A stretch of 64,000 nucleotides of DNA. Origin: a virus (taxonomy: Duplodnaviria > Caudoviricetes). Location of the stretch: IMG/VR virus record IMGVR_UViG_3300017913_001553, positions 8,027 through 72,026 of that record; one strand, 5' to 3'. Below, piece by piece: positions 1 to 64,000 of this stretch. Position 1 is the first letter of the stretch. Each line of letters begins with the position of its first letter. The notes under the pieces are model-generated. The model had not been told where the DNA came from and ran no database searches. It worked only from the letters and a program-made list of their open reading frames with translations. Made by a program: the position numbers and the translations under genes.

Positions 1-320
1 GTATTGGTAGACTTAAAAGTGTAAACATTGCTAGAATCATGGGTGTTAATATTTGTTGGAATGGGCAGCACACTATCGCTTCATTATTGTGTAATGGTTG
101 GGAAAAAGTACCATGTATGGTTTATGAATGTGAAGATATGAGATGGAGAGAAGAAACTGTAACATATATGCATTTTAGTCAACGACAAAGATCAGAAATC
201 GCATTTGATTTGATTGAGGAGCTTGAAGAAGAACTTATGGAAACAAAAGGACATGGTATAGAGAGTTTTGAGCACTTGATGGAAATACTTGAATTCACAA
301 AAACAAAAAGACCAAAATAA
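1..320 (+). CDS. 5'-truncated protein with ParB/Srx-like (DGQHR-type) motif
   Basis: Frame is open from the window edge (IGRLKSVNIARIM...). ICWNGQHT...VPCMVY resembles the ParB-fold hDGxHR...hPh motif. Confidence 0.4.
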   Translation, partial: IGRLKSVNIARIMGVNICWNGQHTIASLLCNGWEKVPCMVYECEDMRWREETVTYMHFSQRQRSEIAFDLIEELEEELMETKGHGIESFEHLMEILEFTKTKRPK

Positions 321-356
321 TAAATACATATATAATTATTTGAAAGATAAATTTAC

Positions 357-803
357 ATGACATTTAGAAGAATTCAACATCCAAATCTTGTTACAACAAA
401 TACTTCCTTTGATGATCCAGTTATTGTTTTTGGTAAATCACAAACATCTGTTGATGATATTGGTTTTTTGGCCAAAAAGATCAACAATAACTATGCTGGA
501 TTAATTAGAGATAGTGATACAAATTCTTGGATTCTTATAGATAACTATACACAAGTTGATTTAAATTCAAACGATATTGACGCAGATGATAATAGTCTTG
601 TAAAGGGTACACTTGAAGTAGGTGGTATTAATATTGATACAAAATTTGTAGTTCCAGTGGGTACTACTGAAGAAAGACCATCACTTCCCACGATTGGTGA
701 AATTAGATTTAATACAACTACAAGCGTTTTTGAAGGATATGATGGTACACAGTGGGTACAATTTATTCCAACTACTTTACAAATAACAAACAATGATCCA
801 TAG
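357..803 (+). CDS. virion structural / tail-associated protein
   Basis: VPVGTTEERP...GEIRFNTTTSVFEGYDGTQW motif typical of phage tail and fibre proteins; ATAAATAC late-type element upstream. Confidence 0.6.
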   Translation: MTFRRIQHPNLVTTNTSFDDPVIVFGKSQTSVDDIGFLAKKINNNYAGLIRDSDTNSWILIDNYTQVDLNSNDIDADDNSLVKGTLEVGGINIDTKFVVPVGTTEERPSLPTIGEIRFNTTTSVFEGYDGTQWVQFIPTTLQITNNDP

Positions 804-854
804 ATAATAAACTCTTTTGTAATAAATACATATATTACTAATGGAGAAATAAGA

Positions 855-1895
855 TTGGCATTTAAGGATTATTCAAAAGGTATTGAAAATGTACTCACAT
901 CAACCGTTGATGGAAGTGCTGAAATCAGATCAGAAAAAACGATTAGTTTATATCCGGGTTCAGATAGTCCACAAGGTGATCTTGGTGGAGAAAAACTTGT
1001 ATGGATTAGAGATGGTGCTAAACTAGTATTTGAGGGAAGATATCCAGATGACTACGAGGCAAAACTTTATGTAGATGAGTTAACTGAAGATAGAGAAATT
1101 ACCTTACAGGATAAATCTGGTACTATTGCCTTATTGTCTGATCTAGAGAATATTGATTTAACATATACAAATCTTACACCAATGCCAAATGAAGTAGGTG
1201 GTTTGGAAATTGGAACAACTTTTGACAGTGTTTCATTTGAAGATATGTTTACATCCTTATTATATCCTTATCAATACCCATCTTTTTCTAATTTTTATAT
1301 TAGTGAACTACCAAGTACAATTTTAGAAGTTGGAGATTCTATTCCATCAGGCGACAAAACATTTGTGTGGTCTACATTGAATAATTATAATATTGCTGAT
1401 AGTAGTATTACAATAACAAATGGAAGTGATATTCTTGTTGAAAATATTGATAATGATGGATCAGAAGTTATTAATTTTTCATCACCTATTACTAAAGCAT
1501 CTAGTGGATACGAAACATTTAAGATAGTTGGTAATAACACAAAATCTCAGTCATTTGAAAGAAATTACTATGTAAATTGGAGATGGAAAACATATTATGG
1601 TACTAATTCATCTTCAACTATTAACGAATCAGATGTGAAAAATTTACAAAGTAAACAGTTGGAAAGTAATTTTTCAGGAAATAAATCATTTTCTGCTGGA
1701 GATTACAAATATATTGTTTATCCTGTGGTATTTGGGCAAAAATCATCATTCTTTGATCAATCAACAGGATTTGTAGTTGCTATGGAAGCACCATATATTA
1801 TTGAAATTACAAATGATTATGGAATTTCTACTGATTATTATGTACACAGAACAACAAATACGATTGTCGGCACAATCACTATTGGAGTAAGTTAA
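855..1895 (+). CDS. virion structural protein (tail fibre associated)
   Basis: TTG start with GGAG RBS; Ser/Thr/Asn-rich beta-type sequence; directly upstream of the tail fibre gene. Confidence 0.55.
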   Translation: MAFKDYSKGIENVLTSTVDGSAEIRSEKTISLYPGSDSPQGDLGGEKLVWIRDGAKLVFEGRYPDDYEAKLYVDELTEDREITLQDKSGTIALLSDLENIDLTYTNLTPMPNEVGGLEIGTTFDSVSFEDMFTSLLYPYQYPSFSNFYISELPSTILEVGDSIPSGDKTFVWSTLNNYNIADSSITITNGSDILVENIDNDGSEVINFSSPITKASSGYETFKIVGNNTKSQSFERNYYVNWRWKTYYGTNSSSTINESDVKNLQSKQLESNFSGNKSFSAGDYKYIVYPVVFGQKSSFFDQSTGFVVAMEAPYIIEITNDYGISTDYYVHRTTNTIVGTITIGVS

Positions 1896-1896
1896 T

Positions 1897-4800
1897 ATGG
1901 CACAAATTCCTGGCGCAGTAAATTTAACAGGTATGATAGCACCTACGGATTCGCAAGATGTATATCCAACCCACTCCAGTGAATATGGATTGGGCGGTTA
2001 CAGAGAAGTAGTAGATCAGACAGAACGTGATTCTATACCCCTTCAACGTAGAACGTATGGAATGATGGTATTTCAACAAAGTGACGGAAAGATTTATCAA
2101 CTTGGCAGTGGACTTACAAATTCGGATTGGAGTGAGTTTGTATTAACATCAACAACAGATGATCTAGTAGAAGGTTCAACTAATCTTTACTATACAGATG
2201 CGCGTGTGCAAACAGTTATAGATAATAATACATCAGGATTTTTAACTTCTTATACAGAAACAGACCCCATCTTTAGTGCAAGCGATGCGGCAAGTATTAC
2301 TTCGACTGATATATCAAATTGGAAAACAGCACATGGATGGGGAGATCATGGGGTAGAGGGATATGCTACAGAAACATATGTCAATACGCAAGTTGCTAAT
2401 TTAGTTGATACTGCACCAGCAGCACTAGATACCTTAAATGAACTAGCAGCAGCACTTGGCGATGACCCTAATTTTGCCACAACTGTAACAAATAATATTG
2501 CTACAAAAGTAAGTAAATCTGGTGATACTATGACAGGTCCTTTGGTTCTTAGTGGACCACCCACACTTGGTTCACATGCGATTACGAAGGATTATGTAGA
2601 TTCTGCTGTTAATAGTGTCTCTAGTACAGTTAATTCTCTTGTAACAGATGATATTTCAGAAGGATCAATTAATTTATGGTATACAGATGCCAGAGTTGAT
2701 GCACGAATTCCAACAAAACTTTCAGATTTTACAAACGATGTTGGTTACTTGACAAGTGAAACTGATAGTCAAACACTAACATTCAATAGTCCTAATTTGA
2801 CCATCAGTAATGGCAACAGCGTAGATTTATCAGCATTGTTGGACGATACAAATACAACGTATAGTGCAGGTAGTGGTCTTAATTTAACTGGAACTGAATT
2901 TAGTATTGATAATACAGTAGCATTAAAAACTGAATTATTCAGTGGAGATTACTCAGATTTAACAAATATTCCAAGTGATCTAGTGACAGTCTTTGATTTG
3001 GAGCAATATCTTGGAGATAGTTCTATTGATGGTACAATTGGAAATACAGTAATTTCTAGAATTAATAGATCATTGGACTATGCTAAAGATTATACAGATG
3101 ATGAAATTGCAGCAATCGTAATACCAACAAACATTAGTTCATTTACAAATGACAGTGGATATATTACAGGATATACAGAAACTGACCCAACTGTTCCTTC
3201 TCATGTAAAATCGATAACAACTACTGAAAAGTCTAATTGGAATACGGCATTTGGATGGGGAGATCACTCAACCCAAGGTTATCTAACAAGTGAAACTGAT
3301 CCTATCTTTGCAGCAAGTGATGCTGCGAGTATTACTTCTATTGATATTGGAAATTGGAATACTGCGTATGGATGGGGAGATCATAGTGTAGAAGGATATG
3401 CTACTGAAACATATGTTAATACAGCGGTAGCAAATGTTATTGATACTGCGCCCACTACATTGGATACCTTAAATGAATTGGCAGCAGCACTTGGTGATGA
3501 CCCTAACTTTGCTACAACCATTACTAATGCTATTGCCACAAAAGCAGATTCTGTAGATTTAAATACAAAAGTTTCTAAATCTGGCGATACAATGACAGGT
3601 GGACTTACTTTTGGTAATAATAACAAACTTACACTTGGTGGATTTAATGCATTACAATTGTATGCTACAGGAACCAACAGTTTAGTTTTTAACAATATTG
3701 GTGATCTTTATTTCTATAATAATGTTGATGATCGTAGTATTATTTTTAGAACAGATAATGGTAGTGGTGGGACAGCAAACTATATTATTGCTAATGGCGC
3801 AACTGGTAGTGTTGAACTTACACATTATGGCACAGAAAAATTTAAAACTACATCTAGTGGTGGCGAATTGTCTGGAAACTTAGTATTATCGGCAGCACCC
3901 ACAGCGAATGATCACGCAGTTAGAAAAGATTATGTAGATAACGCATTAAGTAGTGTAAGCACAGCGGTTGGAAATCTAGATACAGATGATGTTCCAGAAG
4001 GAACAAGTAATCTATATTATACAGATGAACGTTCAAGAGAATCAATTTCGGTTAGTGGGTCTCTAGGATATAACAGTAATACTGGTGTTATATCATATAC
4101 TCAACCAACAAATGTGAGCGCATTTACAAATGACAGTGGATACTTAACATCTTATACAGAAACAGACCCAACTGTTCCTTCTCATGTAAAATCGATAACA
4201 ACTACTGAAAAGTCTAATTGGAATACGGCATTTGGATGGGGAGATCACTCAACCCAAGGATACTTAACATCTTATACAGAAACAGACCCTATTTTTACAG
4301 CAAGTGATGCTGCGAGTATTACTTCTATTGATATTGGAAATTGGAATACTGCGTATGGATGGGGAGATCATTCAACTCAAGGATACTTAACATCTTATAC
4401 AGAAACAGACCCAACTGTTCCTTCTCATGTAAAATCGATAACAACTACTGAAAAGTCTAATTGGAATACGGCATTTGGATGGGGAGATCACTCAACCCAA
4501 GGATATCTAACAAGTGAAACTGATAGTCAAACACTAACATTTAATAGTCCAAACCTGAGTATTAGTAATGGTAACACTGTTGATCTATCAGCACTATTAG
4601 ACGATACGGATACAAATACATACCTACAATCACTTGGTTTTAATCTACAAAATGGCGTATTAACAGCAACATTAAATGATTCTTCGACTGTAACAGTTGA
4701 TCTAGATGGTAGATATTCAACAACAGACACAACATATTCCCAAGCAACAAGCACAACACTTGGATTGGTAAAAGTTGGATATTCTGAAAATGGTAAAAAT

Positions 4801-6015
4801 TATCCAGTAGAACTTTCAAACGGTCAAATGTTTGTAAATGTTCCTTGGACTGATACAAATACTGATACAGACAACTATGTAGATAGTGTTGCGTTCAATA
4901 CAACCAATGGTATTCTTACATTAGGAAGAACAGGCGCATTAGCAAACTTAACAGTTGATTTAGACGGAAGATACTCTACAACAGACACAAATACAACGTA
5001 TAGTGCAGGTAGTGGTCTTAATTTAACTGGAACTGAATTTAGTATTGATAATACAGTAGCATTAAAAACTGAATTATTCAGTGGAGATTACTCAGATTTA
5101 ACTAATAAACCTACTATTCCAACAATACCAACAAATGTTAGTTCATTTACAAATGACGCTGGATATTTAACATCTCATCAATCACTAACAAATTATGCTA
5201 CAAAAACATATGCAGATAACGCAGCAGCGGATGCGGTTGCGAACATAGTTGATACTGCACCAGCAGCACTAGATACACTAAACGAACTAGCAGCAGCACT
5301 TGGTGATGACCCTAACTTTGCTACGACTGTATCTACGGATATAGGCACAAAAGTATCAAAAACGTCAGCACAAGCATTACGCGCAACTAATGCGCTAACA
5401 GTATCAAATGATACGATCACAATCCACAAAGGTGATGGTACATCAGAATCTGTATCGATTTCGGATGCTAACACATGGAGACCAATTCATGATACACCTG
5501 TAAATGGTGCTACGACAACATCAATTTCATCAAATTGGGCATTTGATAATGTTAAAACAGCAGTTCCATCAGGAGCAGTGTTTACAGATACAAATACAAC
5601 ATATACTGCTGGAAATGGATTACAACTTGTTGGCACAGAATTTAGTATGAGCGGAAGTTATTCTGGAACTTTCACAGCATCTGGAGATATCTGTGCGTAT
5701 GGTACAGTTTCTGATAGACGACAAAAAGAAAATGTGATAAAATTAGAAAACGCACTAGACAAAGTGAATCAGTTAAACGGTTATACCTTTAATTATATTG
5801 GCAAAGAAGATCGCATGACTGGTGTAATGGCACAAGAAGTAGCAGAAGTATTGCCAGAGGCAGTATTTGAAACAAAAGCATTTGGTGCTGAAGAATCAAC
5901 TATGGCAGTTCGTCATGGTAATATGGTTGGTTTATTGATTGAAGCAATTAAAGAACTAACTGAACAAAATCGTCAAATGGCAGAAGAAATAAAACAGTTA
6001 AAAAATAAACCATAG
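1897..6015 (+). CDS. long tail fibre with internal repeats and C-terminal peptidase S74 intramolecular chaperone
   Basis: SDRRQKENV...LNGYTFNY...GVMAQEV...LLIEAIKEL is the S74 pattern; DTAPAALDTLNELAAALGDDPNF x3; WGDH repeats. Confidence 0.9.
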   Translation: MAQIPGAVNLTGMIAPTDSQDVYPTHSSEYGLGGYREVVDQTERDSIPLQRRTYGMMVFQQSDGKIYQLGSGLTNSDWSEFVLTSTTDDLVEGSTNLYYTDARVQTVIDNNTSGFLTSYTETDPIFSASDAASITSTDISNWKTAHGWGDHGVEGYATETYVNTQVANLVDTAPAALDTLNELAAALGDDPNFATTVTNNIATKVSKSGDTMTGPLVLSGPPTLGSHAITKDYVDSAVNSVSSTVNSLVTDDISEGSINLWYTDARVDARIPTKLSDFTNDVGYLTSETDSQTLTFNSPNLTISNGNSVDLSALLDDTNTTYSAGSGLNLTGTEFSIDNTVALKTELFSGDYSDLTNIPSDLVTVFDLEQYLGDSSIDGTIGNTVISRINRSLDYAKDYTDDEIAAIVIPTNISSFTNDSGYITGYTETDPTVPSHVKSITTTEKSNWNTAFGWGDHSTQGYLTSETDPIFAASDAASITSIDIGNWNTAYGWGDHSVEGYATETYVNTAVANVIDTAPTTLDTLNELAAALGDDPNFATTITNAIATKADSVDLNTKVSKSGDTMTGGLTFGNNNKLTLGGFNALQLYATGTNSLVFNNIGDLYFYNNVDDRSIIFRTDNGSGGTANYIIANGATGSVELTHYGTEKFKTTSSGGELSGNLVLSAAPTANDHAVRKDYVDNALSSVSTAVGNLDTDDVPEGTSNLYYTDERSRESISVSGSLGYNSNTGVISYTQPTNVSAFTNDSGYLTSYTETDPTVPSHVKSITTTEKSNWNTAFGWGDHSTQGYLTSYTETDPIFTASDAASITSIDIGNWNTAYGWGDHSTQGYLTSYTETDPTVPSHVKSITTTEKSNWNTAFGWGDHSTQGYLTSETDSQTLTFNSPNLSISNGNTVDLSALLDDTDTNTYLQSLGFNLQNGVLTATLNDSSTVTVDLDGRYSTTDTTYSQATSTTLGLVKVGYSENGKNYPVELSNGQMFVNVPWTDTNTDTDNYVDSVAFNTTNGILTLGRTGALANLTVDLDGRYSTTDTNTTYSAGSGLNLTGTEFSIDNTVALKTELFSGDYSDLTNKPTIPTIPTNVSSFTNDAGYLTSHQSLTNYATKTYADNAAADAVANIVDTAPAALDTLNELAAALGDDPNFATTVSTDIGTKVSKTSAQALRATNALTVSNDTITIHKGDGTSESVSISDANTWRPIHDTPVNGATTTSISSNWAFDNVKTAVPSGAVFTDTNTTYTAGNGLQLVGTEFSMSGSYSGTFTASGDICAYGTVSDRRQKENVIKLENALDKVNQLNGYTFNYIGKEDRMTGVMAQEVAEVLPEAVFETKAFGAEESTMAVRHGNMVGLLIEAIKELTEQNRQMAEEIKQLKNKP
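3184..4502 (+). repeat. three identical 95-bp intragenic repeats (3184-3278, 4165-4259, 4408-4502)
   Basis: Direct comparison: GACCCAACTGTTCC...CAACCCAAGG is identical in all three copies, including third codon positions. Confidence 0.9.
3311..4371 (+). repeat. two identical 74-bp intragenic repeats (3311-3384, 4298-4371)
   Basis: CAGCAAGTGATGCTGCG...GGAGATCAT is identical in both; a diverged copy lies near 2263-2350. Confidence 0.85.
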
Positions 6016-6102
6016 CGTTAAGTAAAGATACTTTTACGATAAATAAATGAGTAAGGAAAAAACCTTGCTATTAACGTTAATAAAAATAAGGAGTTCCATA
6101 AC

Positions 6103-6285
6103 ATGGCATTACCAGCAACCGGGTCGTATATTACGATGGGTACAGTACGTAACTATTTTGGTCTATCAGGCACAATTTGTCTATCAACACTAGGTTCGTA
6201 TATTTCACCATCAGTGACATCAAATATTAAACTTTCTGCAACTTTCGGCGGTTGGCAGAATCCTAACTCAACAGGTGCATCATAA
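6103..6285 (+). CDS. small tail-fibre-associated protein
   Basis: MALPATGSYITMGTV-type N-terminus often seen in small proteins following S74-containing fibres; GGAG RBS. Confidence 0.5.
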   Translation: MALPATGSYITMGTVRNYFGLSGTICLSTLGSYISPSVTSNIKLSATFGGWQNPNSTGAS

Positions 6286-6309
6286 GCATAAATGAGTAAA
6301 AATAAATAA

Positions 6310-6356
6310 TAGGTGTTGTTGATTTTTCTTGACAACACCTAATATTTAACTATTAT
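6310..6356 (+). promoter_or_regulatory. hairpin overlapping a sigma70-like promoter
   Basis: TAGGTGTTGT (6310-6319) / ACAACACCTA (6332-6341) inverted repeat; TTGACA at 6329 and TATTAT at 6351. Confidence 0.55.
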
Positions 6357-6403
6357 AAAATTTAATTAAAAACTTAATGTAAACTCAAACACAGGAGAAA
6401 ACT

Positions 6404-6820
6404 ATGAGTATCAGAACACGATTTGAAATTGAAACATTTCTTTTGGGATCACACCCAACAGCAGCACGTCAAGCACAGCAACTAGTAACAGAACTAGAAC
6501 AGGCACGTGCACAAAACCACCCAGACCTTCCAATTCTAGAAGCAGTATATAATGATTTTGCAGCAGCAAATGATGTAGAAGCACTTCTAGGTAGTATTGA
6601 AGATAGTGAAGAAGAGTATTGGGTAAAGCGTCTTTCACGCCTAGCAGCAATCGATATCCTTACAATTGGTAAAGTACAACCAGAGCATATGAACTATATG
6701 GCATCACTAAATGATGATGCATTCGCAGCATGTGTAAAGGGTGCGGCAGCATTGGCAAAAACATTGAATGATCAAGTTCGTGAAATCGAAGCAGAATTGG
6801 ATCAAGATTTAGCAGACTAA
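6404..6820 (+). CDS. hypothetical helical protein
   Basis: Clean ORF with GGAG RBS; no recognisable motif. Confidence 0.6.
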   Translation: MSIRTRFEIETFLLGSHPTAARQAQQLVTELEQARAQNHPDLPILEAVYNDFAAANDVEALLGSIEDSEEEYWVKRLSRLAAIDILTIGKVQPEHMNYMASLNDDAFAACVKGAAALAKTLNDQVREIEAELDQDLAD

Positions 6821-6827
6821 TTTTGAA

Positions 6828-7475
6828 ATGGTTTCAATACCAACATACTATCACAAAGTTAAGAAAAATGCTGTAATAGCAATATGCGTTCCTGTGCGAG
6901 ATATTGTTACCGCATCATTTTCCTATAGTCTCGCCATGCTCATGAAGAAATGTGGCGAGACTGGTAGGAAAGTGACATTACATATGGTAATGGGTAGCGA
7001 GATATCGTCACAAAGACAGCAGTTGGTAGAACAAGCACTAGAAACAAATGCCACACATATCTTATGGTTAGATAGTGACATGAAATTTCCTATAGATATA
7101 ATAGATAGATTATTATCACATGATAAAGATATTATCGCATGTAACTATAGCACACGTGTTCCACCTCACCGTCCAGTAGCATTCACTTCTAGTATTGATA
7201 TGGACGCAAGACTTAACAAAAAAGATGGAACATCCCAAGTTTTTGCCGTTGGTATGGGATGTATGTTAGTAAATATAGATGTATATAAAAACATTTCAAG
7301 ACCTTTTTTTAGTGTAAGTTGGAATGACGACTACACAAGTTTAGAAGGCGAAGATTTATATTTTTGTAAAAAAGCAAGCAAAAATAATTATAATATATGG
7401 ATTGACAATGAAGCAAGTCAATTGGTAGCGCATGTAGGAACACATGCGTATACATTAAAAGGAGATTGTATATGA
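6828..7475 (+). CDS. GT-A fold glycosyltransferase (family 2-like)
   Basis: IAICVP N-terminal strand, ILWLDSDM DxD motif, VGMGCMLV and GEDLYFC motifs. Confidence 0.8.
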   Translation: MVSIPTYYHKVKKNAVIAICVPVRDIVTASFSYSLAMLMKKCGETGRKVTLHMVMGSEISSQRQQLVEQALETNATHILWLDSDMKFPIDIIDRLLSHDKDIIACNYSTRVPPHRPVAFTSSIDMDARLNKKDGTSQVFAVGMGCMLVNIDVYKNISRPFFSVSWNDDYTSLEGEDLYFCKKASKNNYNIWIDNEASQLVAHVGTHAYTLKGDCI

Positions 7476-8569
7476 TAGAAATTTCAAGTTCAGAATTGCT
7501 ATCTTTTAAAGGACAGAGTGTAATTACTCCATGGGATAGATTGAAAAAGCATATTTTTCAAGAATACCCACGTTGTACAATTGATCCTAGTGAAGTAAAA
7601 ACAGAAGATGATTATCTAAGAATTGCTAGTGATTATAGTGACAAAGATGATATGGTATGGATTGTTAAGTCTGATGCCAAAGTTCGTGAAGATTTCCCTT
7701 GGCACTTTAGACCAAGTGATCTTGGTAGAAACTTTATTCACTATTTTCCAAAAACAACAAAAAGATCAAAGCGTGTTATCGAATGGGGTGATGTTACTCT
7801 GGTACCAACAGGTGGTGTTCATCATGGTACGTTTGAGAATAAAATTATTTCAGCATATCATGAGGCAGATTTTGATATTGTTATGATTAGTTTCCACGAA
7901 CAGGAAGCAGATGAAAAATTCTTAGCACTAAAAGAGCGTTTTCCAGATATTAAGCATGTTAAAAATGTTAAAGGTATTGCAGCAGCACATAAAAAGGCAG
8001 CACAAATCGCAGAAACAGATATGGTTTGGATTGTAGACGCAGACACTGACGTTCTAGATTCTTTTAAGTTCGATTATTCACCACCATTGGCAAACAGAAA
8101 GAATACAACATATACTTGGTTTGCTAGAAATCCTATCAACGATTTGGAATACGGTTATGGTGGTATCAAATTATTCCCACGTGATCAATTATTAGAAATG
8201 GGACATGAATTACCAGACTTCTCTACAGGATCAGCATTTTATCAACCAGTAAAAGATGTAGCAAGTGTTACAGCATTCAATAAGGACCCATTCCGCACAT
8301 GGCGTAGTGCGTTCCGTGAATGTGTTAAACTTTCAAGTGGTATTAACCCAAATAATCCTGTTGATGAAACAGTAGAAAGATTAGAAGCATGGTGTACAGT
8401 AGACAACGGTGCACGTTTTGGTCGTTATTGTATCAAGGGTGCTTTAGAAGGAAAAGCATACGGTGAAGAAAACAAAGACGATGTTACCGCACTGAATAAA
8501 ATCAATGATTTTGAGTGGTTGCGCCAGAGATTTGTTGAAAGTATGCGCAATAATCAAATTAAACCTTGA
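7472..8569 (+). CDS. glycosyltransferase-like protein with duplicated GT-A-like half-domains
   Basis: MVWIVDAD DxD motif; N-terminal echo MVWIVKSD; ATGA overlap with the upstream gene. Confidence 0.6.
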   Translation: MIEISSSELLSFKGQSVITPWDRLKKHIFQEYPRCTIDPSEVKTEDDYLRIASDYSDKDDMVWIVKSDAKVREDFPWHFRPSDLGRNFIHYFPKTTKRSKRVIEWGDVTLVPTGGVHHGTFENKIISAYHEADFDIVMISFHEQEADEKFLALKERFPDIKHVKNVKGIAAAHKKAAQIAETDMVWIVDADTDVLDSFKFDYSPPLANRKNTTYTWFARNPINDLEYGYGGIKLFPRDQLLEMGHELPDFSTGSAFYQPVKDVASVTAFNKDPFRTWRSAFRECVKLSSGINPNNPVDETVERLEAWCTVDNGARFGRYCIKGALEGKAYGEENKDDVTALNKINDFEWLRQRFVESMRNNQIKP

Positions 8570-9022
8570 TTATAAAGTATCTAACCAATTAGAGCCATCC
8601 ATGGAACAATTTTCATGGATGGTTTTTATTTTTTTAATTACATCTTTTTTCATAAGTTGTGCTTTCACGCCCGGATGTAATGGTCTAGGCCAATTTCCTA
8701 GTTTAACCCACGCATATCCATCACTTTCATTATTTAAAACTGGTATAAATTCTTGATATACAGTTACTACAAATGATGTATATACAAACTTTTTGTCTGG
8801 ACTTGTAAATGAATCGAGTGGATATATTTTCTCTACACTTGGAATCATTCCAATTTCTTCATCTAACTCACGAAGTAGAGTTTCAATAGGACGCTCTTTT
8901 TTTTCTGCTTTTCCACCAAAATATCCCCATGTTCTAGGGTGTGGACTATCACTACTTCTTTGTTGTAATAAAACTCTTCCAGTATCAACTGCCAAAAAGA
9001 TACAACCGCTTGCTTGTATCAT
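8570..9022 (-). CDS. NUDIX hydrolase
   Basis: Nudix box GGKAEKKERPIETLLRELDEEIG; start placed at MIQASG, overlapping the upstream stop (TAATG). Confidence 0.9.
   Translation of the reverse strand: MIQASGCIFLAVDTGRVLLQQRSSDSPHPRTWGYFGGKAEKKERPIETLLRELDEEIGMIPSVEKIYPLDSFTSPDKKFVYTSFVVTVYQEFIPVLNNESDGYAWVKLGNWPRPLHPGVKAQLMKKDVIKKIKTIHENCSMDGSNWLDTL
8594..8630. terminator. hairpin at convergent gene junction
   Basis: GCCATCCATG / CATGGATGGT stem followed by a T-run. Confidence 0.55.
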
Positions 9023-10368
9023 TATAAGTACAATCTCCAAAAACCAGGATTGTATATACCTTCGTGACTGTTAACCCAATCTGATCCTGTCCATTCCAAT
9101 TGATCATCACTTTTTAAATTGTGGACATATTCCTTTGTGGGTACAGATTTACTATCAAAGACTACGTTCCATCCACTTCCATTGTATTCAATAATGTCGT
9201 TTTTATTTGCGACAACTCCCCACGTAGAAGGTGAATCACTCATAAGTAACCATCTATCGCCAAGTGTTGCATTTGGAACACTACCATCTCCTGGGTAGTT
9301 GTTTTGTGGATTAACTACACCATTGATTGGTTGTAGTGTATTGGATGGTAAAGTATCAACATCAACATCTACGATAAGTGCGTTTTCATTATTATCGTCA
9401 ATCATTAGTCTACCAATAACATCATGGTCAAGTGATCCTGGATTATTTGACTTTCTTAAACGTATTTGACTGATGCCATCACGTAGTTCGCCAAACTTTT
9501 CAAGATGCTTTTGCCATTTTAATAGGTTACCGTCACTATCATAATTACTCCCAACACTACTTAATAGATATGCTTTTCCATTTTCATATTTTAGTTTCAT
9601 ATCTTCAAATGTTGTAATGATATAATTTACATTTTCAACATTTAGCGGTAATCCTTCTAAACTTTCAAGTTCATCACCTGACATTGTTTCTAGTTGATTG
9701 ATAATTGTATGAATAATACGCTGTTGTTTTACTTTTGCTGGTGGTGTAATTAAAATAGGAATCGTGAAAGTGAGTGTAGATACATCTATAATATCATCAA
9801 TACTACTTTGTACGCTTCTACTACTCCAAATACTATTTGTCATTTCTACGTATCCAAAAGCAGTCCAATCAAACGCATTACTACTTGTTCTGATGTTTAG
9901 TGTAGGATTGAAAAGAACCATAATTTGCTCTAGTAGTTGTAATTTCTGATCTGTGTTTGAAGTCCAAATATCACAGTTCATTACTAGATTGTATGGAACA
10001 GGCATATGACGCTCAATGGTGTATGTATTTCCAACTTCATTTAAGTATTCGCCAGTATTGTCGTCATATTTCTTTTCACGAACTTGAACTTTATCAACGT
10101 GTGTTTGATCAACACGTCTTTCTGGTGCCATATTAAGATCAGTTACATAACAACTGATAAAAGGAACAGTGTTTACGATATTCTCACTATTTTCACGTGT
10201 AATATGTGCTGCCATACGATTGATATCACCATATCTTACAGGAACTTGTTGGAACAATGGCAGTTTATCATCAGTATATCCCATTTGTACACTAAATCCA
10301 CCGAATAGACGGATAAATTGTTGAATATATCTTCTGATTTGTTTATCATAAAAAAATTGTTGTGCCAT
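9022..10368 (-). CDS. gp15: tail sheath stabiliser / tail terminator (T4 gp15-like) with C-terminal extension
   Basis: FFYDKQIRRYIQQFIRLF N-terminus; HMPVPYNL and QLLEQIMVLFNP match gp15 motifs. Confidence 0.75.
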   Translation of the reverse strand: MAQQFFYDKQIRRYIQQFIRLFGGFSVQMGYTDDKLPLFQQVPVRYGDINRMAAHITRENSENIVNTVPFISCYVTDLNMAPERRVDQTHVDKVQVREKKYDDNTGEYLNEVGNTYTIERHMPVPYNLVMNCDIWTSNTDQKLQLLEQIMVLFNPTLNIRTSSNAFDWTAFGYVEMTNSIWSSRSVQSSIDDIIDVSTLTFTIPILITPPAKVKQQRIIHTIINQLETMSGDELESLEGLPLNVENVNYIITTFEDMKLKYENGKAYLLSSVGSNYDSDGNLLKWQKHLEKFGELRDGISQIRLRKSNNPGSLDHDVIGRLMIDDNNENALIVDVDVDTLPSNTLQPINGVVNPQNNYPGDGSVPNATLGDRWLLMSDSPSTWGVVANKNDIIEYNGSGWNVVFDSKSVPTKEYVHNLKSDDQLEWTGSDWVNSHEGIYNPGFWRLYL

Positions 10369-11435
10369 TATTCAAAATCACTCTTTGGTTTGATAACTTG
10401 TGACAATGGTTGGCGTTCTGGGAATTCTTGATTGTCAATAACTGTTGTATTTTCGTTATTTACAAACTGACCAGCATTGTATGTTTTGTCTGCCCATTCA
10501 TTGTTTTCAATATTATCGTATAATCTATGCCAACGTGAACCACGAAATACAAAAAGTCTATTTGGGTTAAAATCTGTTCTTACAAAATATGTACCGTCAT
10601 TTGGTTGTTGTGGGAATTGATCACCACTTTCTAGTGTTTCACCATGGTCATATTCTTCTTTGGGTGTATCTTCCCCAAAAAGATGATCTATAAGTGGAAT
10701 TCCTAGTGGATCATTATCTTCTGCACTTTTGATAATCGCATTTGAAATGTCCATTTCTGTTCTGTAAGAACTAATATCATTTTTAAGTGAATTTTCATCA
10801 CTTGCTGTACCTAAAATATCTGCGTATTCTTGTGTATCTGTTAGTGGTGCTACTTTTACTCTCCAAATATGAGGATACCATGTTTGTGAGAAACCTTCAC
10901 TGCCCCTAGCAGCATCTTGAACAACATAAAATTTGTTTACGGCATCTCTTTCTGCATTTAGTAGTAGTTCATCTCTTAAATGTGGTAATTCAAGTACATC
11001 ACCTGGCATTAGTTTTCTATTTAATCTCTCTACCATATCATTGATATGGAATGTAATGAATAGTGTATCATTTGTAAGAAATAGACCAAACTGTGTTAGG
11101 TCAAAATCATTGTCACTTACATTGTATACACCACGTAATTCATATACATCGCTATCGTATTTACGATCACGATTTTCCATAAACAATAAGTCTTGGATTT
11201 TCGTTTCGTCGATCAGTGAATCAGGATTAATTTCTTCGCCTGATACAAAATCTGTTTGTTGACCACTGCCATAGTTAGGTTCACTTGCGTCTCCACTATC
11301 TACAATCGACTTTGGACCGATATATTTGTGTACATGGACTGCGGTTCCACCAATAAGAAACTGTTCACGAATATTCCTATCCATGAATTTGTAATCATTT
11401 CCTTTGTTTGGTTTGTATAAACTTAATCTTGGCAT
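10368..11435 (-). CDS. gp14: neck protein (T4 gp14-like)
   Basis: FDLTQFGLFL...FITFHINDM...LMPGDVLELPH pattern; adjacent to gp15; start MPRLSLY at 11435 follows a CTAAATAC late-type element. Confidence 0.65.
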   Translation of the reverse strand: MPRLSLYKPNKGNDYKFMDRNIREQFLIGGTAVHVHKYIGPKSIVDSGDASEPNYGSGQQTDFVSGEEINPDSLIDETKIQDLLFMENRDRKYDSDVYELRGVYNVSDNDFDLTQFGLFLTNDTLFITFHINDMVERLNRKLMPGDVLELPHLRDELLLNAERDAVNKFYVVQDAARGSEGFSQTWYPHIWRVKVAPLTDTQEYADILGTASDENSLKNDISSYRTEMDISNAIIKSAEDNDPLGIPLIDHLFGEDTPKEEYDHGETLESGDQFPQQPNDGTYFVRTDFNPNRLFVFRGSRWHRLYDNIENNEWADKTYNAGQFVNNENTTVIDNQEFPERQPLSQVIKPKSDFE

Positions 11436-11539
11436 AAAAAACCCCTTTATTGTAGTATTTAGTCTAAAAACAAAGGATTTGACAAATAGTTTGATATATA
11501 ATACTATCAAAATGGAAAAAACGAATCAGAGGTACGAGA

Positions 11540-12787
11540 ATGTCTAGAAAAACAGTAAAAATACCAAAAAAGAGCGCAAAATCGCGTGTAAATCGAAAGC
11601 TTGGTTTTGAAGAACCATCTTTTGATGGGTATGAGCGTTGGAATGGCGAAAAGTATCACCGATTTGTAGAAAAATACAAATGGATGTACTATTCACAATC
11701 TAATACAAAAGAATTTGTAGGATTCATTGTAGAATGGATGCAAGAGCATCAGTATTCAAAGTCTGATATTAGTATTGTTATGCGTTCAAAGCATATTTCT
11801 GATAATACAGCAATTCTTTGTCGTTTAAGAACACTTGGTATGCCCTCTTTCAATAAAAAGCAAGATGAATATTGGCAGAGTTTGCCAGGAACTTCTGGCG
11901 GTATGTCAGATGTTGATGAACGTATCAAGAATCATATTTCTGATCTTGTTAATAGAAATAATGTTGTTGAGACAGTAGAAAAACCAAAAACTACCAATAA
12001 ACCATCTATTCAAGAGAACATAAAAGCAAAGGCATACTCTATGGCAGAGTGTGTTGAAAAGGTTTTAGATGAATATACAAAAAACCCTGTTCAAAAGAAG
12101 TTTAAATCATTTGATCCATTAAAAGAATTCAAGCGTTTGATGGTAAAGGCAACACATGCGCGACATATTCGTGAATTTTATCGTGAAGAATATGAAGAAA
12201 TAAAAAAGTTAATGAGTATGCCTACTTCTACTGAATTGAAAAAGATGAATGCCCAAGAAAAAGATGATTGGCAACAATTGGCAGAGGGATATTCTCATAT
12301 GAGTAATAGGGAAGTAAAAGTTTACTTTGATTTCTTCACAAAACTTATGGATGCTCTTGATCAAATTGAAGAAGAAACAAAGGCACACCGTAAACCACGT
12401 AAAGTAAAACCAAAACCACCTTCGAAGTTGGTTGAAAAATTAAAGTATCTCGAAAAATCAGACGAATATGGTGTTGAAAGTGTTAATCCAGAAAAAATCA
12501 TTGGTGCAATGGGGATTTTGGTGTTTAACTGTAAGAACAGAAAGTTAGGTTTTTATATTTCTAAAGGAGACAGTGGTCTTAGTGTTAGAGGAACGACTAT
12601 TATTGGATTTGATGAAAAGAATAGTGTTCAAAAAACAGTTAGAAAACCAAAAGATGTGATTAAAAAGATTGCAAAGGCAACAAAGTCACGTTCTGTAAAT
12701 CAATTTAAAGATTTAACAACCACAGAAACTAAAATGAATGGTAGGATAAATGGTGATACTGTTATTTTGGCAATCTATAGTAAATGA
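11540..12787 (+). CDS. conserved T4-like phage hypothetical protein
   Basis: C-terminal FNCKNRKLG...GLSVRGTTIIGFDEKNSVQKTVRKP motif, recognised from uncharacterised T4-like phage proteins; sigma70-like promoter upstream (TTGACA 11479). Confidence 0.55.
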   Translation: MSRKTVKIPKKSAKSRVNRKLGFEEPSFDGYERWNGEKYHRFVEKYKWMYYSQSNTKEFVGFIVEWMQEHQYSKSDISIVMRSKHISDNTAILCRLRTLGMPSFNKKQDEYWQSLPGTSGGMSDVDERIKNHISDLVNRNNVVETVEKPKTTNKPSIQENIKAKAYSMAECVEKVLDEYTKNPVQKKFKSFDPLKEFKRLMVKATHARHIREFYREEYEEIKKLMSMPTSTELKKMNAQEKDDWQQLAEGYSHMSNREVKVYFDFFTKLMDALDQIEEETKAHRKPRKVKPKPPSKLVEKLKYLEKSDEYGVESVNPEKIIGAMGILVFNCKNRKLGFYISKGDSGLSVRGTTIIGFDEKNSVQKTVRKPKDVIKKIAKATKSRSVNQFKDLTTTETKMNGRINGDTVILAIYSK

Positions 12788-13092
12788 TTTCCAGAAGTAC
12801 AGTTTTCTACACAAACTGGGCTTGGGTTATTTTCCCATCCATCGTAAAATGTATATTCTGTAAATAGTTTGTCTTTTATAATATCATTAAATTTATGTTT
12901 TTTAAGATCATTCCAATCTGGGTGATCTTTATTTTTATTATTGAACATATTATCGGTAATTGTTATATTTTCTTTCGGCATGATTGGTTTGTATATTTGA
13001 CTAAAATAGCAACAAGGCCAGACTTTAAGATATTCATCAATATAATATATTCTTTTTTTATCTGAATGAACTTCGCAGTATATTTTTTTCAT
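12775..13092 (-). CDS. stand-alone SPASM/twitch Fe-S domain protein
   Basis: YIDEYLKVWPCC...W.DL...F.DII...W...P.PVCVENC; ATG overlaps the TGA of the radical SAM gene (ATGA). Confidence 0.75.
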   Translation of the reverse strand: MKKIYCEVHSDKKRIYYIDEYLKVWPCCYFSQIYKPIMPKENITITDNMFNNKNKDHPDWNDLKKHKFNDIIKDKLFTEYTFYDGWENNPSPVCVENCTSGNHLL

Positions 13093-13724
13093 CCCCATAA
13101 TAATCCTCTAATATAGTTTAAATCTTTTAACACATTTTCTTTATTATGGTCTGAAATTAGTCCCCAATGTCTATCATTGAATTTATATTTAAAAGGAATT
13201 CTGTGTAAAATAGCATATCCAAATGCTTTGAACAATTGATGGTGATTCCATTCAAAAATTATAAAACTCCAAAACCCACGTCCATCATTTTCAAACCAAG
13301 TGTTCATGTTTTTCCATGCTTTTTCAAAATTTACGTTTTCTCTGTATTTTTCATTTGTATCTGCGTCTAAACCATCTATCCCCCATTGGATTAGGACATT
13401 TTTATTAGAGGCATGTTTCTTATAAAAAGATTCATTTCTTAATCCACCATTTGTGTGAATTTCTACAATGAACTTATTTGTTATAATATCTATTATTTGA
13501 TCAATATGTGGATGCATCATAGGATCACCATATTCACCACACAACACAATAAAGTCTATGACATCTTCATCTAAATTTTCTACAATTGATTTTATATCAT
13601 CTACATCTACGTGGTGAACTACCAGCCAATCTACAGTTTTTCCTGTTTCTGGATCAGTTCTAAGACATGATCTACAAGATGCTTGGCAATGTGTGGTTAT
13701 TTCTATTTCTACAGCGTTTTTCAT
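13089..13724 (-). CDS. radical SAM enzyme (catalytic domain only)
   Basis: EITTHCQASCRSC CxxxCxxC, CGEYGDP, IHTNGG and WGIDG motifs. Confidence 0.85.
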   Translation of the reverse strand: MKNAVEIEITTHCQASCRSCLRTDPETGKTVDWLVVHHVDVDDIKSIVENLDEDVIDFIVLCGEYGDPMMHPHIDQIIDIITNKFIVEIHTNGGLRNESFYKKHASNKNVLIQWGIDGLDADTNEKYRENVNFEKAWKNMNTWFENDGRGFWSFIIFEWNHHQLFKAFGYAILHRIPFKYKFNDRHWGLISDHNKENVLKDLNYIRGLLWG

Positions 13725-13732
13725 TATGGTAA

Positions 13733-13744
13733 TATTTATAAATA
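13733..13744. promoter_or_regulatory. palindromic back-to-back T4-type late promoters
   Basis: TATTTATAAATA contains TATAAATA on both strands, between divergent genes. Confidence 0.7.
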
Positions 13745-13764
13745 CTATATAAGGAGACTTTGGC

Positions 13765-14502
13765 ATGAGTGTAAAAAATGATCTAATTAAAGAAATGGAA
13801 TTACGTCTTGGTGGCGGTATGGTTGATGTTGAACTTGACCCAGAGCATTATGAGTTGGCGATTAGTAAAGCATTGGCAAAATATAGACAACGAGCAGAAA
13901 ATGCAGTTGAAGAAAGTTTTGTATTCCTACAATTATTGCCAGATATTAATGAATATACACTGCCAAAGGAAATTATCGAAGTAACAGATATTTACAGACG
14001 TACTACTGGTGTAAGCAGTGGCACAGGTAATGATATTGAACCATTCCAAGCAGCATTTATGAACACATATCTACTAGGATCAAGTCGTAATGGTGGATTG
14101 GCAACATTCGATTTTTTACAACAAAATCGTGAAACGATGGGTAGACTATTTGGTGCCGAAATTATCTTTACGTGGAGAAAACAAGATCATAAGTTACTTT
14201 TACACAGAAAAATTAAAGCAGAAGATAATTGTATGCTAAAAGTTTACAATTATAGGCCAGATGATAACCTTATTGAAGATCAGTATGCAGGTCCGTGGTT
14301 GAAAGATTATGCGTTTGCTCATGCTAGACTAATGTTGGCAGAAGCGCGTGGTAAGTTTTCACAAATCGCTGGTCCACAAGGTGGAACAACAATGAATGCT
14401 GATCAGTTGCGCACAGATGCCCAACAAGATTTGGATAAATTGGAAACAGAGTTAACACTTTACAATGATGGTAGTTCTGGATTAGGGTTCATCATCGGTT
14501 AA
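13765..14502 (+). CDS. gp13: neck protein (T4 gp13-like)
   Basis: LRLGGGMVDVELDPEH...W.KDYA.A...L..ARGKF...GPQGG.TMN pattern; late promoter and GGAG RBS. Confidence 0.8.
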   Translation: MSVKNDLIKEMELRLGGGMVDVELDPEHYELAISKALAKYRQRAENAVEESFVFLQLLPDINEYTLPKEIIEVTDIYRRTTGVSSGTGNDIEPFQAAFMNTYLLGSSRNGGLATFDFLQQNRETMGRLFGAEIIFTWRKQDHKLLLHRKIKAEDNCMLKVYNYRPDDNLIEDQYAGPWLKDYAFAHARLMLAEARGKFSQIAGPQGGTTMNADQLRTDAQQDLDKLETELTLYNDGSSGLGFIIG

Positions 14503-14614
14503 AAACTATATACTTAATTCTATTTGGGGGTGTTTTTGCGAACATTTCACTAAATACTGATAGAATATAGTATTCTATTACATGTAAAAAGAGTATATAA
14601 AGGAGAACTCCAAA

Positions 14615-16975
14615 ATGGCAAATCTAGTTTCACCTGGCGTGAAAGTATCGATCACCGATGAATCAGCATACGGTTCAGCAGGTGCAGGCACAGTTCCAAT
14701 GATTTTTGTGGCAACAGCATCAAATAAAGTTGACCCAACAGGAACTAGTGATATCGCAGAATTCACAAAGCCAGAAAATGCAGGTAAACCAGTTCTAGTT
14801 ACTTCTCAGCGTGAACTAACACAGTACTTCGGTAACGTAGACTTCCGTAAAGTAGGTGGTAGTGTTGTTCAAGGTGATGAAACAAACGAATACGGTTTAT
14901 TGGCAGCATATTCATTCCTAGGTCAGTCAGCAGGCGCATATGTTGTTCGCGCAGACTTTGACCTATCATCAGTACGTCCACTATCAAATGAACCAAAAGG
15001 TCCAGCAGCAGTTGGTACATTCTGGTTCAACCCATCAAACAGTAACTTCGGTATGTTTGAGTACACAGCAGCAGGCTGGGCGGCAGTAACACCAACAGTG
15101 GAAATCACTGCAGGTGGTGCTCCAACAGCAGCAGCAGTTGAGGGCGAATATCTAGTACAAATCGATGTAGACGGTGGCGTTACAAGCGTAAACTATCTAG
15201 TTGGTGACGATAGCCCAGCGTGGATTGCGGCAACAGCAACATTCGCACCACACTACAGTGAACCATCAGCACCATCAGTTGGTGATGTATGGGTTAAAAC
15301 AACACAACCAGGTGGTGGTGTAGATTTTGATATCAGATTGTTCACAGCGGGTGCAGGTGACTTCGTAGCACAAGAAGTACTATACGCACAAGACGCAGCA
15401 CCAACAGGTGTATCATCAGACACATTCCAAGACGGTACAGCAGGTTCAGCACGTTCATTAGCAGAAGGTGATATTTGGTTAGATCAAGAAAATTCATCAC
15501 TAATTATCAAAAAATGGACAGACGATGCGTGGGCAAACTTTGGTACAGACGTACAAGTTTCAGAACCAAAAGGTGACGCAGTAGATGGTACAGTGTGGTT
15601 TGACCCAGATATCAACGAATTGGCAATTTTCGAAGTTGCTAATGATGGTGGTACACAAAAATGGGTTCGTGTAACAGACGTAGCATACACAACATCAGCA
15701 CCAGCAGTAGGTGCAGTAGGCGCATATTGGATCGATACTGACGCAGATGGTTACCCAGTAATCTATCGCTCAAATGGTTCGGCATGGGTACTAAAAGATA
15801 ACGCAGACCAAACAACATCAAACGGTGTGGTATTTGGTGATATTACAGCAAACGACACAGCAAACGGCAGTTTCGTGGCAGCAGAGGATGTACTAGCAGG
15901 CGGTCCAAACCCACTAGTATTCCCAACAGGAACAACAGGTATCAATATGTGTCGTTCAGGCGGTACAGTTCGTATCTATGACGCTTCATTAGGCACAGCA
16001 TGGAAGTGGAGAAATCTGGCACCGGCACAAGCAAATGGTGCAGGTTCATTTGGACGTAAGGCACAACGTGCGGTTGTAGTACAAGCACTACAAGCATCAG
16101 CACTAGCAAGCGAACTACGCCAAGAAACTCTAACATTCCGTCTAATCGCAGCACCTGGTTACCCAGAAATGTTTGATGAGATGACAGCACTAAATGCAGA
16201 TCGTGGTGATTCAGCATTTGTAATCGTAGACGCTCCATTCCGTAAAAATCCAACAGATATTATCACATGGATTGACGGTACAGAAGCAACAGAAAACGGT
16301 GAAGATGGTCTAGTAGGTCGTAACAAATACGCAGCAGCATACTATCCAAGTGTTCTAACAACAGACCCAACAAGTGGCGCAAGTGTAGTTGCTCCAGCAT
16401 CACACGCAGCACTTTATACATATGCTTATAATGACAACGTATCATACCAATGGTTCGCTCCAGCAGGTCTAACACGTGGCGTTGTATCAAACGCATCAAA
16501 TGTTGGTTATCTAAACGACGAGGGTGATTTCGTGGCAGTAGCACTAACACAAGGTTCACGTGACGCAATGTACAACAAGAACCTAAACCCAATCGCACGT
16601 TTCCCAACAGAGGGTATCGTGGTATTCGGTCAGAAGACACTTTCACCAATCGCATCAGCGCAAGATCGTGTAAACGTTTCTCGTCTAGTAGCATATCTAA
16701 ATGAGCGTTTCAACGTAATCGCACGTCCGTTCCTATTTGAACCAAATGATGAGCCAACACGCACAAACGCAAAGGCACTATTTGATGGTTTCATGGGCAA
16801 TATTCTAGCACAGCGCGGCGTATATGACTTCCAAGTTGTATGTGATGAAACAAACAATACACCAGCACGTATTGACAGAAATGAACTATGGATTGATGTA
16901 GCAATCGAACCTACAAAGGGTGCGGAATTCATCTACATTCCAGTTCGTCTTGTGAATACTGGTGAACTATCATAA
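14615..16975 (+). CDS. gp18: tail sheath protein
   Basis: MANLVSPGVKVSITDES N-terminus; WFAPAGLTRG, LNPI..FP.EG.VVFGQKTL, RVNVSRL, FEPNDE.TR and IEPTKGAEFI motifs. Confidence 0.95.
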   Translation: MANLVSPGVKVSITDESAYGSAGAGTVPMIFVATASNKVDPTGTSDIAEFTKPENAGKPVLVTSQRELTQYFGNVDFRKVGGSVVQGDETNEYGLLAAYSFLGQSAGAYVVRADFDLSSVRPLSNEPKGPAAVGTFWFNPSNSNFGMFEYTAAGWAAVTPTVEITAGGAPTAAAVEGEYLVQIDVDGGVTSVNYLVGDDSPAWIAATATFAPHYSEPSAPSVGDVWVKTTQPGGGVDFDIRLFTAGAGDFVAQEVLYAQDAAPTGVSSDTFQDGTAGSARSLAEGDIWLDQENSSLIIKKWTDDAWANFGTDVQVSEPKGDAVDGTVWFDPDINELAIFEVANDGGTQKWVRVTDVAYTTSAPAVGAVGAYWIDTDADGYPVIYRSNGSAWVLKDNADQTTSNGVVFGDITANDTANGSFVAAEDVLAGGPNPLVFPTGTTGINMCRSGGTVRIYDASLGTAWKWRNLAPAQANGAGSFGRKAQRAVVVQALQASALASELRQETLTFRLIAAPGYPEMFDEMTALNADRGDSAFVIVDAPFRKNPTDIITWIDGTEATENGEDGLVGRNKYAAAYYPSVLTTDPTSGASVVAPASHAALYTYAYNDNVSYQWFAPAGLTRGVVSNASNVGYLNDEGDFVAVALTQGSRDAMYNKNLNPIARFPTEGIVVFGQKTLSPIASAQDRVNVSRLVAYLNERFNVIARPFLFEPNDEPTRTNAKALFDGFMGNILAQRGVYDFQVVCDETNNTPARIDRNELWIDVAIEPTKGAEFIYIPVRLVNTGELS

Positions 16976-17002
16976 TACAAATTATGATTTAATTTAAACA
17001 CT

Positions 17003-17039
17003 AATTAAGGACAGATTTAATCTGTCCTTAATTTTTTTA
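17003..17039 (+). terminator. rho-independent terminator
   Basis: Inverted repeat AATTAAGGACAGATT-T-AATCTGTCCTTAATT followed by a T-run. Confidence 0.8.
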
Positions 17040-17048
17040 TGTGTTTTG

Positions 17049-17056
17049 TATAAATA
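17049..17056 (+). promoter_or_regulatory. T4-type late promoter
   Basis: TATAAATA upstream of the tail tube gene. Confidence 0.75.
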
Positions 17057-17091
17057 CATTATATAAGATAATCTAATAAAGGAGATTTAAC

Positions 17092-17682
17092 ATGGCTGTA
17101 ACTACAAACTTTGGTGTACCAACTTCTGACGAAAGTGGTGCAACACTAATGCCAAAACTACAATATCGTTTTCGTGTAACATTTACAGGTTTAGGCGTAG
17201 ACGGTGGTTCAACTTCTTTTGTTACTCGTAATGTTGTGAGTGTAACACGCCCAGCAGTAGATCATGATGATGTAACAATCGATACATATAATTCAAAAAT
17301 TCGTCTAGCAGGCAAGCACATGTGGCAAGACGTTACACTAGTTCTACGCGATGACGTACAAAGTCTAGTGGTAAGTAAACTAAATCAACAAATGCAAGAG
17401 CAGTTAGATCATGAAACGCAGTCATCACCAACTGTTGGCGCAGCATCATATAAATTTGGTATGAAAATCGAAACACTTGATGGTGGAAATGATGGATCAG
17501 AATCAGTTCTAGACACATGGACAATGGCGGGTTGCTTTATTCCAAGTCTACAATTTGGTGATCTAAACTACGCAACAAGTGATGTTGTTCAGGTAACGGC
17601 AACTATTCGTTATGATAACGCATCATATGAAGGTACACTTGTTGGTGATAGCGCAGTAGCAACAACAAAAGACCAAAACTAA
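17092..17682 (+). CDS. gp19: tail tube protein
   Basis: PKLQYRFRVTF...WQDVTLVLRDD...FGDLNY...TIRYD; follows the sheath gene. Confidence 0.85.
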   Translation: MAVTTNFGVPTSDESGATLMPKLQYRFRVTFTGLGVDGGSTSFVTRNVVSVTRPAVDHDDVTIDTYNSKIRLAGKHMWQDVTLVLRDDVQSLVVSKLNQQMQEQLDHETQSSPTVGAASYKFGMKIETLDGGNDGSESVLDTWTMAGCFIPSLQFGDLNYATSDVVQVTATIRYDNASYEGTLVGDSAVATTKDQN

Positions 17683-17698
17683 TTTTTGAGAGTTAAAA

Positions 17699-18325
17699 AT
17701 GTCTTTTTTGTATAAGAACCGCGCGTCTCACGTTTATTTTGGGGGTGAAACTCCATCTAGTGGCACGGCCATGAGCGCAGTTCCAAGAAACAAATTTGAC
17801 TTTCAAGTAGAAGTAAAGTTTTCAGGCTCCTTATCGAGCCTGAAACTTAATAGAATAAGTGAAGTACAGTTACCAAGTCATATTTTTAAAACGGTAGCAT
17901 TAAATCAATATAATAGAAAAAGAATTACAAACGTTGGTGTAGATTATACACCTGTGTATTTTGTGGCATATGATACATATGACAATTTTATCCAAGAACG
18001 TTTACTAAAACCATACGCAGATTACTACTACAAGGGCGTTGGTACATCAACTGGAACAGTAGAAAAAAATTATAGTGATATTGTAAATGAATTTTTTCTT
18101 GGGAATAGTGGAAAAGGGTTAAACATAGTTCCACGTAAAAACTTTATTGAGCAAATTGACATAATTAGAAGTGGAACAACCACATCATTGTTTGCTCCTA
18201 TGATTACAGGCGTTTCAGCAGATACACTATCTTATGATAGTAGTGCTCCTGTACAATACAGAATCGAATTAGCATATGAAGGGTACAATGTTTCTACGTC
18301 TGGTAAACCATTTGACGGAGAATAA
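17699..18325 (+). CDS. tube-fold baseplate/tail initiator protein (gp48/gp54-like)
   Basis: PRNKFDFQVEV...QLPS...YTPV...YD...L.YE parallels the tube fold. Confidence 0.55.
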   Translation: MSFLYKNRASHVYFGGETPSSGTAMSAVPRNKFDFQVEVKFSGSLSSLKLNRISEVQLPSHIFKTVALNQYNRKRITNVGVDYTPVYFVAYDTYDNFIQERLLKPYADYYYKGVGTSTGTVEKNYSDIVNEFFLGNSGKGLNIVPRKNFIEQIDIIRSGTTTSLFAPMITGVSADTLSYDSSAPVQYRIELAYEGYNVSTSGKPFDGE

Positions 18326-18327
18326 AA

Positions 18328-18777
18328 ATGCCAAAATTTCAAAATGGTGAATATGTGCCGCAGAACGCCAACAAGTATGTTGGTAAAAAATTTCCAAGAT
18401 ATCGCAGTGGTTGGGAATTGGCAGTTTTCCGTATGTGCGATAATCATCCATCAGTTATAAAATGGGGCAGTGAAACGCATAGAATTCCATATAAAAATCC
18501 ACTCACTGGAAAAAATACAACATATGTTCCAGATTTACTAATGGTATATCAAGATAAAAATGGAAACAAACATGCTGAAATGGTAGAAATCAAACCAAGT
18601 AAGCAGATGATGGAAAATGCTAAAACACAACATGATAAAATGCACGCAGTTGTAAATGCTGCCAAATGGGAAGCAGCACGTGCTTGGTGTAAAGCAAATG
18701 GATTGGGTTTTCGTGTCATCACAGAAAATCAAATTTTCAATAAACCTCAAAATAGTAAAAGGAGGAAAAAGAGATGA
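18328..18777 (+). CDS. gp4: head completion nuclease (T4 gp4-like, TnsA-type)
   Basis: PQNANKYVG...YRSGWE...W.SE...IPY...Y.PD...EIKP...N.AKWEAA. Confidence 0.9.
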   Translation: MPKFQNGEYVPQNANKYVGKKFPRYRSGWELAVFRMCDNHPSVIKWGSETHRIPYKNPLTGKNTTYVPDLLMVYQDKNGNKHAEMVEIKPSKQMMENAKTQHDKMHAVVNAAKWEAARAWCKANGLGFRVITENQIFNKPQNSKRRKKR

Positions 18778-18995
18778 CACTACCAATAGCATTATTTTTA
18801 AGTGTTTTTGTTGTTGAGACAGAAAGAACTATGTCTACAACATCACAAATGAGATTTGAAACAATCGAAAAGTGTGAAAACTTTATTTTATATATGAGTT
18901 CTGGATATCCATATCATAGAAATGATCAAGGCGCACTTGTATTGACAAATCCAGAAAATGGAAACATTATTACGGCAAGATGTTACGAGGACTAA
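18774..18995 (+). CDS. small hypothetical protein with hydrophobic N-terminus
   Basis: ORF overlaps both neighbours; signal-like N-terminus. Confidence 0.45.
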   Translation: MTLPIALFLSVFVVETERTMSTTSQMRFETIEKCENFILYMSSGYPYHRNDQGALVLTNPENGNIITARCYED

Positions 18996-18996
18996 T

Positions 18997-19536
18997 ATGA
19001 CAAAAAAATTAGAAGAAGAATTTAACTTACCTGATATCGAAGATTTAAAATATGATTTCGAAGAAGAGATTGAAGAAGAACCTGATTTAGATGAACTTAA
19101 AAATCAGATCACGGTTTCACAATCTGAAATGGAGATGAGCAAAAAAGTTGACGCGGCACTTCCAATTGTAGAAGGTATGGAAACTCTTGAACGTGAAATG
19201 GATGAATATGCTGATAAAGCAATGGATGCTTTTCAAGAACTTATTGATCTTGGTAAAAATGTAGAAGATCGACATGTTGCTCCAATTTATGATAGTGCTA
19301 GTAAAATGCTAACAGCAGGATTACAGGCAAAGCAAGCAAAATTGGATAAAAAACTAAAAATGGTAGAACTCCAAATGCGTAAGCAGAACCTTGATATGAA
19401 ACAAAAAGAATTATCGGAAAAATTGAAGTCAAAATATGGTGATGAAGATGCAACAGAAGTCGAGGGTAGAATTGTGGGTGATAGAACACAGATGCTTGCT
19501 GAAATTATGAAAAATATGAAACAAAACGATAAATAA
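18997..19536 (+). CDS. helical protein, possible terminase small subunit
   Basis: GAGG RBS; coiled-coil helical pattern reminiscent of gp16; lies upstream of the large terminase. Confidence 0.4.
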   Translation: MTKKLEEEFNLPDIEDLKYDFEEEIEEEPDLDELKNQITVSQSEMEMSKKVDAALPIVEGMETLEREMDEYADKAMDAFQELIDLGKNVEDRHVAPIYDSASKMLTAGLQAKQAKLDKKLKMVELQMRKQNLDMKQKELSEKLKSKYGDEDATEVEGRIVGDRTQMLAEIMKNMKQNDK

Positions 19537-19557
19537 CTATATTAGGAGATTCATATA

Positions 19558-20040
19558 ATGAAGTCATTTACACAATATTTAACAGAGTCTAAACAATCAT
19601 GGTCTTGGAAGATCAAGATGGCAAAAGAGCCAACTGATCGTGATATGGAGAGAATCGAAAGGCACTTATTAAAGTATGATGTTAAAAAAGTTTCAGCACC
19701 AAAGAAACTTATGCTACAATCATCGCCAGTTGATTTCCCTAATTTACGTGGTTATGAAATCTTTGTAGTAGAATTTGAAACAAACATTCTTGCTAGTGGT
19801 TTTCAAATTCAGATTGAATTACAAGATATGTTAGGTCTAAACGATGGTATCCTTAAAGTAAAGGGTGCGCATGAACCAGATGAAGTTGAGACGAAAGATG
19901 TAGAGAGTATACTGGCAGACGCTGAATACAAGGACGCGGAAAAAGTAAATGGCGAAGATTATTACGGTGATAAGTTCAACAGTGGTTTTGTAAAAGAATT
20001 ACTGAAGCTACGTAAAGATAAGGAGAAAGACGATGAGTGA
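19558..20040 (+). CDS. probable capsid-internal protein
   Basis: MKSFTQYLTES N-terminus with a prohead-protease-type L-x-E site. Confidence 0.45.
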   Translation: MKSFTQYLTESKQSWSWKIKMAKEPTDRDMERIERHLLKYDVKKVSAPKKLMLQSSPVDFPNLRGYEIFVVEFETNILASGFQIQIELQDMLGLNDGILKVKGAHEPDEVETKDVESILADAEYKDAEKVNGEDYYGDKFNSGFVKELLKLRKDKEKDDE

Positions 20041-21118
20041 TATGGACAGAATTCTAAAACTTGCAGGTCTGGCTACAAAAAACGTAGCAGAAGAAGCAGT
20101 AAATGAATGTGATTGTGATTGCGGTGAAACACCATGTAAAGCATGTGGTAAAGATCATCACGCAACAAGTGAAGCACGTGATCTAAAAGATGGCGTTGAA
20201 GAAGCAGTGGGTGATTTTGCTGACCCAATTCTTGATCTGATTGATGAAGTTGGATCACATCAAATTGTGTTGGATGAATTAATTCGTTACTTAGACGGTG
20301 ATACAATTGAAGATTTTGTAGCAGACTTCCGCAGACACAATGATATGAATATGGAAGAAGCAGAACTGTCAGAAGAAGAACTAGCAGAAGCAATTCCTTA
20401 TATGTATAAATTACATAAGGATGGAAAAAGTCATGAAGAAATTGCTAAAGAACTGAAAATGTCAGTTAAAGCAGTTAAAGATGCGATGAGTAAAACAGAC
20501 GAGGCAATCAATGAAGGTTGGTGCGCCGTTTGTTTAGAAAGTCCATGTGCTTGTACAGATTCTGCAATTGCAGAAGGTGGACACAAAGATGAAATTATTG
20601 ATGACGCACAAAGCATGGACCTAGAAGATTTTTGTGATAAACATGAGGGTTATGGCATGGATCGTGAAGAATGTGTCGCACAATGGAAATACATCAATGG
20701 TGTAAAAGAGTCTTCACTAGAAGAGGGTCGTATGAGTGATCAACTAATTCATGACGCAGAAAATATGTCAAGAGAAGAGTTTGAGAAAAAGCACGGTAAA
20801 GAAGCAGCAAAAGATATGTTTGATGAAAGTGTAGAAATCTCAGAAGCACCTACAATGGATACAACACAACTAATTACACTTCTAAAAAATGCTGGTCTTA
20901 CAGAAGAAGCAATTGAAGAAAAACTAACAGAGTGGGCAAATACACCAGAGGGTGTTGGTGAAGTAGAACCAACAGAACATGGTGATGCTTACGAAATGGC
21001 ACAAAGTGTAAACCTAAGTCTAAAACGTTATCTAGACGCAGAAGATGCCAAGGTTCAAGTATCAGAGCATAAAGTGGAAAACATGAAAGCACTTTATGAA
21101 GCAAAGAAAAACAAATAA
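20033..21118 (+). CDS. acidic prohead core/scaffold-like protein
   Basis: Very Glu/Asp-rich; ILKLAGL motif; many I/L/V-x-E sites. Confidence 0.5.
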   Translation: MSDMDRILKLAGLATKNVAEEAVNECDCDCGETPCKACGKDHHATSEARDLKDGVEEAVGDFADPILDLIDEVGSHQIVLDELIRYLDGDTIEDFVADFRRHNDMNMEEAELSEEELAEAIPYMYKLHKDGKSHEEIAKELKMSVKAVKDAMSKTDEAINEGWCAVCLESPCACTDSAIAEGGHKDEIIDDAQSMDLEDFCDKHEGYGMDREECVAQWKYINGVKESSLEEGRMSDQLIHDAENMSREEFEKKHGKEAAKDMFDESVEISEAPTMDTTQLITLLKNAGLTEEAIEEKLTEWANTPEGVGEVEPTEHGDAYEMAQSVNLSLKRYLDAEDAKVQVSEHKVENMKALYEAKKNK

Positions 21119-21148
21119 GCTCTACCAATTGAGCGGTCTCCCCCAGAC

Positions 21149-21180
21149 AAACGGTGTAGGAAACTACACCGTTTTTCTTT
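21149..21180 (+). terminator. rho-independent terminator
   Basis: AAACGGTGTAG-GAAA-CTACACCGTTT followed by a T-rich tail. Confidence 0.8.
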
Positions 21181-21188
21181 TATAAATA
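21181..21188 (+). promoter_or_regulatory. T4-type late promoter
   Basis: TATAAATA upstream of the terminase gene. Confidence 0.75.
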
Positions 21189-21211
21189 CTATATAATTAC
21201 AGAGGTTTATT

Positions 21212-22777
21212 ATGTCTACAAGTGGAACTGCTAATACCAGTTTGGTAAAAACTCCATATAAAAAAGAAGAATACACAGAAGAACAGATCATTGAATTAGC
21301 AAAGTGTGCCAGTGATCCGTTGTATTTTATTCGTGAGCATTGTTGGATTCAGCATCCAACAAAGGGACGCATGAAATTTAAACTTTATGAGTATCAAGAA
21401 GGACTGATAGACGCATATCATAATAATAGATATAGTGTTGCTTTGATTTCTCGACAGATGGGCAAATCAACTGCTGCGGCAGCATATCTACTTTGGTATA
21501 GCATGTTTAATCAAGACCAAACTATTTTGGTAGCAGCACACAAATTTAGTGGTGCGCAAGAAATTATGTCTCGACTGAGATTTGCTTATGAACATTTGCC
21601 AGACTATTTAAGAGCAGGTGTAGTCTCATATAACAAAGGTTCTATTGAGTTTGATAATGGTTCACGTATTATCGCACAAGCAACAACAGAAAACACTGGT
21701 CGTGGTCTTTCTATTTCGTTAGCGTATCTGGACGAATTTGCATTTGTGCGTCCTAATATTGCCACTGAATTTTGGACTTCACTATCTCCAACATTATCAA
21801 CTGGTGGTAAATGTATTATTACAAGTACACCTAACCAAGATGATGACCAATTTGCTCAAATTTGGCGTGAAGCAATTAAAACGGTTGATGAATATGGCAA
21901 TGAGCAGGAAGTTGGCAAAAATGGTTTCAAGGCATACAGTGCGGATTGGAAAGAACACCCAGATCGTGATCAAGATTGGGCAGATGAAGAAATGTCTAAA
22001 ATTGGTGAAGAAAGATTTAGACGTGAACACCTTAATGAATTTATCGCATACGATGAAACTCTTATTGATAGTATCAAATTGTCCCTTATGGAATCAAAAG
22101 AACCATATGCTAAATTGGGACAAGTTCGTTGGTATAAACCACCAGTTCCTGGTAAAATATATTTGTTAGGACTTGATCCAAGTTTGGGTACAGGTGGTGA
22201 CGCATCAGCAATTCAAGTATATGAGCTTCCTGGTATGAAACAAGTAGCAGAGTGGCAACACAATAAAACTACTGTACAAAACCAAGTTAAAATTATGATT
22301 CAGATTTTGAATTATATTGAAGCAGAAACTCATGGTGAAGTAGAGTTGTATTATAGTGTTGAAAATAATACATTGGGTGAAGCAGCACTTGTTGTGATTT
22401 CTGATATTGGGGAGGACATGATACCGGGAACATTTTTGTCAGAACCAAGAAAACGTGGCGCAAGTTTAAGAATCAGACGTGGTTTTACAACTACATATAA
22501 ATCTAAATTGGCGGCATGTAGTAAATTAAAACATTGGGTAGAAACTGACAAAATTGAAGTTGCTAGTAAAAACTTACTTAGGGAATTAAAAACATTTATT
22601 GCCAGAGGAAATAGTTATTCTGCTAAAGAAGGTGAACACGATGACCTTGTTATGGCACTTGTTTTAATTGTCAGAATGGCACAAGAATTGACTAAGTATG
22701 AAGAGGATGCGTTTGAGTATTTACAGGCAGAAGATGATGATGATTGGGATGAGCCAATGCCATTCGATTTGATCTAA
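21212..22777 (+). CDS. gp17: terminase large subunit
   Basis: SRQMGKS Walker A, LAYLDEFAF Walker B, ITSTPN, GLDPSLG RNase H nuclease motif and HDDLVMA. Confidence 0.95.
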   Translation: MSTSGTANTSLVKTPYKKEEYTEEQIIELAKCASDPLYFIREHCWIQHPTKGRMKFKLYEYQEGLIDAYHNNRYSVALISRQMGKSTAAAAYLLWYSMFNQDQTILVAAHKFSGAQEIMSRLRFAYEHLPDYLRAGVVSYNKGSIEFDNGSRIIAQATTENTGRGLSISLAYLDEFAFVRPNIATEFWTSLSPTLSTGGKCIITSTPNQDDDQFAQIWREAIKTVDEYGNEQEVGKNGFKAYSADWKEHPDRDQDWADEEMSKIGEERFRREHLNEFIAYDETLIDSIKLSLMESKEPYAKLGQVRWYKPPVPGKIYLLGLDPSLGTGGDASAIQVYELPGMKQVAEWQHNKTTVQNQVKIMIQILNYIEAETHGEVELYYSVENNTLGEAALVVISDIGEDMIPGTFLSEPRKRGASLRIRRGFTTTYKSKLAACSKLKHWVETDKIEVASKNLLRELKTFIARGNSYSAKEGEHDDLVMALVLIVRMAQELTKYEEDAFEYLQAEDDDDWDEPMPFDLI

Positions 22778-22805
22778 AAAGATAAATACCAACAAGGAGA
22801 AAGCA

Positions 22806-24080
22806 ATGGAACAGATAGCATCAGATATTTTTGATATTCTAAAAGGCGCAAACTTTAAATTACGTCTTTTTGATTACAGTGGTGGACAAACAGTGACACC
22901 AGAAAATGCTACACGTTTTTATGCGTATGATCAAGATTTTTTGGTAACATTACGTATAGATGACGGTAATCTTGAAGTTTTAGTTCAAACAGGTACAGAT
23001 TTTAATATCGCAAACAACCATGGACTTGTTAAACAAATCAAGCAAGTTGCTCATAATAATTTAGGTGAATTCACAGTGAGAAAATTTAGTAAAAATATCG
23101 AACCAAAAGATTTTAGTCACCAAAGTGTGAATGAAAGCGCATATGGCAAATCATATGGTAGTGTAAAAACAAGTTACGTTCCATTCAAGGAATCAAAACT
23201 AATTATCAAACACACAAAGGCAGTTAACGAAGAAAAGCGTGGTTCAAGATCACGTAATATACACAGCATTTTTATTGAAAGTTCAGGGGGTGAACGTTTT
23301 AGATTCCCAATGAACTATTTAGCGGGTGCTAGAGCAATGGCAATGCATGTGAGTAATGGTAATACACCATACGATCAAAAAGGACAATCGATCCTTTCAG
23401 TTTGTGAAGAAATTTCAGACTTGACAAATTTTGTTAAGCATGTAAGATCAAACAAACTAATGAACGAAAACAATAGTACTACTGTTGAGATCGTGAAAGA
23501 GAGATTAGCATCTCAAAAAAATCTAATCAAGTCTCTAACAACTACAAGAGGTTATAACAATTTTGAAGTTCAAGAGAGTGAAGAAAATTTAGATGTTGAC
23601 ATTACAGAGGATTTTATGTATAATAGTTTTAATACTGATTCGCTAAATAAAGTTCTAAACACGGTAAACCGTGTAGTCAACGAAAACAGAAAGAAAGACA
23701 ACATGCAAAAAGAATTATTAGGAAAACTTATGGATATTGTAGGAAATGGTGATTTAGGACTAGACCACCTTGATCCAAATGACCCTGAAAATCCAAACAA
23801 CGAAGATCAGGAAAAGTATAGTGGATCGCAAGGCATTGACGCGAAATTAAGTAGCATGTTGTCTTACATCGCAAAGCGTACAAAAAATGATTCGCTTGCG
23901 AATATAGCAGCCCAAATGGCAGATGAAGTACATAACAAAATGCCAATGGAAGTAAAGGTAGCACTTGCGAAGTTTGTAAACTTTGCTATGCTTTCACACA
24001 AAGTTAAAAAAGAAGATACATCTACTGAATCAGTAGTTGAATCAGTTGAAAATTCTATGAAATCAAAAATTTCAAAGTAA
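22806..24080 (+). CDS. probable head-internal / core protein
   Basis: GGAG RBS; ATAAATAC upstream; several V-x-E-S sites; no enzyme motif. Confidence 0.4.
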   Translation: MEQIASDIFDILKGANFKLRLFDYSGGQTVTPENATRFYAYDQDFLVTLRIDDGNLEVLVQTGTDFNIANNHGLVKQIKQVAHNNLGEFTVRKFSKNIEPKDFSHQSVNESAYGKSYGSVKTSYVPFKESKLIIKHTKAVNEEKRGSRSRNIHSIFIESSGGERFRFPMNYLAGARAMAMHVSNGNTPYDQKGQSILSVCEEISDLTNFVKHVRSNKLMNENNSTTVEIVKERLASQKNLIKSLTTTRGYNNFEVQESEENLDVDITEDFMYNSFNTDSLNKVLNTVNRVVNENRKKDNMQKELLGKLMDIVGNGDLGLDHLDPNDPENPNNEDQEKYSGSQGIDAKLSSMLSYIAKRTKNDSLANIAAQMADEVHNKMPMEVKVALAKFVNFAMLSHKVKKEDTSTESVVESVENSMKSKISK

Positions 24081-24093
24081 TTTCAAAAATTGC

Positions 24094-24198
24094 TTGACAA
24101 TGAGCAATAAAAATTATACATTGTAAGAGGCAAACAAATTAAGGCAATCGTGAATTATCACAAAAAGGCAAACAAAGGCTAATATAGGAGAAATAATT
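24094..24198 (+). promoter_or_regulatory. sigma70-like promoter and repeat-containing leader of the SSB gene
   Basis: TTGACA 24094 and TACATT 24117; AGGC(A/T)AA at 24128, 24142, 24166 and 24176. Confidence 0.55.
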
Positions 24199-25197
24199 AT
24201 GGCAACTTTGGCAGAAATCCGTGCAAAACTTCTTGCACAACAAACAAACACAGATCGTAAAGCATCAACTGGTGGAGGAGACAATGCGATTTTCCCACAC
24301 TGGAATATTCCAGAGGGATCAACCGCAACCATGCGTTTCCTACCAGATTCTGATGAAGAAAATACATTCTTCTGGAAAGAACGTCAAATGATCCGCTTGG
24401 AATTTCCAGGTGTCAAGGGCGGTGATGAACATAAAGCAATCACAGTTCAAGTACCATGTGTAGAAATGTGGGACGAAACATGTCCAGTACATAGTGAAAT
24501 TCGTCCATGGTTTAAGGACCCTTCACTAGAAGATACAGCACGAAAGTATTGGAAGAAGCGTTCGTATCTATTCCAAGGTTTTGTTCGTGATCATGAGTAT
24601 TCTGACGATGAAACTCCAGAGAATCCAATTCGTCGTTTTGTAATCTCACCACAAATCTTTAAAATTATCAGTGCGGCGTTGATGGACCCTGATTTTCCAG
24701 AGATTCCAACTGACTATGAAGCAGGAACAGACTTTAAGATTGTTAAGTCAACAAAAGGTCAGTATGCTGATTATTCAACTTCGAACTGGGCTCGTCGTGA
24801 ACGTAGTCTAGATCAATCTGAGCGTGATGCTGTAGAAAACTATGGTCTATTTAATCTTGGTGATTTTCTACCGAAAAAACCAAGTGCTGATGAACTAAAT
24901 GCGATTGCGCAAATGTTTGAAGCGAGTGTTGATGGTCAATTGTATGACCCAGACCTATTTGGTAACTTCTATCGTCCATATGGAATGGATGCTCCATCAG
25001 GCGGTGGCACAGTGGCACCACGTCCCACCCCAGAGTCAACTGTAAATGATACAGGGTGGAAAGAACCTGAAGCAGCAGCACCTACTTCAACCCCAACTCC
25101 ACAACCAGAACCAGAACCTGTTGCATCGGCAGCATCTTCTGGTGATGATAAACCAAGTGCGCAAGACATTCTTGCCGCTATCCGCAATCGTGGATAA
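24199..25197 (+). CDS. gp32: single-stranded DNA-binding protein
   Basis: MRFLPD...FW, C(x)6C.VH Zn-type residues, FKIVK..KG.YADYS.S.W; Pro/acidic flexible tail. Confidence 0.85.
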   Translation: MATLAEIRAKLLAQQTNTDRKASTGGGDNAIFPHWNIPEGSTATMRFLPDSDEENTFFWKERQMIRLEFPGVKGGDEHKAITVQVPCVEMWDETCPVHSEIRPWFKDPSLEDTARKYWKKRSYLFQGFVRDHEYSDDETPENPIRRFVISPQIFKIISAALMDPDFPEIPTDYEAGTDFKIVKSTKGQYADYSTSNWARRERSLDQSERDAVENYGLFNLGDFLPKKPSADELNAIAQMFEASVDGQLYDPDLFGNFYRPYGMDAPSGGGTVAPRPTPESTVNDTGWKEPEAAAPTSTPTPQPEPEPVASAASSGDDKPSAQDILAAIRNRG

Positions 25198-25246
25198 ATC
25201 AGTTTAACAGAAGGGGGATAATAATCCCCCTTAGATTGGAGAAATT

Positions 25247-26332
25247 ATGGTAAAACCTTTTGATGTAAGTAAATTCCGTAAAAGCATTACAAAAAGCGTT
25301 CCTGGTTTGAGTACAGGATTTCGTGATCCTGACACTTGGATTAGTACAGGGAATTATACTTTAAATAAACTAATTAGTGGAGATTTTAATAAAGGTGTTC
25401 CACTAGGAAAAGTGTCTGTATTTGCGGGCGAAAGTGGCGCAGGGAAGTCATTTATTTGTTCTGGAAATCTTGTTCGTGAAGCACAGCAGCAAGGTATTTT
25501 TGTTGTTCTTATTGACAGTGAAAATGCTCTTGATGAAAAATGGTTACATGCGCTTGATGTTAGTACAGATGAAGACAAACTTTTAAAACTAAACGTAGCA
25601 ATGATTGATGATGTTGCCAAAGTTATTAATGACTTTATGGCAGATTACAAAAAAGAATACACTGATATTGAATCAGAAGATCGTCCTAAAGTATTGTTCG
25701 TATTGGACTCATTGGGCATGATGCTTACACCAACTGATGTTGATCAATTTAGTAAAGGTGATATGAAAGGTGACATGGGTCGCAAACCTAAAGCACTCAC
25801 TGCACTTGTTCGTAACTGTGTCAATATGTTTGGTGATTATAATGTTGGACTAGTGGCAACTAACCATACATATGCGTCACAAGATATGTTTGATCCAGAT
25901 GATAAAATTAGTGGTGGTCAGGGATTTATCTATGCGTCAAGTATTGTTGTTGCTATGCGTAAATTGAAACTAAAAACAGATGCAGATGGAAATAAAACTA
26001 CTACAGTAAATGGTATCCGTGCAGCATGTAAAGTTATGAAGACACGTTACGCAAAACCATTTGAAAGCGTACAAGTTGAAATTCCCTATGAAACAGGAAT
26101 GAGTCCTTATAGTGGACTTACTGAGTTTTTTGAAGCAAAAGGACTTTTGAAAAAGTCTGGTAATAGTCTTGAATACATTTCACCATTGACTGGCGAAGTT
26201 ATCAAAAAGTTCCGTAAAGCATGGAACAAAAATGATAATGGTTGTTTAGATACAATTATGGAAGAATATAATGAAGATGCTACAGAAGATTCAATAATTG
26301 ATGATGTAGGTGTTGAAAATGAGATTGAGTGA
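25247..26332 (+). CDS. uvsX: RecA-like recombinase
   Basis: AGESGAGKS, LIDSENA, VLDSLG, NHTY and SGG.GFIYASS motifs. Confidence 0.95.
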   Translation: MVKPFDVSKFRKSITKSVPGLSTGFRDPDTWISTGNYTLNKLISGDFNKGVPLGKVSVFAGESGAGKSFICSGNLVREAQQQGIFVVLIDSENALDEKWLHALDVSTDEDKLLKLNVAMIDDVAKVINDFMADYKKEYTDIESEDRPKVLFVLDSLGMMLTPTDVDQFSKGDMKGDMGRKPKALTALVRNCVNMFGDYNVGLVATNHTYASQDMFDPDDKISGGQGFIYASSIVVAMRKLKLKTDADGNKTTTVNGIRAACKVMKTRYAKPFESVQVEIPYETGMSPYSGLTEFFEAKGLLKKSGNSLEYISPLTGEVIKKFRKAWNKNDNGCLDTIMEEYNEDATEDSIIDDVGVENEIE

Positions 26333-26570
26333 TCAAGAATTAGAAATTTATCTTGGAATTTATGAAAGTGCCAAGGGATTGGTTCCAGTAAAAGATCGTC
26401 CAGATTGGGCATTTCGATTCCTCGAACTTCTTGATGGTGAGGGAATTGAAATTAAATTATACAGTCAAGAGATCGTAGATTGCTGTCCGTATCTTGATAA
26501 GGCAATGGATATTGTTCTTGAAGATATGGAAGAAGATTGGGAAGTTGACCAAGACGACGAGTGGGATTAA
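26319..26570 (+). CDS. small acidic hypothetical protein
   Basis: Overlaps the uvsX end; acidic C-terminus. Confidence 0.55.
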   Translation: MRLSDQELEIYLGIYESAKGLVPVKDRPDWAFRFLELLDGEGIEIKLYSQEIVDCCPYLDKAMDIVLEDMEEDWEVDQDDEWD

Positions 26571-27029
26571 ATGAGTCAGTGGTACGGAAAAGTGACAAAA
26601 GATATGGCACAAATTGTGAGTGCCATATCTCACTATGAACAGCAATTAGATGAAGCGCGTTTTGAGTGCGGCATGAAGGGCAATCTAGAAAAGCAGAGTC
26701 GTGATATGCCAGGAATTGTTGAGCACCGCTTTAATCAACTTCAAGAAATTGAAGCAATACTTGAACATCTAAACACTGAAATGCGTAAATTACGTAGTAG
26801 AACATTTAGAAAGTATTTGGAAAATTACAATCGCGCATTAAGCAGTCGTGATGCTGAAAAGTACGTTGATGGTGAACAAGAAGTTGTTGATCTACAATAC
26901 TTGATTAACGATTTTAGTTTGGTTAGAAATAAATTTCATGGTGTAATTAAAGCATTAGAAGCAAAGCAGTTTCAAATTAATAATATTGTTAAACTACGTG
27001 CTGCTGGACTAGAAGATATTTCATTATAA
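26571..27029 (+). CDS. uvsY: recombination mediator
   Basis: YLENY.R.L...DAEKYVDGE motif; helical; follows uvsX. Confidence 0.75.
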   Translation: MSQWYGKVTKDMAQIVSAISHYEQQLDEARFECGMKGNLEKQSRDMPGIVEHRFNQLQEIEAILEHLNTEMRKLRSRTFRKYLENYNRALSSRDAEKYVDGEQEVVDLQYLINDFSLVRNKFHGVIKALEAKQFQINNIVKLRAAGLEDISL

Positions 27030-27053
27030 AATAGATTTTGAATACCCCAAACT

Positions 27054-27107
27054 TGCCCCTTTATGGGGCATTTTTTTGTTGACATGTAAAGTGTTTTACT
27101 ATACTAT
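27054..27107 (+). promoter_or_regulatory. terminator followed by a sigma70-like promoter with a palindromic spacer
   Basis: TGCCCC/GGGGCA hairpin plus T7; TTGACA 27079; GTAAA-N4-TTTAC 27086-27099; TACTAT 27102. Confidence 0.75.
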
Positions 27108-27164
27108 AAAACTATAAGGAAACGAATCTGAAATAATGATTCATATCGTAGGACATACACAAAC

Positions 27165-27866
27165 ATGACAAACGTAAATAAAAAACTATCTCAAGTGTCA
27201 GTTGAAAAAGTATTGGCATTATCTATTATGGTGTATGAGACTTTTGGTTTTGTGCGTAGTAATCAAGGTTATTATAAGGAACTAGAAGATGGTACCCTTG
27301 TAAAAATAAATGACAGTAAAACTGAACTATTAGGTTTTATCGATCAAGATGTTGAACCATCAGCAGAACATATCAAACTTGCCAATGAAATTTTAGAAAA
27401 ATTTAATCAGAAGTATATGGTTAAAAAACTATCTGGTGGTTTGACTTCTTTTGAAAAAAATGTTGCTAATGCATTTTCCACAGATAAACTAACATCATTT
27501 GACGTTGCTATTTTGGCAAGCATTCCAAATATGAATGAGGTTGATAAGAAGCGTCAGGAAGTAGACGATATTATTGAGGGTGTTCGTTTTACTAGTTCGT
27601 ACTTTGGCGCAGTTCGTGAAAGATATGAACTAGTAGTTAAAGTTGTTGATTGTAAATACATTCAAGCGAGTGGTGTCTATATGATCACCACATTGCGTGA
27701 ACAGCAAGACATTATTAAATTCTGGTGGCGTGACCAACCAGACCTTAGTGATATCATAGAAGGTCGTGAACTTATGATTCGGGGCACAGTGAATCGTCAC
27801 GAAAAAGGGCGTTTCTCTGGTGCGCAAGAGACTATGATGAATCGTGTAAAGATACTTTCAAATTAA
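27165..27866 (+). CDS. hypothetical protein with probable C-terminal OB-fold
   Basis: C-terminal beta pattern ...IRGTVNRHE...QETMMNRVKI. Confidence 0.45.
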   Translation: MTNVNKKLSQVSVEKVLALSIMVYETFGFVRSNQGYYKELEDGTLVKINDSKTELLGFIDQDVEPSAEHIKLANEILEKFNQKYMVKKLSGGLTSFEKNVANAFSTDKLTSFDVAILASIPNMNEVDKKRQEVDDIIEGVRFTSSYFGAVRERYELVVKVVDCKYIQASGVYMITTLREQQDIIKFWWRDQPDLSDIIEGRELMIRGTVNRHEKGRFSGAQETMMNRVKILSN

Positions 27867-27885
27867 AAAAAATTATAACTCATTG

Positions 27886-27947
27886 AAAAGGCAAGATTTT
27901 TTCTTGCCTTTTTTAGTTGACAAGTAAAGCATTTTACTTCATACTAT
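27886..27947 (+). promoter_or_regulatory. terminator followed by a sigma70-like promoter with a palindromic spacer
   Basis: AAAAGGCAAGA/TCTTGCCTTTT hairpin; TTGACA 27917; GTAAA-N4-TTTAC 27924-27937. Confidence 0.75.
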
Positions 27948-27976
27948 ATAAGTAATCAAGAGAAAAGGAATCAGTT

Positions 27977-28843
27977 ATGGCGAAAGTAATGGAATTGAAA
28001 GTAACTAAGAAAAAAGCGGTAGGTCGCCCACGCAAAAACGCAGCAAAGACTGTAGAAGCAGAACCAAAGATTGTTGAATCAGATGATCAAATCATGGAAC
28101 GTTTGCGTGAACGATTCCAAATTCTAGAAGACATGACACAAGCAAGTGTTGATGGTATTGTACGTGGTATGGTTGTCACTGGACCTCCCGGTGTTGGTAA
28201 ATCATATGGTGTTGAGAATGTCATTGACAAGAACAGTTTGTTTGACAAAATGGCTGGCAATCGTCTACGGTTTTCAATTGAAAAGGGTGCCGCATCTGCG
28301 ATTGGTCTTTATAAGTTACTTTACAATTACAGCGATAAGAACAATGTTTTGGTTCTTGATGATTGTGATAGTGTTCTTTATGATGAAACATCACTTAACC
28401 TATTGAAAGCAGCACTTGATAGTGGTCAAAAACGCCGCTTGTCATGGAATACTGACAGTGCTATGCTTCGTCGTGAAGGTATCCCAGATACATTTGAGTT
28501 TAAGGGATCAGTTATTTTTATCACAAACTTGAAGTTTGATAAGGTGCGTGGCAAGATCAAAGATCATTTGGATGCTATCATGTCTCGTTGTCACTACCTA
28601 GATTTGACTATGGATACTACACGTGAAAAGTTGCTTCGTATTAAGCAAATCGTTGGTGATGGTATGCTCAATTCATATGGTTTTCAAAATGGTGAAGACA
28701 AAGAAGTTGTTGAATGGATCATCGAAAATCAAAATCGCCTACGTGAAGTTTCATTGCGCATGGTTTGTAAGGTTGCTGATCTGCGTAAAGCAATGGATAG
28801 TCGTTGGAAAATTATGGCAGAATGTACTTGCCTAGTGCGCTAA
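27977..28843 (+). CDS. P-loop (AAA+-like) ATPase
   Basis: GPPGVGKS Walker A, LVLDDCD Walker B, FITN sensor and SRC arginine finger. Confidence 0.85.
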   Translation: MAKVMELKVTKKKAVGRPRKNAAKTVEAEPKIVESDDQIMERLRERFQILEDMTQASVDGIVRGMVVTGPPGVGKSYGVENVIDKNSLFDKMAGNRLRFSIEKGAASAIGLYKLLYNYSDKNNVLVLDDCDSVLYDETSLNLLKAALDSGQKRRLSWNTDSAMLRREGIPDTFEFKGSVIFITNLKFDKVRGKIKDHLDAIMSRCHYLDLTMDTTREKLLRIKQIVGDGMLNSYGFQNGEDKEVVEWIIENQNRLREVSLRMVCKVADLRKAMDSRWKIMAECTCLVR

Positions 28844-28865
28844 AAGTACTATTACGAAAGTAGAG

Positions 28866-28923
28866 ATAATCCCCTCTTGGGGATTATTTTTAATTTGACA
28901 AACATAAACAAAAATGATATATT
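28866..28923 (+). promoter_or_regulatory. terminator followed by a sigma70-like promoter
   Basis: ATAATCCCC/GGGGATTAT hairpin plus T-run; TTGACA 28895, 17-nt spacer, TATATT 28918. Confidence 0.75.
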
Positions 28924-28930
28924 GAATATT

Positions 28931-30376
28931 ATGAAATGTAAAATTATTCTAAAAGATGAAGTCAATTGTAAGATTGAAGGTCTTGATCTAGACACTCGTA
29001 AAAAGTGTGAGAAAGAACTCAAATTTAAACTACCATATGCATATCACGTGCCTGCCTATAAATTAGGTAGATGGGATGGTTGTGTTAGTTTCTTTAGTAT
29101 TGGTGGCGTGACATTCACTAATCTATTAGAAGATATTATACCAACTATTATTGGTGGTGGATATGAAATTGAATTAGAGGACCATAGAGATCATACTAAA
29201 TTACCATTTGATCCAGTTGACGAAACTACATTTCAACATAAGGTGTGGCCAAAAGGACATCCAGTAGAAGGTCAACCTGTAACACTTCGTGACTATCAGA
29301 TTCAAATTGTAAATCAGTTTTTATCAACACCACAGTGTTTACAGGAGATTGCCACTGGTGCTGGCAAGACACTTATCACAGCAGCATTGAGTAACCAAGT
29401 TGAGAAATATGGACGTAGTATTGTAATTGTCCCCAATAAAGATTTGGTAAAACAAACACGCGATGATTACGTGAACTTGGGACTTGATGTTGGTGTGTAT
29501 TTTGGAGATAAAAAAGAACTTGGTCACATGCATACTATTTGTACTTGGCAAAGTTTGAATAGTATTAAAAAGCAGTTCAAAGAAGCAAAGTCAGATTTAA
29601 GTTTGGCAGAATTTGCAGAGGATGTTGTCTGTGTCATTGTTGATGAAGTTCACCAAGCCAAAGCAGATGTTTTAAAAGAATTGTTGACCAGAGACTTTTC
29701 TCATATTCCGCTACGTTGGGGACTTACAGGAACAATTCCAAAAGAGAAGCACGAGAAGACAGCATTAAAGGCATCATTGGGTGAAGTTGTCAATAAACTA
29801 GAAGCAAAAGAACTTCAAGATATGGGAGTGCTTAGTGATTGTCATGTTAACATCATTCAGATGCTAGAAACAGTTCAGTATGATAATTATCAAAGTGAAC
29901 TAAGTTATTTGACAACTGACCCAGATCGTATGGAATATGTTATAAATTTAATTAAAAATATTAGTGAGAGTGGTAATACTCTTGTTCTTGTAGATAGATT
30001 AAAATCAGGGAACCTATTAAAAGATAATATAGAAGGATCAAAGTTCGTACATGGAGAAGTTAAAGACCGTAAATCAACATATGATGAAATTAATGAAAGT
30101 GATAATTCGATCACTATTGCAACCTACGGCGTGGCTGCTGTTGGTATTAATATTCCACGTATTTTTAACCTTGTACTTCTTGAACCAGGTAAATCTTTTG
30201 TTAGAGTTATACAGTCAATCGGTAGAGGAATCCGTAAGGCAAGTGACAAAAACCATGTAGAAATTTGGGATATAACTAGTACCGCCAAGTATAGCAAAAA
30301 ACATTTAACAGAACGAAAAAGATTTTATAAAGACGCCAATTATCCATTCACGATTGAAAAGGTAAATTGGCACTGA
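28931..30376 (+). CDS. uvsW: SF2 DNA helicase (UvsW-like)
   Basis: LRDYQ Q-motif, ATGAGKT, DEVH, GLTGT and QSIGRGIR motifs. Confidence 0.9.
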   Translation: MKCKIILKDEVNCKIEGLDLDTRKKCEKELKFKLPYAYHVPAYKLGRWDGCVSFFSIGGVTFTNLLEDIIPTIIGGGYEIELEDHRDHTKLPFDPVDETTFQHKVWPKGHPVEGQPVTLRDYQIQIVNQFLSTPQCLQEIATGAGKTLITAALSNQVEKYGRSIVIVPNKDLVKQTRDDYVNLGLDVGVYFGDKKELGHMHTICTWQSLNSIKKQFKEAKSDLSLAEFAEDVVCVIVDEVHQAKADVLKELLTRDFSHIPLRWGLTGTIPKEKHEKTALKASLGEVVNKLEAKELQDMGVLSDCHVNIIQMLETVQYDNYQSELSYLTTDPDRMEYVINLIKNISESGNTLVLVDRLKSGNLLKDNIEGSKFVHGEVKDRKSTYDEINESDNSITIATYGVAAVGINIPRIFNLVLLEPGKSFVRVIQSIGRGIRKASDKNHVEIWDITSTAKYSKKHLTERKRFYKDANYPFTIEKVNWH

Positions 30377-30386
30377 GGCACAGTAA

Positions 30387-30887
30387 ATGAAAATTTTAAC
30401 AAATCAAAATACAACGTATGAGTTGGATGAAATACCAGAGACAGTTGATGATCTAAGGTATGGTATCTTGGACTATACCAATCCAAAAAACGTTGATTAT
30501 TATTTTATTCCATTGATATTTTTGGAAAGTTTCTATAGTCCAGCAGCAGTATTGCAGATCGGAAAATATACAGTAAATGTCCCCCTTGATTGGAGCATCG
30601 TAATTTGTGATTCACAAGTTGGAAATCCAGAAGTTGTTAGTGTCATGGGGTTGAATGACCGTGGGCTACAGGCATTTGCTCTTAATCCAATTTCTGGTTA
30701 TACGCCACAATATCTTGACATTTCAATTACAAATGTGTACAGTGATGTTAAGTGGCATGCACCAAAACTAAAATTTGGACACGTTCTTTGTGTTCCACTA
30801 AGTGATGAACCAGAGAGTCCTTGTATTCTCATTTTAAAAGATAGCAATAAAATCCCAGAAGTATTAGATATTAACGATATTTGGTAA
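30387..30887 (+). CDS. beta-rich hypothetical protein
   Basis: Clean ORF in the operon; no firm motif. Confidence 0.55.
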   Translation: MKILTNQNTTYELDEIPETVDDLRYGILDYTNPKNVDYYFIPLIFLESFYSPAAVLQIGKYTVNVPLDWSIVICDSQVGNPEVVSVMGLNDRGLQAFALNPISGYTPQYLDISITNVYSDVKWHAPKLKFGHVLCVPLSDEPESPCILILKDSNKIPEVLDINDIW

Positions 30888-31348
30888 TGAAAGAAAAACT
30901 TCCACTAAAGCAGCAGTTAGATGCGATAGATTACAAAAAGAGAAAGTGGTATAATTCACTCTCGGATGAAGATAAGAAACAAGTAAGTCCATGGGTTCTA
31001 ATGCGTTTTCTTTCTTCATCTGGTGGATCGCGTGAGTTTCAGGAATATTTTCTTGAAATGACAAACGATGTAGTAAATGTTCACTTTAATACAGTTCGGC
31101 ATCACCCTGATCTTCAGGTTGGACTGATGCAAGCAGTTGGTTTAAAGCAATCAATTGGACACCCTTGGATTGCTCCAGGAAAGCGTGGACAACAATCAAA
31201 ATTGCATATGATTGTATCTGAATTACATCCAAATTTAAATGACGATGAAGTTGATTTGTTTGTTCGTGAGCAATCCAAAGACGATATGATTGATATGTTA
31301 GATCAGCTCGGTTATGAGAAAAAAGAAATCAAAAAAATATTGAAATGA
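30887..31348 (+). CDS. possible clamp-loader small subunit (gp62-like)
   Basis: SPWVLMRFLS and HPWI patterns loosely resemble gp62; size and replication context fit. Confidence 0.35.
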   Translation: MKEKLPLKQQLDAIDYKKRKWYNSLSDEDKKQVSPWVLMRFLSSSGGSREFQEYFLEMTNDVVNVHFNTVRHHPDLQVGLMQAVGLKQSIGHPWIAPGKRGQQSKLHMIVSELHPNLNDDEVDLFVREQSKDDMIDMLDQLGYEKKEIKKILK

Positions 31349-32160
31349 TCAAGCATTCTCACATTTATACATCTGATGGTATGTTCACAGGTGTATTAGG
31401 TCATATTTTGGAACAGAGTGACAGTTATAAAAGTTCAAACTTTTGTTTTAATTCGTCACTTTATAATGATATTATGATGGGTAGAGAACAAAACCGTGAT
31501 CCTTGGGATAATCACAGTATGGATAAAGATCATTGGAGTCACAAATATATTCAACACATAGAAATAGCAGATCGCTCTTTTGAATGGTTAAACAGTTTTG
31601 TTGATAGTTTTAATCATCCAACTGTTTTTGGTATTAGTTATGGTGCCTATTCTAAAAAAGATAGTTGGAACAATAAACAAGTTCAGCATATTGGATCAAA
31701 GTATAATAGAGAAATGACACTAATATATTTCCATTGTTATTTTTGTAGAGAATTTAATACAGATGATGTAATTGAAAGCTTAGATATGCATATACACGAT
31801 CATTTTCAAGATGATCCAGAATATAGAAAATATGCGATGGAAAAGTTCGGCAATGCCGCAATACAAATTTCTAAATCAGAACCTATTGAATTTTGGCAAC
31901 TTCAATCTTGTTATCATCATGGATACGAAGGTATACCAGATAAAAATCGCAAAGATGAATTTATAGAACATATAACAAGTTCTAATAAACAAAGTTCTAT
32001 ATTTTTAGATAATAATGATGTTTATACTATTGACCCTTTTGATATTGATATGTATAGTATTTGTGATAAGTTAGAAATCCAACCTAATAAAAAAATGAAT
32101 CGTTCTATCAATCAATGGAATAAGTTTACAAAAAAGATTTTAAATGACATACAAGTGTGA
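31345..32160 (+). CDS. AT-rich accessory hypothetical protein
   Basis: Overlapping start and stop with neighbours; no firm motif. Confidence 0.5.
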   Translation: MIKHSHIYTSDGMFTGVLGHILEQSDSYKSSNFCFNSSLYNDIMMGREQNRDPWDNHSMDKDHWSHKYIQHIEIADRSFEWLNSFVDSFNHPTVFGISYGAYSKKDSWNNKQVQHIGSKYNREMTLIYFHCYFCREFNTDDVIESLDMHIHDHFQDDPEYRKYAMEKFGNAAIQISKSEPIEFWQLQSCYHHGYEGIPDKNRKDEFIEHITSSNKQSSIFLDNNDVYTIDPFDIDMYSICDKLEIQPNKKMNRSINQWNKFTKKILNDIQV

Positions 32161-32815
32161 ATATTGTGGGAAAAGTTTTGCTAGGGAAAGAACCCTATCT
32201 GTCCACATGTGTGAAAAAAAGCGTAGACATCTTTCAAAGAGTGATAAAGATATTCAGTTAGCATTTAGAGTATATCAATTATTTTACAAGATTGCTACAA
32301 ATACTAAAGCATTAAAGACATTTGAAGATTTTTCTAGTAGTCAATATTATCTTGGTTTTGTTAAATTTTCTAGATACTGTATTGATCTTAAGATTGATGA
32401 TGTTGAGAGTTTTGTGAAGTGGTTATTGACTAATCAAAAAAGTTTAGATCGTTGGGCAAGTGATACTAATTTTATTCAATGGACAAAAGAACGTCTCAAA
32501 AAAGAAAGTCCAGATCGCGGAATTGAGAGAACAATATTATTCCTACAAGAATGGCAAGAAGAAACAGGTAACAACTTCAACGAATATTTCAATATTGTGT
32601 CTCCAAATATAGCAGTGTTTCATATTTGTAGTGGTAAGATAAATCCTTGGGTGATATATAGTAGTTCAAGTGCTATGAATTTAATAGAAAGACTAAACCA
32701 AGAACAACTAAACATGGTCATAGATTATATTGATCCTGATTTTTGGGAAAAGAAAATAAAGATGCAAAAAGATGATCATCAGTGGGTAAAGAGTGTGTTA
32801 GGTAACGTATTATGA
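32144..32815 (+). CDS. protein with N-terminal C2H2-type zinc finger
   Basis: Y-K-C-x2-C-x3-F-x5-L-x2-H-x-C pattern. Confidence 0.65.
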   Translation: MTYKCEYCGKSFARERTLSVHMCEKKRRHLSKSDKDIQLAFRVYQLFYKIATNTKALKTFEDFSSSQYYLGFVKFSRYCIDLKIDDVESFVKWLLTNQKSLDRWASDTNFIQWTKERLKKESPDRGIERTILFLQEWQEETGNNFNEYFNIVSPNIAVFHICSGKINPWVIYSSSSAMNLIERLNQEQLNMVIDYIDPDFWEKKIKMQKDDHQWVKSVLGNVL

Positions 32816-33387
32816 TTGTAACAACAGACGTAGATATTGACGTTGCTGATCGTCAAAAAGTTTTGGACTTGATAAAACATATCCCTGCTATGATGAATAC
32901 AGATGGCAAAGTATCAAAACATAAAACAGGTGTATTTTTTCATGATGTTCCAGTTGACCCATTCACTGGATTATGTACGGTGGACTATAAAACAGCAGAA
33001 GATATTGGATATTTTAAATTAGATATTTTGAATGTAAGTATCTATGATGGGTTGACGGAACAGGAAGTTTCCGAATTTGTTGATAAAGAACCATTGTGGG
33101 AGTTATTGGAACATGAAGATATTGTAAAGAAATGTTTTCACATTCATAATCATTTTGATATTGTGTCTAAACTACAACCAACATCTATAGAGCAACTGGC
33201 AGCAGTACTTGCAATTATTCGCCCAGCAAAAAGATATTTGCTAGATAAAGATTGGACTACTATTATGAGTGAAGTTTGGGTAAGACCAAAAGGTGATGAA
33301 TATTTCTTTAAAAAAGCACACGCGATTGCTTATGCCACTGCTATTGTTGTTCAACTCAATAAAATTGTTAAAGATTTTTCTTCATAA
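32812..33387 (+). CDS. miniature DNA polymerase III alpha (DnaE)-like catalytic core
   Basis: DVDID, KHKTGV, GYFKLDIL, P.SIEQLAAVLAIIRP and FKKAHAIAY match DnaE palm and finger motifs in order. Confidence 0.8.
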   Translation: MIVTTDVDIDVADRQKVLDLIKHIPAMMNTDGKVSKHKTGVFFHDVPVDPFTGLCTVDYKTAEDIGYFKLDILNVSIYDGLTEQEVSEFVDKEPLWELLEHEDIVKKCFHIHNHFDIVSKLQPTSIEQLAAVLAIIRPAKRYLLDKDWTTIMSEVWVRPKGDEYFFKKAHAIAYATAIVVQLNKIVKDFSS

Positions 33388-33739
33388 GATTTATACTTCG
33401 TCTTTTAACACGCTTTGTTATACTATCACTCAATCTAACCTCTGGACCTTCTACCACTGTCATTTGTTTGACATTAAAACTCTGAACGCAATACCCAAAA
33501 GGCCAACGATTGAGCAAAGCAATATTAATAGGCAACTTACGATTAGTTTCCCACCACCATTCTTCCCCAAGTTCTAAAAACAATTTTTTCTCTTCTTCCG
33601 ATCTTAGGCGTTCATAAGAATATAAACTTGCTACATGATTGTCTATATTCTGAACTATACCAATATATTCTCTTCCAGAATATTCTAAGATAGTAAGAAA
33701 CGGATATTGTTTTATAATTTCTTTGTACTCATTTCCCAT
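33368..33739 (-). CDS. hypothetical protein
   Basis: Clean ORF; CTAAATAC late-type element upstream on the minus strand. Confidence 0.6.
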   Translation of the reverse strand: MGNEYKEIIKQYPFLTILEYSGREYIGIVQNIDNHVASLYSYERLRSEEEKKLFLELGEEWWWETNRKLPINIALLNRWPFGYCVQSFNVKQMTVVEGPEVRLSDSITKRVKRRSINLMKKNL

Positions 33740-33776
33740 ATTGAATGTATTTAGTATGATTATAATTCGTAGTTTT

Positions 33777-33784
33777 TATAAATA
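33777..33784 (+). promoter_or_regulatory. T4-type late promoter
   Basis: TATAAATA upstream of 33803, followed by a GGAG RBS. Confidence 0.7.
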
Positions 33785-33802
33785 CTATATAGGAGAAACA
33801 AT

Positions 33803-34627
33803 ATGAGTAGCAATTACAGTTCTAGTTATTATATCAATCAATCAGGCGACTTATATGCGGTTGGCGCACCTAATGTAACACCTGGAATGTCAAAGTATTC
33901 TAGTACAAGAGGCACAGCAGTCAATTCACCTGCAAACTATGACAAGAAAAAGTTATTTTTGGGATTTGATAATAAGTATTTGTTTTTTATTAAAACACAG
34001 GATAGAAAACCTCTTCCATTAAACGGAATAACTGTAAACGCATCGCTTATATATCGTGAAAATGGATCAACAATTATTTCAAGAAAATGCCAAATTGTTG
34101 ATTATGATAATTCTCAAATTGAATTTTTTGTAAAATCAACAGAAATTGCTAACTTACCAGAAGGTTTATGTGATATTGTACTGAGTTATACAGATAACTA
34201 CGGTAATACATACCCTCTTTATAGTGATTTGAACATGCGTCCTACTCATACACTTGAATGTACAAATGAGGCAGGATTTATTCCAAAAACATCACAAATT
34301 ATTACTAATTTTAACTATATTGATGGGTATGGATATAGTACGGTTATTTTAGGTCCAGCATATTTCTATAAACCAAATGGTTATATTACGGTTGGTGTGT
34401 ATTGTAGTAATTATACAGGTGATTTCTATCTTCAGGGTGCTACGTCAGCACATCCACACGAAGATGATTGGTTCAATCTTGAATTGGGTACGCAGTATTA
34501 TTATCACAATTTTACTAATTTTAGTGGTATCGAACCGTTTAGTTTTCAAAGTAATCTTCAATATATCAGAGCAAAATATCAAGTAGATAACGTAGGAACA
34601 GTTGACAAAGTTGTAGTTAGAGTGTAG
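33803..34627 (+). CDS. virion structural protein (BppU-like Ig domain)
   Basis: FFIKTQDRKPL.L.G......G..D..LSYTD pattern; late promoter. Confidence 0.5.
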   Translation: MSSNYSSSYYINQSGDLYAVGAPNVTPGMSKYSSTRGTAVNSPANYDKKKLFLGFDNKYLFFIKTQDRKPLPLNGITVNASLIYRENGSTIISRKCQIVDYDNSQIEFFVKSTEIANLPEGLCDIVLSYTDNYGNTYPLYSDLNMRPTHTLECTNEAGFIPKTSQIITNFNYIDGYGYSTVILGPAYFYKPNGYITVGVYCSNYTGDFYLQGATSAHPHEDDWFNLELGTQYYYHNFTNFSGIEPFSFQSNLQYIRAKYQVDNVGTVDKVVVRV

Positions 34628-34636
34628 TATAACTGT

Positions 34637-35644
34637 ATGTCGGTAATCTTAAATTATGTACAGAAGATGATTCCCCCCAATTGGGATACAACACCTAGTG
34701 GGTGGACGCATGGGAACTGTCCTATGTGTATTCTTAATGGAGAATCACGTCCCGACGAAAAACGCCGTGGTGGTTTTACCTTTGACGAAGATGGGTTTGT
34801 GTATAATTGTTTTAATTGTGGGTATAAAGTTGTTTATAAAAACGGATATTCATTTACAAATAGATTAGAAAGACTGATGAAAGGATTTGGAACGCAAGAT
34901 TCTGATATTCAACGTCTTAAATTAGATTTGATGAGAGAAGGTGATATCTCTCATCTCGTTTCTAATACAAAGAAAAAGAAAACACTACTGTATGATTGGA
35001 AAGATATAGAGTTACCAAAAGATGCGAAACCACTAATTCAGTGGGAAGAAGTAGATGATAATATTATATCTGCTATTCAGTATCTTGAAGATCGTGGATT
35101 TGATTCGTCTGATGAACGATTTATGTATAGTAAAACAAAACTAAATGGAAGAATGAACAAGCGGTTTATTATACCATTTACATATAAAAATAAAATAGTA
35201 GGTTATACTGCTAGATGGATTGGTAAACCGCCAGAAGGAATGCCTAAATATTTTAATCAGTCTCCTAAGAATGATTATGTTTACGGCATTGATCGTCAGA
35301 AAAATAAAAAAATTGTAATTGTCACAGAAGGACAGTTGGATGCTATTATTACTGATGGTGTTGCTATAGGTAGCAATAAAATAAATGATAGTCAGGCAGA
35401 AATTATTGAAAGTTTGGCAGATAGGATTATAGTTTTGCCAGATTTTGATGGTGCTGGTGCAAATATGGTTGATTTTGCGTTGTCTCGTAAGTGGGAAGTA
35501 AGTTTTCCAGAATGGGAGAATTGTAAAGATGCTGGAGACGCTTTAAAAAAATATGGTCGTCTCTATACTATCAGAAGTATAATTGACAATTCCCAAGGAA
35601 ATAAGGTCAAGATAGAAATGTTAAAAAGAAAGTTTTGCAAATGA
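34637..35644 (+). CDS. gp61: DNA primase
   Basis: CPMC...YNCFNC Zn ribbon; TOPRIM VTEGQLD, PDFD and KDAGD motifs; promoter TTGACA 34602 / TAGTAT 34625. Confidence 0.9.
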   Translation: MSVILNYVQKMIPPNWDTTPSGWTHGNCPMCILNGESRPDEKRRGGFTFDEDGFVYNCFNCGYKVVYKNGYSFTNRLERLMKGFGTQDSDIQRLKLDLMREGDISHLVSNTKKKKTLLYDWKDIELPKDAKPLIQWEEVDDNIISAIQYLEDRGFDSSDERFMYSKTKLNGRMNKRFIIPFTYKNKIVGYTARWIGKPPEGMPKYFNQSPKNDYVYGIDRQKNKKIVIVTEGQLDAIITDGVAIGSNKINDSQAEIIESLADRIIVLPDFDGAGANMVDFALSRKWEVSFPEWENCKDAGDALKKYGRLYTIRSIIDNSQGNKVKIEMLKRKFCK

Positions 35645-36402
35645 ATATAGAATTACTTAATAGTTATCCAGAAGATAATAGTTTAAATAGACCCATTAAT
35701 CGAGGGAGTATGACTCTACTGCGTGACCTTATCACCTATAAAGTAGAAAATTTTTCCAACGTAAAAAACATTGTTGAATTAGGAGTCGGCGGCGGCGGTA
35801 AGCATGTTTTTTGGGGTAATGTGTTTTTAGATGCCAATGTATATGGAGTTGAGATTTTTCATCCAAATGGAGAGTGGGCAAGTTCTTTGAATAAAGAAAT
35901 GTTTGATTTTTTTATGAAAGGATATGAGTGTAGTACTAGGCAAGTAGTTGATTTGGAAAATGTTACTCTACTACACGGTTTTGATAGTTATAAACAAGAA
36001 ACAATTGATGTACTTGTCAAATATTTAAATGATGAAAAACTTGATTTTATTGTTGATGATAGTGATCCGAATGGCAATGAAGTACAGACTGATAGAATCA
36101 ATGCTCATAATATGTGGAAAACTATTCTTAAAGATGATGGATTTTTCTGGTCAGAGACTCTTATGGGGCAAGGAACAGATAATGCTATTGCTCTTCAGGG
36201 AACAGAAAAAAATGAAGAATTTATGAAAGAATATGCCAGAAATGGATGGGTATTGTTTGATTTAACACCATATGCTAATTATGAAAGACTACAAGCACCA
36301 TCAAATAGTTATTTTGGTATTTGGGCACATGATTTAGGTTTATACAAAGATGTCTTATTAAAATATGAGGATTGTATTTTGTATGGTCGTGAAAATTTTT
36401 AA
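35641..36402 (+). CDS. class I SAM-dependent methyltransferase
   Basis: IVELGVGGGG motif I, YGVE, LDFIVDD. Confidence 0.7.
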   Translation: MNIELLNSYPEDNSLNRPINRGSMTLLRDLITYKVENFSNVKNIVELGVGGGGKHVFWGNVFLDANVYGVEIFHPNGEWASSLNKEMFDFFMKGYECSTRQVVDLENVTLLHGFDSYKQETIDVLVKYLNDEKLDFIVDDSDPNGNEVQTDRINAHNMWKTILKDDGFFWSETLMGQGTDNAIALQGTEKNEEFMKEYARNGWVLFDLTPYANYERLQAPSNSYFGIWAHDLGLYKDVLLKYEDCILYGRENF

Positions 36403-36449
36403 TTGACTTTTTGCACAATACATACTAAATTATTTAAAAAGGTTTCCAT

Positions 36450-37841
36450 ATGAGCGATATTAAAGATTACAGTGTTGATCTTCAAAAATTATTTTTAGAA
36501 TTCTTAGCACAAGACAAAGATTTATTTGTTCGTGTTAATGGTATTCTTGAATCATCTTATTTTGATAGAACTCTGCGCAAAGGGGTTGACTTTGTAAAAT
36601 CACACGTGAGTGAATATGGAACTATCCCCACAGTTGACCAAATCAAAGCAACAACTGGAATTGGATTAAAAGATATCGGCAATGATATCAATGAGCGTCA
36701 TAAAGAATGGTTTATTGATGAATTTGAACAGTTTTGTAAACACAAGGCATTAGAATCTGCCATTCTAAGTAGTGCTGATTTGTTGGAGCGTGGAGATTTT
36801 GGTGCTGTTGAAAAGAAAGTTAAAGATGCTGTTCAAATTGGTTTAGCAAAACATATGGGAACCAACTATTGGGACAATCCAGCAGAGCGTATTGATAAAG
36901 TTAGAAACCAACGTGGTGGCACAAGCACAGGTTGGAAAGATATTGATGAAAAACTCTATGGTGGGTTTAATCGTGGAGAACTCAATATCTTTGCTGCCGC
37001 ATCTGGCGGCGGTAAATCATTATTCCTACAAAATCTTGCCTTAAATTGGAGTTTAGCAGGATTGAACGTGTTGTATGTATCATTGGAACTTAGTGAAGAA
37101 CTGTGTAGTATGCGACTTGATAGTATGCTTACAGGTATGAATACAAAAGAAGTTTTCAAGAATGTAGAAGATGTAAGTTTGAAAGTTGGAATGGAAGCAA
37201 AGAAATCTGGTGCCATTCAGATCGTCCAACTTAAAAATGGTATTACTGTCAACGATCTGACTAGTTACTTACGAGAATTTGAAACACAATCTGGTATTAC
37301 AGTTGATGCTATCTTGTTAGATTATTTGGACTTGATGATGCCAGCACAGCGTAAGGTTCCACCCAGTGATTTGTTTATCAAAGACAAGTTTGTAAGTGAA
37401 GAATTACGTAACTTTGCTGTTGAAAATGATATACTATTTGCTACAGCATCGCAGTTGAACCGTGCCGCAGTTGAAGAAATTGAGTTTGACCACTCGCACA
37501 TCAGTGGTGGTTTAAGTAAGATTCAAACAGCAGACAATGTTATTGGTATTTTCACATCACAAGCAATGAGAGAGCGTGGAAAATATCAAGTTCAGTTTAT
37601 GAAAACACGTAGTAGTAGTGGTGTCGGCCAAAAGGTTGATCTGAACTTTGATCGTTCTGGTTTGAGGATTTCTGATATTGGGGATGATGAAGAGACCGTG
37701 GATGAAGTATCAGAACTTTACAATAAACTGAAAAAGAAAAGCAATGAGACATCATCGGTTGAACAAAACACAACCCCTGCATCGACGATGGCAGTTGTGG
37801 ACACTGATCGCCTAAGAAGTATACTTAAAAAGCAAGATTAG
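36450..37841 (+). CDS. gp41: replicative DnaB-like helicase
   Basis: AASGGGKS, YVSLEL, LDYLDLM, TASQLNR and KTR motifs. Confidence 0.95.
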   Translation: MSDIKDYSVDLQKLFLEFLAQDKDLFVRVNGILESSYFDRTLRKGVDFVKSHVSEYGTIPTVDQIKATTGIGLKDIGNDINERHKEWFIDEFEQFCKHKALESAILSSADLLERGDFGAVEKKVKDAVQIGLAKHMGTNYWDNPAERIDKVRNQRGGTSTGWKDIDEKLYGGFNRGELNIFAAASGGGKSLFLQNLALNWSLAGLNVLYVSLELSEELCSMRLDSMLTGMNTKEVFKNVEDVSLKVGMEAKKSGAIQIVQLKNGITVNDLTSYLREFETQSGITVDAILLDYLDLMMPAQRKVPPSDLFIKDKFVSEELRNFAVENDILFATASQLNRAAVEEIEFDHSHISGGLSKIQTADNVIGIFTSQAMRERGKYQVQFMKTRSSSGVGQKVDLNFDRSGLRISDIGDDEETVDEVSELYNKLKKKSNETSSVEQNTTPASTMAVVDTDRLRSILKKQD

Positions 37842-37870
37842 ACTAAATACTTCTAATAGGAGATAATGTT

Positions 37871-38110
37871 GTGAAAAAGAGAACAAAATCATTACTGCAA
37901 GAAATCAATAGTATTGCGCCCACAAAAGACAAAACGCATCTTTTAGAGGCACGTGGTACTAATGCTATTACGTCTTTGATTAATCTTTTAGAGATGGTCG
38001 AGAATAATTTTGATTCTGAAACATCACAGGATATCCAAAAAAGAATTATTCTTTCTATTAAAAACAGAGATGATGACCGTTTTAAACGTGGAATCAAAAA
38101 ATTGAGGTAA
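37871..38110 (+). CDS. small hypothetical protein
   Basis: GTG start, GGAG RBS, CTAAATAC upstream. Confidence 0.6.
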   Translation: MKKRTKSLLQEINSIAPTKDKTHLLEARGTNAITSLINLLEMVENNFDSETSQDIQKRIILSIKNRDDDRFKRGIKKLR

Positions 38111-38116
38111 TTTCTT

Positions 38117-39316
38117 ATGAAAATTAAAGATATTATCGGTGGCACAAAAAAGCGTAAACACAGAAATTCAAGAAAACATAGAATTCACCAACGTGATCTT
38201 CATAAAGTTGCAGCATCTGATCTGAAAGAAGCAAAAGGTCGTGAAATTAATCATATTGAAGACCTTGTATTGTTTTATGGATTAGAGGGCACACGCCGCG
38301 CTATTTCAACTCTTAAAAATTTAGAAAATAATCAAGCAGATACAACTATCAAGTGGGATGGATCACCTGCACTTGTTTTTGGTCGCAATGATCAGGGACA
38401 ATTTGTATTGACTGATAAAGGTGGGTTTGCTGCTAAAGGATATGATGGTAAGGTTACAAACCCAAAAGATATGGAACAAATGTTCTTGAATCGTAAGATG
38501 AAAGACCCATCTCCTCAGAAGAAAATTGAACGTCAAGAATTTGCCAGAAGTATGTCAAATCTTTGGTCAACCTTTGAAAAGTCTACACCAGAAGATTTCA
38601 GAGGTTATATGTTTGGTGATTTGATGTATACACAGACACCACAAGTTGAGGATGGTAAATTTGTAATTCACCCAAATACAACAAAGTATCTTGTAAATCC
38701 AAAAAGTGATATTGGTCAAAAGATTGCCAATAGTAAAGTTGGTATTGTTGTCCATTTCAAACAGGATTTGGATGGTGAAAAAACAAAGCCTGATTTTTCA
38801 GGATTTCAGGGTGGCGATTTATTGATCATGCCACCAGTGAGTCCAAATGTTCCTAGTGAAGTTGGCAACTATAACAGTGAATTAGATAAAATTGAAAGTA
38901 ATTTGGGATCAATTTCTAAATTGGACGATTTTTTAAATCCCCCAGCAGAATTAAAAATGAAAGATTTTCAAAACATTCTATATGCTCACGTAAATTCAAC
39001 TGTAAAAACAGGTGACTTGCCTGGCAAAAACTTTATTAATTGGGTTCAAAATAATCCAAAGATTAGCAATCCTAAAAAAGAAAAAATTATTCAGTGGTGC
39101 TCAGAGCACAAAAATGAGTATGAAAATATGTGGCAAATTTTCAATAGTATTTCAGATATTAAAAACAAAATTATTGCTCATATGGATGATCAACCTGCCG
39201 ACATTGAAGCATATACGGATGGTCAGCGTGGGGGTGAAGGATACGTTGTTGGCAAAGATGTAAAACTAGTTAACAGAAGCGGATTTTCTGCAGCAAACTT
39301 CAGGGGTAATCAATAA
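38117..39316 (+). CDS. covalent nucleotidyltransferase / RNA-ligase-like protein (DUF6267-like)
   Basis: KWDGS (motif I), FGDL (III), EGYVV (IV) and KLVNR (V). Confidence 0.6.
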   Translation: MKIKDIIGGTKKRKHRNSRKHRIHQRDLHKVAASDLKEAKGREINHIEDLVLFYGLEGTRRAISTLKNLENNQADTTIKWDGSPALVFGRNDQGQFVLTDKGGFAAKGYDGKVTNPKDMEQMFLNRKMKDPSPQKKIERQEFARSMSNLWSTFEKSTPEDFRGYMFGDLMYTQTPQVEDGKFVIHPNTTKYLVNPKSDIGQKIANSKVGIVVHFKQDLDGEKTKPDFSGFQGGDLLIMPPVSPNVPSEVGNYNSELDKIESNLGSISKLDDFLNPPAELKMKDFQNILYAHVNSTVKTGDLPGKNFINWVQNNPKISNPKKEKIIQWCSEHKNEYENMWQIFNSISDIKNKIIAHMDDQPADIEAYTDGQRGGEGYVVGKDVKLVNRSGFSAANFRGNQ

Positions 39317-39516
39317 TGCTTAGTAAAGAATGTAGACTACATATGGAAGAAGCAGGAATGACACGTTGGCAGCATTTTAAACATGCTATGGGTATTGCAT
39401 TTAAATTAAAGTTGGCAGTGGGTGCGGTATTCATTCATGCTTTCGCGCCAAGGTTTTTTAAAACTTATGCTAGTGATGTTTGTAAACAAATTGCGGAGAA
39501 ACATAATGTCAGATAA
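39316..39516 (+). CDS. small membrane protein (DUF6356-like)
   Basis: H...AG.T..QH...A......L......IHAF.P.FF...AS pattern. Confidence 0.6.
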   Translation: MLSKECRLHMEEAGMTRWQHFKHAMGIAFKLKLAVGAVFIHAFAPRFFKTYASDVCKQIAEKHNVR

Positions 39517-40225
39517 GTATACGCCCGAAAAAGAAGAAAAAGGTCTATCATTCATGCAGGAACTTTCAGAAGCGAGATTGTTTAAAACACGAAATCAAAT
39601 TTCAAATGAAGGTGCTCGTAGTATTTCAGATCATATTTTTGTAAGTATTCTTTCACTTTATATTATGTCAACTGATTATCAATTTAATCCAGTTGCGGTG
39701 AAATATGCGGCAAGAACAAATATGTATGGTGCATATAATCGTCCAAGTCCGAGTGGAACGGATTTATATCAAGCACTTTATAGTGTTCAGCGTCCAGAAC
39801 TTTTTAAGGGACAAGCAAAAGATGATCTTCTTATGGATAAAATTAGAGTTGAACCACAAAAAATTAAGAAACTACTAGATCAGATCAAACATAATAGAGT
39901 AAATTCGTCTACTGTATCTAGTGAACTTTATAGACTTGAAAGAAATCTTAAAATCCAAGACCCAAAACTACGTGCGGCAAGAAGATTAGCACAGAATTGG
40001 GAACAATTAAATACATCACAACGCCAACTTGTGGCAACGCAAATCAATCGTTATTTTATGATGAATGCTATGCGTAGTGATATCTATCCATTGTTCTCTA
40101 AATTTGCTAAGTCACAAAATCTTATTGTTGGTGATAGTAAAAAGGCAGCAATTGGCAAAGCAATTGCTAGAAAAGCAGCAGCATTTGGTGCTGGTTATGC
40201 GTTAGGTAGATCACTAGAACTATAA
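39506..40225 (+). CDS. hypothetical protein, probably virion-internal
   Basis: GGAG RBS; FMQELSEA L-x-E site near the N-terminus. Confidence 0.45.
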   Translation: MSDKYTPEKEEKGLSFMQELSEARLFKTRNQISNEGARSISDHIFVSILSLYIMSTDYQFNPVAVKYAARTNMYGAYNRPSPSGTDLYQALYSVQRPELFKGQAKDDLLMDKIRVEPQKIKKLLDQIKHNRVNSSTVSSELYRLERNLKIQDPKLRAARRLAQNWEQLNTSQRQLVATQINRYFMMNAMRSDIYPLFSKFAKSQNLIVGDSKKAAIGKAIARKAAAFGAGYALGRSLEL

Positions 40226-40227
40226 TA

Positions 40228-40635
40228 ATGAAAAAAGAAATTTATGAAATCTATACTCTTATAGATGTTACTAATACAGGAGATACCAATCCTAAAGGAA
40301 ACTCTAGAGAATATAGACAGCAACAAAATTTACAAACATTTATTCAATCTCTTAGTATGAGAACGCAAATTTTTATACAGAGTGTAGAGGTGGATGAATT
40401 ATCTGCAAAAAAACTAAAATTTGGTAAAGATTTTTCTGGTAAGTTAAGATATTGGAAAATATCATTTTATCCCGATGCGACTGATCCGTGGAGACGAGAC
40501 AAGGATTATTTTTTCCATTTATATTCTGACCTAAGAGGATCGCCGGTGTATACAGAATTAGATGAAATTAGCAATGTAAAGGATTGTATACAATTCACAG
40601 GTTCTGGAAAAAATACATACATTACAAAATCTTGA
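40228..40635 (+). CDS. hypothetical protein
   Basis: Clean ORF in the operon. Confidence 0.55.
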   Translation: MKKEIYEIYTLIDVTNTGDTNPKGNSREYRQQQNLQTFIQSLSMRTQIFIQSVEVDELSAKKLKFGKDFSGKLRYWKISFYPDATDPWRRDKDYFFHLYSDLRGSPVYTELDEISNVKDCIQFTGSGKNTYITKS

Positions 40636-40708
40636 TATTTAATAAATACTAACATAGATTACATTAGTAATTGTGCTCTTGTGAGGCACATTGTGGAGAG
40701 TATATATT

Positions 40709-40993
40709 ATGGCAATGCAACAGTCAAGATTAGAGCGTGAAAATCTAGAGGCACACGTAGATTTGTGTGCAGAAAGGTATCGCGTTTTGGAAGAAAAATT
40801 TAATAGATTAGAGACAAAAGTAGATAATATTGCCGAAACAATGGGAAAAATGGCAGAGAAACAAGCAACAGATAAAGCAGCGGGTAACAAATTGGTAATT
40901 GGTGCGGCAGCAACCGTTATTGCGGGTTTGTTATCAACAATCGTTCTTCTTCTGTTAAATTTACAAACAGTCACACCTATGATGGGACAATAA
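40709..40993 (+). CDS. coiled-coil protein with C-terminal transmembrane helix (XhlA/holin-like architecture)
   Basis: Heptad region followed by hydrophobic LVIGAAATVIAGLLSTIVLLLL; late-type element upstream. Confidence 0.5.
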   Translation: MAMQQSRLERENLEAHVDLCAERYRVLEEKFNRLETKVDNIAETMGKMAEKQATDKAAGNKLVIGAAATVIAGLLSTIVLLLLNLQTVTPMMGQ

Positions 40994-40997
40994 TTTG

Positions 40998-41288
40998 ATG
41001 AAGTTTCTTAATGAATCATATAATACAGTAATGTCGGAAAGCAAAGTAGTATTTGCTAGACGTGGCAAAACTGTAGCACGTAAATTTAGATGCACGGTTG
41101 GTAAACGTAAAGGTCGTGTGGTCTCAAGTCCACAGCAATGTGTTGCGCCAATTGATCTAAAGAAAAGATTTGTTATGAAGAGAACAAAGGCATCGCAAGG
41201 TAAGCGTATGATGCGCAAAGCACAAAGAACGAAAAGAACAAATCCAGCAAGTAAAATTATTGCTAAATTAAACAGGGCGAGAAGATAA
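40998..41288 (+). CDS. highly basic prohead core protein (T4 gp68-like)
   Basis: Arg/Lys-rich; RKAQRTKRTNPAS resembles the gp68 C-terminal motif; FLNES site. Confidence 0.5.
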   Translation: MKFLNESYNTVMSESKVVFARRGKTVARKFRCTVGKRKGRVVSSPQQCVAPIDLKKRFVMKRTKASQGKRMMRKAQRTKRTNPASKIIAKLNRARR

Positions 41289-41764
41289 TGAAAATCCAAG
41301 GCGATTCAATTGTAGATACGGTTATTCAGTTTGCTAAACTACATTTCAATAAAAAACTTGAAGTAGAATATGTTAGTGATCAGATTAAAAAATTATCTTT
41401 TGCTAAAAACTTAGAATTGGTTGACAGCATTAAAAAAGACGATGTTGAAGATTTCCAAAATCTTATTTCACTTCCAGTAGAAGAAGGGTATGGTACAGAT
41501 CAAACAGCAGGAGCAAGCAGAGCAACTGTGAGAGCAGCGACAAATTCTCAAAAAATTGCTGCTAGACGTGCTAATATGACACGTGGTGGTGGAGCAAATA
41601 GAACCACAGCAGGCGCGGGTAATGTAAAACCAACTGGACAACGAACAGCGGTTGATCCCGATGATTCACAAAGAAACGCAAATAGTGATCAAATTAGTGC
41701 GAACACTGCAGAACTTAAAAGTATCGGAGATGTTGTTCGTAAAATTATTTCTAAAGGACGTTGA
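41288..41764 (+). CDS. hypothetical protein with low-complexity Ala/Arg/Thr C-terminus
   Basis: TAATG coupling with the upstream gene. Confidence 0.5.
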   Translation: MKIQGDSIVDTVIQFAKLHFNKKLEVEYVSDQIKKLSFAKNLELVDSIKKDDVEDFQNLISLPVEEGYGTDQTAGASRATVRAATNSQKIAARRANMTRGGGANRTTAGAGNVKPTGQRTAVDPDDSQRNANSDQISANTAELKSIGDVVRKIISKGR

Positions 41765-41766
41765 AG

Positions 41767-41994
41767 ATGAAAGCAGTAGAAGCACCAGGCGGAATTTCTA
41801 TATTTTTAACTAATGATGAGTTTAAGATGTGGGAAGCATTAGGCGAAGAGACGTGTAAATCCAATATGACTGAACGACAGCAATATCTGGCACAATCTTT
41901 GGTAGATAGAGGTGTTGCTAAAAGAAATATCAAAGAAGGAAAGACATACTTTTTTAGAATTAAAAGTAGTCTTGGTGAATGTGGAAACCATTAA
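41767..41994 (+). CDS. small hypothetical protein
   Basis: ORF in the operon. Confidence 0.5.
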   Translation: MKAVEAPGGISIFLTNDEFKMWEALGEETCKSNMTERQQYLAQSLVDRGVAKRNIKEGKTYFFRIKSSLGECGNH

Positions 41995-42010
41995 TTAAGA
42001 GGATACAACA

Positions 42011-42598
42011 ATGCCAACACCAGAAGAAACAAAAGCAATGGCAGACATTCTGGAAAAGTTACAGAATGCTGAACATAGAGTACAACAAGAACCTACGATC
42101 AAAGAAGATGGTACAGTTTTTAATCCCAAAGTTAGTAATGACGCACAGGAAATGTACAATATTCTTAATAAACTTCAAAATGCTACAGAAAGCACGGCAA
42201 AAACGCTTGTCAAGGAAAGTGTTGATGTACAATCTTCTAATGAAAGTTTTGGTGTTGGTGGATTGAATGTTGTTCTTAACAAAACAACAGTTTATGGGTA
42301 TAAAAAGACTTTCTATAACATTACTGAAAATGGTAAAGAACTATATTCAGATATTGCGCTATTTGAAAGCGCAATGGCAATTGTTAAAAATATGCTAAAC
42401 AAAAATGATCAAAATAGAACAAATAAAATCTTGGAATTAGATGCGTCATATGGAAATTATTTGTCAGAGGCGGCAGGTTATAAGCAGCGCACAAAAACAG
42501 TAACAGAATCTGTTAAGAAAGATGTTTATATGGCAAAGCATAATGTGGCATCTGATCGTATGAAAGCAATAAAGACGAAAATTAAATCGTTCCTTTAA
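42011..42598 (+). CDS. hypothetical protein, probably virion-internal
   Basis: GAGG RBS; LVKES and VTES sites. Confidence 0.45.
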   Translation: MPTPEETKAMADILEKLQNAEHRVQQEPTIKEDGTVFNPKVSNDAQEMYNILNKLQNATESTAKTLVKESVDVQSSNESFGVGGLNVVLNKTTVYGYKKTFYNITENGKELYSDIALFESAMAIVKNMLNKNDQNRTNKILELDASYGNYLSEAAGYKQRTKTVTESVKKDVYMAKHNVASDRMKAIKTKIKSFL

Positions 42599-42610
42599 AA
42601 ATCATTTTTG

Positions 42611-42618
42611 TATAAATA
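42611..42618 (+). promoter_or_regulatory. T4-type late promoter
   Basis: TATAAATA. Confidence 0.7.
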
Positions 42619-42669
42619 CATAATATATACAGATGTTATTAACATTTGAAAAATTATGAGGGTAAAAAA

Positions 42670-43428
42670 ATGAATTTAACAGACTTAAAGGATGGTAGTT
42701 TTTCTAAATTAAACAGCACTCTTAAAGAAGTATTTGGTATTCAACTAGATTTCAACAAAGATGCAGGAAAACTAAAAGCAATTAAAGAATCAACAATTAG
42801 GCAAATCGAAAATCTAAGAGATAATGGCATCGATCAATCAAACAGAGATTTTCAAAAACTACTTCTAATTAAAGAAGGTTTAGATTATGCCATTGAAACG
42901 AAAGAAGAAGTTATGGAAACACAAGACCTAGACCAAGCAGAGGTTCTACTAGCAGCAAAACAAATGGCAGATGATCTACAAAAAATGGCAGAAAATCTAG
43001 CAAGTATGCAGGTTGAAGAACTAATGAGTATCACAAACGCAATGAAAGACGAAGTTGGAACAGCAGAAGCAGACGCATTTAACGCAGCAGCAGAAGCGGC
43101 AATTGGTGGCGCACTAGAAGCAGTTAAAGGTGCCAATGAAGCAGTTAATAACGCGGTTCTGGCAGCACAAGGTCAGAATGTAGAAACAGACATGGACATG
43201 GACATGGGCGGCGAAGAACCAGATATGGGTGGTGACGAAATCGAAATGGAACCAGAAATGGGTGATGATTTTGAAGGCGCAGATGCAGCAGACGAAATGT
43301 CAGATGAAGATGGTCGTGAAATGAAAGAAGATGCGTATCTAGCAGCATTGCGTATGATCAAGGAAGCGCAGCAGGATGGTAAAGTAAGCAAGGACCTTCT
43401 AAAGAAAGCATTTGGTACTTTAAAGTAA
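42670..43428 (+). CDS. acidic scaffold-like prohead protein
   Basis: Coiled coil plus a DMDMGGEEPDMGGD acidic linker; late promoter. Confidence 0.5.
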   Translation: MNLTDLKDGSFSKLNSTLKEVFGIQLDFNKDAGKLKAIKESTIRQIENLRDNGIDQSNRDFQKLLLIKEGLDYAIETKEEVMETQDLDQAEVLLAAKQMADDLQKMAENLASMQVEELMSITNAMKDEVGTAEADAFNAAAEAAIGGALEAVKGANEAVNNAVLAAQGQNVETDMDMDMGGEEPDMGGDEIEMEPEMGDDFEGADAADEMSDEDGREMKEDAYLAALRMIKEAQQDGKVSKDLLKKAFGTLK

Positions 43429-43772
43429 TGAGAATTAATGATATCATAGCACCATTGTTTGAAAATGATGTAAAGTCAAGTATCATGGACATGCTGGTAA
43501 CCCTCGCAGCAGAAGATATTGACAGTGTATCAATTGATTCAATTCAAAAAGAACTTTCTATCCAAGGATTGGAAGTTGATCCTGCTATGATATTTGATAT
43601 TGCTGATAATATGGACATTGTTCAAAATATCAAAGATAACGTGGTGTTTTTTGTTACATCTTCTAAGAGTGGACATTATGGAATTCAAAATAAAGAAGGT
43701 GATCCTGAAAAGCAGGATAAAACAATTGATACATTAGCACGTAAGCAAGTTAAAAAAGAGATAAGCAAATGA
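43428..43772 (+). CDS. hypothetical protein
   Basis: Coupled ORF; MRINDIIAPLFEND N-terminus. Confidence 0.5.
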   Translation: MRINDIIAPLFENDVKSSIMDMLVTLAAEDIDSVSIDSIQKELSIQGLEVDPAMIFDIADNMDIVQNIKDNVVFFVTSSKSGHYGIQNKEGDPEKQDKTIDTLARKQVKKEISK

Positions 43773-44383
43773 GTTTTGAGATTAATGCAGCACAAGCAAG
43801 AATGAAAAGTCGTAAAGACTTATATATTTTTGATGAGTGCCAGACTATCATGAGAGCAATTATTGCGGCATCTGAAAATAATGAATATGAAATCACTATA
43901 TCAGATGGCACTGCGATGACTGAAAGTACTCCAGAGCGTAAGTTTGTTGGTAATGTTCAAAATCCTACTATTTCAGTAGGTGACACTCTTATTATAGATG
44001 GTAATACAATTTCTTTAGGGTCTACTGGAACAAATTTGAATAGTATTATTTGTGATATTAATGATGCGAATGTTGATGGTATTGTGGCATCAAAAGAAAA
44101 TGGATACCTAGTTATCACTATCACTGCCAAACAAACAGAGTGGGTAACGGTCATTGAAAATGGTACGGCAAATTCTAGTGTTGGTTTTGTAAATGGAACG
44201 TATTCCATTGATTACCCAGAAAGTGTAAAATTTCATGATGTGTGGCAAGGTGTGGTGACGGATCGTGCGTTATTTAATCAGATGGATCAAGTTGTAAATT
44301 ATTTTAGAAATCTTGGATATAAAATTGAGCGAGTGAGCAATACGCAAACGTCAAAAACATTTAGTTGGTATATATATTGGTAA
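43769..44383 (+). CDS. probable virion structural protein
   Basis: Beta-rich Thr/Ser/Gly middle domain; coupled within a late operon. Confidence 0.45.
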   Translation: MSFEINAAQARMKSRKDLYIFDECQTIMRAIIAASENNEYEITISDGTAMTESTPERKFVGNVQNPTISVGDTLIIDGNTISLGSTGTNLNSIICDINDANVDGIVASKENGYLVITITAKQTEWVTVIENGTANSSVGFVNGTYSIDYPESVKFHDVWQGVVTDRALFNQMDQVVNYFRNLGYKIERVSNTQTSKTFSWYIYW

Positions 44384-44387
44384 TTGT

Positions 44388-45206
44388 ATGAGTAAAAAAA
44401 TAGCATTTATTGGAGATAGTTACTTCAGTATGGAAGAAGACTATTTCGAACAGAAAGATAATCCCAATAATTGGACTTGGTTATTGGCAAAAAAATATCC
44501 CCAACATACATATTATAATTACTCAAAGGGCGGACAATCTATTGAGTATTTTCAAAGAGCGTTGGTTGACGCAAAAAAGAAAAAATGTGATATTGTATTT
44601 CTTGTAAAAAGATTTCCGGGAAGATTGTGGGTAGATTGGCAACCTATAGAAGAAAGAGATTTCGGTGGCACATGGAATCAAGCAGATGTGTCTCAATATG
44701 ATCAAAATTTAAAATACTTTAATATGCTGCCGACTTTTAGCGGTTTTTGGTTAACACCAAGTGATACTGGATTTGGTGGGTCGAGTGGAATGGACTTTGA
44801 TAAAAATAAAAAATTCGCAGAAGAATTTGCAAAATCTTATCGAACTTATATAGCACCTAGTGAACCAAGAACAAAATGGGAGTTAACGTGGTTAAATACG
44901 TCTCACAATATGTATAATTTTGAGAATCTATTTTTGGTAAATTGGAGTTATTCTCGCGCGGGCGGTTACAAGTATCCAGATGAATTATATACAAATCTTC
45001 ATAGTACAGTAGGAGATGTTTTATTTCGTCATTTTCCAGAGAACTGTATAACTGAAAATATGAGAAGAGATTGGACAGAATCTTTATATCGTAGTGGATT
45101 GAGTTTGGCACTAGATGATGACCATCTCACAGATAGGGGTCATGAAATTGTGTGTGATGAACTTATTTTATCAGATAAATCTGTATTAAAAGCATTATCT
45201 TCTTGA
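44388..45206 (+). CDS. SGNH/GDSL hydrolase-like protein
   Basis: IAFIGDSY block I, NYSKGG block II, DDDHL...GH block V. Confidence 0.7.
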   Translation: MSKKIAFIGDSYFSMEEDYFEQKDNPNNWTWLLAKKYPQHTYYNYSKGGQSIEYFQRALVDAKKKKCDIVFLVKRFPGRLWVDWQPIEERDFGGTWNQADVSQYDQNLKYFNMLPTFSGFWLTPSDTGFGGSSGMDFDKNKKFAEEFAKSYRTYIAPSEPRTKWELTWLNTSHNMYNFENLFLVNWSYSRAGGYKYPDELYTNLHSTVGDVLFRHFPENCITENMRRDWTESLYRSGLSLALDDDHLTDRGHEIVCDELILSDKSVLKALSS

Positions 45207-45236
45207 CTTTTTATATCGAACTGATATAATATAGTT

Positions 45237-45917
45237 ATGCCTAATATTACAAAACCTTTTGAGTACAAAGAACTATCACGAAAATCGGTTGATGGTAAGC
45301 GACTCTATGAAAATCCTTGGGGCGATCCTGTTCCAAGTGTTACAACCATTCTTGATAAAACCAAACCACGCGAAAAGCGTGAAGCACTCTCTAATTGGAG
45401 AAAGCGTGTGGGTGAACAAGAAGCAACTAGAATTACTACCGAAGCAGCAAATGTTGGTACGGTAATGCATGCTATCTTGGAACATTATGTTCTTGATCAA
45501 GAATACGATCCAGGAAACAATATCGTTCATAAGCAAGCAAAGAAAATGGCAGCAGAAGTCATTTCTAATATTGATAGTAGTTTAGATGAAGTTTGGGGAG
45601 CAGAAGTTAATCTGTGTTCTCCTGGGTTATATGCTGGCACTGCAGACCTTGTTGGTGTGTGGAAGGGTAAGCCAACTATCATGGACTTTAAGCAAACCAA
45701 TAAACCTAAAAAGCGTGAATGGATTGAAGATTATTTTCTTCAAGGTGCTGCCTATGGAATGGCACACAATGAATTATACAATACGGAAATTGAAAATATT
45801 GCGATCTTTATGTGTAGTAGAGCGGGTGAGTTTCAGTTGTTTGAAGTAACCAAAGATGAATTCCAAGATTGGGAATTAAAATGGGCAAAACGACTACAAG
45901 AATACTATCAACTATGA
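45237..45917 (+). CDS. PD-(D/E)xK exonuclease (RecB/Cas4/MGME1-like)
   Basis: PSVTTIL, GTVMH, AGTADL, MDFK and Y..Q..AY motifs; promoter TTGACT 45203 / TATAAT 45225. Confidence 0.85.
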   Translation: MPNITKPFEYKELSRKSVDGKRLYENPWGDPVPSVTTILDKTKPREKREALSNWRKRVGEQEATRITTEAANVGTVMHAILEHYVLDQEYDPGNNIVHKQAKKMAAEVISNIDSSLDEVWGAEVNLCSPGLYAGTADLVGVWKGKPTIMDFKQTNKPKKREWIEDYFLQGAAYGMAHNELYNTEIENIAIFMCSRAGEFQLFEVTKDEFQDWELKWAKRLQEYYQL

Positions 45918-45953
45918 TAAATACTAACATAATTTAATAAGAAAGTATTTGAT

Positions 45954-46712
45954 ATGGCAACAGAAATTAAAAGACAACGTGTACGTCAGGGTAATTTTAT
46001 TGACTTACCTAACCTAGCATCGGGCGAATTTGGATACGCAGTAGATCAGAATCGTCTATTCATTGGTAATACGGAAATCACGAAACATCAATCAACTGCA
46101 ATGGTTGATGCTGATGGATTTATGGTCTTTAATTTTGGTGTTGACCTTGATAATAAAGATGGCACATTCACACTTTATAAACAAAGTGGTGATGATACAA
46201 ATACAAGAACTATTGTACAGTCAGGTGAGTATGATATAGATAATCTTCAAATCAAGATAAAGCAAGGCAGCCATCTTATTGAAACCCAATCATTAATTCT
46301 TGTTCACAATTCAGAGATTGGTGTAATTGGTGCTGACCAAGATCGTCCAGTTGAATTTAAAGAAATTCTCAATGGAGAAGGTGGAACACTTGTGCAGGTT
46401 TATGTAGATTCAACCAGATCGGATAATTACACAATTAATTATTCTATTAGAACACAGAGTGGCACGAGAATTAGAAATGGTGTTATGAAAATATTCGCAT
46501 ATGATATGGGAGAAACAGCAACAGAAAATAATTATACATTTGTTGAAGAGTTTTCGCAAAATATCTATCCACATGATTCATTGGATATGCAATTTTCTAT
46601 AAATCAAGTAGATGATACATTTATGATTGACTATACAGCAAATACATCTGAAGTAGATACGCAAATTACATTTGTTGTTGAACGCTATAAATCTAATGCG
46701 TATTCAATATGA
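45954..46712 (+). CDS. virion structural protein with Mtd/hyaluronidase-like N-terminal motif
   Basis: LPNLASGEFGYAVDQNRLFIG; ATAAATAC upstream. Confidence 0.55.
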   Translation: MATEIKRQRVRQGNFIDLPNLASGEFGYAVDQNRLFIGNTEITKHQSTAMVDADGFMVFNFGVDLDNKDGTFTLYKQSGDDTNTRTIVQSGEYDIDNLQIKIKQGSHLIETQSLILVHNSEIGVIGADQDRPVEFKEILNGEGGTLVQVYVDSTRSDNYTINYSIRTQSGTRIRNGVMKIFAYDMGETATENNYTFVEEFSQNIYPHDSLDMQFSINQVDDTFMIDYTANTSEVDTQITFVVERYKSNAYSI

Positions 46713-47140
46713 GTTTCTGGCTACTAGATTCATCTTCTAGATTAGCAGATTTCAGAAACTTTAGAATAGAACTTTCTAAAATCTCCAAATTAGAAGAAAA
46801 ACTACATATATTGGTAGAAAAATGGAAATACGTTCCTATTTCTTCCAGAATACTAGACCCATACTCTTCTCATGCGTGGCCATCGCCGTGGGAAATTCTT
46901 TATGAAAATAACTATGATGAAAACGCAATAGCATATATGATGGCTTGTATATTGGAAATGAGCGGAACTACAAGTGAAGTTTTATTTGTTGAAGATGATC
47001 AAAAAACTTTTCAAAAGTTAATTATTTTAGTTGACGACATCTATGTTTTGAATTATAGTTATGGGATAGTTGAAGACAAAAAAGTAATAAAAGAATGCAA
47101 GATATTAGAAAGTTGGAAGAGTTCTACAATTTTAAGTTAA
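46709..47140 (+). CDS. hypothetical protein
   Basis: ATGA-coupled ORF. Confidence 0.55.
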   Translation: MSFWLLDSSSRLADFRNFRIELSKISKLEEKLHILVEKWKYVPISSRILDPYSSHAWPSPWEILYENNYDENAIAYMMACILEMSGTTSEVLFVEDDQKTFQKLIILVDDIYVLNYSYGIVEDKKVIKECKILESWKSSTILS

Positions 47141-47242
47141 AACAGTAGTTTACATGAGAGACATTGACTTAAATAGTTTCACGTTGGCACGAAAACCTCG
47201 ACTAATAATATTCTCTAAGAAAAATAATAATAAGGTATACGT

Positions 47243-49546
47243 ATGACAAAAGAAATTTTTGTAACAAAAAGGGATGGTTCAAAAGAACCCCTTGATTTAG
47301 AAAAACTACACAAAGTTGTTTTTTATGCTTGTGACGGTATTACTGGCGTTAGTGCAAGTGAAGTAGAACTAAAATCACATATTCAATTTTATAATGGAAT
47401 TACAACATCAGAAATTCAAGAAACACTGATTAAATCAGCAGCAGACTTGATCTCAGAAGAGACACCAAATTATCAATATGTTGGTGGTAGACTGATTAAT
47501 TATCATCTACGAAAAGAAGTGTATGCATCTGCCACGCCATTACACCTACGTGAAATTGCACAAAAAAATATTGATATGGGATATTATGATTCTCAGTTCT
47601 TTGAACTTTATTCTGATTCTGAAATTGATCAGTTGAACAGTTTTATTAAGCATAATCGTGATGAAAATATTACATATGTGGGCATGGAACAATTTCGTGG
47701 TAAGTATCTAGTTCAGAACCGTGTGACAGGCACGATCTATGAGACACCACAGGTTGCGTATATGATGATTGCCGCAACTTTATTTTCAAACTATCCTAAA
47801 GAAACTCGCCTACGTTATGTTAAAGATTTTTATGATGCAGTAAGTAAATTTGACATCTCGCTTCCAACGCCAATTATGGCTGGACTACGTACACCACAGC
47901 GTCAGTTTAGTAGTTGCGTTCTAATTGAGACAGGAGATTCCCTTGATTCGATTAATGCTACATCAAGCAGCATTGTTAAGTATGTTTCTCAAAAAGCAGG
48001 TATTGGTGTAGGCGCAGGTAGTATTCGTGCTATTGGATCACCAGTACGTAATGGTGATACATCTCATACAGGTGTGATTCCATTTTATAAGATGTTCCAA
48101 AGTGCTGTAAAATCATGTTCACAAGGTGGTGTGCGTGGTGGTGCGGCAACTCTATACTATCCGCTATGGCACTTGGAAGTTGAAGACCTACTTGTTCTAA
48201 AGAACAACAAGGGTACAGAGGATAACCGTGTCCGTCACTTAGACTATGGTGTTCAGTTTAATAAACTAATGTATGAACGCTTGATTAAAGGCGAGAACAT
48301 TACTTTATTCTCACCTAATGATGTTCCTGGATTATATGATGCGTTTTTTAATGACCAAGACAAGTTCCGTGAATTATATGAGACAGCAGAGCGTAATACA
48401 CGTTTGCGTAAAAAGAGTATTCCTGCTAGTGAACTATTCTCTATGTTTGTTGAAGAGCGTAAAAACACAGGTCGTGTTTACTTGATGAACGTAGATCATG
48501 CAAATACACACGGTGCGTTTGATGAAAAAGTAGCACCTATTCACCAATCAAACCTATGTTGCGAAATTGATCTGCCAACAAAACCACTAAATCATATTTT
48601 TGATGAAGAGGGTGAAATTTCATTGTGTACACTAGCAGCAATCAATTGGGGTAATATTAAAGAACCAAAAGATTTTGAAAAAGTATGCGATTTAGCAGTT
48701 CGTGGACTAGATGAACTTCTAGATTATCAAAACTATCCAGTGATCGCAGCAGAACTATCCACAATGAAACGCCGCCCACTTGGGATTGGTATTATCAACT
48801 TTGCTTATTGGTTGGCAAAAAATGATACATCATATCAAAACCCCAATTTGGAATTGATTGATGAATGGGCAGAAGCATGGTCATATTATTTGATTAAAGC
48901 AAGTGCTAACCTAGCAGTTGAAAAGGGAAACATCGAAGGTGCCCATGAAACAAAGTATGGTAAAGGTATTACGCCGAATATGACTTACAAGCAAGAACTT
49001 GATGAATTAGTTCCGCATATTGAGCGTCAGGATTGGAATAGTTTACGTATTCAACTTTCAGAAACTGGAATTCGTAACTCTACTCTAATGGCACTTATGC
49101 CTGCTGAAACATCAGCACAGATTTCAAACAGCACAAATGGTATTGAACCACCACGTGCGTTTGTTAGTGTCAAGCAGTCAAAGCACGGTGTACTAAAGCA
49201 AGTTGTTCCAGAATTTAAAAAATTAAAAAATAAATATGACCTATTATGGGATCAAAAATCTCCAGAAGGTTACTTGAAAATCATGGCAGTTCTACAAAAA
49301 TACATCGATCAAGGAATTAGTGTTAATACAAGTTACAATCCAGAATTTTTTGAAGATGAGAAAATTCCACTTAGTGTTATGATTCAACATATTCTTATGT
49401 TCTACAAATATGGTGGTAAGCAGTTGTATTATTTTAATACATACGATGGTCAGGGCGAACTTGATTTTAATAATGAAGAGGCATCTTTGCCATTGTCAGA
49501 AACGCCTAATGACGATGATGGTGCATGTGATGCGTGTGTAATATAA
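47243..49546 (+). CDS. nrdA: ribonucleotide reductase class Ia alpha subunit
   Basis: ATP cone, TPIMAG, FSSC, SQGGVRGG, SNLCCEI, PAETSAQ, LYY and C-terminal CDAC. Confidence 0.98.
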   Translation: MTKEIFVTKRDGSKEPLDLEKLHKVVFYACDGITGVSASEVELKSHIQFYNGITTSEIQETLIKSAADLISEETPNYQYVGGRLINYHLRKEVYASATPLHLREIAQKNIDMGYYDSQFFELYSDSEIDQLNSFIKHNRDENITYVGMEQFRGKYLVQNRVTGTIYETPQVAYMMIAATLFSNYPKETRLRYVKDFYDAVSKFDISLPTPIMAGLRTPQRQFSSCVLIETGDSLDSINATSSSIVKYVSQKAGIGVGAGSIRAIGSPVRNGDTSHTGVIPFYKMFQSAVKSCSQGGVRGGAATLYYPLWHLEVEDLLVLKNNKGTEDNRVRHLDYGVQFNKLMYERLIKGENITLFSPNDVPGLYDAFFNDQDKFRELYETAERNTRLRKKSIPASELFSMFVEERKNTGRVYLMNVDHANTHGAFDEKVAPIHQSNLCCEIDLPTKPLNHIFDEEGEISLCTLAAINWGNIKEPKDFEKVCDLAVRGLDELLDYQNYPVIAAELSTMKRRPLGIGIINFAYWLAKNDTSYQNPNLELIDEWAEAWSYYLIKASANLAVEKGNIEGAHETKYGKGITPNMTYKQELDELVPHIERQDWNSLRIQLSETGIRNSTLMALMPAETSAQISNSTNGIEPPRAFVSVKQSKHGVLKQVVPEFKKLKNKYDLLWDQKSPEGYLKIMAVLQKYIDQGISVNTSYNPEFFEDEKIPLSVMIQHILMFYKYGGKQLYYFNTYDGQGELDFNNEEASLPLSETPNDDDGACDACVI

Positions 49547-49564
49547 AAATTGGAGATTTAGGGT

Positions 49565-50692
49565 ATGGCAGTTTTAAATACTGAAAATAAAAAACATCAC
49601 ACAGAAGCAATGGCATTTCTAGACGAAGGTCTGGGTATGCAGCGTTATGATGTTATGAAATATAAACAGTTTGATAAATTGACAGAAAAGCAACTTGGCT
49701 TTTTCTGGCAACCACAAGAAGTGGATGTTAGCAAAGACAGTAAAGATTTTAAAAATCTTACTGAACATGAGCAGCATATTTTTACATCAAATTTAAAACG
49801 TCAAATTCTTCTTGATAGTGTTCAGGGTAGAAGTCCAAATTTGGCACTTTTGCCTATCACTACACTTCCAGAACTCGAAACATGGATTGAAACATGGGCA
49901 TTTAGTGAGACAATTCACTCACGCTCGTATACACATATTATTCGTAACATCTATTCGGACCCAAGTGTTGTTTTTGATACTATGTTGGATAATAAAGAAA
50001 TCGTTGATTGTGCAGACGATATTTCAAAGTATTATGATGATCTAATTGAATATTCACAATACTATCAACTATTAGGCGAAGGTGAGCATACAGTAAATGG
50101 TAAAACAATTATTATTGATCGTCGTGAATTGAAAAAGAAAATCTGGATGTGTCTTAACAGTGTTAATGTACTAGAAGGTATCCGTTTCTACGTTTCATTT
50201 GCGTGTAGTTGGGCATTTGCTGAACTTAAAAAGATGGAAGGTAATGCTAAGATTATTAAATTCATCGCACGTGATGAGAACGTTCACCTAGGTTCAACGC
50301 AATATATTCTGACAAAGGTACTTCCAAAAGAAGACCCAGAGTTTGCTGAAATCGCAAAAGAATGCGAACCAGAAATTATCCAAATGTTTGTAGATGCGGT
50401 TGAACAAGAAAAGCAATGGGCAGAATATCTGTTCAAAGATGGATCAATGATTGGTCTAAATACAGAACTTCTAAATAATTACATTGAGTGGATTTGTTGT
50501 AAGCGTATGACTGCACTTGGACTAAAATGCCCATACACTACACCACAGGCAAATCCTCTGCCATGGACGCAAAAGTGGATTAGTGGCGCAGAAGTTCAAG
50601 TAGCACCACAAGAAACAGAGATTTCATCATATGTTATTGGTGGTACTAAAAAAGATGTCAATGAAGACACATTTAAAGGATTTAGTTTATGA
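49565..50692 (+). CDS. nrdB: ribonucleotide reductase class Ia beta subunit
   Basis: FFWQPQE, LDSVQGR, ETIHSRSY, EGIRFY, RDENVH and APQETEISSY. Confidence 0.98.
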   Translation: MAVLNTENKKHHTEAMAFLDEGLGMQRYDVMKYKQFDKLTEKQLGFFWQPQEVDVSKDSKDFKNLTEHEQHIFTSNLKRQILLDSVQGRSPNLALLPITTLPELETWIETWAFSETIHSRSYTHIIRNIYSDPSVVFDTMLDNKEIVDCADDISKYYDDLIEYSQYYQLLGEGEHTVNGKTIIIDRRELKKKIWMCLNSVNVLEGIRFYVSFACSWAFAELKKMEGNAKIIKFIARDENVHLGSTQYILTKVLPKEDPEFAEIAKECEPEIIQMFVDAVEQEKQWAEYLFKDGSMIGLNTELLNNYIEWICCKRMTALGLKCPYTTPQANPLPWTQKWISGAEVQVAPQETEISSYVIGGTKKDVNEDTFKGFSL

Positions 50693-50943
50693 TTACAATT
50701 TATGGAAAACCAGCATGTCCTAGTTGCACAAAAGCAAAGCAACTATGTGAGATGCGTGGATACGATTATGAATACCAAGAGTTAGGTAAAGATTTTGAAC
50801 GTGAGTTTATTTTGGAAACATTTCCAGGTGCACGTACATTCCCACAAATCGTCATTAATGGTGAAAAGGTTGGTGGATTTGAAGGTATGACAAAATATAT
50901 TGAAGACACAAATTATAATGGAACAGGGCACACGATCTCATGA
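50689..50943 (+). CDS. glutaredoxin
   Basis: CPSC active site, RTFPQI, GGF. Confidence 0.92.
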   Translation: MITIYGKPACPSCTKAKQLCEMRGYDYEYQELGKDFEREFILETFPGARTFPQIVINGEKVGGFEGMTKYIEDTNYNGTGHTIS

Positions 50944-51230
50944 TTATTGAAAAACCATATGATGTTGGTGACGTATTGAGCATCAAATTGTCAAGCGGTG
51001 AAGAAATGGTTTGCCGTTTAGAAAAAAAAGGTGAGAAAACGCTAACAGTTAAGAAACCTATGATGCTTGTTGCCGGACCAGATGGAGCAGGATTGGCACC
51101 ATTTATGTTCACAGTTGATCAAAACGCAAGTTTTAAAATTCAACTAAATAATGTTATCGTGGTAGTGAAAACCGCAAAAGATGCGGCAGACATGTACACC
51201 CAAGCAACAACAGGAATTGTAACAGTATAA
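50940..51230 (+). CDS. small beta protein (possible Sm-like fold)
   Basis: IKLSSGEE...L..PM.L...G...PF pattern. Confidence 0.45.
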   Translation: MIIEKPYDVGDVLSIKLSSGEEMVCRLEKKGEKTLTVKKPMMLVAGPDGAGLAPFMFTVDQNASFKIQLNNVIVVVKTAKDAADMYTQATTGIVTV

Positions 51231-51532
51231 TGCCAGCAGTAAGTCGCAAATCAGACAGTTTAAGTACAGGTCACGGTTGTGATGGATCAACTATTCTTGC
51301 GACACCTGCACAGGGTACTGTTTATGCTAATGGCAGATTGGTTGCCAGAATTACTGATAAAACAATTGTACACGCTATTCCAAGTGGTCCAGCGTGTGTA
51401 CCACACACCGAACAAGTACGTGCGGGTAGTGGAACAGTATATACCGAAGGACTAAAAACAGCACGTATTGGCGATGCCGCAGATGGTGGTAATATGACGA
51501 GTGGTTCGCCAAATGTTTATGCGGGCGGTTAA
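51230..51532 (+). CDS. PAAR spike-tip protein (T4 gp5.4-like)
   Basis: MPAVSR..D...GHGC; LVARITD; GSGTVY..G...ARIGD; GSPNVYAG. Confidence 0.9.
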   Translation: MPAVSRKSDSLSTGHGCDGSTILATPAQGTVYANGRLVARITDKTIVHAIPSGPACVPHTEQVRAGSGTVYTEGLKTARIGDAADGGNMTSGSPNVYAGG

Positions 51533-51540
51533 AAAATATA

Positions 51541-51569
51541 TTGACAATCGTGATTTTATTTGTTATAAA
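51541..51569 (+). promoter_or_regulatory. sigma70-like promoter of the tRNA cluster
   Basis: TTGACA, 17-nt spacer, TATAAA. Confidence 0.65.
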
Positions 51570-51596
51570 AGATAAATAAACATGGTAGTTAATAAT

Positions 51597-51672
51597 GCTC
51601 CTATAGCTCAGTTGGTAGAGCAACTGATTTGTAATCAGTAGGTCCGCGGTTCGAGTCCGTGTGGGAGCACCA
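51597..51672 (+). tRNA. tRNA-Thr(UGU)
   Basis: 76-nt cloverleaf; anticodon arm ACTGA-TTTGTAA-TCAGT; GGTTCGAG T-loop; encoded CCA. Confidence 0.95.
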
Positions 51673-51676
51673 TTAT

Positions 51677-51761
51677 GCGGTTGTGGTGGAATTGGTAGAC
51701 ACGCTAGATTTAGGTTCTAGTGCTTCACGGCGTGAGAGTTCGAGTCTCTCCAACCGCACCA
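51677..51761 (+). tRNA. tRNA-Leu(UAG)
   Basis: 85 nt with long variable arm; CTAGA-TTTAGGT-TCTAG; encoded CCA. Confidence 0.95.
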
Positions 51762-51871
51762 AATTATAAAAAATATTATATAGTACATTTTAATTAGTGG
51801 ACGTTACGATTAGGAAATTTTAATAATTGCGTAGGTTGCAAGACCCTATCATTTGGTAAAAAACTTGCTTT

Positions 51872-51947
51872 GGGGAATTAGCTCAGTTGGGAGAGCGTCT
51901 GATTTGCATTCAGAAGGTCATCGGTTCGATCCCGGTATTCTCCACCA
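51872..51947 (+). tRNA. tRNA-Ala(UGC)
   Basis: 76 nt; G3:U70 pair; TCTGA-TTTGCAT-TCAGA; encoded CCA. Confidence 0.95.
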
Positions 51948-51966
51948 TTTCACTCTGGAGACCTAA

Positions 51967-52908
51967 ATGAATTATTTTGAACTACAACCAGAGGAAAACA
52001 CTTTTCTCAATATCGTTGTAGATTTGACACACAAGTGCAATATGGAATGTGCTAACTGCTATATTCCAAATAGAGATATCCCTGATCTAGATAAAGATCG
52101 TTTAGAGGATTTCTTGACACGACTTCCGTTTAGAACATATATTAGATTGATTGGTGCTGAACCAACCATGCGTGATGATTTGCCAGAAATTATTGCCATG
52201 GTTAAGCGGTTAGGGCATCGTCCTAGTCTAACAACAAACGGACTTAAATTGGCACATATGCCGTATACGCAGAGTCTTAAAGATGTTGGATTGCGTCTAA
52301 TGCTTCACAGTATGAATGGGGCAGACGATGATGAAGCATATAAAGTATTAGATATGGGTAAATGGGCAGAAGTAAAAACACGTGCTCTGGATAATATCTT
52401 GGCATGTCGTCTACCTATCAATACAGGGACAATTATCGCACGTGATGTAAATGAGCACTGTGTTCGTCGTCAGGTAGAAGTATTCGAAAAGTATTGTCTA
52501 AAGAATGATATCAACCTAGATACAACAGCACCTTACAATAGAATTACGCCAGTGTTGCGTATGAAAAGTGTCGGCAGTCTTGGTCGTAATATGGGGAGTG
52601 ATTTGGCATTGGGTATTTCTGAATTGGCAGAAATCGCATCAGAAGAATTTAGCATTCCAATTGATGAAATTATCGCAAGTAAAGTTAGCGCAGGTGTTGT
52701 AAAAGCAGGCAACTATGGCGAAGCATTAACTAGTTTAATGTTTCCAGTTCATACAGCAGCAGGTAAACTTTTTATCCGTTTAATTGATTGGAGTGTAAAC
52801 GACGAGGGTGTTATTGATCATGATAACCCTAATCGTGGTAGATTAACACAAGACTTTAAAGTAGCACCATTTTTTGAACACGTTAAGAGGAATGAGTTTG
52901 GGTATTGA
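51967..52908 (+). CDS. radical SAM enzyme (MoaA-like core, no SPASM cysteines)
   Basis: DLTHKCNMECANC, LIGAEPT, LTTNG. Confidence 0.88.
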   Translation: MNYFELQPEENTFLNIVVDLTHKCNMECANCYIPNRDIPDLDKDRLEDFLTRLPFRTYIRLIGAEPTMRDDLPEIIAMVKRLGHRPSLTTNGLKLAHMPYTQSLKDVGLRLMLHSMNGADDDEAYKVLDMGKWAEVKTRALDNILACRLPINTGTIIARDVNEHCVRRQVEVFEKYCLKNDINLDTTAPYNRITPVLRMKSVGSLGRNMGSDLALGISELAEIASEEFSIPIDEIIASKVSAGVVKAGNYGEALTSLMFPVHTAAGKLFIRLIDWSVNDEGVIDHDNPNRGRLTQDFKVAPFFEHVKRNEFGY

Positions 52909-53497
52909 GGTTTATACAGCAACACACAAGGATGCTGATTTTAAAGATTATTGTGCGGCAATAGATAGGTTCCATTTACATTTAGAGAAACATGGAACTA
53001 ATGATAAACTTATTGAAAATTATCGTCCAAAAAGATTACAGTCACGTGATAGTATTGGAATCACTGTTTACTTGGATGATGGAGCATTATTGGGATTTAG
53101 CACAGTAATCACACGTGATATTTTTGGCAATGGGACACGTGTATTAAATCGCTTTGTAAAATCTCCAGTGTATAGATTTGAAAATGAACGCCGTAGAGTT
53201 AGTCAAGAAACAAAAGATATGATACAGCAACAATTAACGATTAGTCGTGAATTAGGGTTTGACTATTCGTTTATGAGCCGTTATACTACTACAAATACAA
53301 GTAATTTTGACCATTATGGAAAACAGTTAACATTTGCTGAGTGGAAGAACGAACCGGGAAGATACTGCGTAACTGAAAACTTTCATCATAAAACAAGTTA
53401 CCAGCATCTTATCTGGACTAGTTTTAATGATAATGTAAAAGAATTACCTATGTATTGGATAAGTGATGGAGAGTTCAATGAACTTGAAGAATTGTAA
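52892..53497 (+). CDS. GNAT-fold acyltransferase-like protein
   Basis: LLGFS...RVLNRFVKSPVYR motif-A-like segment; apparent paralogue of 62789-63346; GAGG RBS. Confidence 0.45.
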   Translation: MSLGIEVYTATHKDADFKDYCAAIDRFHLHLEKHGTNDKLIENYRPKRLQSRDSIGITVYLDDGALLGFSTVITRDIFGNGTRVLNRFVKSPVYRFENERRRVSQETKDMIQQQLTISRELGFDYSFMSRYTTTNTSNFDHYGKQLTFAEWKNEPGRYCVTENFHHKTSYQHLIWTSFNDNVKELPMYWISDGEFNELEEL

Positions 53498-54323
53498 GTT
53501 TGGATATATGATTGAAGATTTAGACTTCAATGACTATGATCCAAAAGAGATATTAAATTTAGTCGGTGATGGACGTTTCGTTGTTATTAGAAACAATGAA
53601 AGGGTATTGCCATCGCAAATGGTAAAGTTATATAAAGAATTAGGTACAGTAGTATCCCAAAATGAAAAAGTAGAAAGTGCAGGAGTAGATGGGTTCCGTG
53701 AGTTGGTTAAGGTTCGTAGTAATGGTATGTTTACTGGTAACGATGATGGTGAGCTTGAATATCATTGCGCAGGGATGAGTCGCACAGGTGGCGAGGATAT
53801 CGTTGCAATGTATATGTATGACAAAGGAATAAGTGGTGGTATAACATATTATACAGATTCACAAACGGCATTTGACGATTTGAGTGATGATGTAAAAGAT
53901 TTGTGTAGAAAAGTAAATAGCAAAATATTAACATACAGCAAGAAAACAAAACTTGAAGGTAGTTACTACAAAAAGATTTTTAATGATGAACAGACCATGA
54001 TGGAATTTCGTGATCCTGATGGTGAAAAAGTTTTTTTCAAGCAAACCCCACGAAAACAATTAGTGATTGAACATCCAATTAATGGAAAAGAGGGATTATA
54101 TTTCCCATGGAGTGTGATTAGAGGATTTACTGGGTTGGACCCACAGGAACAAAAAGATTTATACAGTCATTTAAAACAGCATACACTAAAAGAAAAATAT
54201 GTGTATGCTCATGAATGGCAAAATAACGATATTATATTGAGTGATCAGCATCATAGTTTGCATAGACGTGATGCCTATGAAGGTGATCGTGAACTTTGGA
54301 GAGCAGGAATATGGTTGAATTAG
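53478..54323 (+). CDS. TauD/TfdA-family Fe(II)/2-oxoglutarate enzyme with HxA motif (candidate halogenase)
   Basis: YHCAG at the HxD position; GGITYYTD, HPING, HEWQNNDIILSDQ and LHRR...R motifs. Confidence 0.8.
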   Translation: MNLKNCKFGYMIEDLDFNDYDPKEILNLVGDGRFVVIRNNERVLPSQMVKLYKELGTVVSQNEKVESAGVDGFRELVKVRSNGMFTGNDDGELEYHCAGMSRTGGEDIVAMYMYDKGISGGITYYTDSQTAFDDLSDDVKDLCRKVNSKILTYSKKTKLEGSYYKKIFNDEQTMMEFRDPDGEKVFFKQTPRKQLVIEHPINGKEGLYFPWSVIRGFTGLDPQEQKDLYSHLKQHTLKEKYVYAHEWQNNDIILSDQHHSLHRRDAYEGDRELWRAGIWLN

Positions 54324-55009
54324 AATACGGTGAAATTGATAATATCAATATTCGTGAACAATTATTAGAGCATGGATTATTAGTAATCCGCAATGCTGAT
54401 ATCTCTATGGATGAATTTAAAGAACGTGTGACATCTATGGGTAAACCACTGGTTACAACAAAGCATGTGTTGGATGATGATCGTGTTGTTCAAGAATTAA
54501 GTGAAAATGGTTTGTTTAGTAACAATGATGTGGATTGGCACAATGATTGGAGTTACGGTAGAGGTAATTATTTTGGAACTGCCTTGCGAAATGTAGAAGG
54601 TGGTGAACTAAGTGAAACACATTTTTGTGATATGACAAAAATTCCACAAAGTATTATGCGTATGTACGAGGGCAAGGTAGGAAAATATTATCCACCGCAA
54701 TCATTACATGATGTCTGCTTTACTGAAAAACAGTTACGAATTTTGGAAAAGCAAAAAGTAGAGCGTCCAATAGTTATGGATCATCCAATTACTGGAACGC
54801 CTCTTGTATTCTGTAGTCCTGGAACAATACAAAATGATGATATTGACTTGATGCCAATTATTCTTTATGCAGATGTAGATGCGTATAATTACAAACACAA
54901 ATGGAAACCAAATGATATTCTTATTTGGGACAATTATAGAATGATGCACAGACGTATGGCATTTGAAGGACACCGACTATTGTGGAGAATTCAATTCACA
55001 TTAGAATAA
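54311..55009 (+). CDS. TauD/TfdA-family Fe(II)/2-oxoglutarate dioxygenase (canonical HxD...H)
   Basis: WHND, THF.D, HPITG, HKWKPNDILIWDN and MHRR...R motifs. Confidence 0.88.
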   Translation: MVELEYGEIDNINIREQLLEHGLLVIRNADISMDEFKERVTSMGKPLVTTKHVLDDDRVVQELSENGLFSNNDVDWHNDWSYGRGNYFGTALRNVEGGELSETHFCDMTKIPQSIMRMYEGKVGKYYPPQSLHDVCFTEKQLRILEKQKVERPIVMDHPITGTPLVFCSPGTIQNDDIDLMPIILYADVDAYNYKHKWKPNDILIWDNYRMMHRRMAFEGHRLLWRIQFTLE

Positions 55010-55043
55010 AGTAAAAATTATTTAAAAAAGTAATAATTTATAC

Positions 55044-55072
55044 TTGACAACTCTATCTTTACAGTATAGTAT
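55044..55072 (+). promoter_or_regulatory. sigma70-like promoter
   Basis: TTGACA, 17-nt spacer, TAGTAT. Confidence 0.65.
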
Positions 55073-55102
55073 GATCTTATATGATTAACATAGGAGATTA
55101 AT

Positions 55103-55390
55103 ATGAGAGCAACAACATGCTCTGATGGAGTAAAACGAATTAACGCTAAAATTGAAGTTCCCATGACTCATGTGGATGTGAGTGATTACGTATTATCAGC
55201 AGTGTCTGGTGAGGTAATCACTCTTGAAAGTGTGCAACAATTAAACAAGCGACAACTACTACAAGTTGCAAAAGAAGAAGTATATAATTATGGTGTTGCT
55301 GTTCCGCGTCAACGTGCAAAAGAAGTTGATACTAAAACAAACATTATTATACGAAACTATGTAAAAAACATGTTTCCAGAGATCGATTAA
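55103..55390 (+). CDS. hypothetical protein
   Basis: GGAG RBS; clean ORF. Confidence 0.6.
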   Translation: MRATTCSDGVKRINAKIEVPMTHVDVSDYVLSAVSGEVITLESVQQLNKRQLLQVAKEEVYNYGVAVPRQRAKEVDTKTNIIIRNYVKNMFPEID

Positions 55391-55401
55391 GGAGAATAGA
55401 T

Positions 55402-55932
55402 ATGTTTAAGAAATTCGCAATCACAGCAACTGCTATTATGATCACGTCAGCGGCAGCAGCACAATCAACTGCTTATGCTACAATTACAAAAGTAGTCCCT
55501 AATTACACAAACGGTGGAACAACTCAACAAGCATATCAGAGTTGTGAAATTGTTAGTGTGCCAGTTACTCGCACAGAAACTGTTCGTGAAGGCGGCAGTT
55601 CGGGTGAGGGAGCATTGGCAGGAATGATTATCGGTGGTATTCTTGGTAAAGGAGTATCTGGTAACGATAAAGGTGCGGCAGCAGGTGCTGTAATTGGTGG
55701 CATTATTGGTGCTGATAAAGGCGGTAATGGTCGTACAGTTGAGCGCAATGTGACACGATATGAAGATCGTGAAGTGTGTACGACAAAATATCGTACAGTC
55801 CATGGATCACGCCAGATCAAAAATTATAAGATTACCTATGAATGGGCTGGTGTAACTGGAACAAGTTATACTTATAATTCATATAATGTAGGTGATCAGA
55901 TTCCGGTAACTGTTTCTATTAACGCAAAGTAA
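55402..55932 (+). CDS. secreted glycine-zipper (2TM) protein, YcfJ-like
   Basis: Signal peptide; GALAGMIIGGILG...GAAAGAVIGGIIG. Confidence 0.8.
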   Translation: MFKKFAITATAIMITSAAAAQSTAYATITKVVPNYTNGGTTQQAYQSCEIVSVPVTRTETVREGGSSGEGALAGMIIGGILGKGVSGNDKGAAAGAVIGGIIGADKGGNGRTVERNVTRYEDREVCTTKYRTVHGSRQIKNYKITYEWAGVTGTSYTYNSYNVGDQIPVTVSINAK

Positions 55933-55941
55933 GAGGTTATT

Positions 55942-57375
55942 ATGTATCGCTCATTATTAGTTGGCATTGCTCTAACTACACTTGCCGCATGTCAAGCAAC
56001 AACTGCTAGTGATGTAACAATTGGTGCATCTTTTCAATCAACACCCCCATCGCCTGTGATAGTTGGTCAGTTAGAACCTCATCGCAAAAGTAAGCATGTT
56101 GATTATAGCGAAAAGCATAACTTTACCTATCAAAAAGGACGCTTCTTTGTTGATGGAATGAACACCTATAGACAGAAATACCTGTCGTTGTATGGTCCAT
56201 ATCGTGAGCGATATGAAGGCAACTATAATTTCGTCACCGCGATGAACTACATTTGGATACCGCGTGATGGATATGGAAGAACACGCTATCCATGTTTGGA
56301 TATCATTTACACGCCAGATTACACAATGACTATCAAGTTTGTTCAAACCCATGGTGACAGATTTGAAAATTCTGAACACTTTGATCGACATATGTATAGA
56401 AAATCAATGAATTGGTGTACAGATAAGGTGAAACGTCTTGTTCATGAGGACGTAATACGCGGTGAACGCCGAGGCGATGCCATAAAATATTTCTTTGAAA
56501 CTTTAATGCCGCGCTTTTTGAAAAATGACAGTTGGTTGAAACTTCCATTCGATCAATCGCAACCGGGCGAGGATTTCATCCCAGAACAAGGGGCGATTGA
56601 AGCGTTGCTATACACATACATTTATTTTAGCGATTGGTATGGAACAAGTGACGAACTAGACGAACTATTTGTAAGTTACTTCCGCAAGTATGAACGCACA
56701 CGCCACAAACAGATCAAAAGTGATCGTAACAAACATTTCATAACCAAATGCCCACGCAATATCTGGAATGCTCGTAGTAGTAGTCCAACCTCGACAGGAG
56801 ATGCTTTCTTGGCATGTAAGCAAGAGTTTTGGACTATGATGTATGCTATGATGGCGGTGCGCTTTCAAGATAACGATATGCTGAACGAAGCACTATTTTT
56901 CTACAAGCACAACGCGAAGTACACATTTGAAGAAGGTGCTACCATTGAGGTCACACGTGGATACAAAGGTCCAGGATATGCGATGATGGCAGCAGAGTTC
57001 TTTGATCAAGGTGCTTGGGTGATCGAAGCATTTACCGATGCTGAAGTTTATACGATTGAGGGTGGTGGCAAGTATAACAACACTGTTGGAAAGATGATTG
57101 AAAGCAGTATCGATGCTTTTACCAACCCACCTAAATACTACAAATACGCAAAGCAGTATAATCTCGGCACTAGACCTCACACAGACCCTGATCTTCCAAC
57201 AATTCCACACAACAATTACCGCATGGTTGGAGCGTTCTTAGATGGATCAAAGTCAGGAAAGTGGGATGAATATCTCAATAGCGTGGGTGATCGGGGATAC
57301 ACGATACGCTTGGCAATTGACCCTCTTTTGATGTCTCGAGCGTACAATTTTTCGCCAAGTTATCGCACCGATTAG
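55942..57375 (+). CDS. lipoprotein with possible alginate-lyase-like alpha/alpha fold
   Basis: Lipobox LTTLAAC; C-terminal EGATIEVTRG....Y resembles the PL5 G...E..R....Y motif. Confidence 0.45.
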   Translation: MYRSLLVGIALTTLAACQATTASDVTIGASFQSTPPSPVIVGQLEPHRKSKHVDYSEKHNFTYQKGRFFVDGMNTYRQKYLSLYGPYRERYEGNYNFVTAMNYIWIPRDGYGRTRYPCLDIIYTPDYTMTIKFVQTHGDRFENSEHFDRHMYRKSMNWCTDKVKRLVHEDVIRGERRGDAIKYFFETLMPRFLKNDSWLKLPFDQSQPGEDFIPEQGAIEALLYTYIYFSDWYGTSDELDELFVSYFRKYERTRHKQIKSDRNKHFITKCPRNIWNARSSSPTSTGDAFLACKQEFWTMMYAMMAVRFQDNDMLNEALFFYKHNAKYTFEEGATIEVTRGYKGPGYAMMAAEFFDQGAWVIEAFTDAEVYTIEGGGKYNNTVGKMIESSIDAFTNPPKYYKYAKQYNLGTRPHTDPDLPTIPHNNYRMVGAFLDGSKSGKWDEYLNSVGDRGYTIRLAIDPLLMSRAYNFSPSYRTD

Positions 57376-57513
57376 AATAGAATAAGAGTAAATACAACTA
57401 GCGTGTCGTTGATCCGTGGCACGGTGACTAAGGACTTTTTGATAACGTCATACAATCTTATTTAAGAAATAAGGGTCTATCAGCAGATTCCAACCTGTAA
57501 GGCTAACGGATTG

Positions 57514-57549
57514 CCAATCTTCTATAAATATAATTATATGGGGGATTGG
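57514..57549 (+). promoter_or_regulatory. late promoter inside an RBS-sequestering hairpin
   Basis: TATAAATA at 57523-57530; 13-bp stem 57514-57526 / 57537-57549 covers the SD of the ATG at 57552. Confidence 0.65.
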
Positions 57550-57551
57550 AT

Positions 57552-58586
57552 ATGACTAGAAAAAGCATAAGAAAAGATATTCCACAAAAAAACTTTGAAC
57601 GTGTAATTCATATCGTAGACGAAGATACAGGATTAGATGCAATTATAGCAGTTCACAATACTAAACTAGGTCCTGCTATTGGTGGAATTAGACTTTATAA
57701 TTATACTTCATTTGAAGATCAATTAAATGATGCTCTTAGGTTAGCAAAAGGCATGACCTTTAAAAACGCCGCAGCGGGTATACATCATGGTGGTGCTAAA
57801 ACAGCGGTAAACGCTTCTAAAATTAAAGATAGAAAAGAAGCATACAGATTACTTGGCAAAATGGTCAATCTATTAGATGGTTCTTATATTTGCGCAGGCG
57901 ATGTAGGGACTACAAAAGATGATCTAATGGATGTAAATTTTGGTACAAGTTATGTAGCAGGTATTACATTGGATAGTAGTTTACCAACTGCCCTAGGGAC
58001 CAAAACGAGTATTGAGGCATTATTACATTTTAATAAACGTCAGATTTCAGATACAAGTTTTACTATACAAGGATTGGGAAAAGTTGGATGGAAACTGGCA
58101 ATGATGCTTATTGAAGGTGGCGGTGATGTTAGGGCATATGATCCATATTTTGATAAAATCTACAAAGAGTTTGAGCACCAAGTTGGCGATGGTGTAATTA
58201 CAGATTTAAGTGCCAGTGCTATTTTTACAGATGATAGTGATATGTATGTTCCTTGTGCTTTGGGTGGAGTTTTAAATATGAAAACTCTTAATACAATGAC
58301 ACAGAAACTAGTTTGTGGATCGGCAAATAATCAGTTTGAAAATGATTCGAGTGTAGCAATTGCCAAACATATGGGAATTCAATATGTTCCTGATTTTGTG
58401 GCAAATTGTGGTGGAGTTGTGGCAGTTGCATACGACTTTAATAAAAGAGATTATACAAAAAAATTAACAACTGAACTGTATGAAACTGTTTTAGAAATCT
58501 TAGAAGAAAGTAAAAAAACAGGATTTGCTCCGCAGATGATCGCTGAGAGTATTGCTAATCAGAGGATTAACAACGAGTATAGGTAA
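57552..58586 (+). CDS. Glu/Leu/Phe/Val amino-acid dehydrogenase (LeuDH-like)
   Basis: GPAIGGIR, LAKGMTFKNAAAG..GGAK, GDVGT, QGLGKVG, PCALG, GSANNQ and PDF.AN.GGV motifs. Confidence 0.92.
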   Translation: MTRKSIRKDIPQKNFERVIHIVDEDTGLDAIIAVHNTKLGPAIGGIRLYNYTSFEDQLNDALRLAKGMTFKNAAAGIHHGGAKTAVNASKIKDRKEAYRLLGKMVNLLDGSYICAGDVGTTKDDLMDVNFGTSYVAGITLDSSLPTALGTKTSIEALLHFNKRQISDTSFTIQGLGKVGWKLAMMLIEGGGDVRAYDPYFDKIYKEFEHQVGDGVITDLSASAIFTDDSDMYVPCALGGVLNMKTLNTMTQKLVCGSANNQFENDSSVAIAKHMGIQYVPDFVANCGGVVAVAYDFNKRDYTKKLTTELYETVLEILEESKKTGFAPQMIAESIANQRINNEYR

Positions 58587-60427
58587 TGACAAAAACCAAT
58601 GTCCTTATAGGAAGTTTCCAACCTAAAAGAATGAATTCAACAAGTAATTTCAACTGGCTGCCACACGCTGCCGGTTGTCTTATTTCATATGCACTGAAAT
58701 CAGATATTGTTAGGGAAAATATAAAATTTCTTGATCCTATTTTCAGATGTGATGATTTTTCGGTATATGATGATATTCTTAAGCAAACTGATATACTCTG
58801 TTTGACAAATTATGTTTGGAATCAAAAATATAATGACAACTTTTCAATACATTACAAAGCATTGAATCCAAATGGTATTGTTGTTTATGGTGGTGCGAGT
58901 GTTCCAGAAAATGCAGGTATTGCCCAAGAATATGCTCACAATAGACCGCAGGTTGATTTGTTCTTTGTTGGTCCTGGTGAAACTAATTTCACAAAATTTT
59001 TAGAAGATACAGATTCTTTTAATAGAAAAGAAACATATGGTGCGTTCAGTCGTGGATGGTCTAATGTGACAGTCAATAAAGATTTGTATAGTATTGGGTC
59101 TGATGATATCCCTCTTCCCTATGTTGATGGAATTTTTGATAATATTATTTCTAATTGTCCAGACAAATCAGTTGCCATTGCCTTTGAAACAACACGCGGA
59201 TGTCCATACAAATGTGCATTCTGTGATTGGGGTGGATTGAGTAGAAGTATTGTTACCAAATTCAATATAGATAAAATCAAACAAGCAGTTGATTGGATTT
59301 ATGAGAATGCTAACAAGATAACTCTTGTTGATTTTATTGATGCTAATCTTGGTATGGCAAGGCGTGATGTTGAGATACTTAAATATTTTATAGAGTGTAG
59401 TAAAAAATACAACAATCATGTTTTCATAAGTTTAAATGGATACGTAAAGAATGGCAGTCCTTATCTAAAAGAAACAATTGAATTAGTAGAACAATTGAAT
59501 ATCGCTGCCAAAGAATTTATGGATAGTGGTAGTGGAACAACTGGAAATGTTAAAAATAATAAAAGTATTACTAAGTCAGTAACAATGAGTTTCCAAAGCC
59601 ACAATAGCGAAGTGTTGGAAAAGATTGATCGTGGTAACATTGACAATAAGAAATTATTTCCTCTTGTTGAGGAGTTAAAAGAAAATGATATCATCATACG
59701 AAGCGAGATGATGATTGGATTGCCAGGAGATACCCCAGATGGTTACATCAAAAACTTAGAAGAAGATTACAGATTGGGTATTGGGTATATGAGAGCATAT
59801 CCAACCATAATTATTCCAAACACACCAATGTATGACCCAGAATACAGAAAGAAGCATGGATTAAAATTTAAAAAGGTTTTGCTACCATTTGATATTAATA
59901 TTTCTGATAATGAGGTATATAGACAAAATCCATTTGCTGAAACAACTTGTGACTTTGATGATGATTCATTGTTTGAGGAAATAGAATTGATGTATGAATG
60001 TGATACATTTACAAATGAACAGTTAGTTGAGATTTATAAATATTGGTGGTGGTATCATAACTTCTACAATTTAGAAGCATTGCGTGATGAAATCGCAGAA
60101 GCAGTATATCACGGTAGAAGTATTGAAACCCAAATAAGGACATTTTTTAACTTTATTGATCAGGGAAAAATGCCTGTATTGGAAAAAATACTTGACTTTT
60201 ATTTAAATACAGTTAGACTAGTATTTAAACCAGAGCCAATTACAAAATTAACGCACGTTTATCATAATAACTTTTTGCAATTGGGTATTAGAACAAATGA
60301 ACCATTATTCTTCGTAGAGCACAAAGATAAAATAGAAAAAGAACTGAGACAGATATATCCTACAGTAAACACTGACAAATGGATCAATGACCGTGGATTC
60401 TTTATGGATTATAGTATTCTTGATTAG
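58586..60427 (+). CDS. cobalamin-binding radical SAM enzyme
   Basis: N-terminal B12-binding-type region (YVWN, VYGG, D.F.VGPGE); ETTRGCPYKCAFCDWG; MIGLPGDT. Confidence 0.88.
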   Translation: MTKTNVLIGSFQPKRMNSTSNFNWLPHAAGCLISYALKSDIVRENIKFLDPIFRCDDFSVYDDILKQTDILCLTNYVWNQKYNDNFSIHYKALNPNGIVVYGGASVPENAGIAQEYAHNRPQVDLFFVGPGETNFTKFLEDTDSFNRKETYGAFSRGWSNVTVNKDLYSIGSDDIPLPYVDGIFDNIISNCPDKSVAIAFETTRGCPYKCAFCDWGGLSRSIVTKFNIDKIKQAVDWIYENANKITLVDFIDANLGMARRDVEILKYFIECSKKYNNHVFISLNGYVKNGSPYLKETIELVEQLNIAAKEFMDSGSGTTGNVKNNKSITKSVTMSFQSHNSEVLEKIDRGNIDNKKLFPLVEELKENDIIIRSEMMIGLPGDTPDGYIKNLEEDYRLGIGYMRAYPTIIIPNTPMYDPEYRKKHGLKFKKVLLPFDINISDNEVYRQNPFAETTCDFDDDSLFEEIELMYECDTFTNEQLVEIYKYWWWYHNFYNLEALRDEIAEAVYHGRSIETQIRTFFNFIDQGKMPVLEKILDFYLNTVRLVFKPEPITKLTHVYHNNFLQLGIRTNEPLFFVEHKDKIEKELRQIYPTVNTDKWINDRGFFMDYSILD

Positions 60428-60454
60428 AATATAAATTAATGATATAGTAATAAA

Positions 60455-61171
60455 ATGATTGGATTTAGTGAAGAAAAAAGTAAGCAGAAATATTCTGCTT
60501 TAATCGGACATGTTGTTTTGGTAGCACATACAATGCTATTGGGGTGGGTATATTTGCTATGGATCGTTCCTATCAGTCTGTTAGTATATCACCTTGGACA
60601 TAGTGTTTTTATGCATAGGCATTTAAGTCATGGGCAATTTAATTTTAGTCATAGAGTTCAGTATGTTCTTCATTATGTTTCTATAATTTGTAATATGGGG
60701 AAAATTCCAGGATATGTAGCAATCCACAAAGAGCATCACGTTTCTAGTGGAAGTGATCATGATCCGCATGAATTTAGAAAGCATGGGTTTTGGAATATAT
60801 TTTTCAGTAATTGGCACATTGAAACAAAACCAATCCACAAGAGATGGTTGGTTCAGAGTTTCAAACTTACACCATATGTTAAATTTTTCACAAACAATCA
60901 TTATAAAATTCTTTGGATACTTCTGCCTATTTTTGGTGGGATAACTGCTATGTCATGGTGGTGGAAGCAATTCAGTGTGATTGTGGTCCACTTAGATATT
61001 GGTGATCGTAGTCGTAGACGTGGTGTTGATACAAGCACAAATAATATATGGTTATGGCCTATTATGTGGGGGGATGAAAATCATACTGAACATCACCTGA
61101 ACGCATCGCGTGAACGTCTGTGTCGTATTGATCTTCAGTATTTTATGGGAAAGATATTAGAACGTGTCTGA
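60455..61171 (+). CDS. membrane fatty-acid desaturase (delta-9-like), short
   Basis: His boxes HRHLSH, HKEHH and HTEHH; DPH motif. Confidence 0.88.
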   Translation: MIGFSEEKSKQKYSALIGHVVLVAHTMLLGWVYLLWIVPISLLVYHLGHSVFMHRHLSHGQFNFSHRVQYVLHYVSIICNMGKIPGYVAIHKEHHVSSGSDHDPHEFRKHGFWNIFFSNWHIETKPIHKRWLVQSFKLTPYVKFFTNNHYKILWILLPIFGGITAMSWWWKQFSVIVVHLDIGDRSRRRGVDTSTNNIWLWPIMWGDENHTEHHLNASRERLCRIDLQYFMGKILERV

Positions 61172-61856
61172 TCTAACAAAGATACATACATTTGCTTTTC
61201 TTTCGCATTTGTTGACATTGGTTTATCTTTTTTATTTTCCAATATTAACTTTATTTGCGTTGGTGATTAGTTTACTTTGGTTTCATATTGGACACGGTGT
61301 GTTTATTCACAGATATTTTACACATCGTCATTTTGAGTTTAGTAAACTTGGTATCTTATTGGGGCATTTGTTTTACATTGGCACAAACATGGGACCTAGT
61401 ATAATGTGGGCAGGAATGCATATAAAACATCATACCAATAGTGGAACGGATGATGATCCCCATGAGTGGAGAAATGTTGGATGGATCAATGCTATCTTTA
61501 GCAATTACACTGATAGTTTTAGTGTTGACAAGCGTGTGGCAGTAAGGATGAGCAAGGAACCATATGTTAAGTTCTTTACAAAATATCATTATAAAATTCT
61601 AGCATTATATCTTATTCCACTTGCTCCAATTATAGCAATGAGTTTTTGGTGGAAGCAATTCACCACTATTGTGGTTCATACTGACTATGGTGATACTTCT
61701 GGTAGACGTGGAACTGATACAAGTGTAAATATTAATTGGTTACATTGGTTAATGTGGGGTGATGAAAAGCATACAGATCATCATAATAACCCAAGCAAAA
61801 AAGATATGGGGAATGACTATCTTTATAAACTAGGAAAGTTATGGGAGAAAATATGA
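61164..61856 (+). CDS. membrane fatty-acid desaturase (delta-9-like), short, second copy
   Basis: His boxes HRYFTH, HIKHH and HTDHH; GTG start overlapping the first copy. Confidence 0.88.
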   Translation: MSDLTKIHTFAFLSHLLTLVYLFYFPILTLFALVISLLWFHIGHGVFIHRYFTHRHFEFSKLGILLGHLFYIGTNMGPSIMWAGMHIKHHTNSGTDDDPHEWRNVGWINAIFSNYTDSFSVDKRVAVRMSKEPYVKFFTKYHYKILALYLIPLAPIIAMSFWWKQFTTIVVHTDYGDTSGRRGTDTSVNINWLHWLMWGDEKHTDHHNNPSKKDMGNDYLYKLGKLWEKI

Positions 61857-62542
61857 CAAAACCAATTATGCTTATAACTGGAACTTCCAGAGGTATTGGA
61901 AGTGCGGTCTATAATTATTTTAAAAATGATTATCAAGTGGTGGGTGTAAGCAGAACTGGAAATCCAGAATATAAAGGTGATCTAACTGATATTGAGTTTC
62001 GTAAAAAGATTATCAGTGAAGTTGATCCAGATGTTTTTGTAAATAACGCTGGAATATTAGATCATAATTTTATGAATGTAATAGAAACAAATTTGGTAGC
62101 ATCTGGGCATTTACTTACGGAATTTTATAAAAAAATGAAAGATGGTAGTATTATTATCAATATGTCTAGTTCATGTGCTGTTATGCATGGCACACCTAGT
62201 ATGACTAATTGGAGACTGTCATATCACACTGCTAAAAGTGCTCTTAAAAAATTAAGTGAAAATTTAAGTGAGCAACGAGTACGAAATATAAGAGTTACTA
62301 GTTTGGAACCTGCTCACGTTGATACTCTAATGACATGTGGTGGTCGAGGTGAATTATGGAACTTTTCAGAAGAAGAATATCAACAGGCAGATATAGATAA
62401 ATTCTTACCTATGTCACCAGAATATATTGCACAGACTATAGAATGGATTTTAGATCAACCTAAGTGGGTTCAAATAAGTAGTATGAGAATACTAAATTTA
62501 CATAATAGGGAACTGGCAGATATGCCAGTGAATACAAAATGA
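61853..62542 (+). CDS. short-chain dehydrogenase/reductase
   Basis: TGTSRGIG, NNAG, MSS and YHTAK (YxxxK) motifs. Confidence 0.92.
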   Translation: MTKPIMLITGTSRGIGSAVYNYFKNDYQVVGVSRTGNPEYKGDLTDIEFRKKIISEVDPDVFVNNAGILDHNFMNVIETNLVASGHLLTEFYKKMKDGSIIINMSSSCAVMHGTPSMTNWRLSYHTAKSALKKLSENLSEQRVRNIRVTSLEPAHVDTLMTCGGRGELWNFSEEEYQQADIDKFLPMSPEYIAQTIEWILDQPKWVQISSMRILNLHNRELADMPVNTK

Positions 62543-62802
62543 CAACATTGATTATTAAAACAACACGTGAACCAGGATGGTTAGATGATTACCGTGAAGG
62601 TCTGGTCAGAAGTTTCATGAGTGATGAAGATGTTGCTTCATTAGAGTCTGCAATCCCAAAAGATAAAAAGAAATATCTTGACGGTGATTTTATGGTTATT
62701 GAAGCAAGTTTTGATCAACATAGAGATGCATTAAGATGTTTGAGTAAAATTAGAAAGTTACAAATTCCAGGATTTACGGTGACTGTGGATGTTGTTAAGT
62801 GA
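62539..62802 (+). CDS. small hypothetical protein
   Basis: ATGA-coupled within the operon; no ACP DSL motif. Confidence 0.55.
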   Translation: MTTLIIKTTREPGWLDDYREGLVRSFMSDEDVASLESAIPKDKKKYLDGDFMVIEASFDQHRDALRCLSKIRKLQIPGFTVTVDVVK

Positions 62803-63346
62803 AATTTATGACAAACCCAATCAAGAACTATTTGAGTATTGGGCATATCAGCAATATTGGTGCGAAGATCATAACAAGGATTGGTTTGACGTATTATTAG
62901 TAAACCCAAAATATGAAAAGTATTGGATACTTCGTGATGATGATACAAAAGATATCGCTGCCTTTAGTTGTATTCAGTTTGTAGAATTCCCAGAATATAC
63001 TTGTCGCATAGGGACGAGAACGTTTATTGATCCAGAATATAGAAATAAATCTTCCAGTAGGGAAACGCAGAAAATTACTCCAATGTTTAGGATGTTAACT
63101 GAACAATACGATTGGGTGAAGGAAAATACTGACAAGGAAAATTGTTTTAGTAGTATGGAAAAAGGTCGCACTGCTGCTATGAGAGCAAGTGCAAGGAAGT
63201 TTAAAAAGTTAAATGGCGTTGATGCAGAAGTGTTGCCCTATAGATACAAAATGTTTAACAACACAACCCATCCAAGTTGTTACCAACAGGTATTATTGTT
63301 TCCAATAAAATCAAAAAAATTTGAATTAAATTGGATTATTTCGTAA
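62789..63346 (+). CDS. GNAT-fold acyltransferase-like protein
   Basis: IAAFS...RIGTRTFIDPEYR motif-A-like segment; apparent paralogue of 52892-53497. Confidence 0.55.
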   Translation: MLLSEIYDKPNQELFEYWAYQQYWCEDHNKDWFDVLLVNPKYEKYWILRDDDTKDIAAFSCIQFVEFPEYTCRIGTRTFIDPEYRNKSSSRETQKITPMFRMLTEQYDWVKENTDKENCFSSMEKGRTAAMRASARKFKKLNGVDAEVLPYRYKMFNNTTHPSCYQQVLLFPIKSKKFELNWIIS

Positions 63347-63353
63347 AAACCCC

Positions 63354-63413
63354 TTGACGAATCGCTTTTGAAACACTATATTAATAATGTAACAAGGAGA
63401 AACGCGATGTTTA
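63354..63413 (+). promoter_or_regulatory. early promoter-RBS-start cassette, copy 1
   Basis: TTGACG, 17 nt, TATATT; 39-bp block 63375-63413 is shared with copy 2. Confidence 0.8.
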
Positions 63414-63571
63414 TACTGACTTTCCAATACTTCAACGATTATGATGAGGTTGTAGAGCGTACAGTACACGGTGATACAAAAGATGATGTAATCTCTAAGG
63501 CTTATGATTACGTATCGAAAGAAGGATACGGTGACATCAAAATAATTTCTCTGGAGAATATGTATGAATAA
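63407..63571 (+). CDS. small acidic early protein
   Basis: ATG follows AAGGAG within the repeated cassette. Confidence 0.65.
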   Translation: MFILTFQYFNDYDEVVERTVHGDTKDDVISKAYDYVSKEGYGDIKIISLENMYE

Positions 63572-63596
63572 CAATTAAAAAAAAAGAAAAAAAGAC

Positions 63597-63656
63597 TTGA
63601 CATTCTGCTATTAGTATACTATATTAATAATGTAACAAGGAGAAACACGATGTTTA
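63597..63656 (+). promoter_or_regulatory. early promoter-RBS-start cassette, copy 2
   Basis: TTGACA, 17 nt, TATATT; block 63618-63656 differs from copy 1 at one base. Confidence 0.8.
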
Positions 63657-63901
63657 GAATTCCAGCGTTTAACAAGTTTGATATGACTTTTGAAGAAGCA
63701 AAAGTGACTATGACACATTATGGTCGTGGTGATATGCTTGAAGGCATGATGGCTATGGATCATGTTTGGGAAGAACACTGTGCAAGCTACGATACTGACA
63801 ATGCTCGTTTCGATAGCGACAGCGACTTCTACGATTGGTATGAAGCAGAAGTGAATGCTTACAACAAAGTGTTCGAAACAATGAAACCTCTGTTTGCGTA
63901 A
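63650..63901 (+). CDS. small acidic early protein
   Basis: AAGGAG RBS; clean ORF. Confidence 0.7.
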   Translation: MFRIPAFNKFDMTFEEAKVTMTHYGRGDMLEGMMAMDHVWEEHCASYDTDNARFDSDSDFYDWYEAEVNAYNKVFETMKPLFA

Positions 63902-63913
63902 GGAATCTGTACA

Positions 63914-64000
63914 ATGGCAAAACGTGGTGATCTAAAGCCAATGGACGAATGGGAAGAACGTATACGCAGCCAAGCAGTTGCGTATAATGTTGTAATGTTC
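63914..64000 (+). CDS. 3'-truncated hypothetical protein
   Basis: AAGGA RBS and ATG; frame is open to the window end (MAKRGDLKPMDEWEER...). Confidence 0.5.
   Translation, partial: MAKRGDLKPMDEWEERIRSQAVAYNVVMF

Follow-up and report, generated by a model that had tools for sequence, protein, structure and literature searches.

Two neighbouring gene sets of an uncultured, giant marine phage, nearest to the PA5oct-type jumbo phages, are proposed here to form a functionally linked tailoring system, because the homologous genes remain together, if in shuffled order, on many divergent contigs of marine phages. Judged from the sequences, the genes of these sets very likely work together. Both sets hold a radical SAM enzyme and a GNAT-fold acyltransferase, and the cassette type to which they belong also includes iron oxygenases. 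More tentatively, the sets may be two cassettes of one recurring, phage-specific type which, late in infection, turn host precursors into an acyl-amide or lipid-like compound and modify it oxidatively. This reading is plausible, if somewhat short of an even chance, and within it we infer every substrate, the order of the steps and the destination of the product.

The window, that is, the whole stretch of 64,000 nucleotides analysed, belongs to a record which represents some 20% of a genome and whose end is 654 nt past the cluster. Profile matches and motifs located every gene family named in the original prediction between positions 51967 and 63346, on the + strand and in the predicted order (Table 1). 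The catalytic motifs of the enzymes are intact, and the coordinates bear out the predicted start and stop codon overlaps between neighbouring genes inside each module. The cluster lies downstream of ribonucleotide reductase, glutaredoxin, PAAR and tRNA genes and 46 kb away from a tail-fibre gene. An identical gene arrangement was assembled independently in two ENA samples, and seawater runs of two studies contain at least 85% of the sampled words.

Table 1. Features of the two modules and the spacer between them, in window coordinates.
Feature	Position	Strand	Characteristics
Module A	51967..55009	+	radical SAM, GNAT-like, TauD (H-x-A), TauD (H-x-D)
Radical SAM enzyme, module A gene 1	51967..52908	+	313 aa; Pfam Radical_SAM 44 bits; C24xxxC28xxC31
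g207, GNAT-like protein, module A gene 2	52874..53497	+	distant paralogue of viral GNAT family
TauD-family Fe/2OG enzyme, module A gene 3	53463..54323	+	TauD 88 bits; H101-C-A103
Canonical TauD-family Fe/2OG oxygenase, module A gene 4	54296..55009	+	TauD 85 bits; H82-N-D84
Spacer, three genes (i95, i176, i477)	55103..57375	+	variable between relatives
TATAAATA, T4-type late-promoter motif	57523..57530	+	22 nt upstream of dehydrogenase ATG
Module B	57552..63346	+	dehydrogenase, radical SAM, two desaturases, SDR, 87-aa protein, GNAT
Leu/Phe/Val-type amino-acid dehydrogenase, module B gene 1	57552..58586	+	ELFV_dehydrog_N and ELFV_dehydrog
TokK/CysS/KedN5-like radical SAM, module B gene 2	58586..60427	+	613 aa; Radical_SAM 35.5 bits
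des1, short membrane desaturase, module B gene 3	60455..61171	+	238 aa; His boxes HRHLSH, HKEHH, HTEHH
des2, short membrane desaturase, module B gene 4	61164..61856	+	230 aa; FA_desaturase 37.8 bits (cut-off 29.7)
Classical SDR, module B gene 5	61841..62542	+	adh_short 59.5 bits; TGTSRGIG; Y128xxxK132
s87, conserved protein, module B gene 6	62539..62802	+	87 aa; homologues between des2 and GNAT
g185, GNAT-fold acyltransferase (predicted), module B gene 7	62789..63346	+	AF2 model; common element of cassettes

Module B opens with a dehydrogenase which, among solved proteins, is best matched by leucine dehydrogenases (E 2e-61), with K73 and K85 in MTFKN...GGAK and the motif GLGKVG, and whose predicted activity would be the NAD(P)-dependent interconversion of oxo acids and amino acids. 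Its stop codon overlaps the start of a radical SAM gene, the product of which carries the cluster C206xxxC210xxC213 and aligns among solved proteins with TokK (5e-38, residues 21-271) and CysS (6e-27). The original prediction had called this enzyme a B12 radical SAM; the radical SAM assignment holds, whereas the B12 part follows by homology only, with the Pfam B12-binding model matching neither this protein nor any other part of the record, and the enzyme is best described as a putative cobalamin-dependent C-methyltransferase. TokK and ThnK of the carbapenems and CysS of the cystobactamids share the CxxxCxxC motif with it, and the TokK/CysS alignment spans the N-terminal domain and the radical SAM core; however, identity is low, the NCBIfam KedN5 subfamily score (135 bits) is far below the cut-off of 700, and the phage cluster lacks the beta-lactam and PABA pathway genes of those systems. 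More than 200 metagenomic relatives of the enzyme were found, some of them with PF02310, and none by tblastn among GenBank phages. Beside or near its homologues in loci L006-9 and L033/34 stands a class III aminotransferase, which is a non-orthologous replacement of the amination enzyme. Bacterial loci with relatives of this enzyme are devoid of any other cluster gene in 76 of 78 cases, and the remaining two look like mis-binned phage contigs.

The following two genes encode desaturases which are 44% identical to each other, both with N-terminal hydrophobic or transmembrane segments; des2 has the His boxes HRYFTH, HIKHH and HTDHH, and the profile of the family matches SCD1 at 7e-8. Both are predicted to be of the delta-9 (SCD/DesC) type, and their His boxes, membrane segments and match to SCD1 point to acyl-chain chemistry. 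They are approximately 100 residues shorter than SCD1, and their electron donor is not encoded. The SDR, which also matches the Epimerase family, has a 79% identical orthologue in L146, where it sits downstream of the GNAT gene in a permuted order. The small protein s87, without a match in Pfam or NCBIfam, has 49-51% identical homologues between des2 and GNAT in L019-21 and L146; it occurs only where the des1-des2 pair does and is missing from L016/17, which are without desaturases. The coupling of a membrane desaturase to an acyl-transfer protein is likewise found in thiotemplated cassettes of the JamABC type, but the phage record differs from these in having no detectable PP-binding/ACP domain or AMP-binding ligase.

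The final gene of module B, g185, is the common element of these cassettes. Its AF2 model (pLDDT 89, pTM 0.87) indicates a GNAT fold, with SpeG, EctA and RimI as best Foldseek matches, phosphinothricin acetyltransferase as a further one, and a Z of 11.6 to many N-acetyltransferases (VIA). RimI, Naa80, NatA and NatB are among the best structural neighbours, such that the nearest solved structures are short-chain amine and protein N-(terminal) acetyltransferases, not long-chain N-acyl synthases. None of the 90 metagenomic clusters of the family has a Pfam match, 12 of 61 members match Acetyltransf_1 weakly, the usual R/Q-x-x-G-x-G/A CoA motif is missing, and OlsB-type Pfam models do not match the family. 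The g207 protein of module A, with no match among Pfam families, aligns over its full length with the profile of the 61-sequence GNAT family (hhalign, profile A3: 76% probability, E 2e-5, 168 columns), which supports g207 and g185 being paralogues, with g207 the distant one. Its reading frame opens at a TTG at 52874, the ATG at 52892 being the likelier start, and in L068 and L069 homologues of about 30% identity have genes for a desaturase and a cupin hydroxylase as neighbours. The family of g185 and g207 is unannotated, previously unnamed and known only from viral or metagenomic sequence.

In module A, the radical SAM enzyme has a single CxxxCxxC cluster, no SPASM or twitch cysteines, and a core whose best solved relatives are GDGT-MAS/Tes (1e-12), PqqE and MoaA. 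In the first of the two TauD enzymes, the H101-C-A103 motif, aligned with H-T-D of RdpA (6d1o), has an alanine (codon at 53769-53771) in place of the aspartate of H-x-D, and the same H-x-A motif is found in L026, a 97% relative. The distal histidine and arginine are kept, and H267, R269, R276 and R280 are invariant in the alignment with its paralogue. An orthologue of the H-x-D enzyme (61% identical) adjoins an orthologue of the H-x-A enzyme in L017. The halogenation suggested by the original prediction is tentative, as the H-x-A motif is the only evidence for it and every solved sequence relative of this enzyme is a hydroxylase or dioxygenase.

Between the modules, the three-gene insert described earlier is present, but the early promoter assigned to it is a 10/12 sigma-70-like match only, and such matches are not enriched in the region (62, against 58 +/- 9 in shuffles). 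Two of the spacer products, a secreted glycine-zipper protein (i176; Gly-zipper Pfam and YiaD-type NCBIfam matches) and a predicted lipoprotein (i477; lipobox LAAC), are probably envelope-targeted proteins rather than enzymes; signal peptide and lipobox were read off the sequence. Two different genes replace the spacer in L017, and homologues of i176 recur close to cassettes at 12 loci. Late expression of module B is suggested by the motif TATAAATA just before the dehydrogenase start, since it precedes the module in the relatives L016, L019 and L026 as well; six of the seven + strand copies in the window stand 20-45 nt upstream of gene starts, and the total count in the window (8) is no higher than in shuffles.

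A search for synteny and co-occurrence revealed that homologues are linked, not scattered, which upholds the earlier view of a linked tailoring system as opposed to isolated auxiliary genes. Among 38 distinct sequences of GNAT-seeded loci, the gene immediately upstream encodes a desaturase in 20, and the one immediately downstream a cupin hydroxylase in 22; in desaturase-seeded loci from 35 viral lineages, a GNAT gene is present within 2.5 kb in 25 and a hydroxylase in 27. The adjacency of desaturase and GNAT, often gene-to-gene, is the most conserved feature of the family. Close relatives carry dehydrogenase-B12 rSAM-GNAT or desaturase-desaturase-s87-GNAT as separate units, as in L016/17 (TauD-TauD...ELFV-B12rSAM-GNAT, without desaturases), L019-21 (des-des-s87-GNAT and a TauD, without ELFV or B12rSAM) and L146 (des-des-s87-GNAT-SDR-...-TauD), and in G001:C52 a 45-47% identical homologue of the module A radical SAM is followed by a second radical SAM, a GNAT and a cupin hydroxylase. 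The partners were kept through several independent rearrangements, down to 22-30% protein identity, and the combination is confined to phage-like contigs. In many relatives, the cassette stands among glycosyltransferases, sulfotransferases, a carbamoyltransferase and tail-fibre genes.

In the proposed pathway, the dehydrogenase would interconvert an amino acid and the corresponding 2-oxo acid, branched-chain or aromatic, and the TokK/CysS-like enzyme would methylate this building block at least once on an unactivated carbon. An acyl group would then be transferred by g185 from host acyl-CoA or acyl-ACP to an amine, and the two desaturases, the SDR and s87 would unsaturate or oxidize the acyl chain at the membrane. 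Module A would act as a second cassette of the same logic, contributing another acyl transfer and a hydroxylation or, possibly, a halogenation. Since i176 and i477 bear signals and related cassettes occur in cell-surface and tail-fibre contexts, the product may be destined for the envelope of the infected cell or the virion. The record has no detectable ACP, acyl-CoA ligase or OlsB-type acyltransferase, and five related viral records, one of them 94% complete and 359 kb long, have no detectable ACP either; in agreement with the original prediction, the pathway must therefore use host substrates. For its N-acyl amino acid or lipid product the outcome is mixed, as the desaturases point to an acyl chain, while the structures nearest to g185 speak against it. 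A comparable logic operates in ornithine-lipid synthesis, in which a membrane amide lipid is acted on by the N-acyltransferase OlsB and the hydroxylases OlsC/LpxO (Asp_Arg_Hydrox family). Similarly, a GNAT, an Asp_Arg_Hydrox-like enzyme and an acyl desaturase are combined in the wider phage cassette, but an OlsB-type match and an OlsA-type second acyltransferase are lacking, and the window has TauD enzymes in place of Asp_Arg_Hydrox.

The neighbourhood of the relatives fits the modification of a glycan or a virion protein at least equally well. The enzymes could tailor a surface glycan (LPS, capsule or virion glycan) by editing an amino-sugar or other sugar-linked group. C-methylation of the sugar would then fall to the B12 radical SAM, ketoreduction or epimerization to the SDR, N-acetylation to the GNAT, and the amination step to the dehydrogenase or aminotransferase. 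The operon of the B12 radical SAM homologue in L006-9 (GT25, GT8, sulfotransferases, a methyltransferase and the class III aminotransferase), the genes next to the cassette in other relatives (carbamoyltransferase, UDP-glucose dehydrogenase-like), the Epimerase match of the SDR and the link of such islands to host O-chain alteration (PMC7029224) are all consistent with this; yet neither glycosyltransferases nor nucleotide-sugar families of Pfam were found among the cluster genes, the substrates of ELFV dehydrogenases are alpha-amino acids and not sugars, and membrane delta-9 desaturases, the most constant neighbour of the GNAT, have no known sugar role. This explanation is unlikely.

Improbable, too, is the modification of a phage structural protein (tail fibre, collagen-like) or a ribosomal peptide by the GNAT, the 2OG/cupin hydroxylases and the radical SAMs. 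It derives from a proposal of Iyer et al. on bacterial beta-hydroxylase/sulfotransferase/acetyltransferase operons linked to tail-collar proteins, with tail-collar or collagen-like substrates (PMC2938197), and is in line with related cassettes between tail-fibre genes in Mosig and beside an Mtd_N/collagen-trimer protein in L037, with the tail-fibre-linked host recognition cluster of pelagimyophages (PMC7029224), with the late-promoter motif, with the protein acetyltransferases among the neighbours of g185, and with peptide-modifying relatives of Asp_Arg_Hydrox enzymes and TokK-class methylases. However, the genes tightly coupled to the GNAT (leucine-type dehydrogenase, SDR, integral-membrane delta-9 desaturases) encode enzymes of small molecules or lipids, the cluster is distant from the tail-fibre gene, and a search for a small precursor-like ORF with a leader or core pattern revealed none.

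Still less probable is that the dehydrogenase, B12 radical SAM and GNAT produce a soluble N-acetylated, C-methylated branched-chain amino acid (antimetabolite, signal or osmolyte) next to desaturases of independent function in membrane fluidity. The self-contained trio of L016/17, the similarity of g185 to SpeG, EctA and phosphinothricin acetyltransferase and the existence of lone phage desaturases (a stearoyl-CoA desaturase is mentioned in PMC7029224) would fit, but the desaturase-GNAT adjacency persists in phages without ELFV and B12rSAM, and s87, which co-varies with the desaturase pair, overlaps the GNAT start. A mosaic of unrelated auxiliary genes gathered in a hypervariable region, without a common pathway, is very improbable and largely refuted by the linkage statistics: the region differs between relatives, spacer genes are exchanged and hypervariable islands are typical of marine T4-like phages (PMC7029224), but translational coupling inside each module and the retention of partners across rearrangements argue against it.

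Cassettes of this kind have precedents, and the original statement that no described phage pathway has this composition was too strong. The cultured Pelagibacter phage Mosig EXVC030M (MT647606) has adjoining genes annotated as Asp_Arg_Hydrox, FA_desaturase, TauD, N-acetyltransferase and MoaA-like radical SAM, its N-acetyltransferase having no match to the GNAT family profile. Radical SAM cassettes or tandem dioxygenase arrays were noted in marine phages before (PMC7029224, PMC2938197), neither study assigning them a function. The host recognition cluster or hypervariable islands of pelagimyophages and cyanomyophages (Zaragoza-Solas et al., 2020; PMC7029224) share radical SAM, TauD, FA_desaturase and N-acetyltransferase blocks with the cluster and contain Asp_Arg_Hydrox, aminotransferase and methyltransferase genes in addition; the desaturase-GNAT-hydroxylase trio of the wider GNAT family is found in such marine T4-like islands. 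The cluster in the window, in contrast, lies away from tail fibres, lacks glycosyltransferase and Asp_Arg_Hydrox genes, and adds the leucine-type dehydrogenase and the TokK-like radical SAM. Clustered Fe/2OG oxygenases with acetyltransferases, aminotransferases and radical SAMs, phage-borne or operonic, were proposed either to produce secondary metabolites, some of them halogenated, or to modify proteins of the tail-collar or collagen-like kind (Iyer, Abhiman, de Souza and Aravind, 2010; PMC2938197); halogenation was tied there to tryptophan-halogenase-type enzymes, unlike the H-x-A TauD of the window, and that work describes neither the viral GNAT family and the way it is coupled to membrane desaturases nor the dehydrogenase-B12 rSAM-GNAT unit. 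Reshuffled versions of both gene sets recur in many marine phages.

The genes named in the original prediction are all present at window 51967-63346, all on the + strand, and their coordinates confirm that they overlap or abut inside each of the two modules (see the table). In addition, these genes keep company in other genomes. Among viral contigs seeded with the GNAT-like protein g185 of module B, which comprised 38 distinct GNAT sequences, many of them just 22-30% identical to that of the window, a desaturase homologue lies directly upstream of the GNAT in 20 of the 38 and an Asp_Arg_Hydrox-like cupin directly downstream in 22. A desaturase-seeded search returned 35 lineages; 25 of them have the GNAT within 2.5 kb and 27 have the hydroxylase, accompanied by TauD (10/35), an SDR-like protein (10/35) and the B12 radical SAM enzyme (5/35). 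Relatives of the B12 radical SAM enzyme were also located in bacterial genome bins; of these 78 loci only 2 contain another cluster gene, and both of these exceptional MAG contigs are probably mis-binned phage contigs. Since the partners are kept in viral loci and are missing from 76 of the 78 bacterial ones, the homologues are linked, and not independently scattered.

Features of the window, of related cassettes and of two contigs filed under bacterial bins
Feature	Location	Strand	Description
rSAM1 (radical SAM, module A)	window 51967-52908	+	one CxxxCxxC; without auxiliary-cluster cysteines
g207 (GNAT-like, module A)	window 52874-53497	+	distant paralogue of the g185 family
TauD_A (module A)	window 53463-54323	+	TauD family, H-C-A in iron-ligand motif
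Second TauD (module A)	window 54296-55009	+	TauD family, H-N-D
i176 (spacer gene)		+	signal peptide and glycine zipper
i477 (spacer gene)		+	lipoprotein signal
Leu/Phe/Val (ELFV) dehydrogenase (module B)	window 57552-58586	+	both ELFV domains above cut-off
B12 rSAM (module B)	window 58586-60427	+	best relatives TokK, CysS, KedN5 subfamily
des1 (module B)	window 60455-61171	+	delta-9 (SCD/DesC) desaturase type
des2 (module B)	window 61164-61856	+	delta-9 (SCD/DesC) desaturase type
SDR (module B)	window 61841-62542	+	classical SDR
g185 (GNAT, module B)	window 62789-63346	+	GNAT fold by predicted structure; no Pfam match
TATAAATA (T4-type late-promoter motif)	window 13737, 17049, 21181, 33777, 42611, 57523	+	upstream of gene starts
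Related cassette	L016/17		TauD-TauD, two other genes, dehydrogenase-B12 rSAM-GNAT; without desaturases
Related cassette	L019-21		hydroxylase-des-des-s87-GNAT, then TauD; without dehydrogenase or B12 rSAM
Related cassette	L146		des-des-s87-GNAT-SDR, then TauD; permuted order
Related cassette	G001:C52		rSAM1 homologue-rSAM-GNAT-hydroxylase; mirrors module A
Desaturase arrays without GNAT	L157, L171, L172, L174, L175		adjoining TauD and SDR-like genes
H-x-N TauD proteins	L024:12386-13168; L031:10961-11788; L019:4762-5613; homologues in L035, L046, L057, L059		W-H-S-N-G-N or W-H-A-N
MAG contig (L068)	JAUHVL010000001, 349.5 kb		filed under 'bacterium 1_bin.12'; phage-type cassettes
MAG contig (L069/L209)	CAXREJ010000052, 46.5 kb		filed under a Bdellovibrionales bin; phage-type cassettes

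The layouts of closer relatives show that the modules are separable units arranged around one GNAT. Phages further removed have a class III aminotransferase near the B12 radical SAM gene where the window has the dehydrogenase; it would be a non-orthologous replacement for the oxo/amine step of the dehydrogenase. Desaturase genes can also form tandem arrays, with seven paralogues in one viral contig (L157:4190-9600) and three in others. In two further loci (L022, L024), relatives of the B12 enzyme belong to radical SAM gene arrays, six to eight members long, which are accompanied by nitroreductase, Asp_Arg_Hydrox, TauD and desaturase genes, and the array of L022 adjoins thymidylate synthase and DHFR. 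Downstream of the GNAT in L016, a 69%-identical relative (L016:5170-13137), a SPASM radical SAM gene and four ORFs of 57, 55, 36 and 65 aa are followed by another radical SAM gene, a cupin and a DAO-type flavoenzyme, a layout that looks like peptide maturation. Among the conserved small proteins of the cassettes, no small ORF resembling the leader and core of a precursor peptide (RiPP or proteusin-like) was recognised. No informative name came from NCBIfam for any of the cupin hydroxylases, fam52, fam23, s87, i477 or i95.

The source record in IMG/VR is linear, 72 kb long and judged about 20% complete. The window also encodes a tail fibre, a tail sheath, the large terminase, a UvsX-like recombinase and helicases. 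The tail sheath shares 41% identity with the sheaths of PA5oct-type jumbo phages, and from this likeness and the gene content we infer that a large T4-like myovirus is the source of the window. Both modules are preceded, on their 5' side, by genes for ribonucleotide reductase alpha and beta, a glutaredoxin, a PAAR protein and three tRNAs. The PAAR-motif protein (100 aa, window 51230-51532; Pfam PAAR_motif 30 bits), which resembles a gp5.4-like spike tip, is placed far from the tail genes, between small genes of no assigned function and the tRNA cluster. The cluster also occurs outside this assembly: seawater metagenome runs from two studies contain 85% or more of the words sampled from 57552-63346, no RNA run being among the public runs listed, and two independently assembled ENA contigs have the same arrangement, with the GNAT 97% identical at the protein level. 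The record stops 654 nt past the g185 gene, and in near-identical contigs the next 3 kb hold only small ORFs and a 212-aa protein without assigned function before they end as well. The record (window end, 64000) and the near-identical contigs L026 and L027, which come from other assemblies, all end 0.65-3.2 kb downstream of the GNAT, which may mark a genome end or an assembly-breaking repeat.

The protein at the centre of these cassettes, g185, is assigned to its family by structure prediction. An AlphaFold2 model built from a 61-sequence alignment reached a pLDDT of 89 (57 for an earlier model from 3 sequences) and resembles GNATs with a VIA Z of 11.6 over 146 aligned residues (rmsd 3.4); the Atlas comparison gave a TM of 0.62-0.75. 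Foldseek gave 250 PDB matches at E<=0.001, all GNATs among the matches listed, and the structural neighbours include SpeG, EctA, RimI and N-terminal acetyltransferases; g185 is thus predicted to have the GNAT alpha/beta fold. At the sequence level the family is remote, with Acetyltransf_1 matched by only 12 of its 61 members, at a best E of 0.021 that falls short of significance, and the R/Q-x-x-G-x-G/A CoA motif is absent from the family, which has Y-R-x-x-S/T at that place and no G-x-G. It forms at least 90 metagenomic clusters at 90% identity, none of them annotated. A scan of bacterial genomes for the GNAT found none, which is weak evidence since the scan was pattern-based, and tblastn of a distant family member gave no match among GenBank phages. 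The GNAT-like protein of module A, g207, aligns with the g185 family over nearly its whole length in hhalign (75.8% probability, E 2.3e-5, 168 aligned columns); pairwise BLASTP between the two gave no significant match.

Two better-known acyltransferase classes were compared with this family. LuxI enzymes contain an R-L-L-P-T-T motif, and C-Y-R-V-L-T-R-T in the GNAT resembles it; the idea of a LuxI-type or long-chain N-acyl synthase was dropped, as it has no Pfam support and such enzymes are absent from the top structural lists. Unlike the ornithine-lipid N-acyltransferase OlsB, the 61 GNAT members have no OlsB-type Pfam among their matches, and the OlsC-type hydroxylase family PF05118 is absent from the window's record, yet adjoins the GNAT in 22 of the 38 relatives.

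The two desaturases are membrane proteins of 230-238 aa, 44% identical to each other, in which the His boxes HxxxxH, HxxHH and HxxHH are present, their histidines being invariant in 25 sequences. They match SCD1 at 7e-8, over the first ~175 profile positions only, and in Pfam des2 stands above the cut-off and des1 below reporting. The full-length delta-9 architecture of four transmembrane helices and about 300 or more residues is not reached by either protein: the only membrane segments are an N-terminal hydrophobic hairpin and, in des2 only, one later hydrophobic segment. A complex prediction of des2 with the GNAT, both given as alignments, scored 0.00 and counts neither way. The small protein s87 was considered as an electron carrier and rejected, having one Cys only, no heme motif and no family match.

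At the head of module B, the ELFV domains of the dehydrogenase score 69.6 and 54.4 bits, both catalytic lysines (MTFK73N, GGAK85) and the GxGxxG motif (G176LGKVG) are kept, and the nearest relatives are leucine dehydrogenases (E 2e-61); a pattern scan of IMG/VR for close relatives found none. The adjoining radical SAM enzyme carries the cluster motif C206-P-Y-K-C210-A-F-C213, invariant in 21 homologues, and aligns through residues 21-271 with TokK 19-269 and through residues 25-303 with the KedN5 model, its KedN5 subfamily score of 134.9 bits falling below the curated cut-off of 700. TokK and CysS are cobalamin-dependent sequential methylases, to which the window's enzyme is likened by sequence. 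Some of its homologues carry the cobalamin domain PF02310; a search of the record at E<=1 gave no match to this domain, so the "B12" label is drawn from homology. A tblastn search with this enzyme found no match among GenBank phages.

In module A, the rSAM1 core comes closest, among solved proteins, to the lipid-coupling enzyme GDGT-MAS, followed by PqqE and MoaA. The original prediction had raised halogenation and noted H-x-A in TauD_A, and the motif itself is real: in alignments, H101-C-A103 takes the place of H-T-D in RdpA and of H-N-D in the paralogue, so that the carboxylate ligand is replaced by Ala, while the distal His (H267) and the 2OG-binding R276/R280 are kept, invariant in a four-sequence alignment. 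It is also the sole argument for halogenation, against which stand the solved sequence relatives, 12 of 12 being hydroxylases or dioxygenases (RdpA, TfdA, CarC, TauD). Many phage TauD-family proteins of these cassettes have H-x-N in place of the iron-binding Asp, and the conservation of this motif across contigs suggests that it is probably functional rather than decayed.

The spacer between the modules is aptly called an insert, since a different pair of genes occupies the same place in one relative. Its three genes probably do not encode enzymes; two of them, for a secreted glycine-zipper protein and a lipoprotein, lie at window 55402-57375. Homologues of i176 recur near cassettes at 12 loci (L003, L004, L007, L008, L012, L013 and others), which hints at an envelope role. 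The early promoter attributed to the spacer did not hold up, being only a 10/12 consensus match of a kind as common in shuffled sequence, and sigma-70-like promoters and terminators in the region were not above shuffled counts. The late-promoter motif TATAAATA is found at 57523, 22 nt 5' of the dehydrogenase ATG, and is kept ahead of the module in the relatives L016, L019 and L026. In the window it is not enriched overall (8 copies vs 9 expected); of its 7 + strand copies, 6 lie 20-45 nt upstream of gene starts, the terminase gene among them, and the phage probably uses T4-type late promoters. By analogy with T4 biology, this position and conservation suggest that module B is probably a late transcription unit.

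What the cassettes make can be approached from their most constant element, the pairing of a membrane desaturase with the GNAT, which suggests that the cassettes act on an acyl chain, with the GNAT either transferring it or making the substrate. Gene overlap and the arrays of three to seven desaturase paralogues in some phages point in the same direction. The dehydrogenase and the TokK-class methylase, coupled start to stop, would provide a route to a C-methylated branched amino or oxo acid, and an amine acceptor of similar size would suit the likeness of the GNAT to small-amine acetyltransferases; module A would follow this logic as a further cassette. The favoured, if tentative, reading is that cassettes sharing this GNAT use host precursors to build an acyl-amide or lipid and oxidise it. 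Against it weigh the lack of a carrier protein or ligase, a GNAT without the usual CoA motif whose nearest structures use acetyl donors, the truncated desaturases, and the many related cassettes that lie among glycosyltransferases, sulfotransferases, a carbamoyltransferase and tail-fibre genes. For these reasons two alternatives remain serious rivals: modification of a virion protein, following the proposal of Iyer et al. for related bacterial operons, and alteration of a surface glycan, which has been suggested for the islands of pelagimyophages, where a hypervariable host recognition cluster includes radical-SAM gene cassettes (PMC7029224).

The stated lack of an ACP or acyl-CoA ligase was borne out by PF00550 and PF00501, neither of which has a match in the record, which covers about 20% of the genome; PF00550 also has none in five related viral records. 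In relatives, the small protein f27 (76-90 aa) sits upstream of an SDR-like-desaturase-GNAT(-hydroxylase) cassette, and its homologues (L008:17622-17885, alignment A7) share an invariant G-I-G-E-H-S-D that recalls a carrier-protein serine. As an ACP it was rejected: searching the PDB with a profile brought up no carrier protein, and PF00550 is without a match in those records.

Comparable gene content has been annotated in the Pelagibacter phage Mosig EXVC030M (Kyanoviridae), which has Asp_Arg_Hydrox, FA_desaturase, aminotransferase, TauD and methylase genes beside its tail fibres and, in the same setting, an N-acetyltransferase and three MoaA-like radical SAM genes; this N-acetyltransferase does not match the GNAT family profile. 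Cyanophages carry tandem dioxygenase arrays, for which secondary metabolites were speculated (PMC2938197). Particular to the window are the dehydrogenase-TokK-like rSAM-GNAT unit, the presence of two neighbouring cassettes with paralogous GNATs, the H-x-A TauD and the placement of the cluster away from the tail fibres.

The most far-reaching reading combines all of these elements into one pathway of marine jumbo/T4-like phages with a viral-only GNAT as its core, around which a head module (dehydrogenase or aminotransferase with an iterative B12 radical SAM methylase) and a tail module (desaturase arrays, SDR, hydroxylases) would be interchangeable. Its products would be a new class of N-acyl amides, methyl-branched, unsaturated and possibly halogenated, placed in the envelope of the infected cell or on the virion and changing surface properties, and the H-x-A enzyme would be the first halogenase of the TauD family proper. 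We regard this combination as unlikely in its entirety; if true, the altered surface could exclude other phages or aid adsorption.

The cassettes are common in ocean phages: the GNAT forms 90 clusters, the radical SAM enzyme has more than 200 relatives, and seawater metagenomes from several studies contain them. In the bacterial genomes that were examined, their enzymes did not occur together. Natural variants in which the same acyltransferase is accompanied by the head module alone or by the tail module alone offer an experimental handle, and the pair of leucine dehydrogenase and TokK-like methylase is a candidate source of unusual branched amino acids. If a lipid or acyl-amide is indeed made, phages would rewrite the chemistry of the marine bacterial envelope or of their own particles, with consequences for host range, for superinfection exclusion and for the marine pools of lipids and organohalogens.

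What the first reader, a model, noticed from the sequence alone, without database searches (positions are those of the whole stretch)
53478..55009. Candidate Fe(II)/2-oxoglutarate halogenase (HxA) paired with a canonical hydroxylase (HxD)
Seen: the adjacent paralogues align as NGMFTGNDDGELEY-H-C-A-G and NGLFSNNDVDW-H-N-D-W. The first has Ala (codon GCA, 53769-53771) where the iron-binding Asp belongs, while keeping the distal His (LHRR), the 2OG-binding Thr (GGITYYTD) and the Arg. Established: replacing the facial-triad carboxylate with Ala or Gly is the hallmark of 2OG-dependent halogenases (SyrB2 and CytC3 HxA; WelO5, BesD and AdeV HxG), because it opens a site for halide. Inference: a viral radical halogenase in the TauD fold with a sister hydroxylase acting on the same or a sequential substrate. 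The substrate (amino acid, acyl chain or nucleotide) is unknown.
Basis: partly seen in the sequence, partly recalled or inferred. Interest (0 to 1): 0.88.

Follow-up and report, generated by a model that had tools for sequence, protein, structure and literature searches.

The report
Candidate marine-phage TauD-fold iron halogenase
A marine phage enzyme of the iron/2-oxoglutarate family has replaced one of its three iron-holding residues with alanine, and all its close relatives keep that change, as known chlorinating enzymes do; it may be the first viral enzyme of that kind, but without an assay this is roughly an even bet.

Summary
ORF A (53478-54323) and ORF B (54311-55009) are both TauD-family Fe(II)/2OG proteins. 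ORF A reads H96-C-A98 where ORF B reads H-N-D. It keeps the distal His262, Thr123, Arg271 and Arg275.

The Ala is not an error or a one-off. It is invariant in 75 homologues down to 46% identity, with GCA, GCT and GCC codons all in use. These form a well-supported, virus-restricted clade. The clade sits in a conserved four-gene cassette: radical SAM, GNAT, HxA-TauD, HxD-TauD.

The halogenase reading is plausible but unproven, at about 0.45. Three things count against it:
- The sister clade mostly carries Asn at the same position, with scattered Asp, His and Cys, so this ligand position varies for reasons other than halide binding.
- AspH is a known 2-His hydroxylase.
- Two His residues specific to the HxA clade lie just before the distal His and could reach the vacated site.

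I could not read model coordinates, so active-site geometry is untested. The two TauD genes are distant paralogues (24% identity), not sisters. The substrate is unknown.

This scan has flagged the same HxA/HxD pair in other phage genomes, and one follow-up there also called it an even bet.

The parts
51967..52908 (+). Radical SAM enzyme (313 aa), first gene of the conserved cassette
   Evidence: Pfam Radical_SAM at E 2.9e-11. Best NCBIfam matches are TrsS, MoaA and Tes, all below their cut-offs. The closest solved relative is the tetraether-lipid synthase GDGT-MAS, E 1.3e-12. It is syntenic with the HxA gene in all 25 loci where the HxA protein is at least 48% identical.
52892..53497 (+). GNAT-fold protein (about 201-207 aa), with no Pfam, PHROG or NCBIfam match
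   Evidence: AF2 model built on a 23-sequence alignment, mean pLDDT 89.2. Foldseek matches GNAT N-acetyltransferases such as Ta0374, ArsN, phosphinothricin acetyltransferase and YncA, at probability 1.0 and TM about 0.45-0.52. It always lies between the radical SAM and HxA genes.
53478..54323 (+). TauD-fold Fe(II)/2OG protein with a 2-His (HxA) iron site (281 aa): the candidate halogenase
   Evidence: Pfam TauD at 87.7 bits. AF2 mean pLDDT 91.2. VIA Z 26-27 to PlaO1, TauD and AtsK. HxA is invariant in 75 homologues.
53763..53771 (+). His96-Cys97-Ala98 codons (CAT TGC GCA): the proximal iron ligand, and Ala at the carboxylate position
   Evidence: Ala codons in distinct homologous loci: GCA 12, GCT 11, GCC 3.
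54249..54302 (+). His258-His259 (specific to the HxA clade), distal ligand His262, Arg271 (aligns with the 2OG-binding Arg) and Arg275 (aligns with the substrate-anion Arg)
   Evidence: H262, R264, R271 and R275 are invariant. H259 is His in 98% of HxA proteins, against 18% of HxN proteins and rarely in canonical ones. The equivalence to TauD R266 and R270 rests on the shared R-x-x-x-R pattern and on prior knowledge of TauD.
54311..55009 (+). Canonical TauD-fold Fe(II)/2OG oxygenase (232 aa; H77-N-D79, H213, R222, R226), last gene of the cassette
   Evidence: Pfam TauD at 84.6 bits. The WH[NH]DWSYG motif is conserved in every partner gene. It overlaps ORF A by 13 nt. In four loci it is separated from the HxA gene by one extra ORF.

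Best explanation
ORF A encodes an active TauD-fold Fe(II)/2-oxoglutarate enzyme. Its iron is held by only two protein ligands (His96 and His262), because the usual Asp is Ala98.

**Proposed mechanism.** In the chloride-rich cytoplasm of a marine host, chloride fills the freed coordination site. Decarboxylation of 2OG then gives a cis-chloro-oxo-Fe(IV) species. This abstracts a hydrogen from an unactivated carbon of a small anionic substrate held by Arg275, and the chlorine rebounds onto the carbon. That is radical halogenation.

**Pathway.** The enzyme works within a four-gene phage pathway with a radical SAM enzyme, a GNAT acyltransferase and a canonical HxD TauD oxygenase. The HxD enzyme acts on the same scaffold before or after chlorination.

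**Shown:** the fold, the ligand set, its conservation, the cassette, and the viral and marine origin.

**Inferred:** iron and 2OG binding, chloride as the third ligand, halogenation as the outcome, and the substrate class.
For: 1. Ala sits exactly at the carboxylate-ligand position in alignments to RdpA and CarC and to ORF B.
2. It is invariant in 75 homologues down to 46% identity. It is inferred to be ancestral for a clade of 12 representative clusters (each cluster at 50% identity) with support 1.0. Three synonymous Ala codons are in use, which indicates selection for Ala.
3. His96, His262, Arg264, Arg271 and Arg275 are invariant and Thr123 is 96% conserved. This is expected of a working Fe/2OG site, not a decayed one.
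4. The confident model (pLDDT 91) superposes on TauD, PlaO1 and AtsK at Z 26-27, rmsd 2.2-2.8 A over 241-255 residues.
5. The gene sits in a conserved biosynthesis-like cassette in every one of the 25 loci where the protein is at least 48% identical.
6. The source is seawater (Tara records), so chloride is abundant.
7. From prior knowledge: several unrelated Fe/2OG lineages (SyrB2/CytC3, WelO5, BesD, AdeV, the plant enzyme DAH) became halogenases through this same Asp-to-Ala/Gly change.
Against: 1. The sister clade is dominated by Asn at the same position (54 Asn, 14 Asp, 3 Ala and 2 His among representatives), with at least 18 state changes. Loss of the carboxylate in this viral family therefore does not by itself imply halide binding.
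2. AspH shows that a natural 2-His Fe/2OG enzyme can be a hydroxylase, with water in the vacant site.
3. His258 and His259, specific to the HxA clade, lie 4 and 3 residues before the distal His. Met100 is also clade-specific. In SyrB2 and AspH the -4 position borders the vacated site (AspH; SyrB2: from memory). One of these residues could therefore ligate the iron or hold a water molecule.
4. Neither halide binding nor active-site geometry could be examined.
5. No substrate is known, and no partner that would use a chlorinated intermediate was recognised.
Confidence: 0.45

Rival explanations
1. ORF A is a non-halogenating oxygenase with an altered iron site. It is an active Fe/2OG hydroxylase, desaturase or similar oxidase. 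The vacated position is taken by water (as in AspH), by an anionic group of the substrate, or by a clade-specific side chain such as His258 or His259, which would give a 3-His site. The Ala reflects substrate or redox tuning, not halide use.
For: - AspH is a precedent.
- The related viral clades carry Asn, His or Cys at the same position. These would fill the site rather than open it, so the family tolerates non-carboxylate ligation.
- His259 is 98% conserved in HxA proteins and His258 79%.
- Arg275 aligns with the Arg that binds the substrate's anionic group in TauD-type enzymes, so an anionic substrate near the iron is likely (the role is from prior knowledge).
Against: - His at position 259 also occurs in 36% of in-clade HxD proteins and 18% of HxN proteins, which already have a third ligand. 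That fits a second-sphere role better than a ligand role.
- No conserved carboxylate lies 3-4 residues before the distal His, where AspH has Asp721.
- Most characterised natural HxA/G enzymes are halogenases (prior knowledge).
Confidence: 0.35
2. ORF A is a non-catalytic paralogue. It no longer holds iron productively and serves as a substrate-binding, regulatory or structural partner, for example of the adjacent HxD enzyme.
For: - In TauD, FIH and prolyl hydroxylase, mutating the carboxylate ligand inactivates the enzyme (stated in PMC10915816).
- ORF A is always encoded beside a canonical TauD oxygenase.
Against: - Both His ligands, the two Arg and the Thr are invariant or nearly so across a deep clade. 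A protein that no longer bound iron and 2OG would not be expected to keep them.
- Related HxA genes also occur without an HxD partner (L023-L026, L058).
Confidence: 0.08
3. The Ala is a one-off inactivating mutation or a sequencing or assembly error in this record.
For: None found.
Against: - HxA is present in all 75 homologues and in 26 distinct loci with three different Ala codons.
- Contigs from an independent study cover the gene.
Confidence: 0.01

Closest known systems
TauD/TfdA-family Fe(II)/2OG dioxygenases (E. coli TauD, AtsK, RdpA/AAD-1, PlaO1, CarC)
   Same: - Same Pfam family.
- Same fold: Z 26-27, with 14-19% identity for the top structural matches.
- Same proximal and distal His, the same Thr, and the same R-x-x-x-R pair.
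   Different: - The Asp of HxD is Ala.
- The conserved Trp of the WDN motif (TauD W248 by my numbering) is Ser, and the Asn is Gln.
- Met100, Asn101 (Ser in the window protein), Arg102, Met111, Met113, His258 and His259 are specific to the HxA clade.
- The solved relatives whose motif I read (RdpA, CarC) carry HxD.
Fe(II)/2OG halogenases (SyrB2, CytC3: HxA; WelO5, BesD, AdeV: HxG)
   Same: - A 2-His iron site made by replacing the carboxylate with a small residue.
- The 2OG-binding residues are kept.
- The gene sits among biosynthetic tailoring genes.
- No carrier-protein gene is nearby, which resembles the free-substrate class (BesD, WelO5, AdeV).
   Different: - There is no detectable sequence relationship to them. 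No halogenase appears among the 53 PDB sequence matches of the family profile.
- If ORF A is a halogenase, it is an independent origin inside PF02668, and it is viral.
- Halide binding and the second-sphere features that steer rebound are untested.
AspH (human aspartate/asparagine beta-hydroxylase), a 2-His Fe/2OG hydroxylase
   Same: It lacks the facial-triad carboxylate yet is catalytically active.
   Different: - It belongs to a different fold subfamily (Asp_Arg_Hydrox).
- AspH holds a water ligand with Asp721, four residues before its distal His. Here that position is His258, and no conserved carboxylate lies at -3 or -4.
TauD-like protein of Pelagibacter phage Mosig EXVC030M (annotated as a putative taurine catabolism dioxygenase)
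   Same: - It is the only match (28% identity) among 50,697 deposited phage records.
- It is marine.
- It sits in an island with FA-desaturase, N-acetyltransferase and Asp_Arg_Hydrox genes.
   Different: - It carries W-H-S-N-G (HxN), not HxA.
- It has no radical SAM-GNAT-HxA-HxD cassette.

Membership tests
TauD/TfdA family (PF02668) Fe(II)/2OG dioxygenases | Match to the family profile above the curated cut-off | tested here: met
   87.7 bits against a cut-off of 27 for ORF A, and 84.6 bits for ORF B.
TauD/TfdA family (PF02668) Fe(II)/2OG dioxygenases | TauD-type double-stranded beta-helix fold | tested here: met
   AF2 pLDDT 91.2. VIA Z 27.2 to PlaO1 (rmsd 2.2 A, 241 aligned) and Z 26.5 to TauD (rmsd 2.7 A, 248 aligned).
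TauD/TfdA family (PF02668) Fe(II)/2OG dioxygenases | His-X-Asp/Glu...His facial triad | tested here: not met
   ORF A has H96-C-A98...H262. ORF B meets it, with H77-N-D79...H213.
TauD/TfdA family (PF02668) Fe(II)/2OG dioxygenases | 2OG-binding Thr and Arg | tested here: met
   By alignment only. T123 is 96% conserved and aligns with the Thr of GGDT. R271 and R275 are invariant.
Fe(II)/2OG-dependent halogenases (a functional class with several independent origins) | Facial-triad carboxylate replaced by Ala or Gly, and conserved among orthologues | tested here: met
   Ala in 75 of 75 homologues and in 10 of the 12 representative clusters of the clade.
Fe(II)/2OG-dependent halogenases (a functional class with several independent origins) | Halide coordinated to the iron; halide-dependent product formation | not testable with these tools
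   Needs biochemistry or a structure with ligands.
Fe(II)/2OG-dependent halogenases (a functional class with several independent origins) | No protein side chain fills the vacated site; a pocket is present for the halide | not testable with these tools
   Model coordinates are not readable here. His258, His259 and Met100 are candidates for filling or lining the site.
Fe(II)/2OG-dependent halogenases (a functional class with several independent origins) | Homology to a characterised halogenase lineage | tested here: inconclusive
   None appears among the PDB sequence matches. The structural lists show only the best 50 entries. This feature is not required, because the class has several independent origins.
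AspH-like 2-His hydroxylases | A second-sphere carboxylate near the distal His that holds an iron-bound water | tested here: inconclusive
   Positions -4 and -3 are His258 and His259, not Asp or Glu. Asp256 is the family-wide Asp of the WDN motif. Geometry was not examined.

The most novel reading that the evidence does not exclude
Marine phages encode a radical halogenase that arose independently inside the TauD fold. Together with a radical SAM enzyme, a GNAT and a second oxygenase, it makes a chlorinated small molecule during infection. This would be the first viral Fe/2OG halogenase, and a viral input to marine organohalogen chemistry.
Probability: 0.4. Interest if true: 0.88.

Novelty: new variant of a known kind. 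Interest (0 to 1): 0.72.

Why it matters
- **If ORF A is a halogenase.** It would be a new, independently evolved lineage of radical halogenases, in a small and well-behaved fold, acting on a free substrate. It would also be the first from a virus. That is of interest for C-H functionalisation biocatalysis and for what phages synthesise inside marine hosts.
- **If it is not.** A deep, conserved 2-His (HxA) clade next to a large HxN clade would still show that viral TauD-like enzymes have widely abandoned the canonical carboxylate ligand. That is itself unexplained chemistry.
- **For virome annotation.** Virome studies count viral 'tauD' as a sulfur-cycling auxiliary gene (for example PMC8940887). 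Many of the viral genes seen here lack the canonical triad and sit in biosynthetic cassettes, so that annotation is doubtful for them.

Tried and rejected
- **DNA similarity to deposited phages.** Megablast of the region found only a tRNA match. tblastn of ORF A found one 28% relative, in phage Mosig.
- **Homologues of the GNAT.** The word-based search found only one near-identical protein. I built its alignment from syntenic loci instead.
- **Known halogenases.** None appeared in the Foldseek list shown (ranks to 49), the 50 VIA entries shown, or the 53 PDB profile matches. This says only that the fold family is TauD. It does not show that halogenation is absent.
- **Promoters and terminators.** The scans were at chance level. 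The T4-late-like TATAAATA motif is not enriched (8 found, 9 expected) and none lies just upstream of the cassette.
- **Expression.** One metatranscriptome run holds two short contigs, 90-95% alike, over part of the radical SAM and GNAT genes only. This is not evidence for or against transcription.
- **Cellular genomes.** The scan of 185,579 species genomes used motifs specific to the HxA clade. It found two distant loci at 26% identity. The one I read is HxN, on a 9-kb MAG contig. My translation of the other was out of frame and I did not pursue it.
- **Literature.** I found no paper on a TauD-family (PF02668) halogenase, a viral Fe/2OG halogenase or this cassette. The library is incomplete.
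- **One-off mutation or sequencing error.** Rejected.
- **An alternative carboxylate.**
  - Glu94, two residues before His96, is only 78% conserved and is Leu, Val, Ile or Phe in some HxA proteins.
  - Glu92, Asp127, Asp251 and Asp256 are also common at the same columns in the HxN and HxD groups.
  - Glu272 follows Arg271 on a strand, so it should point away from the site (inference).
  - None is a convincing substitute, but no distances were measured.
- **Complex prediction.** I did not run it for the HxA and HxD pair. I do not claim that they bind, and a pass could arise from likeness to TauD homodimers.

Full report
**The window and the genes.** The window comes from a 72-kb IMG/VR viral record estimated to be about 20% complete. 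It encodes a tail sheath, a large terminase, helicases and ribonucleotide reductase. Its terminase is closest (57%) to Pseudomonas jumbo phage PA5oct. Near-identical DNA occurs in seawater metagenomes from two studies.

Downstream of three tRNA genes (Thr, Leu, Ala), four overlapping plus-strand ORFs follow:
- a radical SAM enzyme at 51967-52908;
- a protein with no family match at 52892-53497;
- ORF A at 53478-54323;
- ORF B at 54311-55009.

Both ORF A and ORF B match Pfam TauD well above the cut-off. They align at 24% identity, with YHCAG of ORF A opposite WHNDW of ORF B. Alignments to solved structures put the same YHCAG on WHTD of RdpA and FHADG of CarC. Ala98 (GCA, 53769-53771) therefore occupies the carboxylate-ligand position.

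His96, His262, Arg264, Arg271 and Arg275 are invariant in the family alignment, and Thr123 is nearly so. An AlphaFold2 model has mean pLDDT 91.2. It superposes on PlaO1, TauD, AtsK and RdpA at Z 26-27 and rmsd 2.2-2.8 A over 241-255 residues.

**The Ala is not an accident.**
- A search of 5.8 billion proteins returned 75 homologues of 46-97% identity. Every one has H-[SCN]-A.
- In 26 distinct loci the Ala codon is GCA (12), GCT (11) or GCC (3). The residue has therefore been kept through synonymous turnover.
- A profile search of 1.84 billion representatives, followed by a tree, places the query in a clade of 12 representative clusters. Ten carry Ala, one Cys and one Glu. Support is 1.0, and Ala is the inferred ancestral state.
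- The nearest Atlas clusters are about 90% viral.
- A scan of 185,579 cellular species genomes with clade-specific motifs found only two loci, at 26% identity.
- No deposited phage genome other than Mosig (28%, HxN) has a relative.

**The cassette.** In all 25 loci where the HxA protein is at least 48% identical, the order is radical SAM, small protein, HxA, HxD, all on one strand. Four of these loci have one extra ORF before the HxD gene. The partner always reads WH[NH]DWSYG.

The small protein folds confidently (pLDDT 89.2) into a GNAT fold. Its best matches are N-acetyltransferases, including ArsN and phosphinothricin acetyltransferase, which acetylate amino-acid analogues. The closest solved relative of the radical SAM enzyme is the tetraether-lipid synthase, then PqqE and MoaA.

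Flanking genes differ between phages. They include:
- B12-radical SAM enzymes, a carbamoyltransferase, a nucleotidyltransferase and a HAD hydrolase;
- small Asp_Arg_Hydrox proteins;
- faint sulfotransferase and APS-kinase matches;
- in this window, an ELFV-type dehydrogenase, a B12-radical SAM enzyme, two desaturase-like proteins and an SDR.

More distant HxA genes stand without the cassette. Some lie beside DNA polymerase and sugar-nucleotide genes (L023, L024). One lies beside Asp_Arg_Hydrox (L058). The Glu-bearing member sits among at least eight radical SAM genes (L055). The substrate cannot be deduced from these contexts. The invariant Arg275 aligns with the Arg that binds the anionic group of the substrate in TauD-type enzymes, which suggests a small anionic molecule (inference).

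**What weakens the halogenase reading.**
1. *The position varies across the family.* Among the 150 nearest representatives the states are HxD 68, HxN 57, HxA 17, HxE 2, HxH 2 and HxC 1.
   - In the tree of the 139 near-full-length representatives, the canonical proteins (53 Asp, 1 Glu) fall outside.
   - The HxA clade's sister is an Asn-dominated clade (54 Asn, 14 Asp, 3 Ala, 2 His) with at least 18 state changes.
   - The whole non-canonical group has also lost the Trp of the WDN motif, which reads SDQ here.
   - Asn, His or Cys would occupy the site rather than open it. This viral family has therefore moved away from the carboxylate for reasons that need not involve halide.
2. *AspH is a counter-example.* It is a natural Fe/2OG hydroxylase with only two His ligands. 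A water molecule held by Asp721, four residues before its distal His, takes the vacant position (PMC10915816).
3. *Clade-specific residues could fill the site.* The HxA clade has its own conserved residues: Met100, Asn101 (Ser in the window protein), Arg102, Met111, Met113, His258 and His259.
   - His258 and His259 lie 4 and 3 residues before His262, in the loop that borders the vacated site in AspH and, from memory, in SyrB2.
   - They could hydrogen-bond a halide or a water molecule, or bind the iron directly.
   - His259 also occurs in 36% of in-clade HxD proteins and 18% of HxN proteins, which already have a third ligand. That favours a second-sphere role.

**Verdict.** The sequence facts are solid and the family is new to the literature I could search. 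My estimates are:
- radical halogenase, about 0.45;
- non-halogenating oxygenase with a water, substrate or His-filled site, about 0.35;
- non-catalytic partner, about 0.08;
- error or one-off mutation, excluded.

ORF B is a distant paralogue from the canonical part of the family, not a sister of ORF A.

Earlier notes of this scan flagged the same HxA/HxD pair in several other phage genomes. One follow-up there independently reached an even-bet verdict. I reached mine from my own searches.

Viral 'tauD' is widely counted as a sulfur auxiliary metabolic gene. These results argue that such annotations should be checked against the iron-ligand motif.

Noticed in passing
Loci L031-L050; proteins P0077, P0084-P0225 (many); L062:3755-4561: A large family of mostly viral TauD-like proteins carries Asn (W-H-x-N-G) at the carboxylate-ligand position. 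It accounts for 57 of the 150 nearest representative clusters. Asp, His (W-H-T-H-H) and Cys variants are scattered among them. The cultured Pelagibacter phage Mosig has one, annotated as a taurine dioxygenase. I know of no characterised 2OG oxygenase with a His-X-Asn site.
   Followed up: partly
window 57546-63346: A second enzyme block lies downstream:
- an ELFV-type amino-acid dehydrogenase, best matched by tryptophan dehydrogenase ScyB (212 bits, below cut-off);
- a B12-radical SAM enzyme of the KedN5 C-methyltransferase type;
- two short fatty-acid-desaturase-like proteins;
- an SDR;
- a 185-aa protein that aligns weakly (19%) with the cassette's GNAT.

Distant versions of the desaturase-like, GNAT-like, TauD-like and B12-radical SAM genes cluster again in L048-L050.
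   Followed up: partly
window 55402-57375: Two predicted secreted or lipoproteins separate the two enzyme blocks. One is 176 aa, with a signal-peptide-like N-terminus and a weak glycine-zipper match. The other is 477 aa, with an LAAC lipobox-like N-terminus and no family match.
   Followed up: no
L055 (Logan contig, 36.9 kb): The only Glu-bearing (H-N-E) member of the HxA clade sits in a run of at least eight radical SAM genes, with an AMP-binding protein and a 2OG-FeII_Oxy protein.
   Followed up: no
L023:4375-6151 and L024:5959-9674: More distant HxA genes (W-H-N-A, 45-46% identical) lie directly after a family-B DNA polymerase, as a tandem pair in L023. In L024 the gene is followed by cytidylyltransferase-like, phosphomannomutase and NAD-epimerase/dehydratase genes. 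No radical SAM, GNAT or HxD partner is present.
   Followed up: partly
L051:3223-4290, L052:5626-6693: These distant relatives read W-H-S-A-E, with a Glu one residue after the Ala. That Glu might restore a carboxylate ligand from a shifted position.
   Followed up: no
window 51230-51947: A PAAR-motif protein (51230-51532) and three tRNA genes (Thr-TGT, Leu-TAG, Ala-TGC) lie immediately upstream of the cassette.
   Followed up: no
L004, L005, L058, L062: Small (152-205 aa) Asp_Arg_Hydrox-family proteins recur near the viral TauD-like genes. This is the family of AspH and LpxO. I did not check whether they also have 2-His sites.
   Followed up: no
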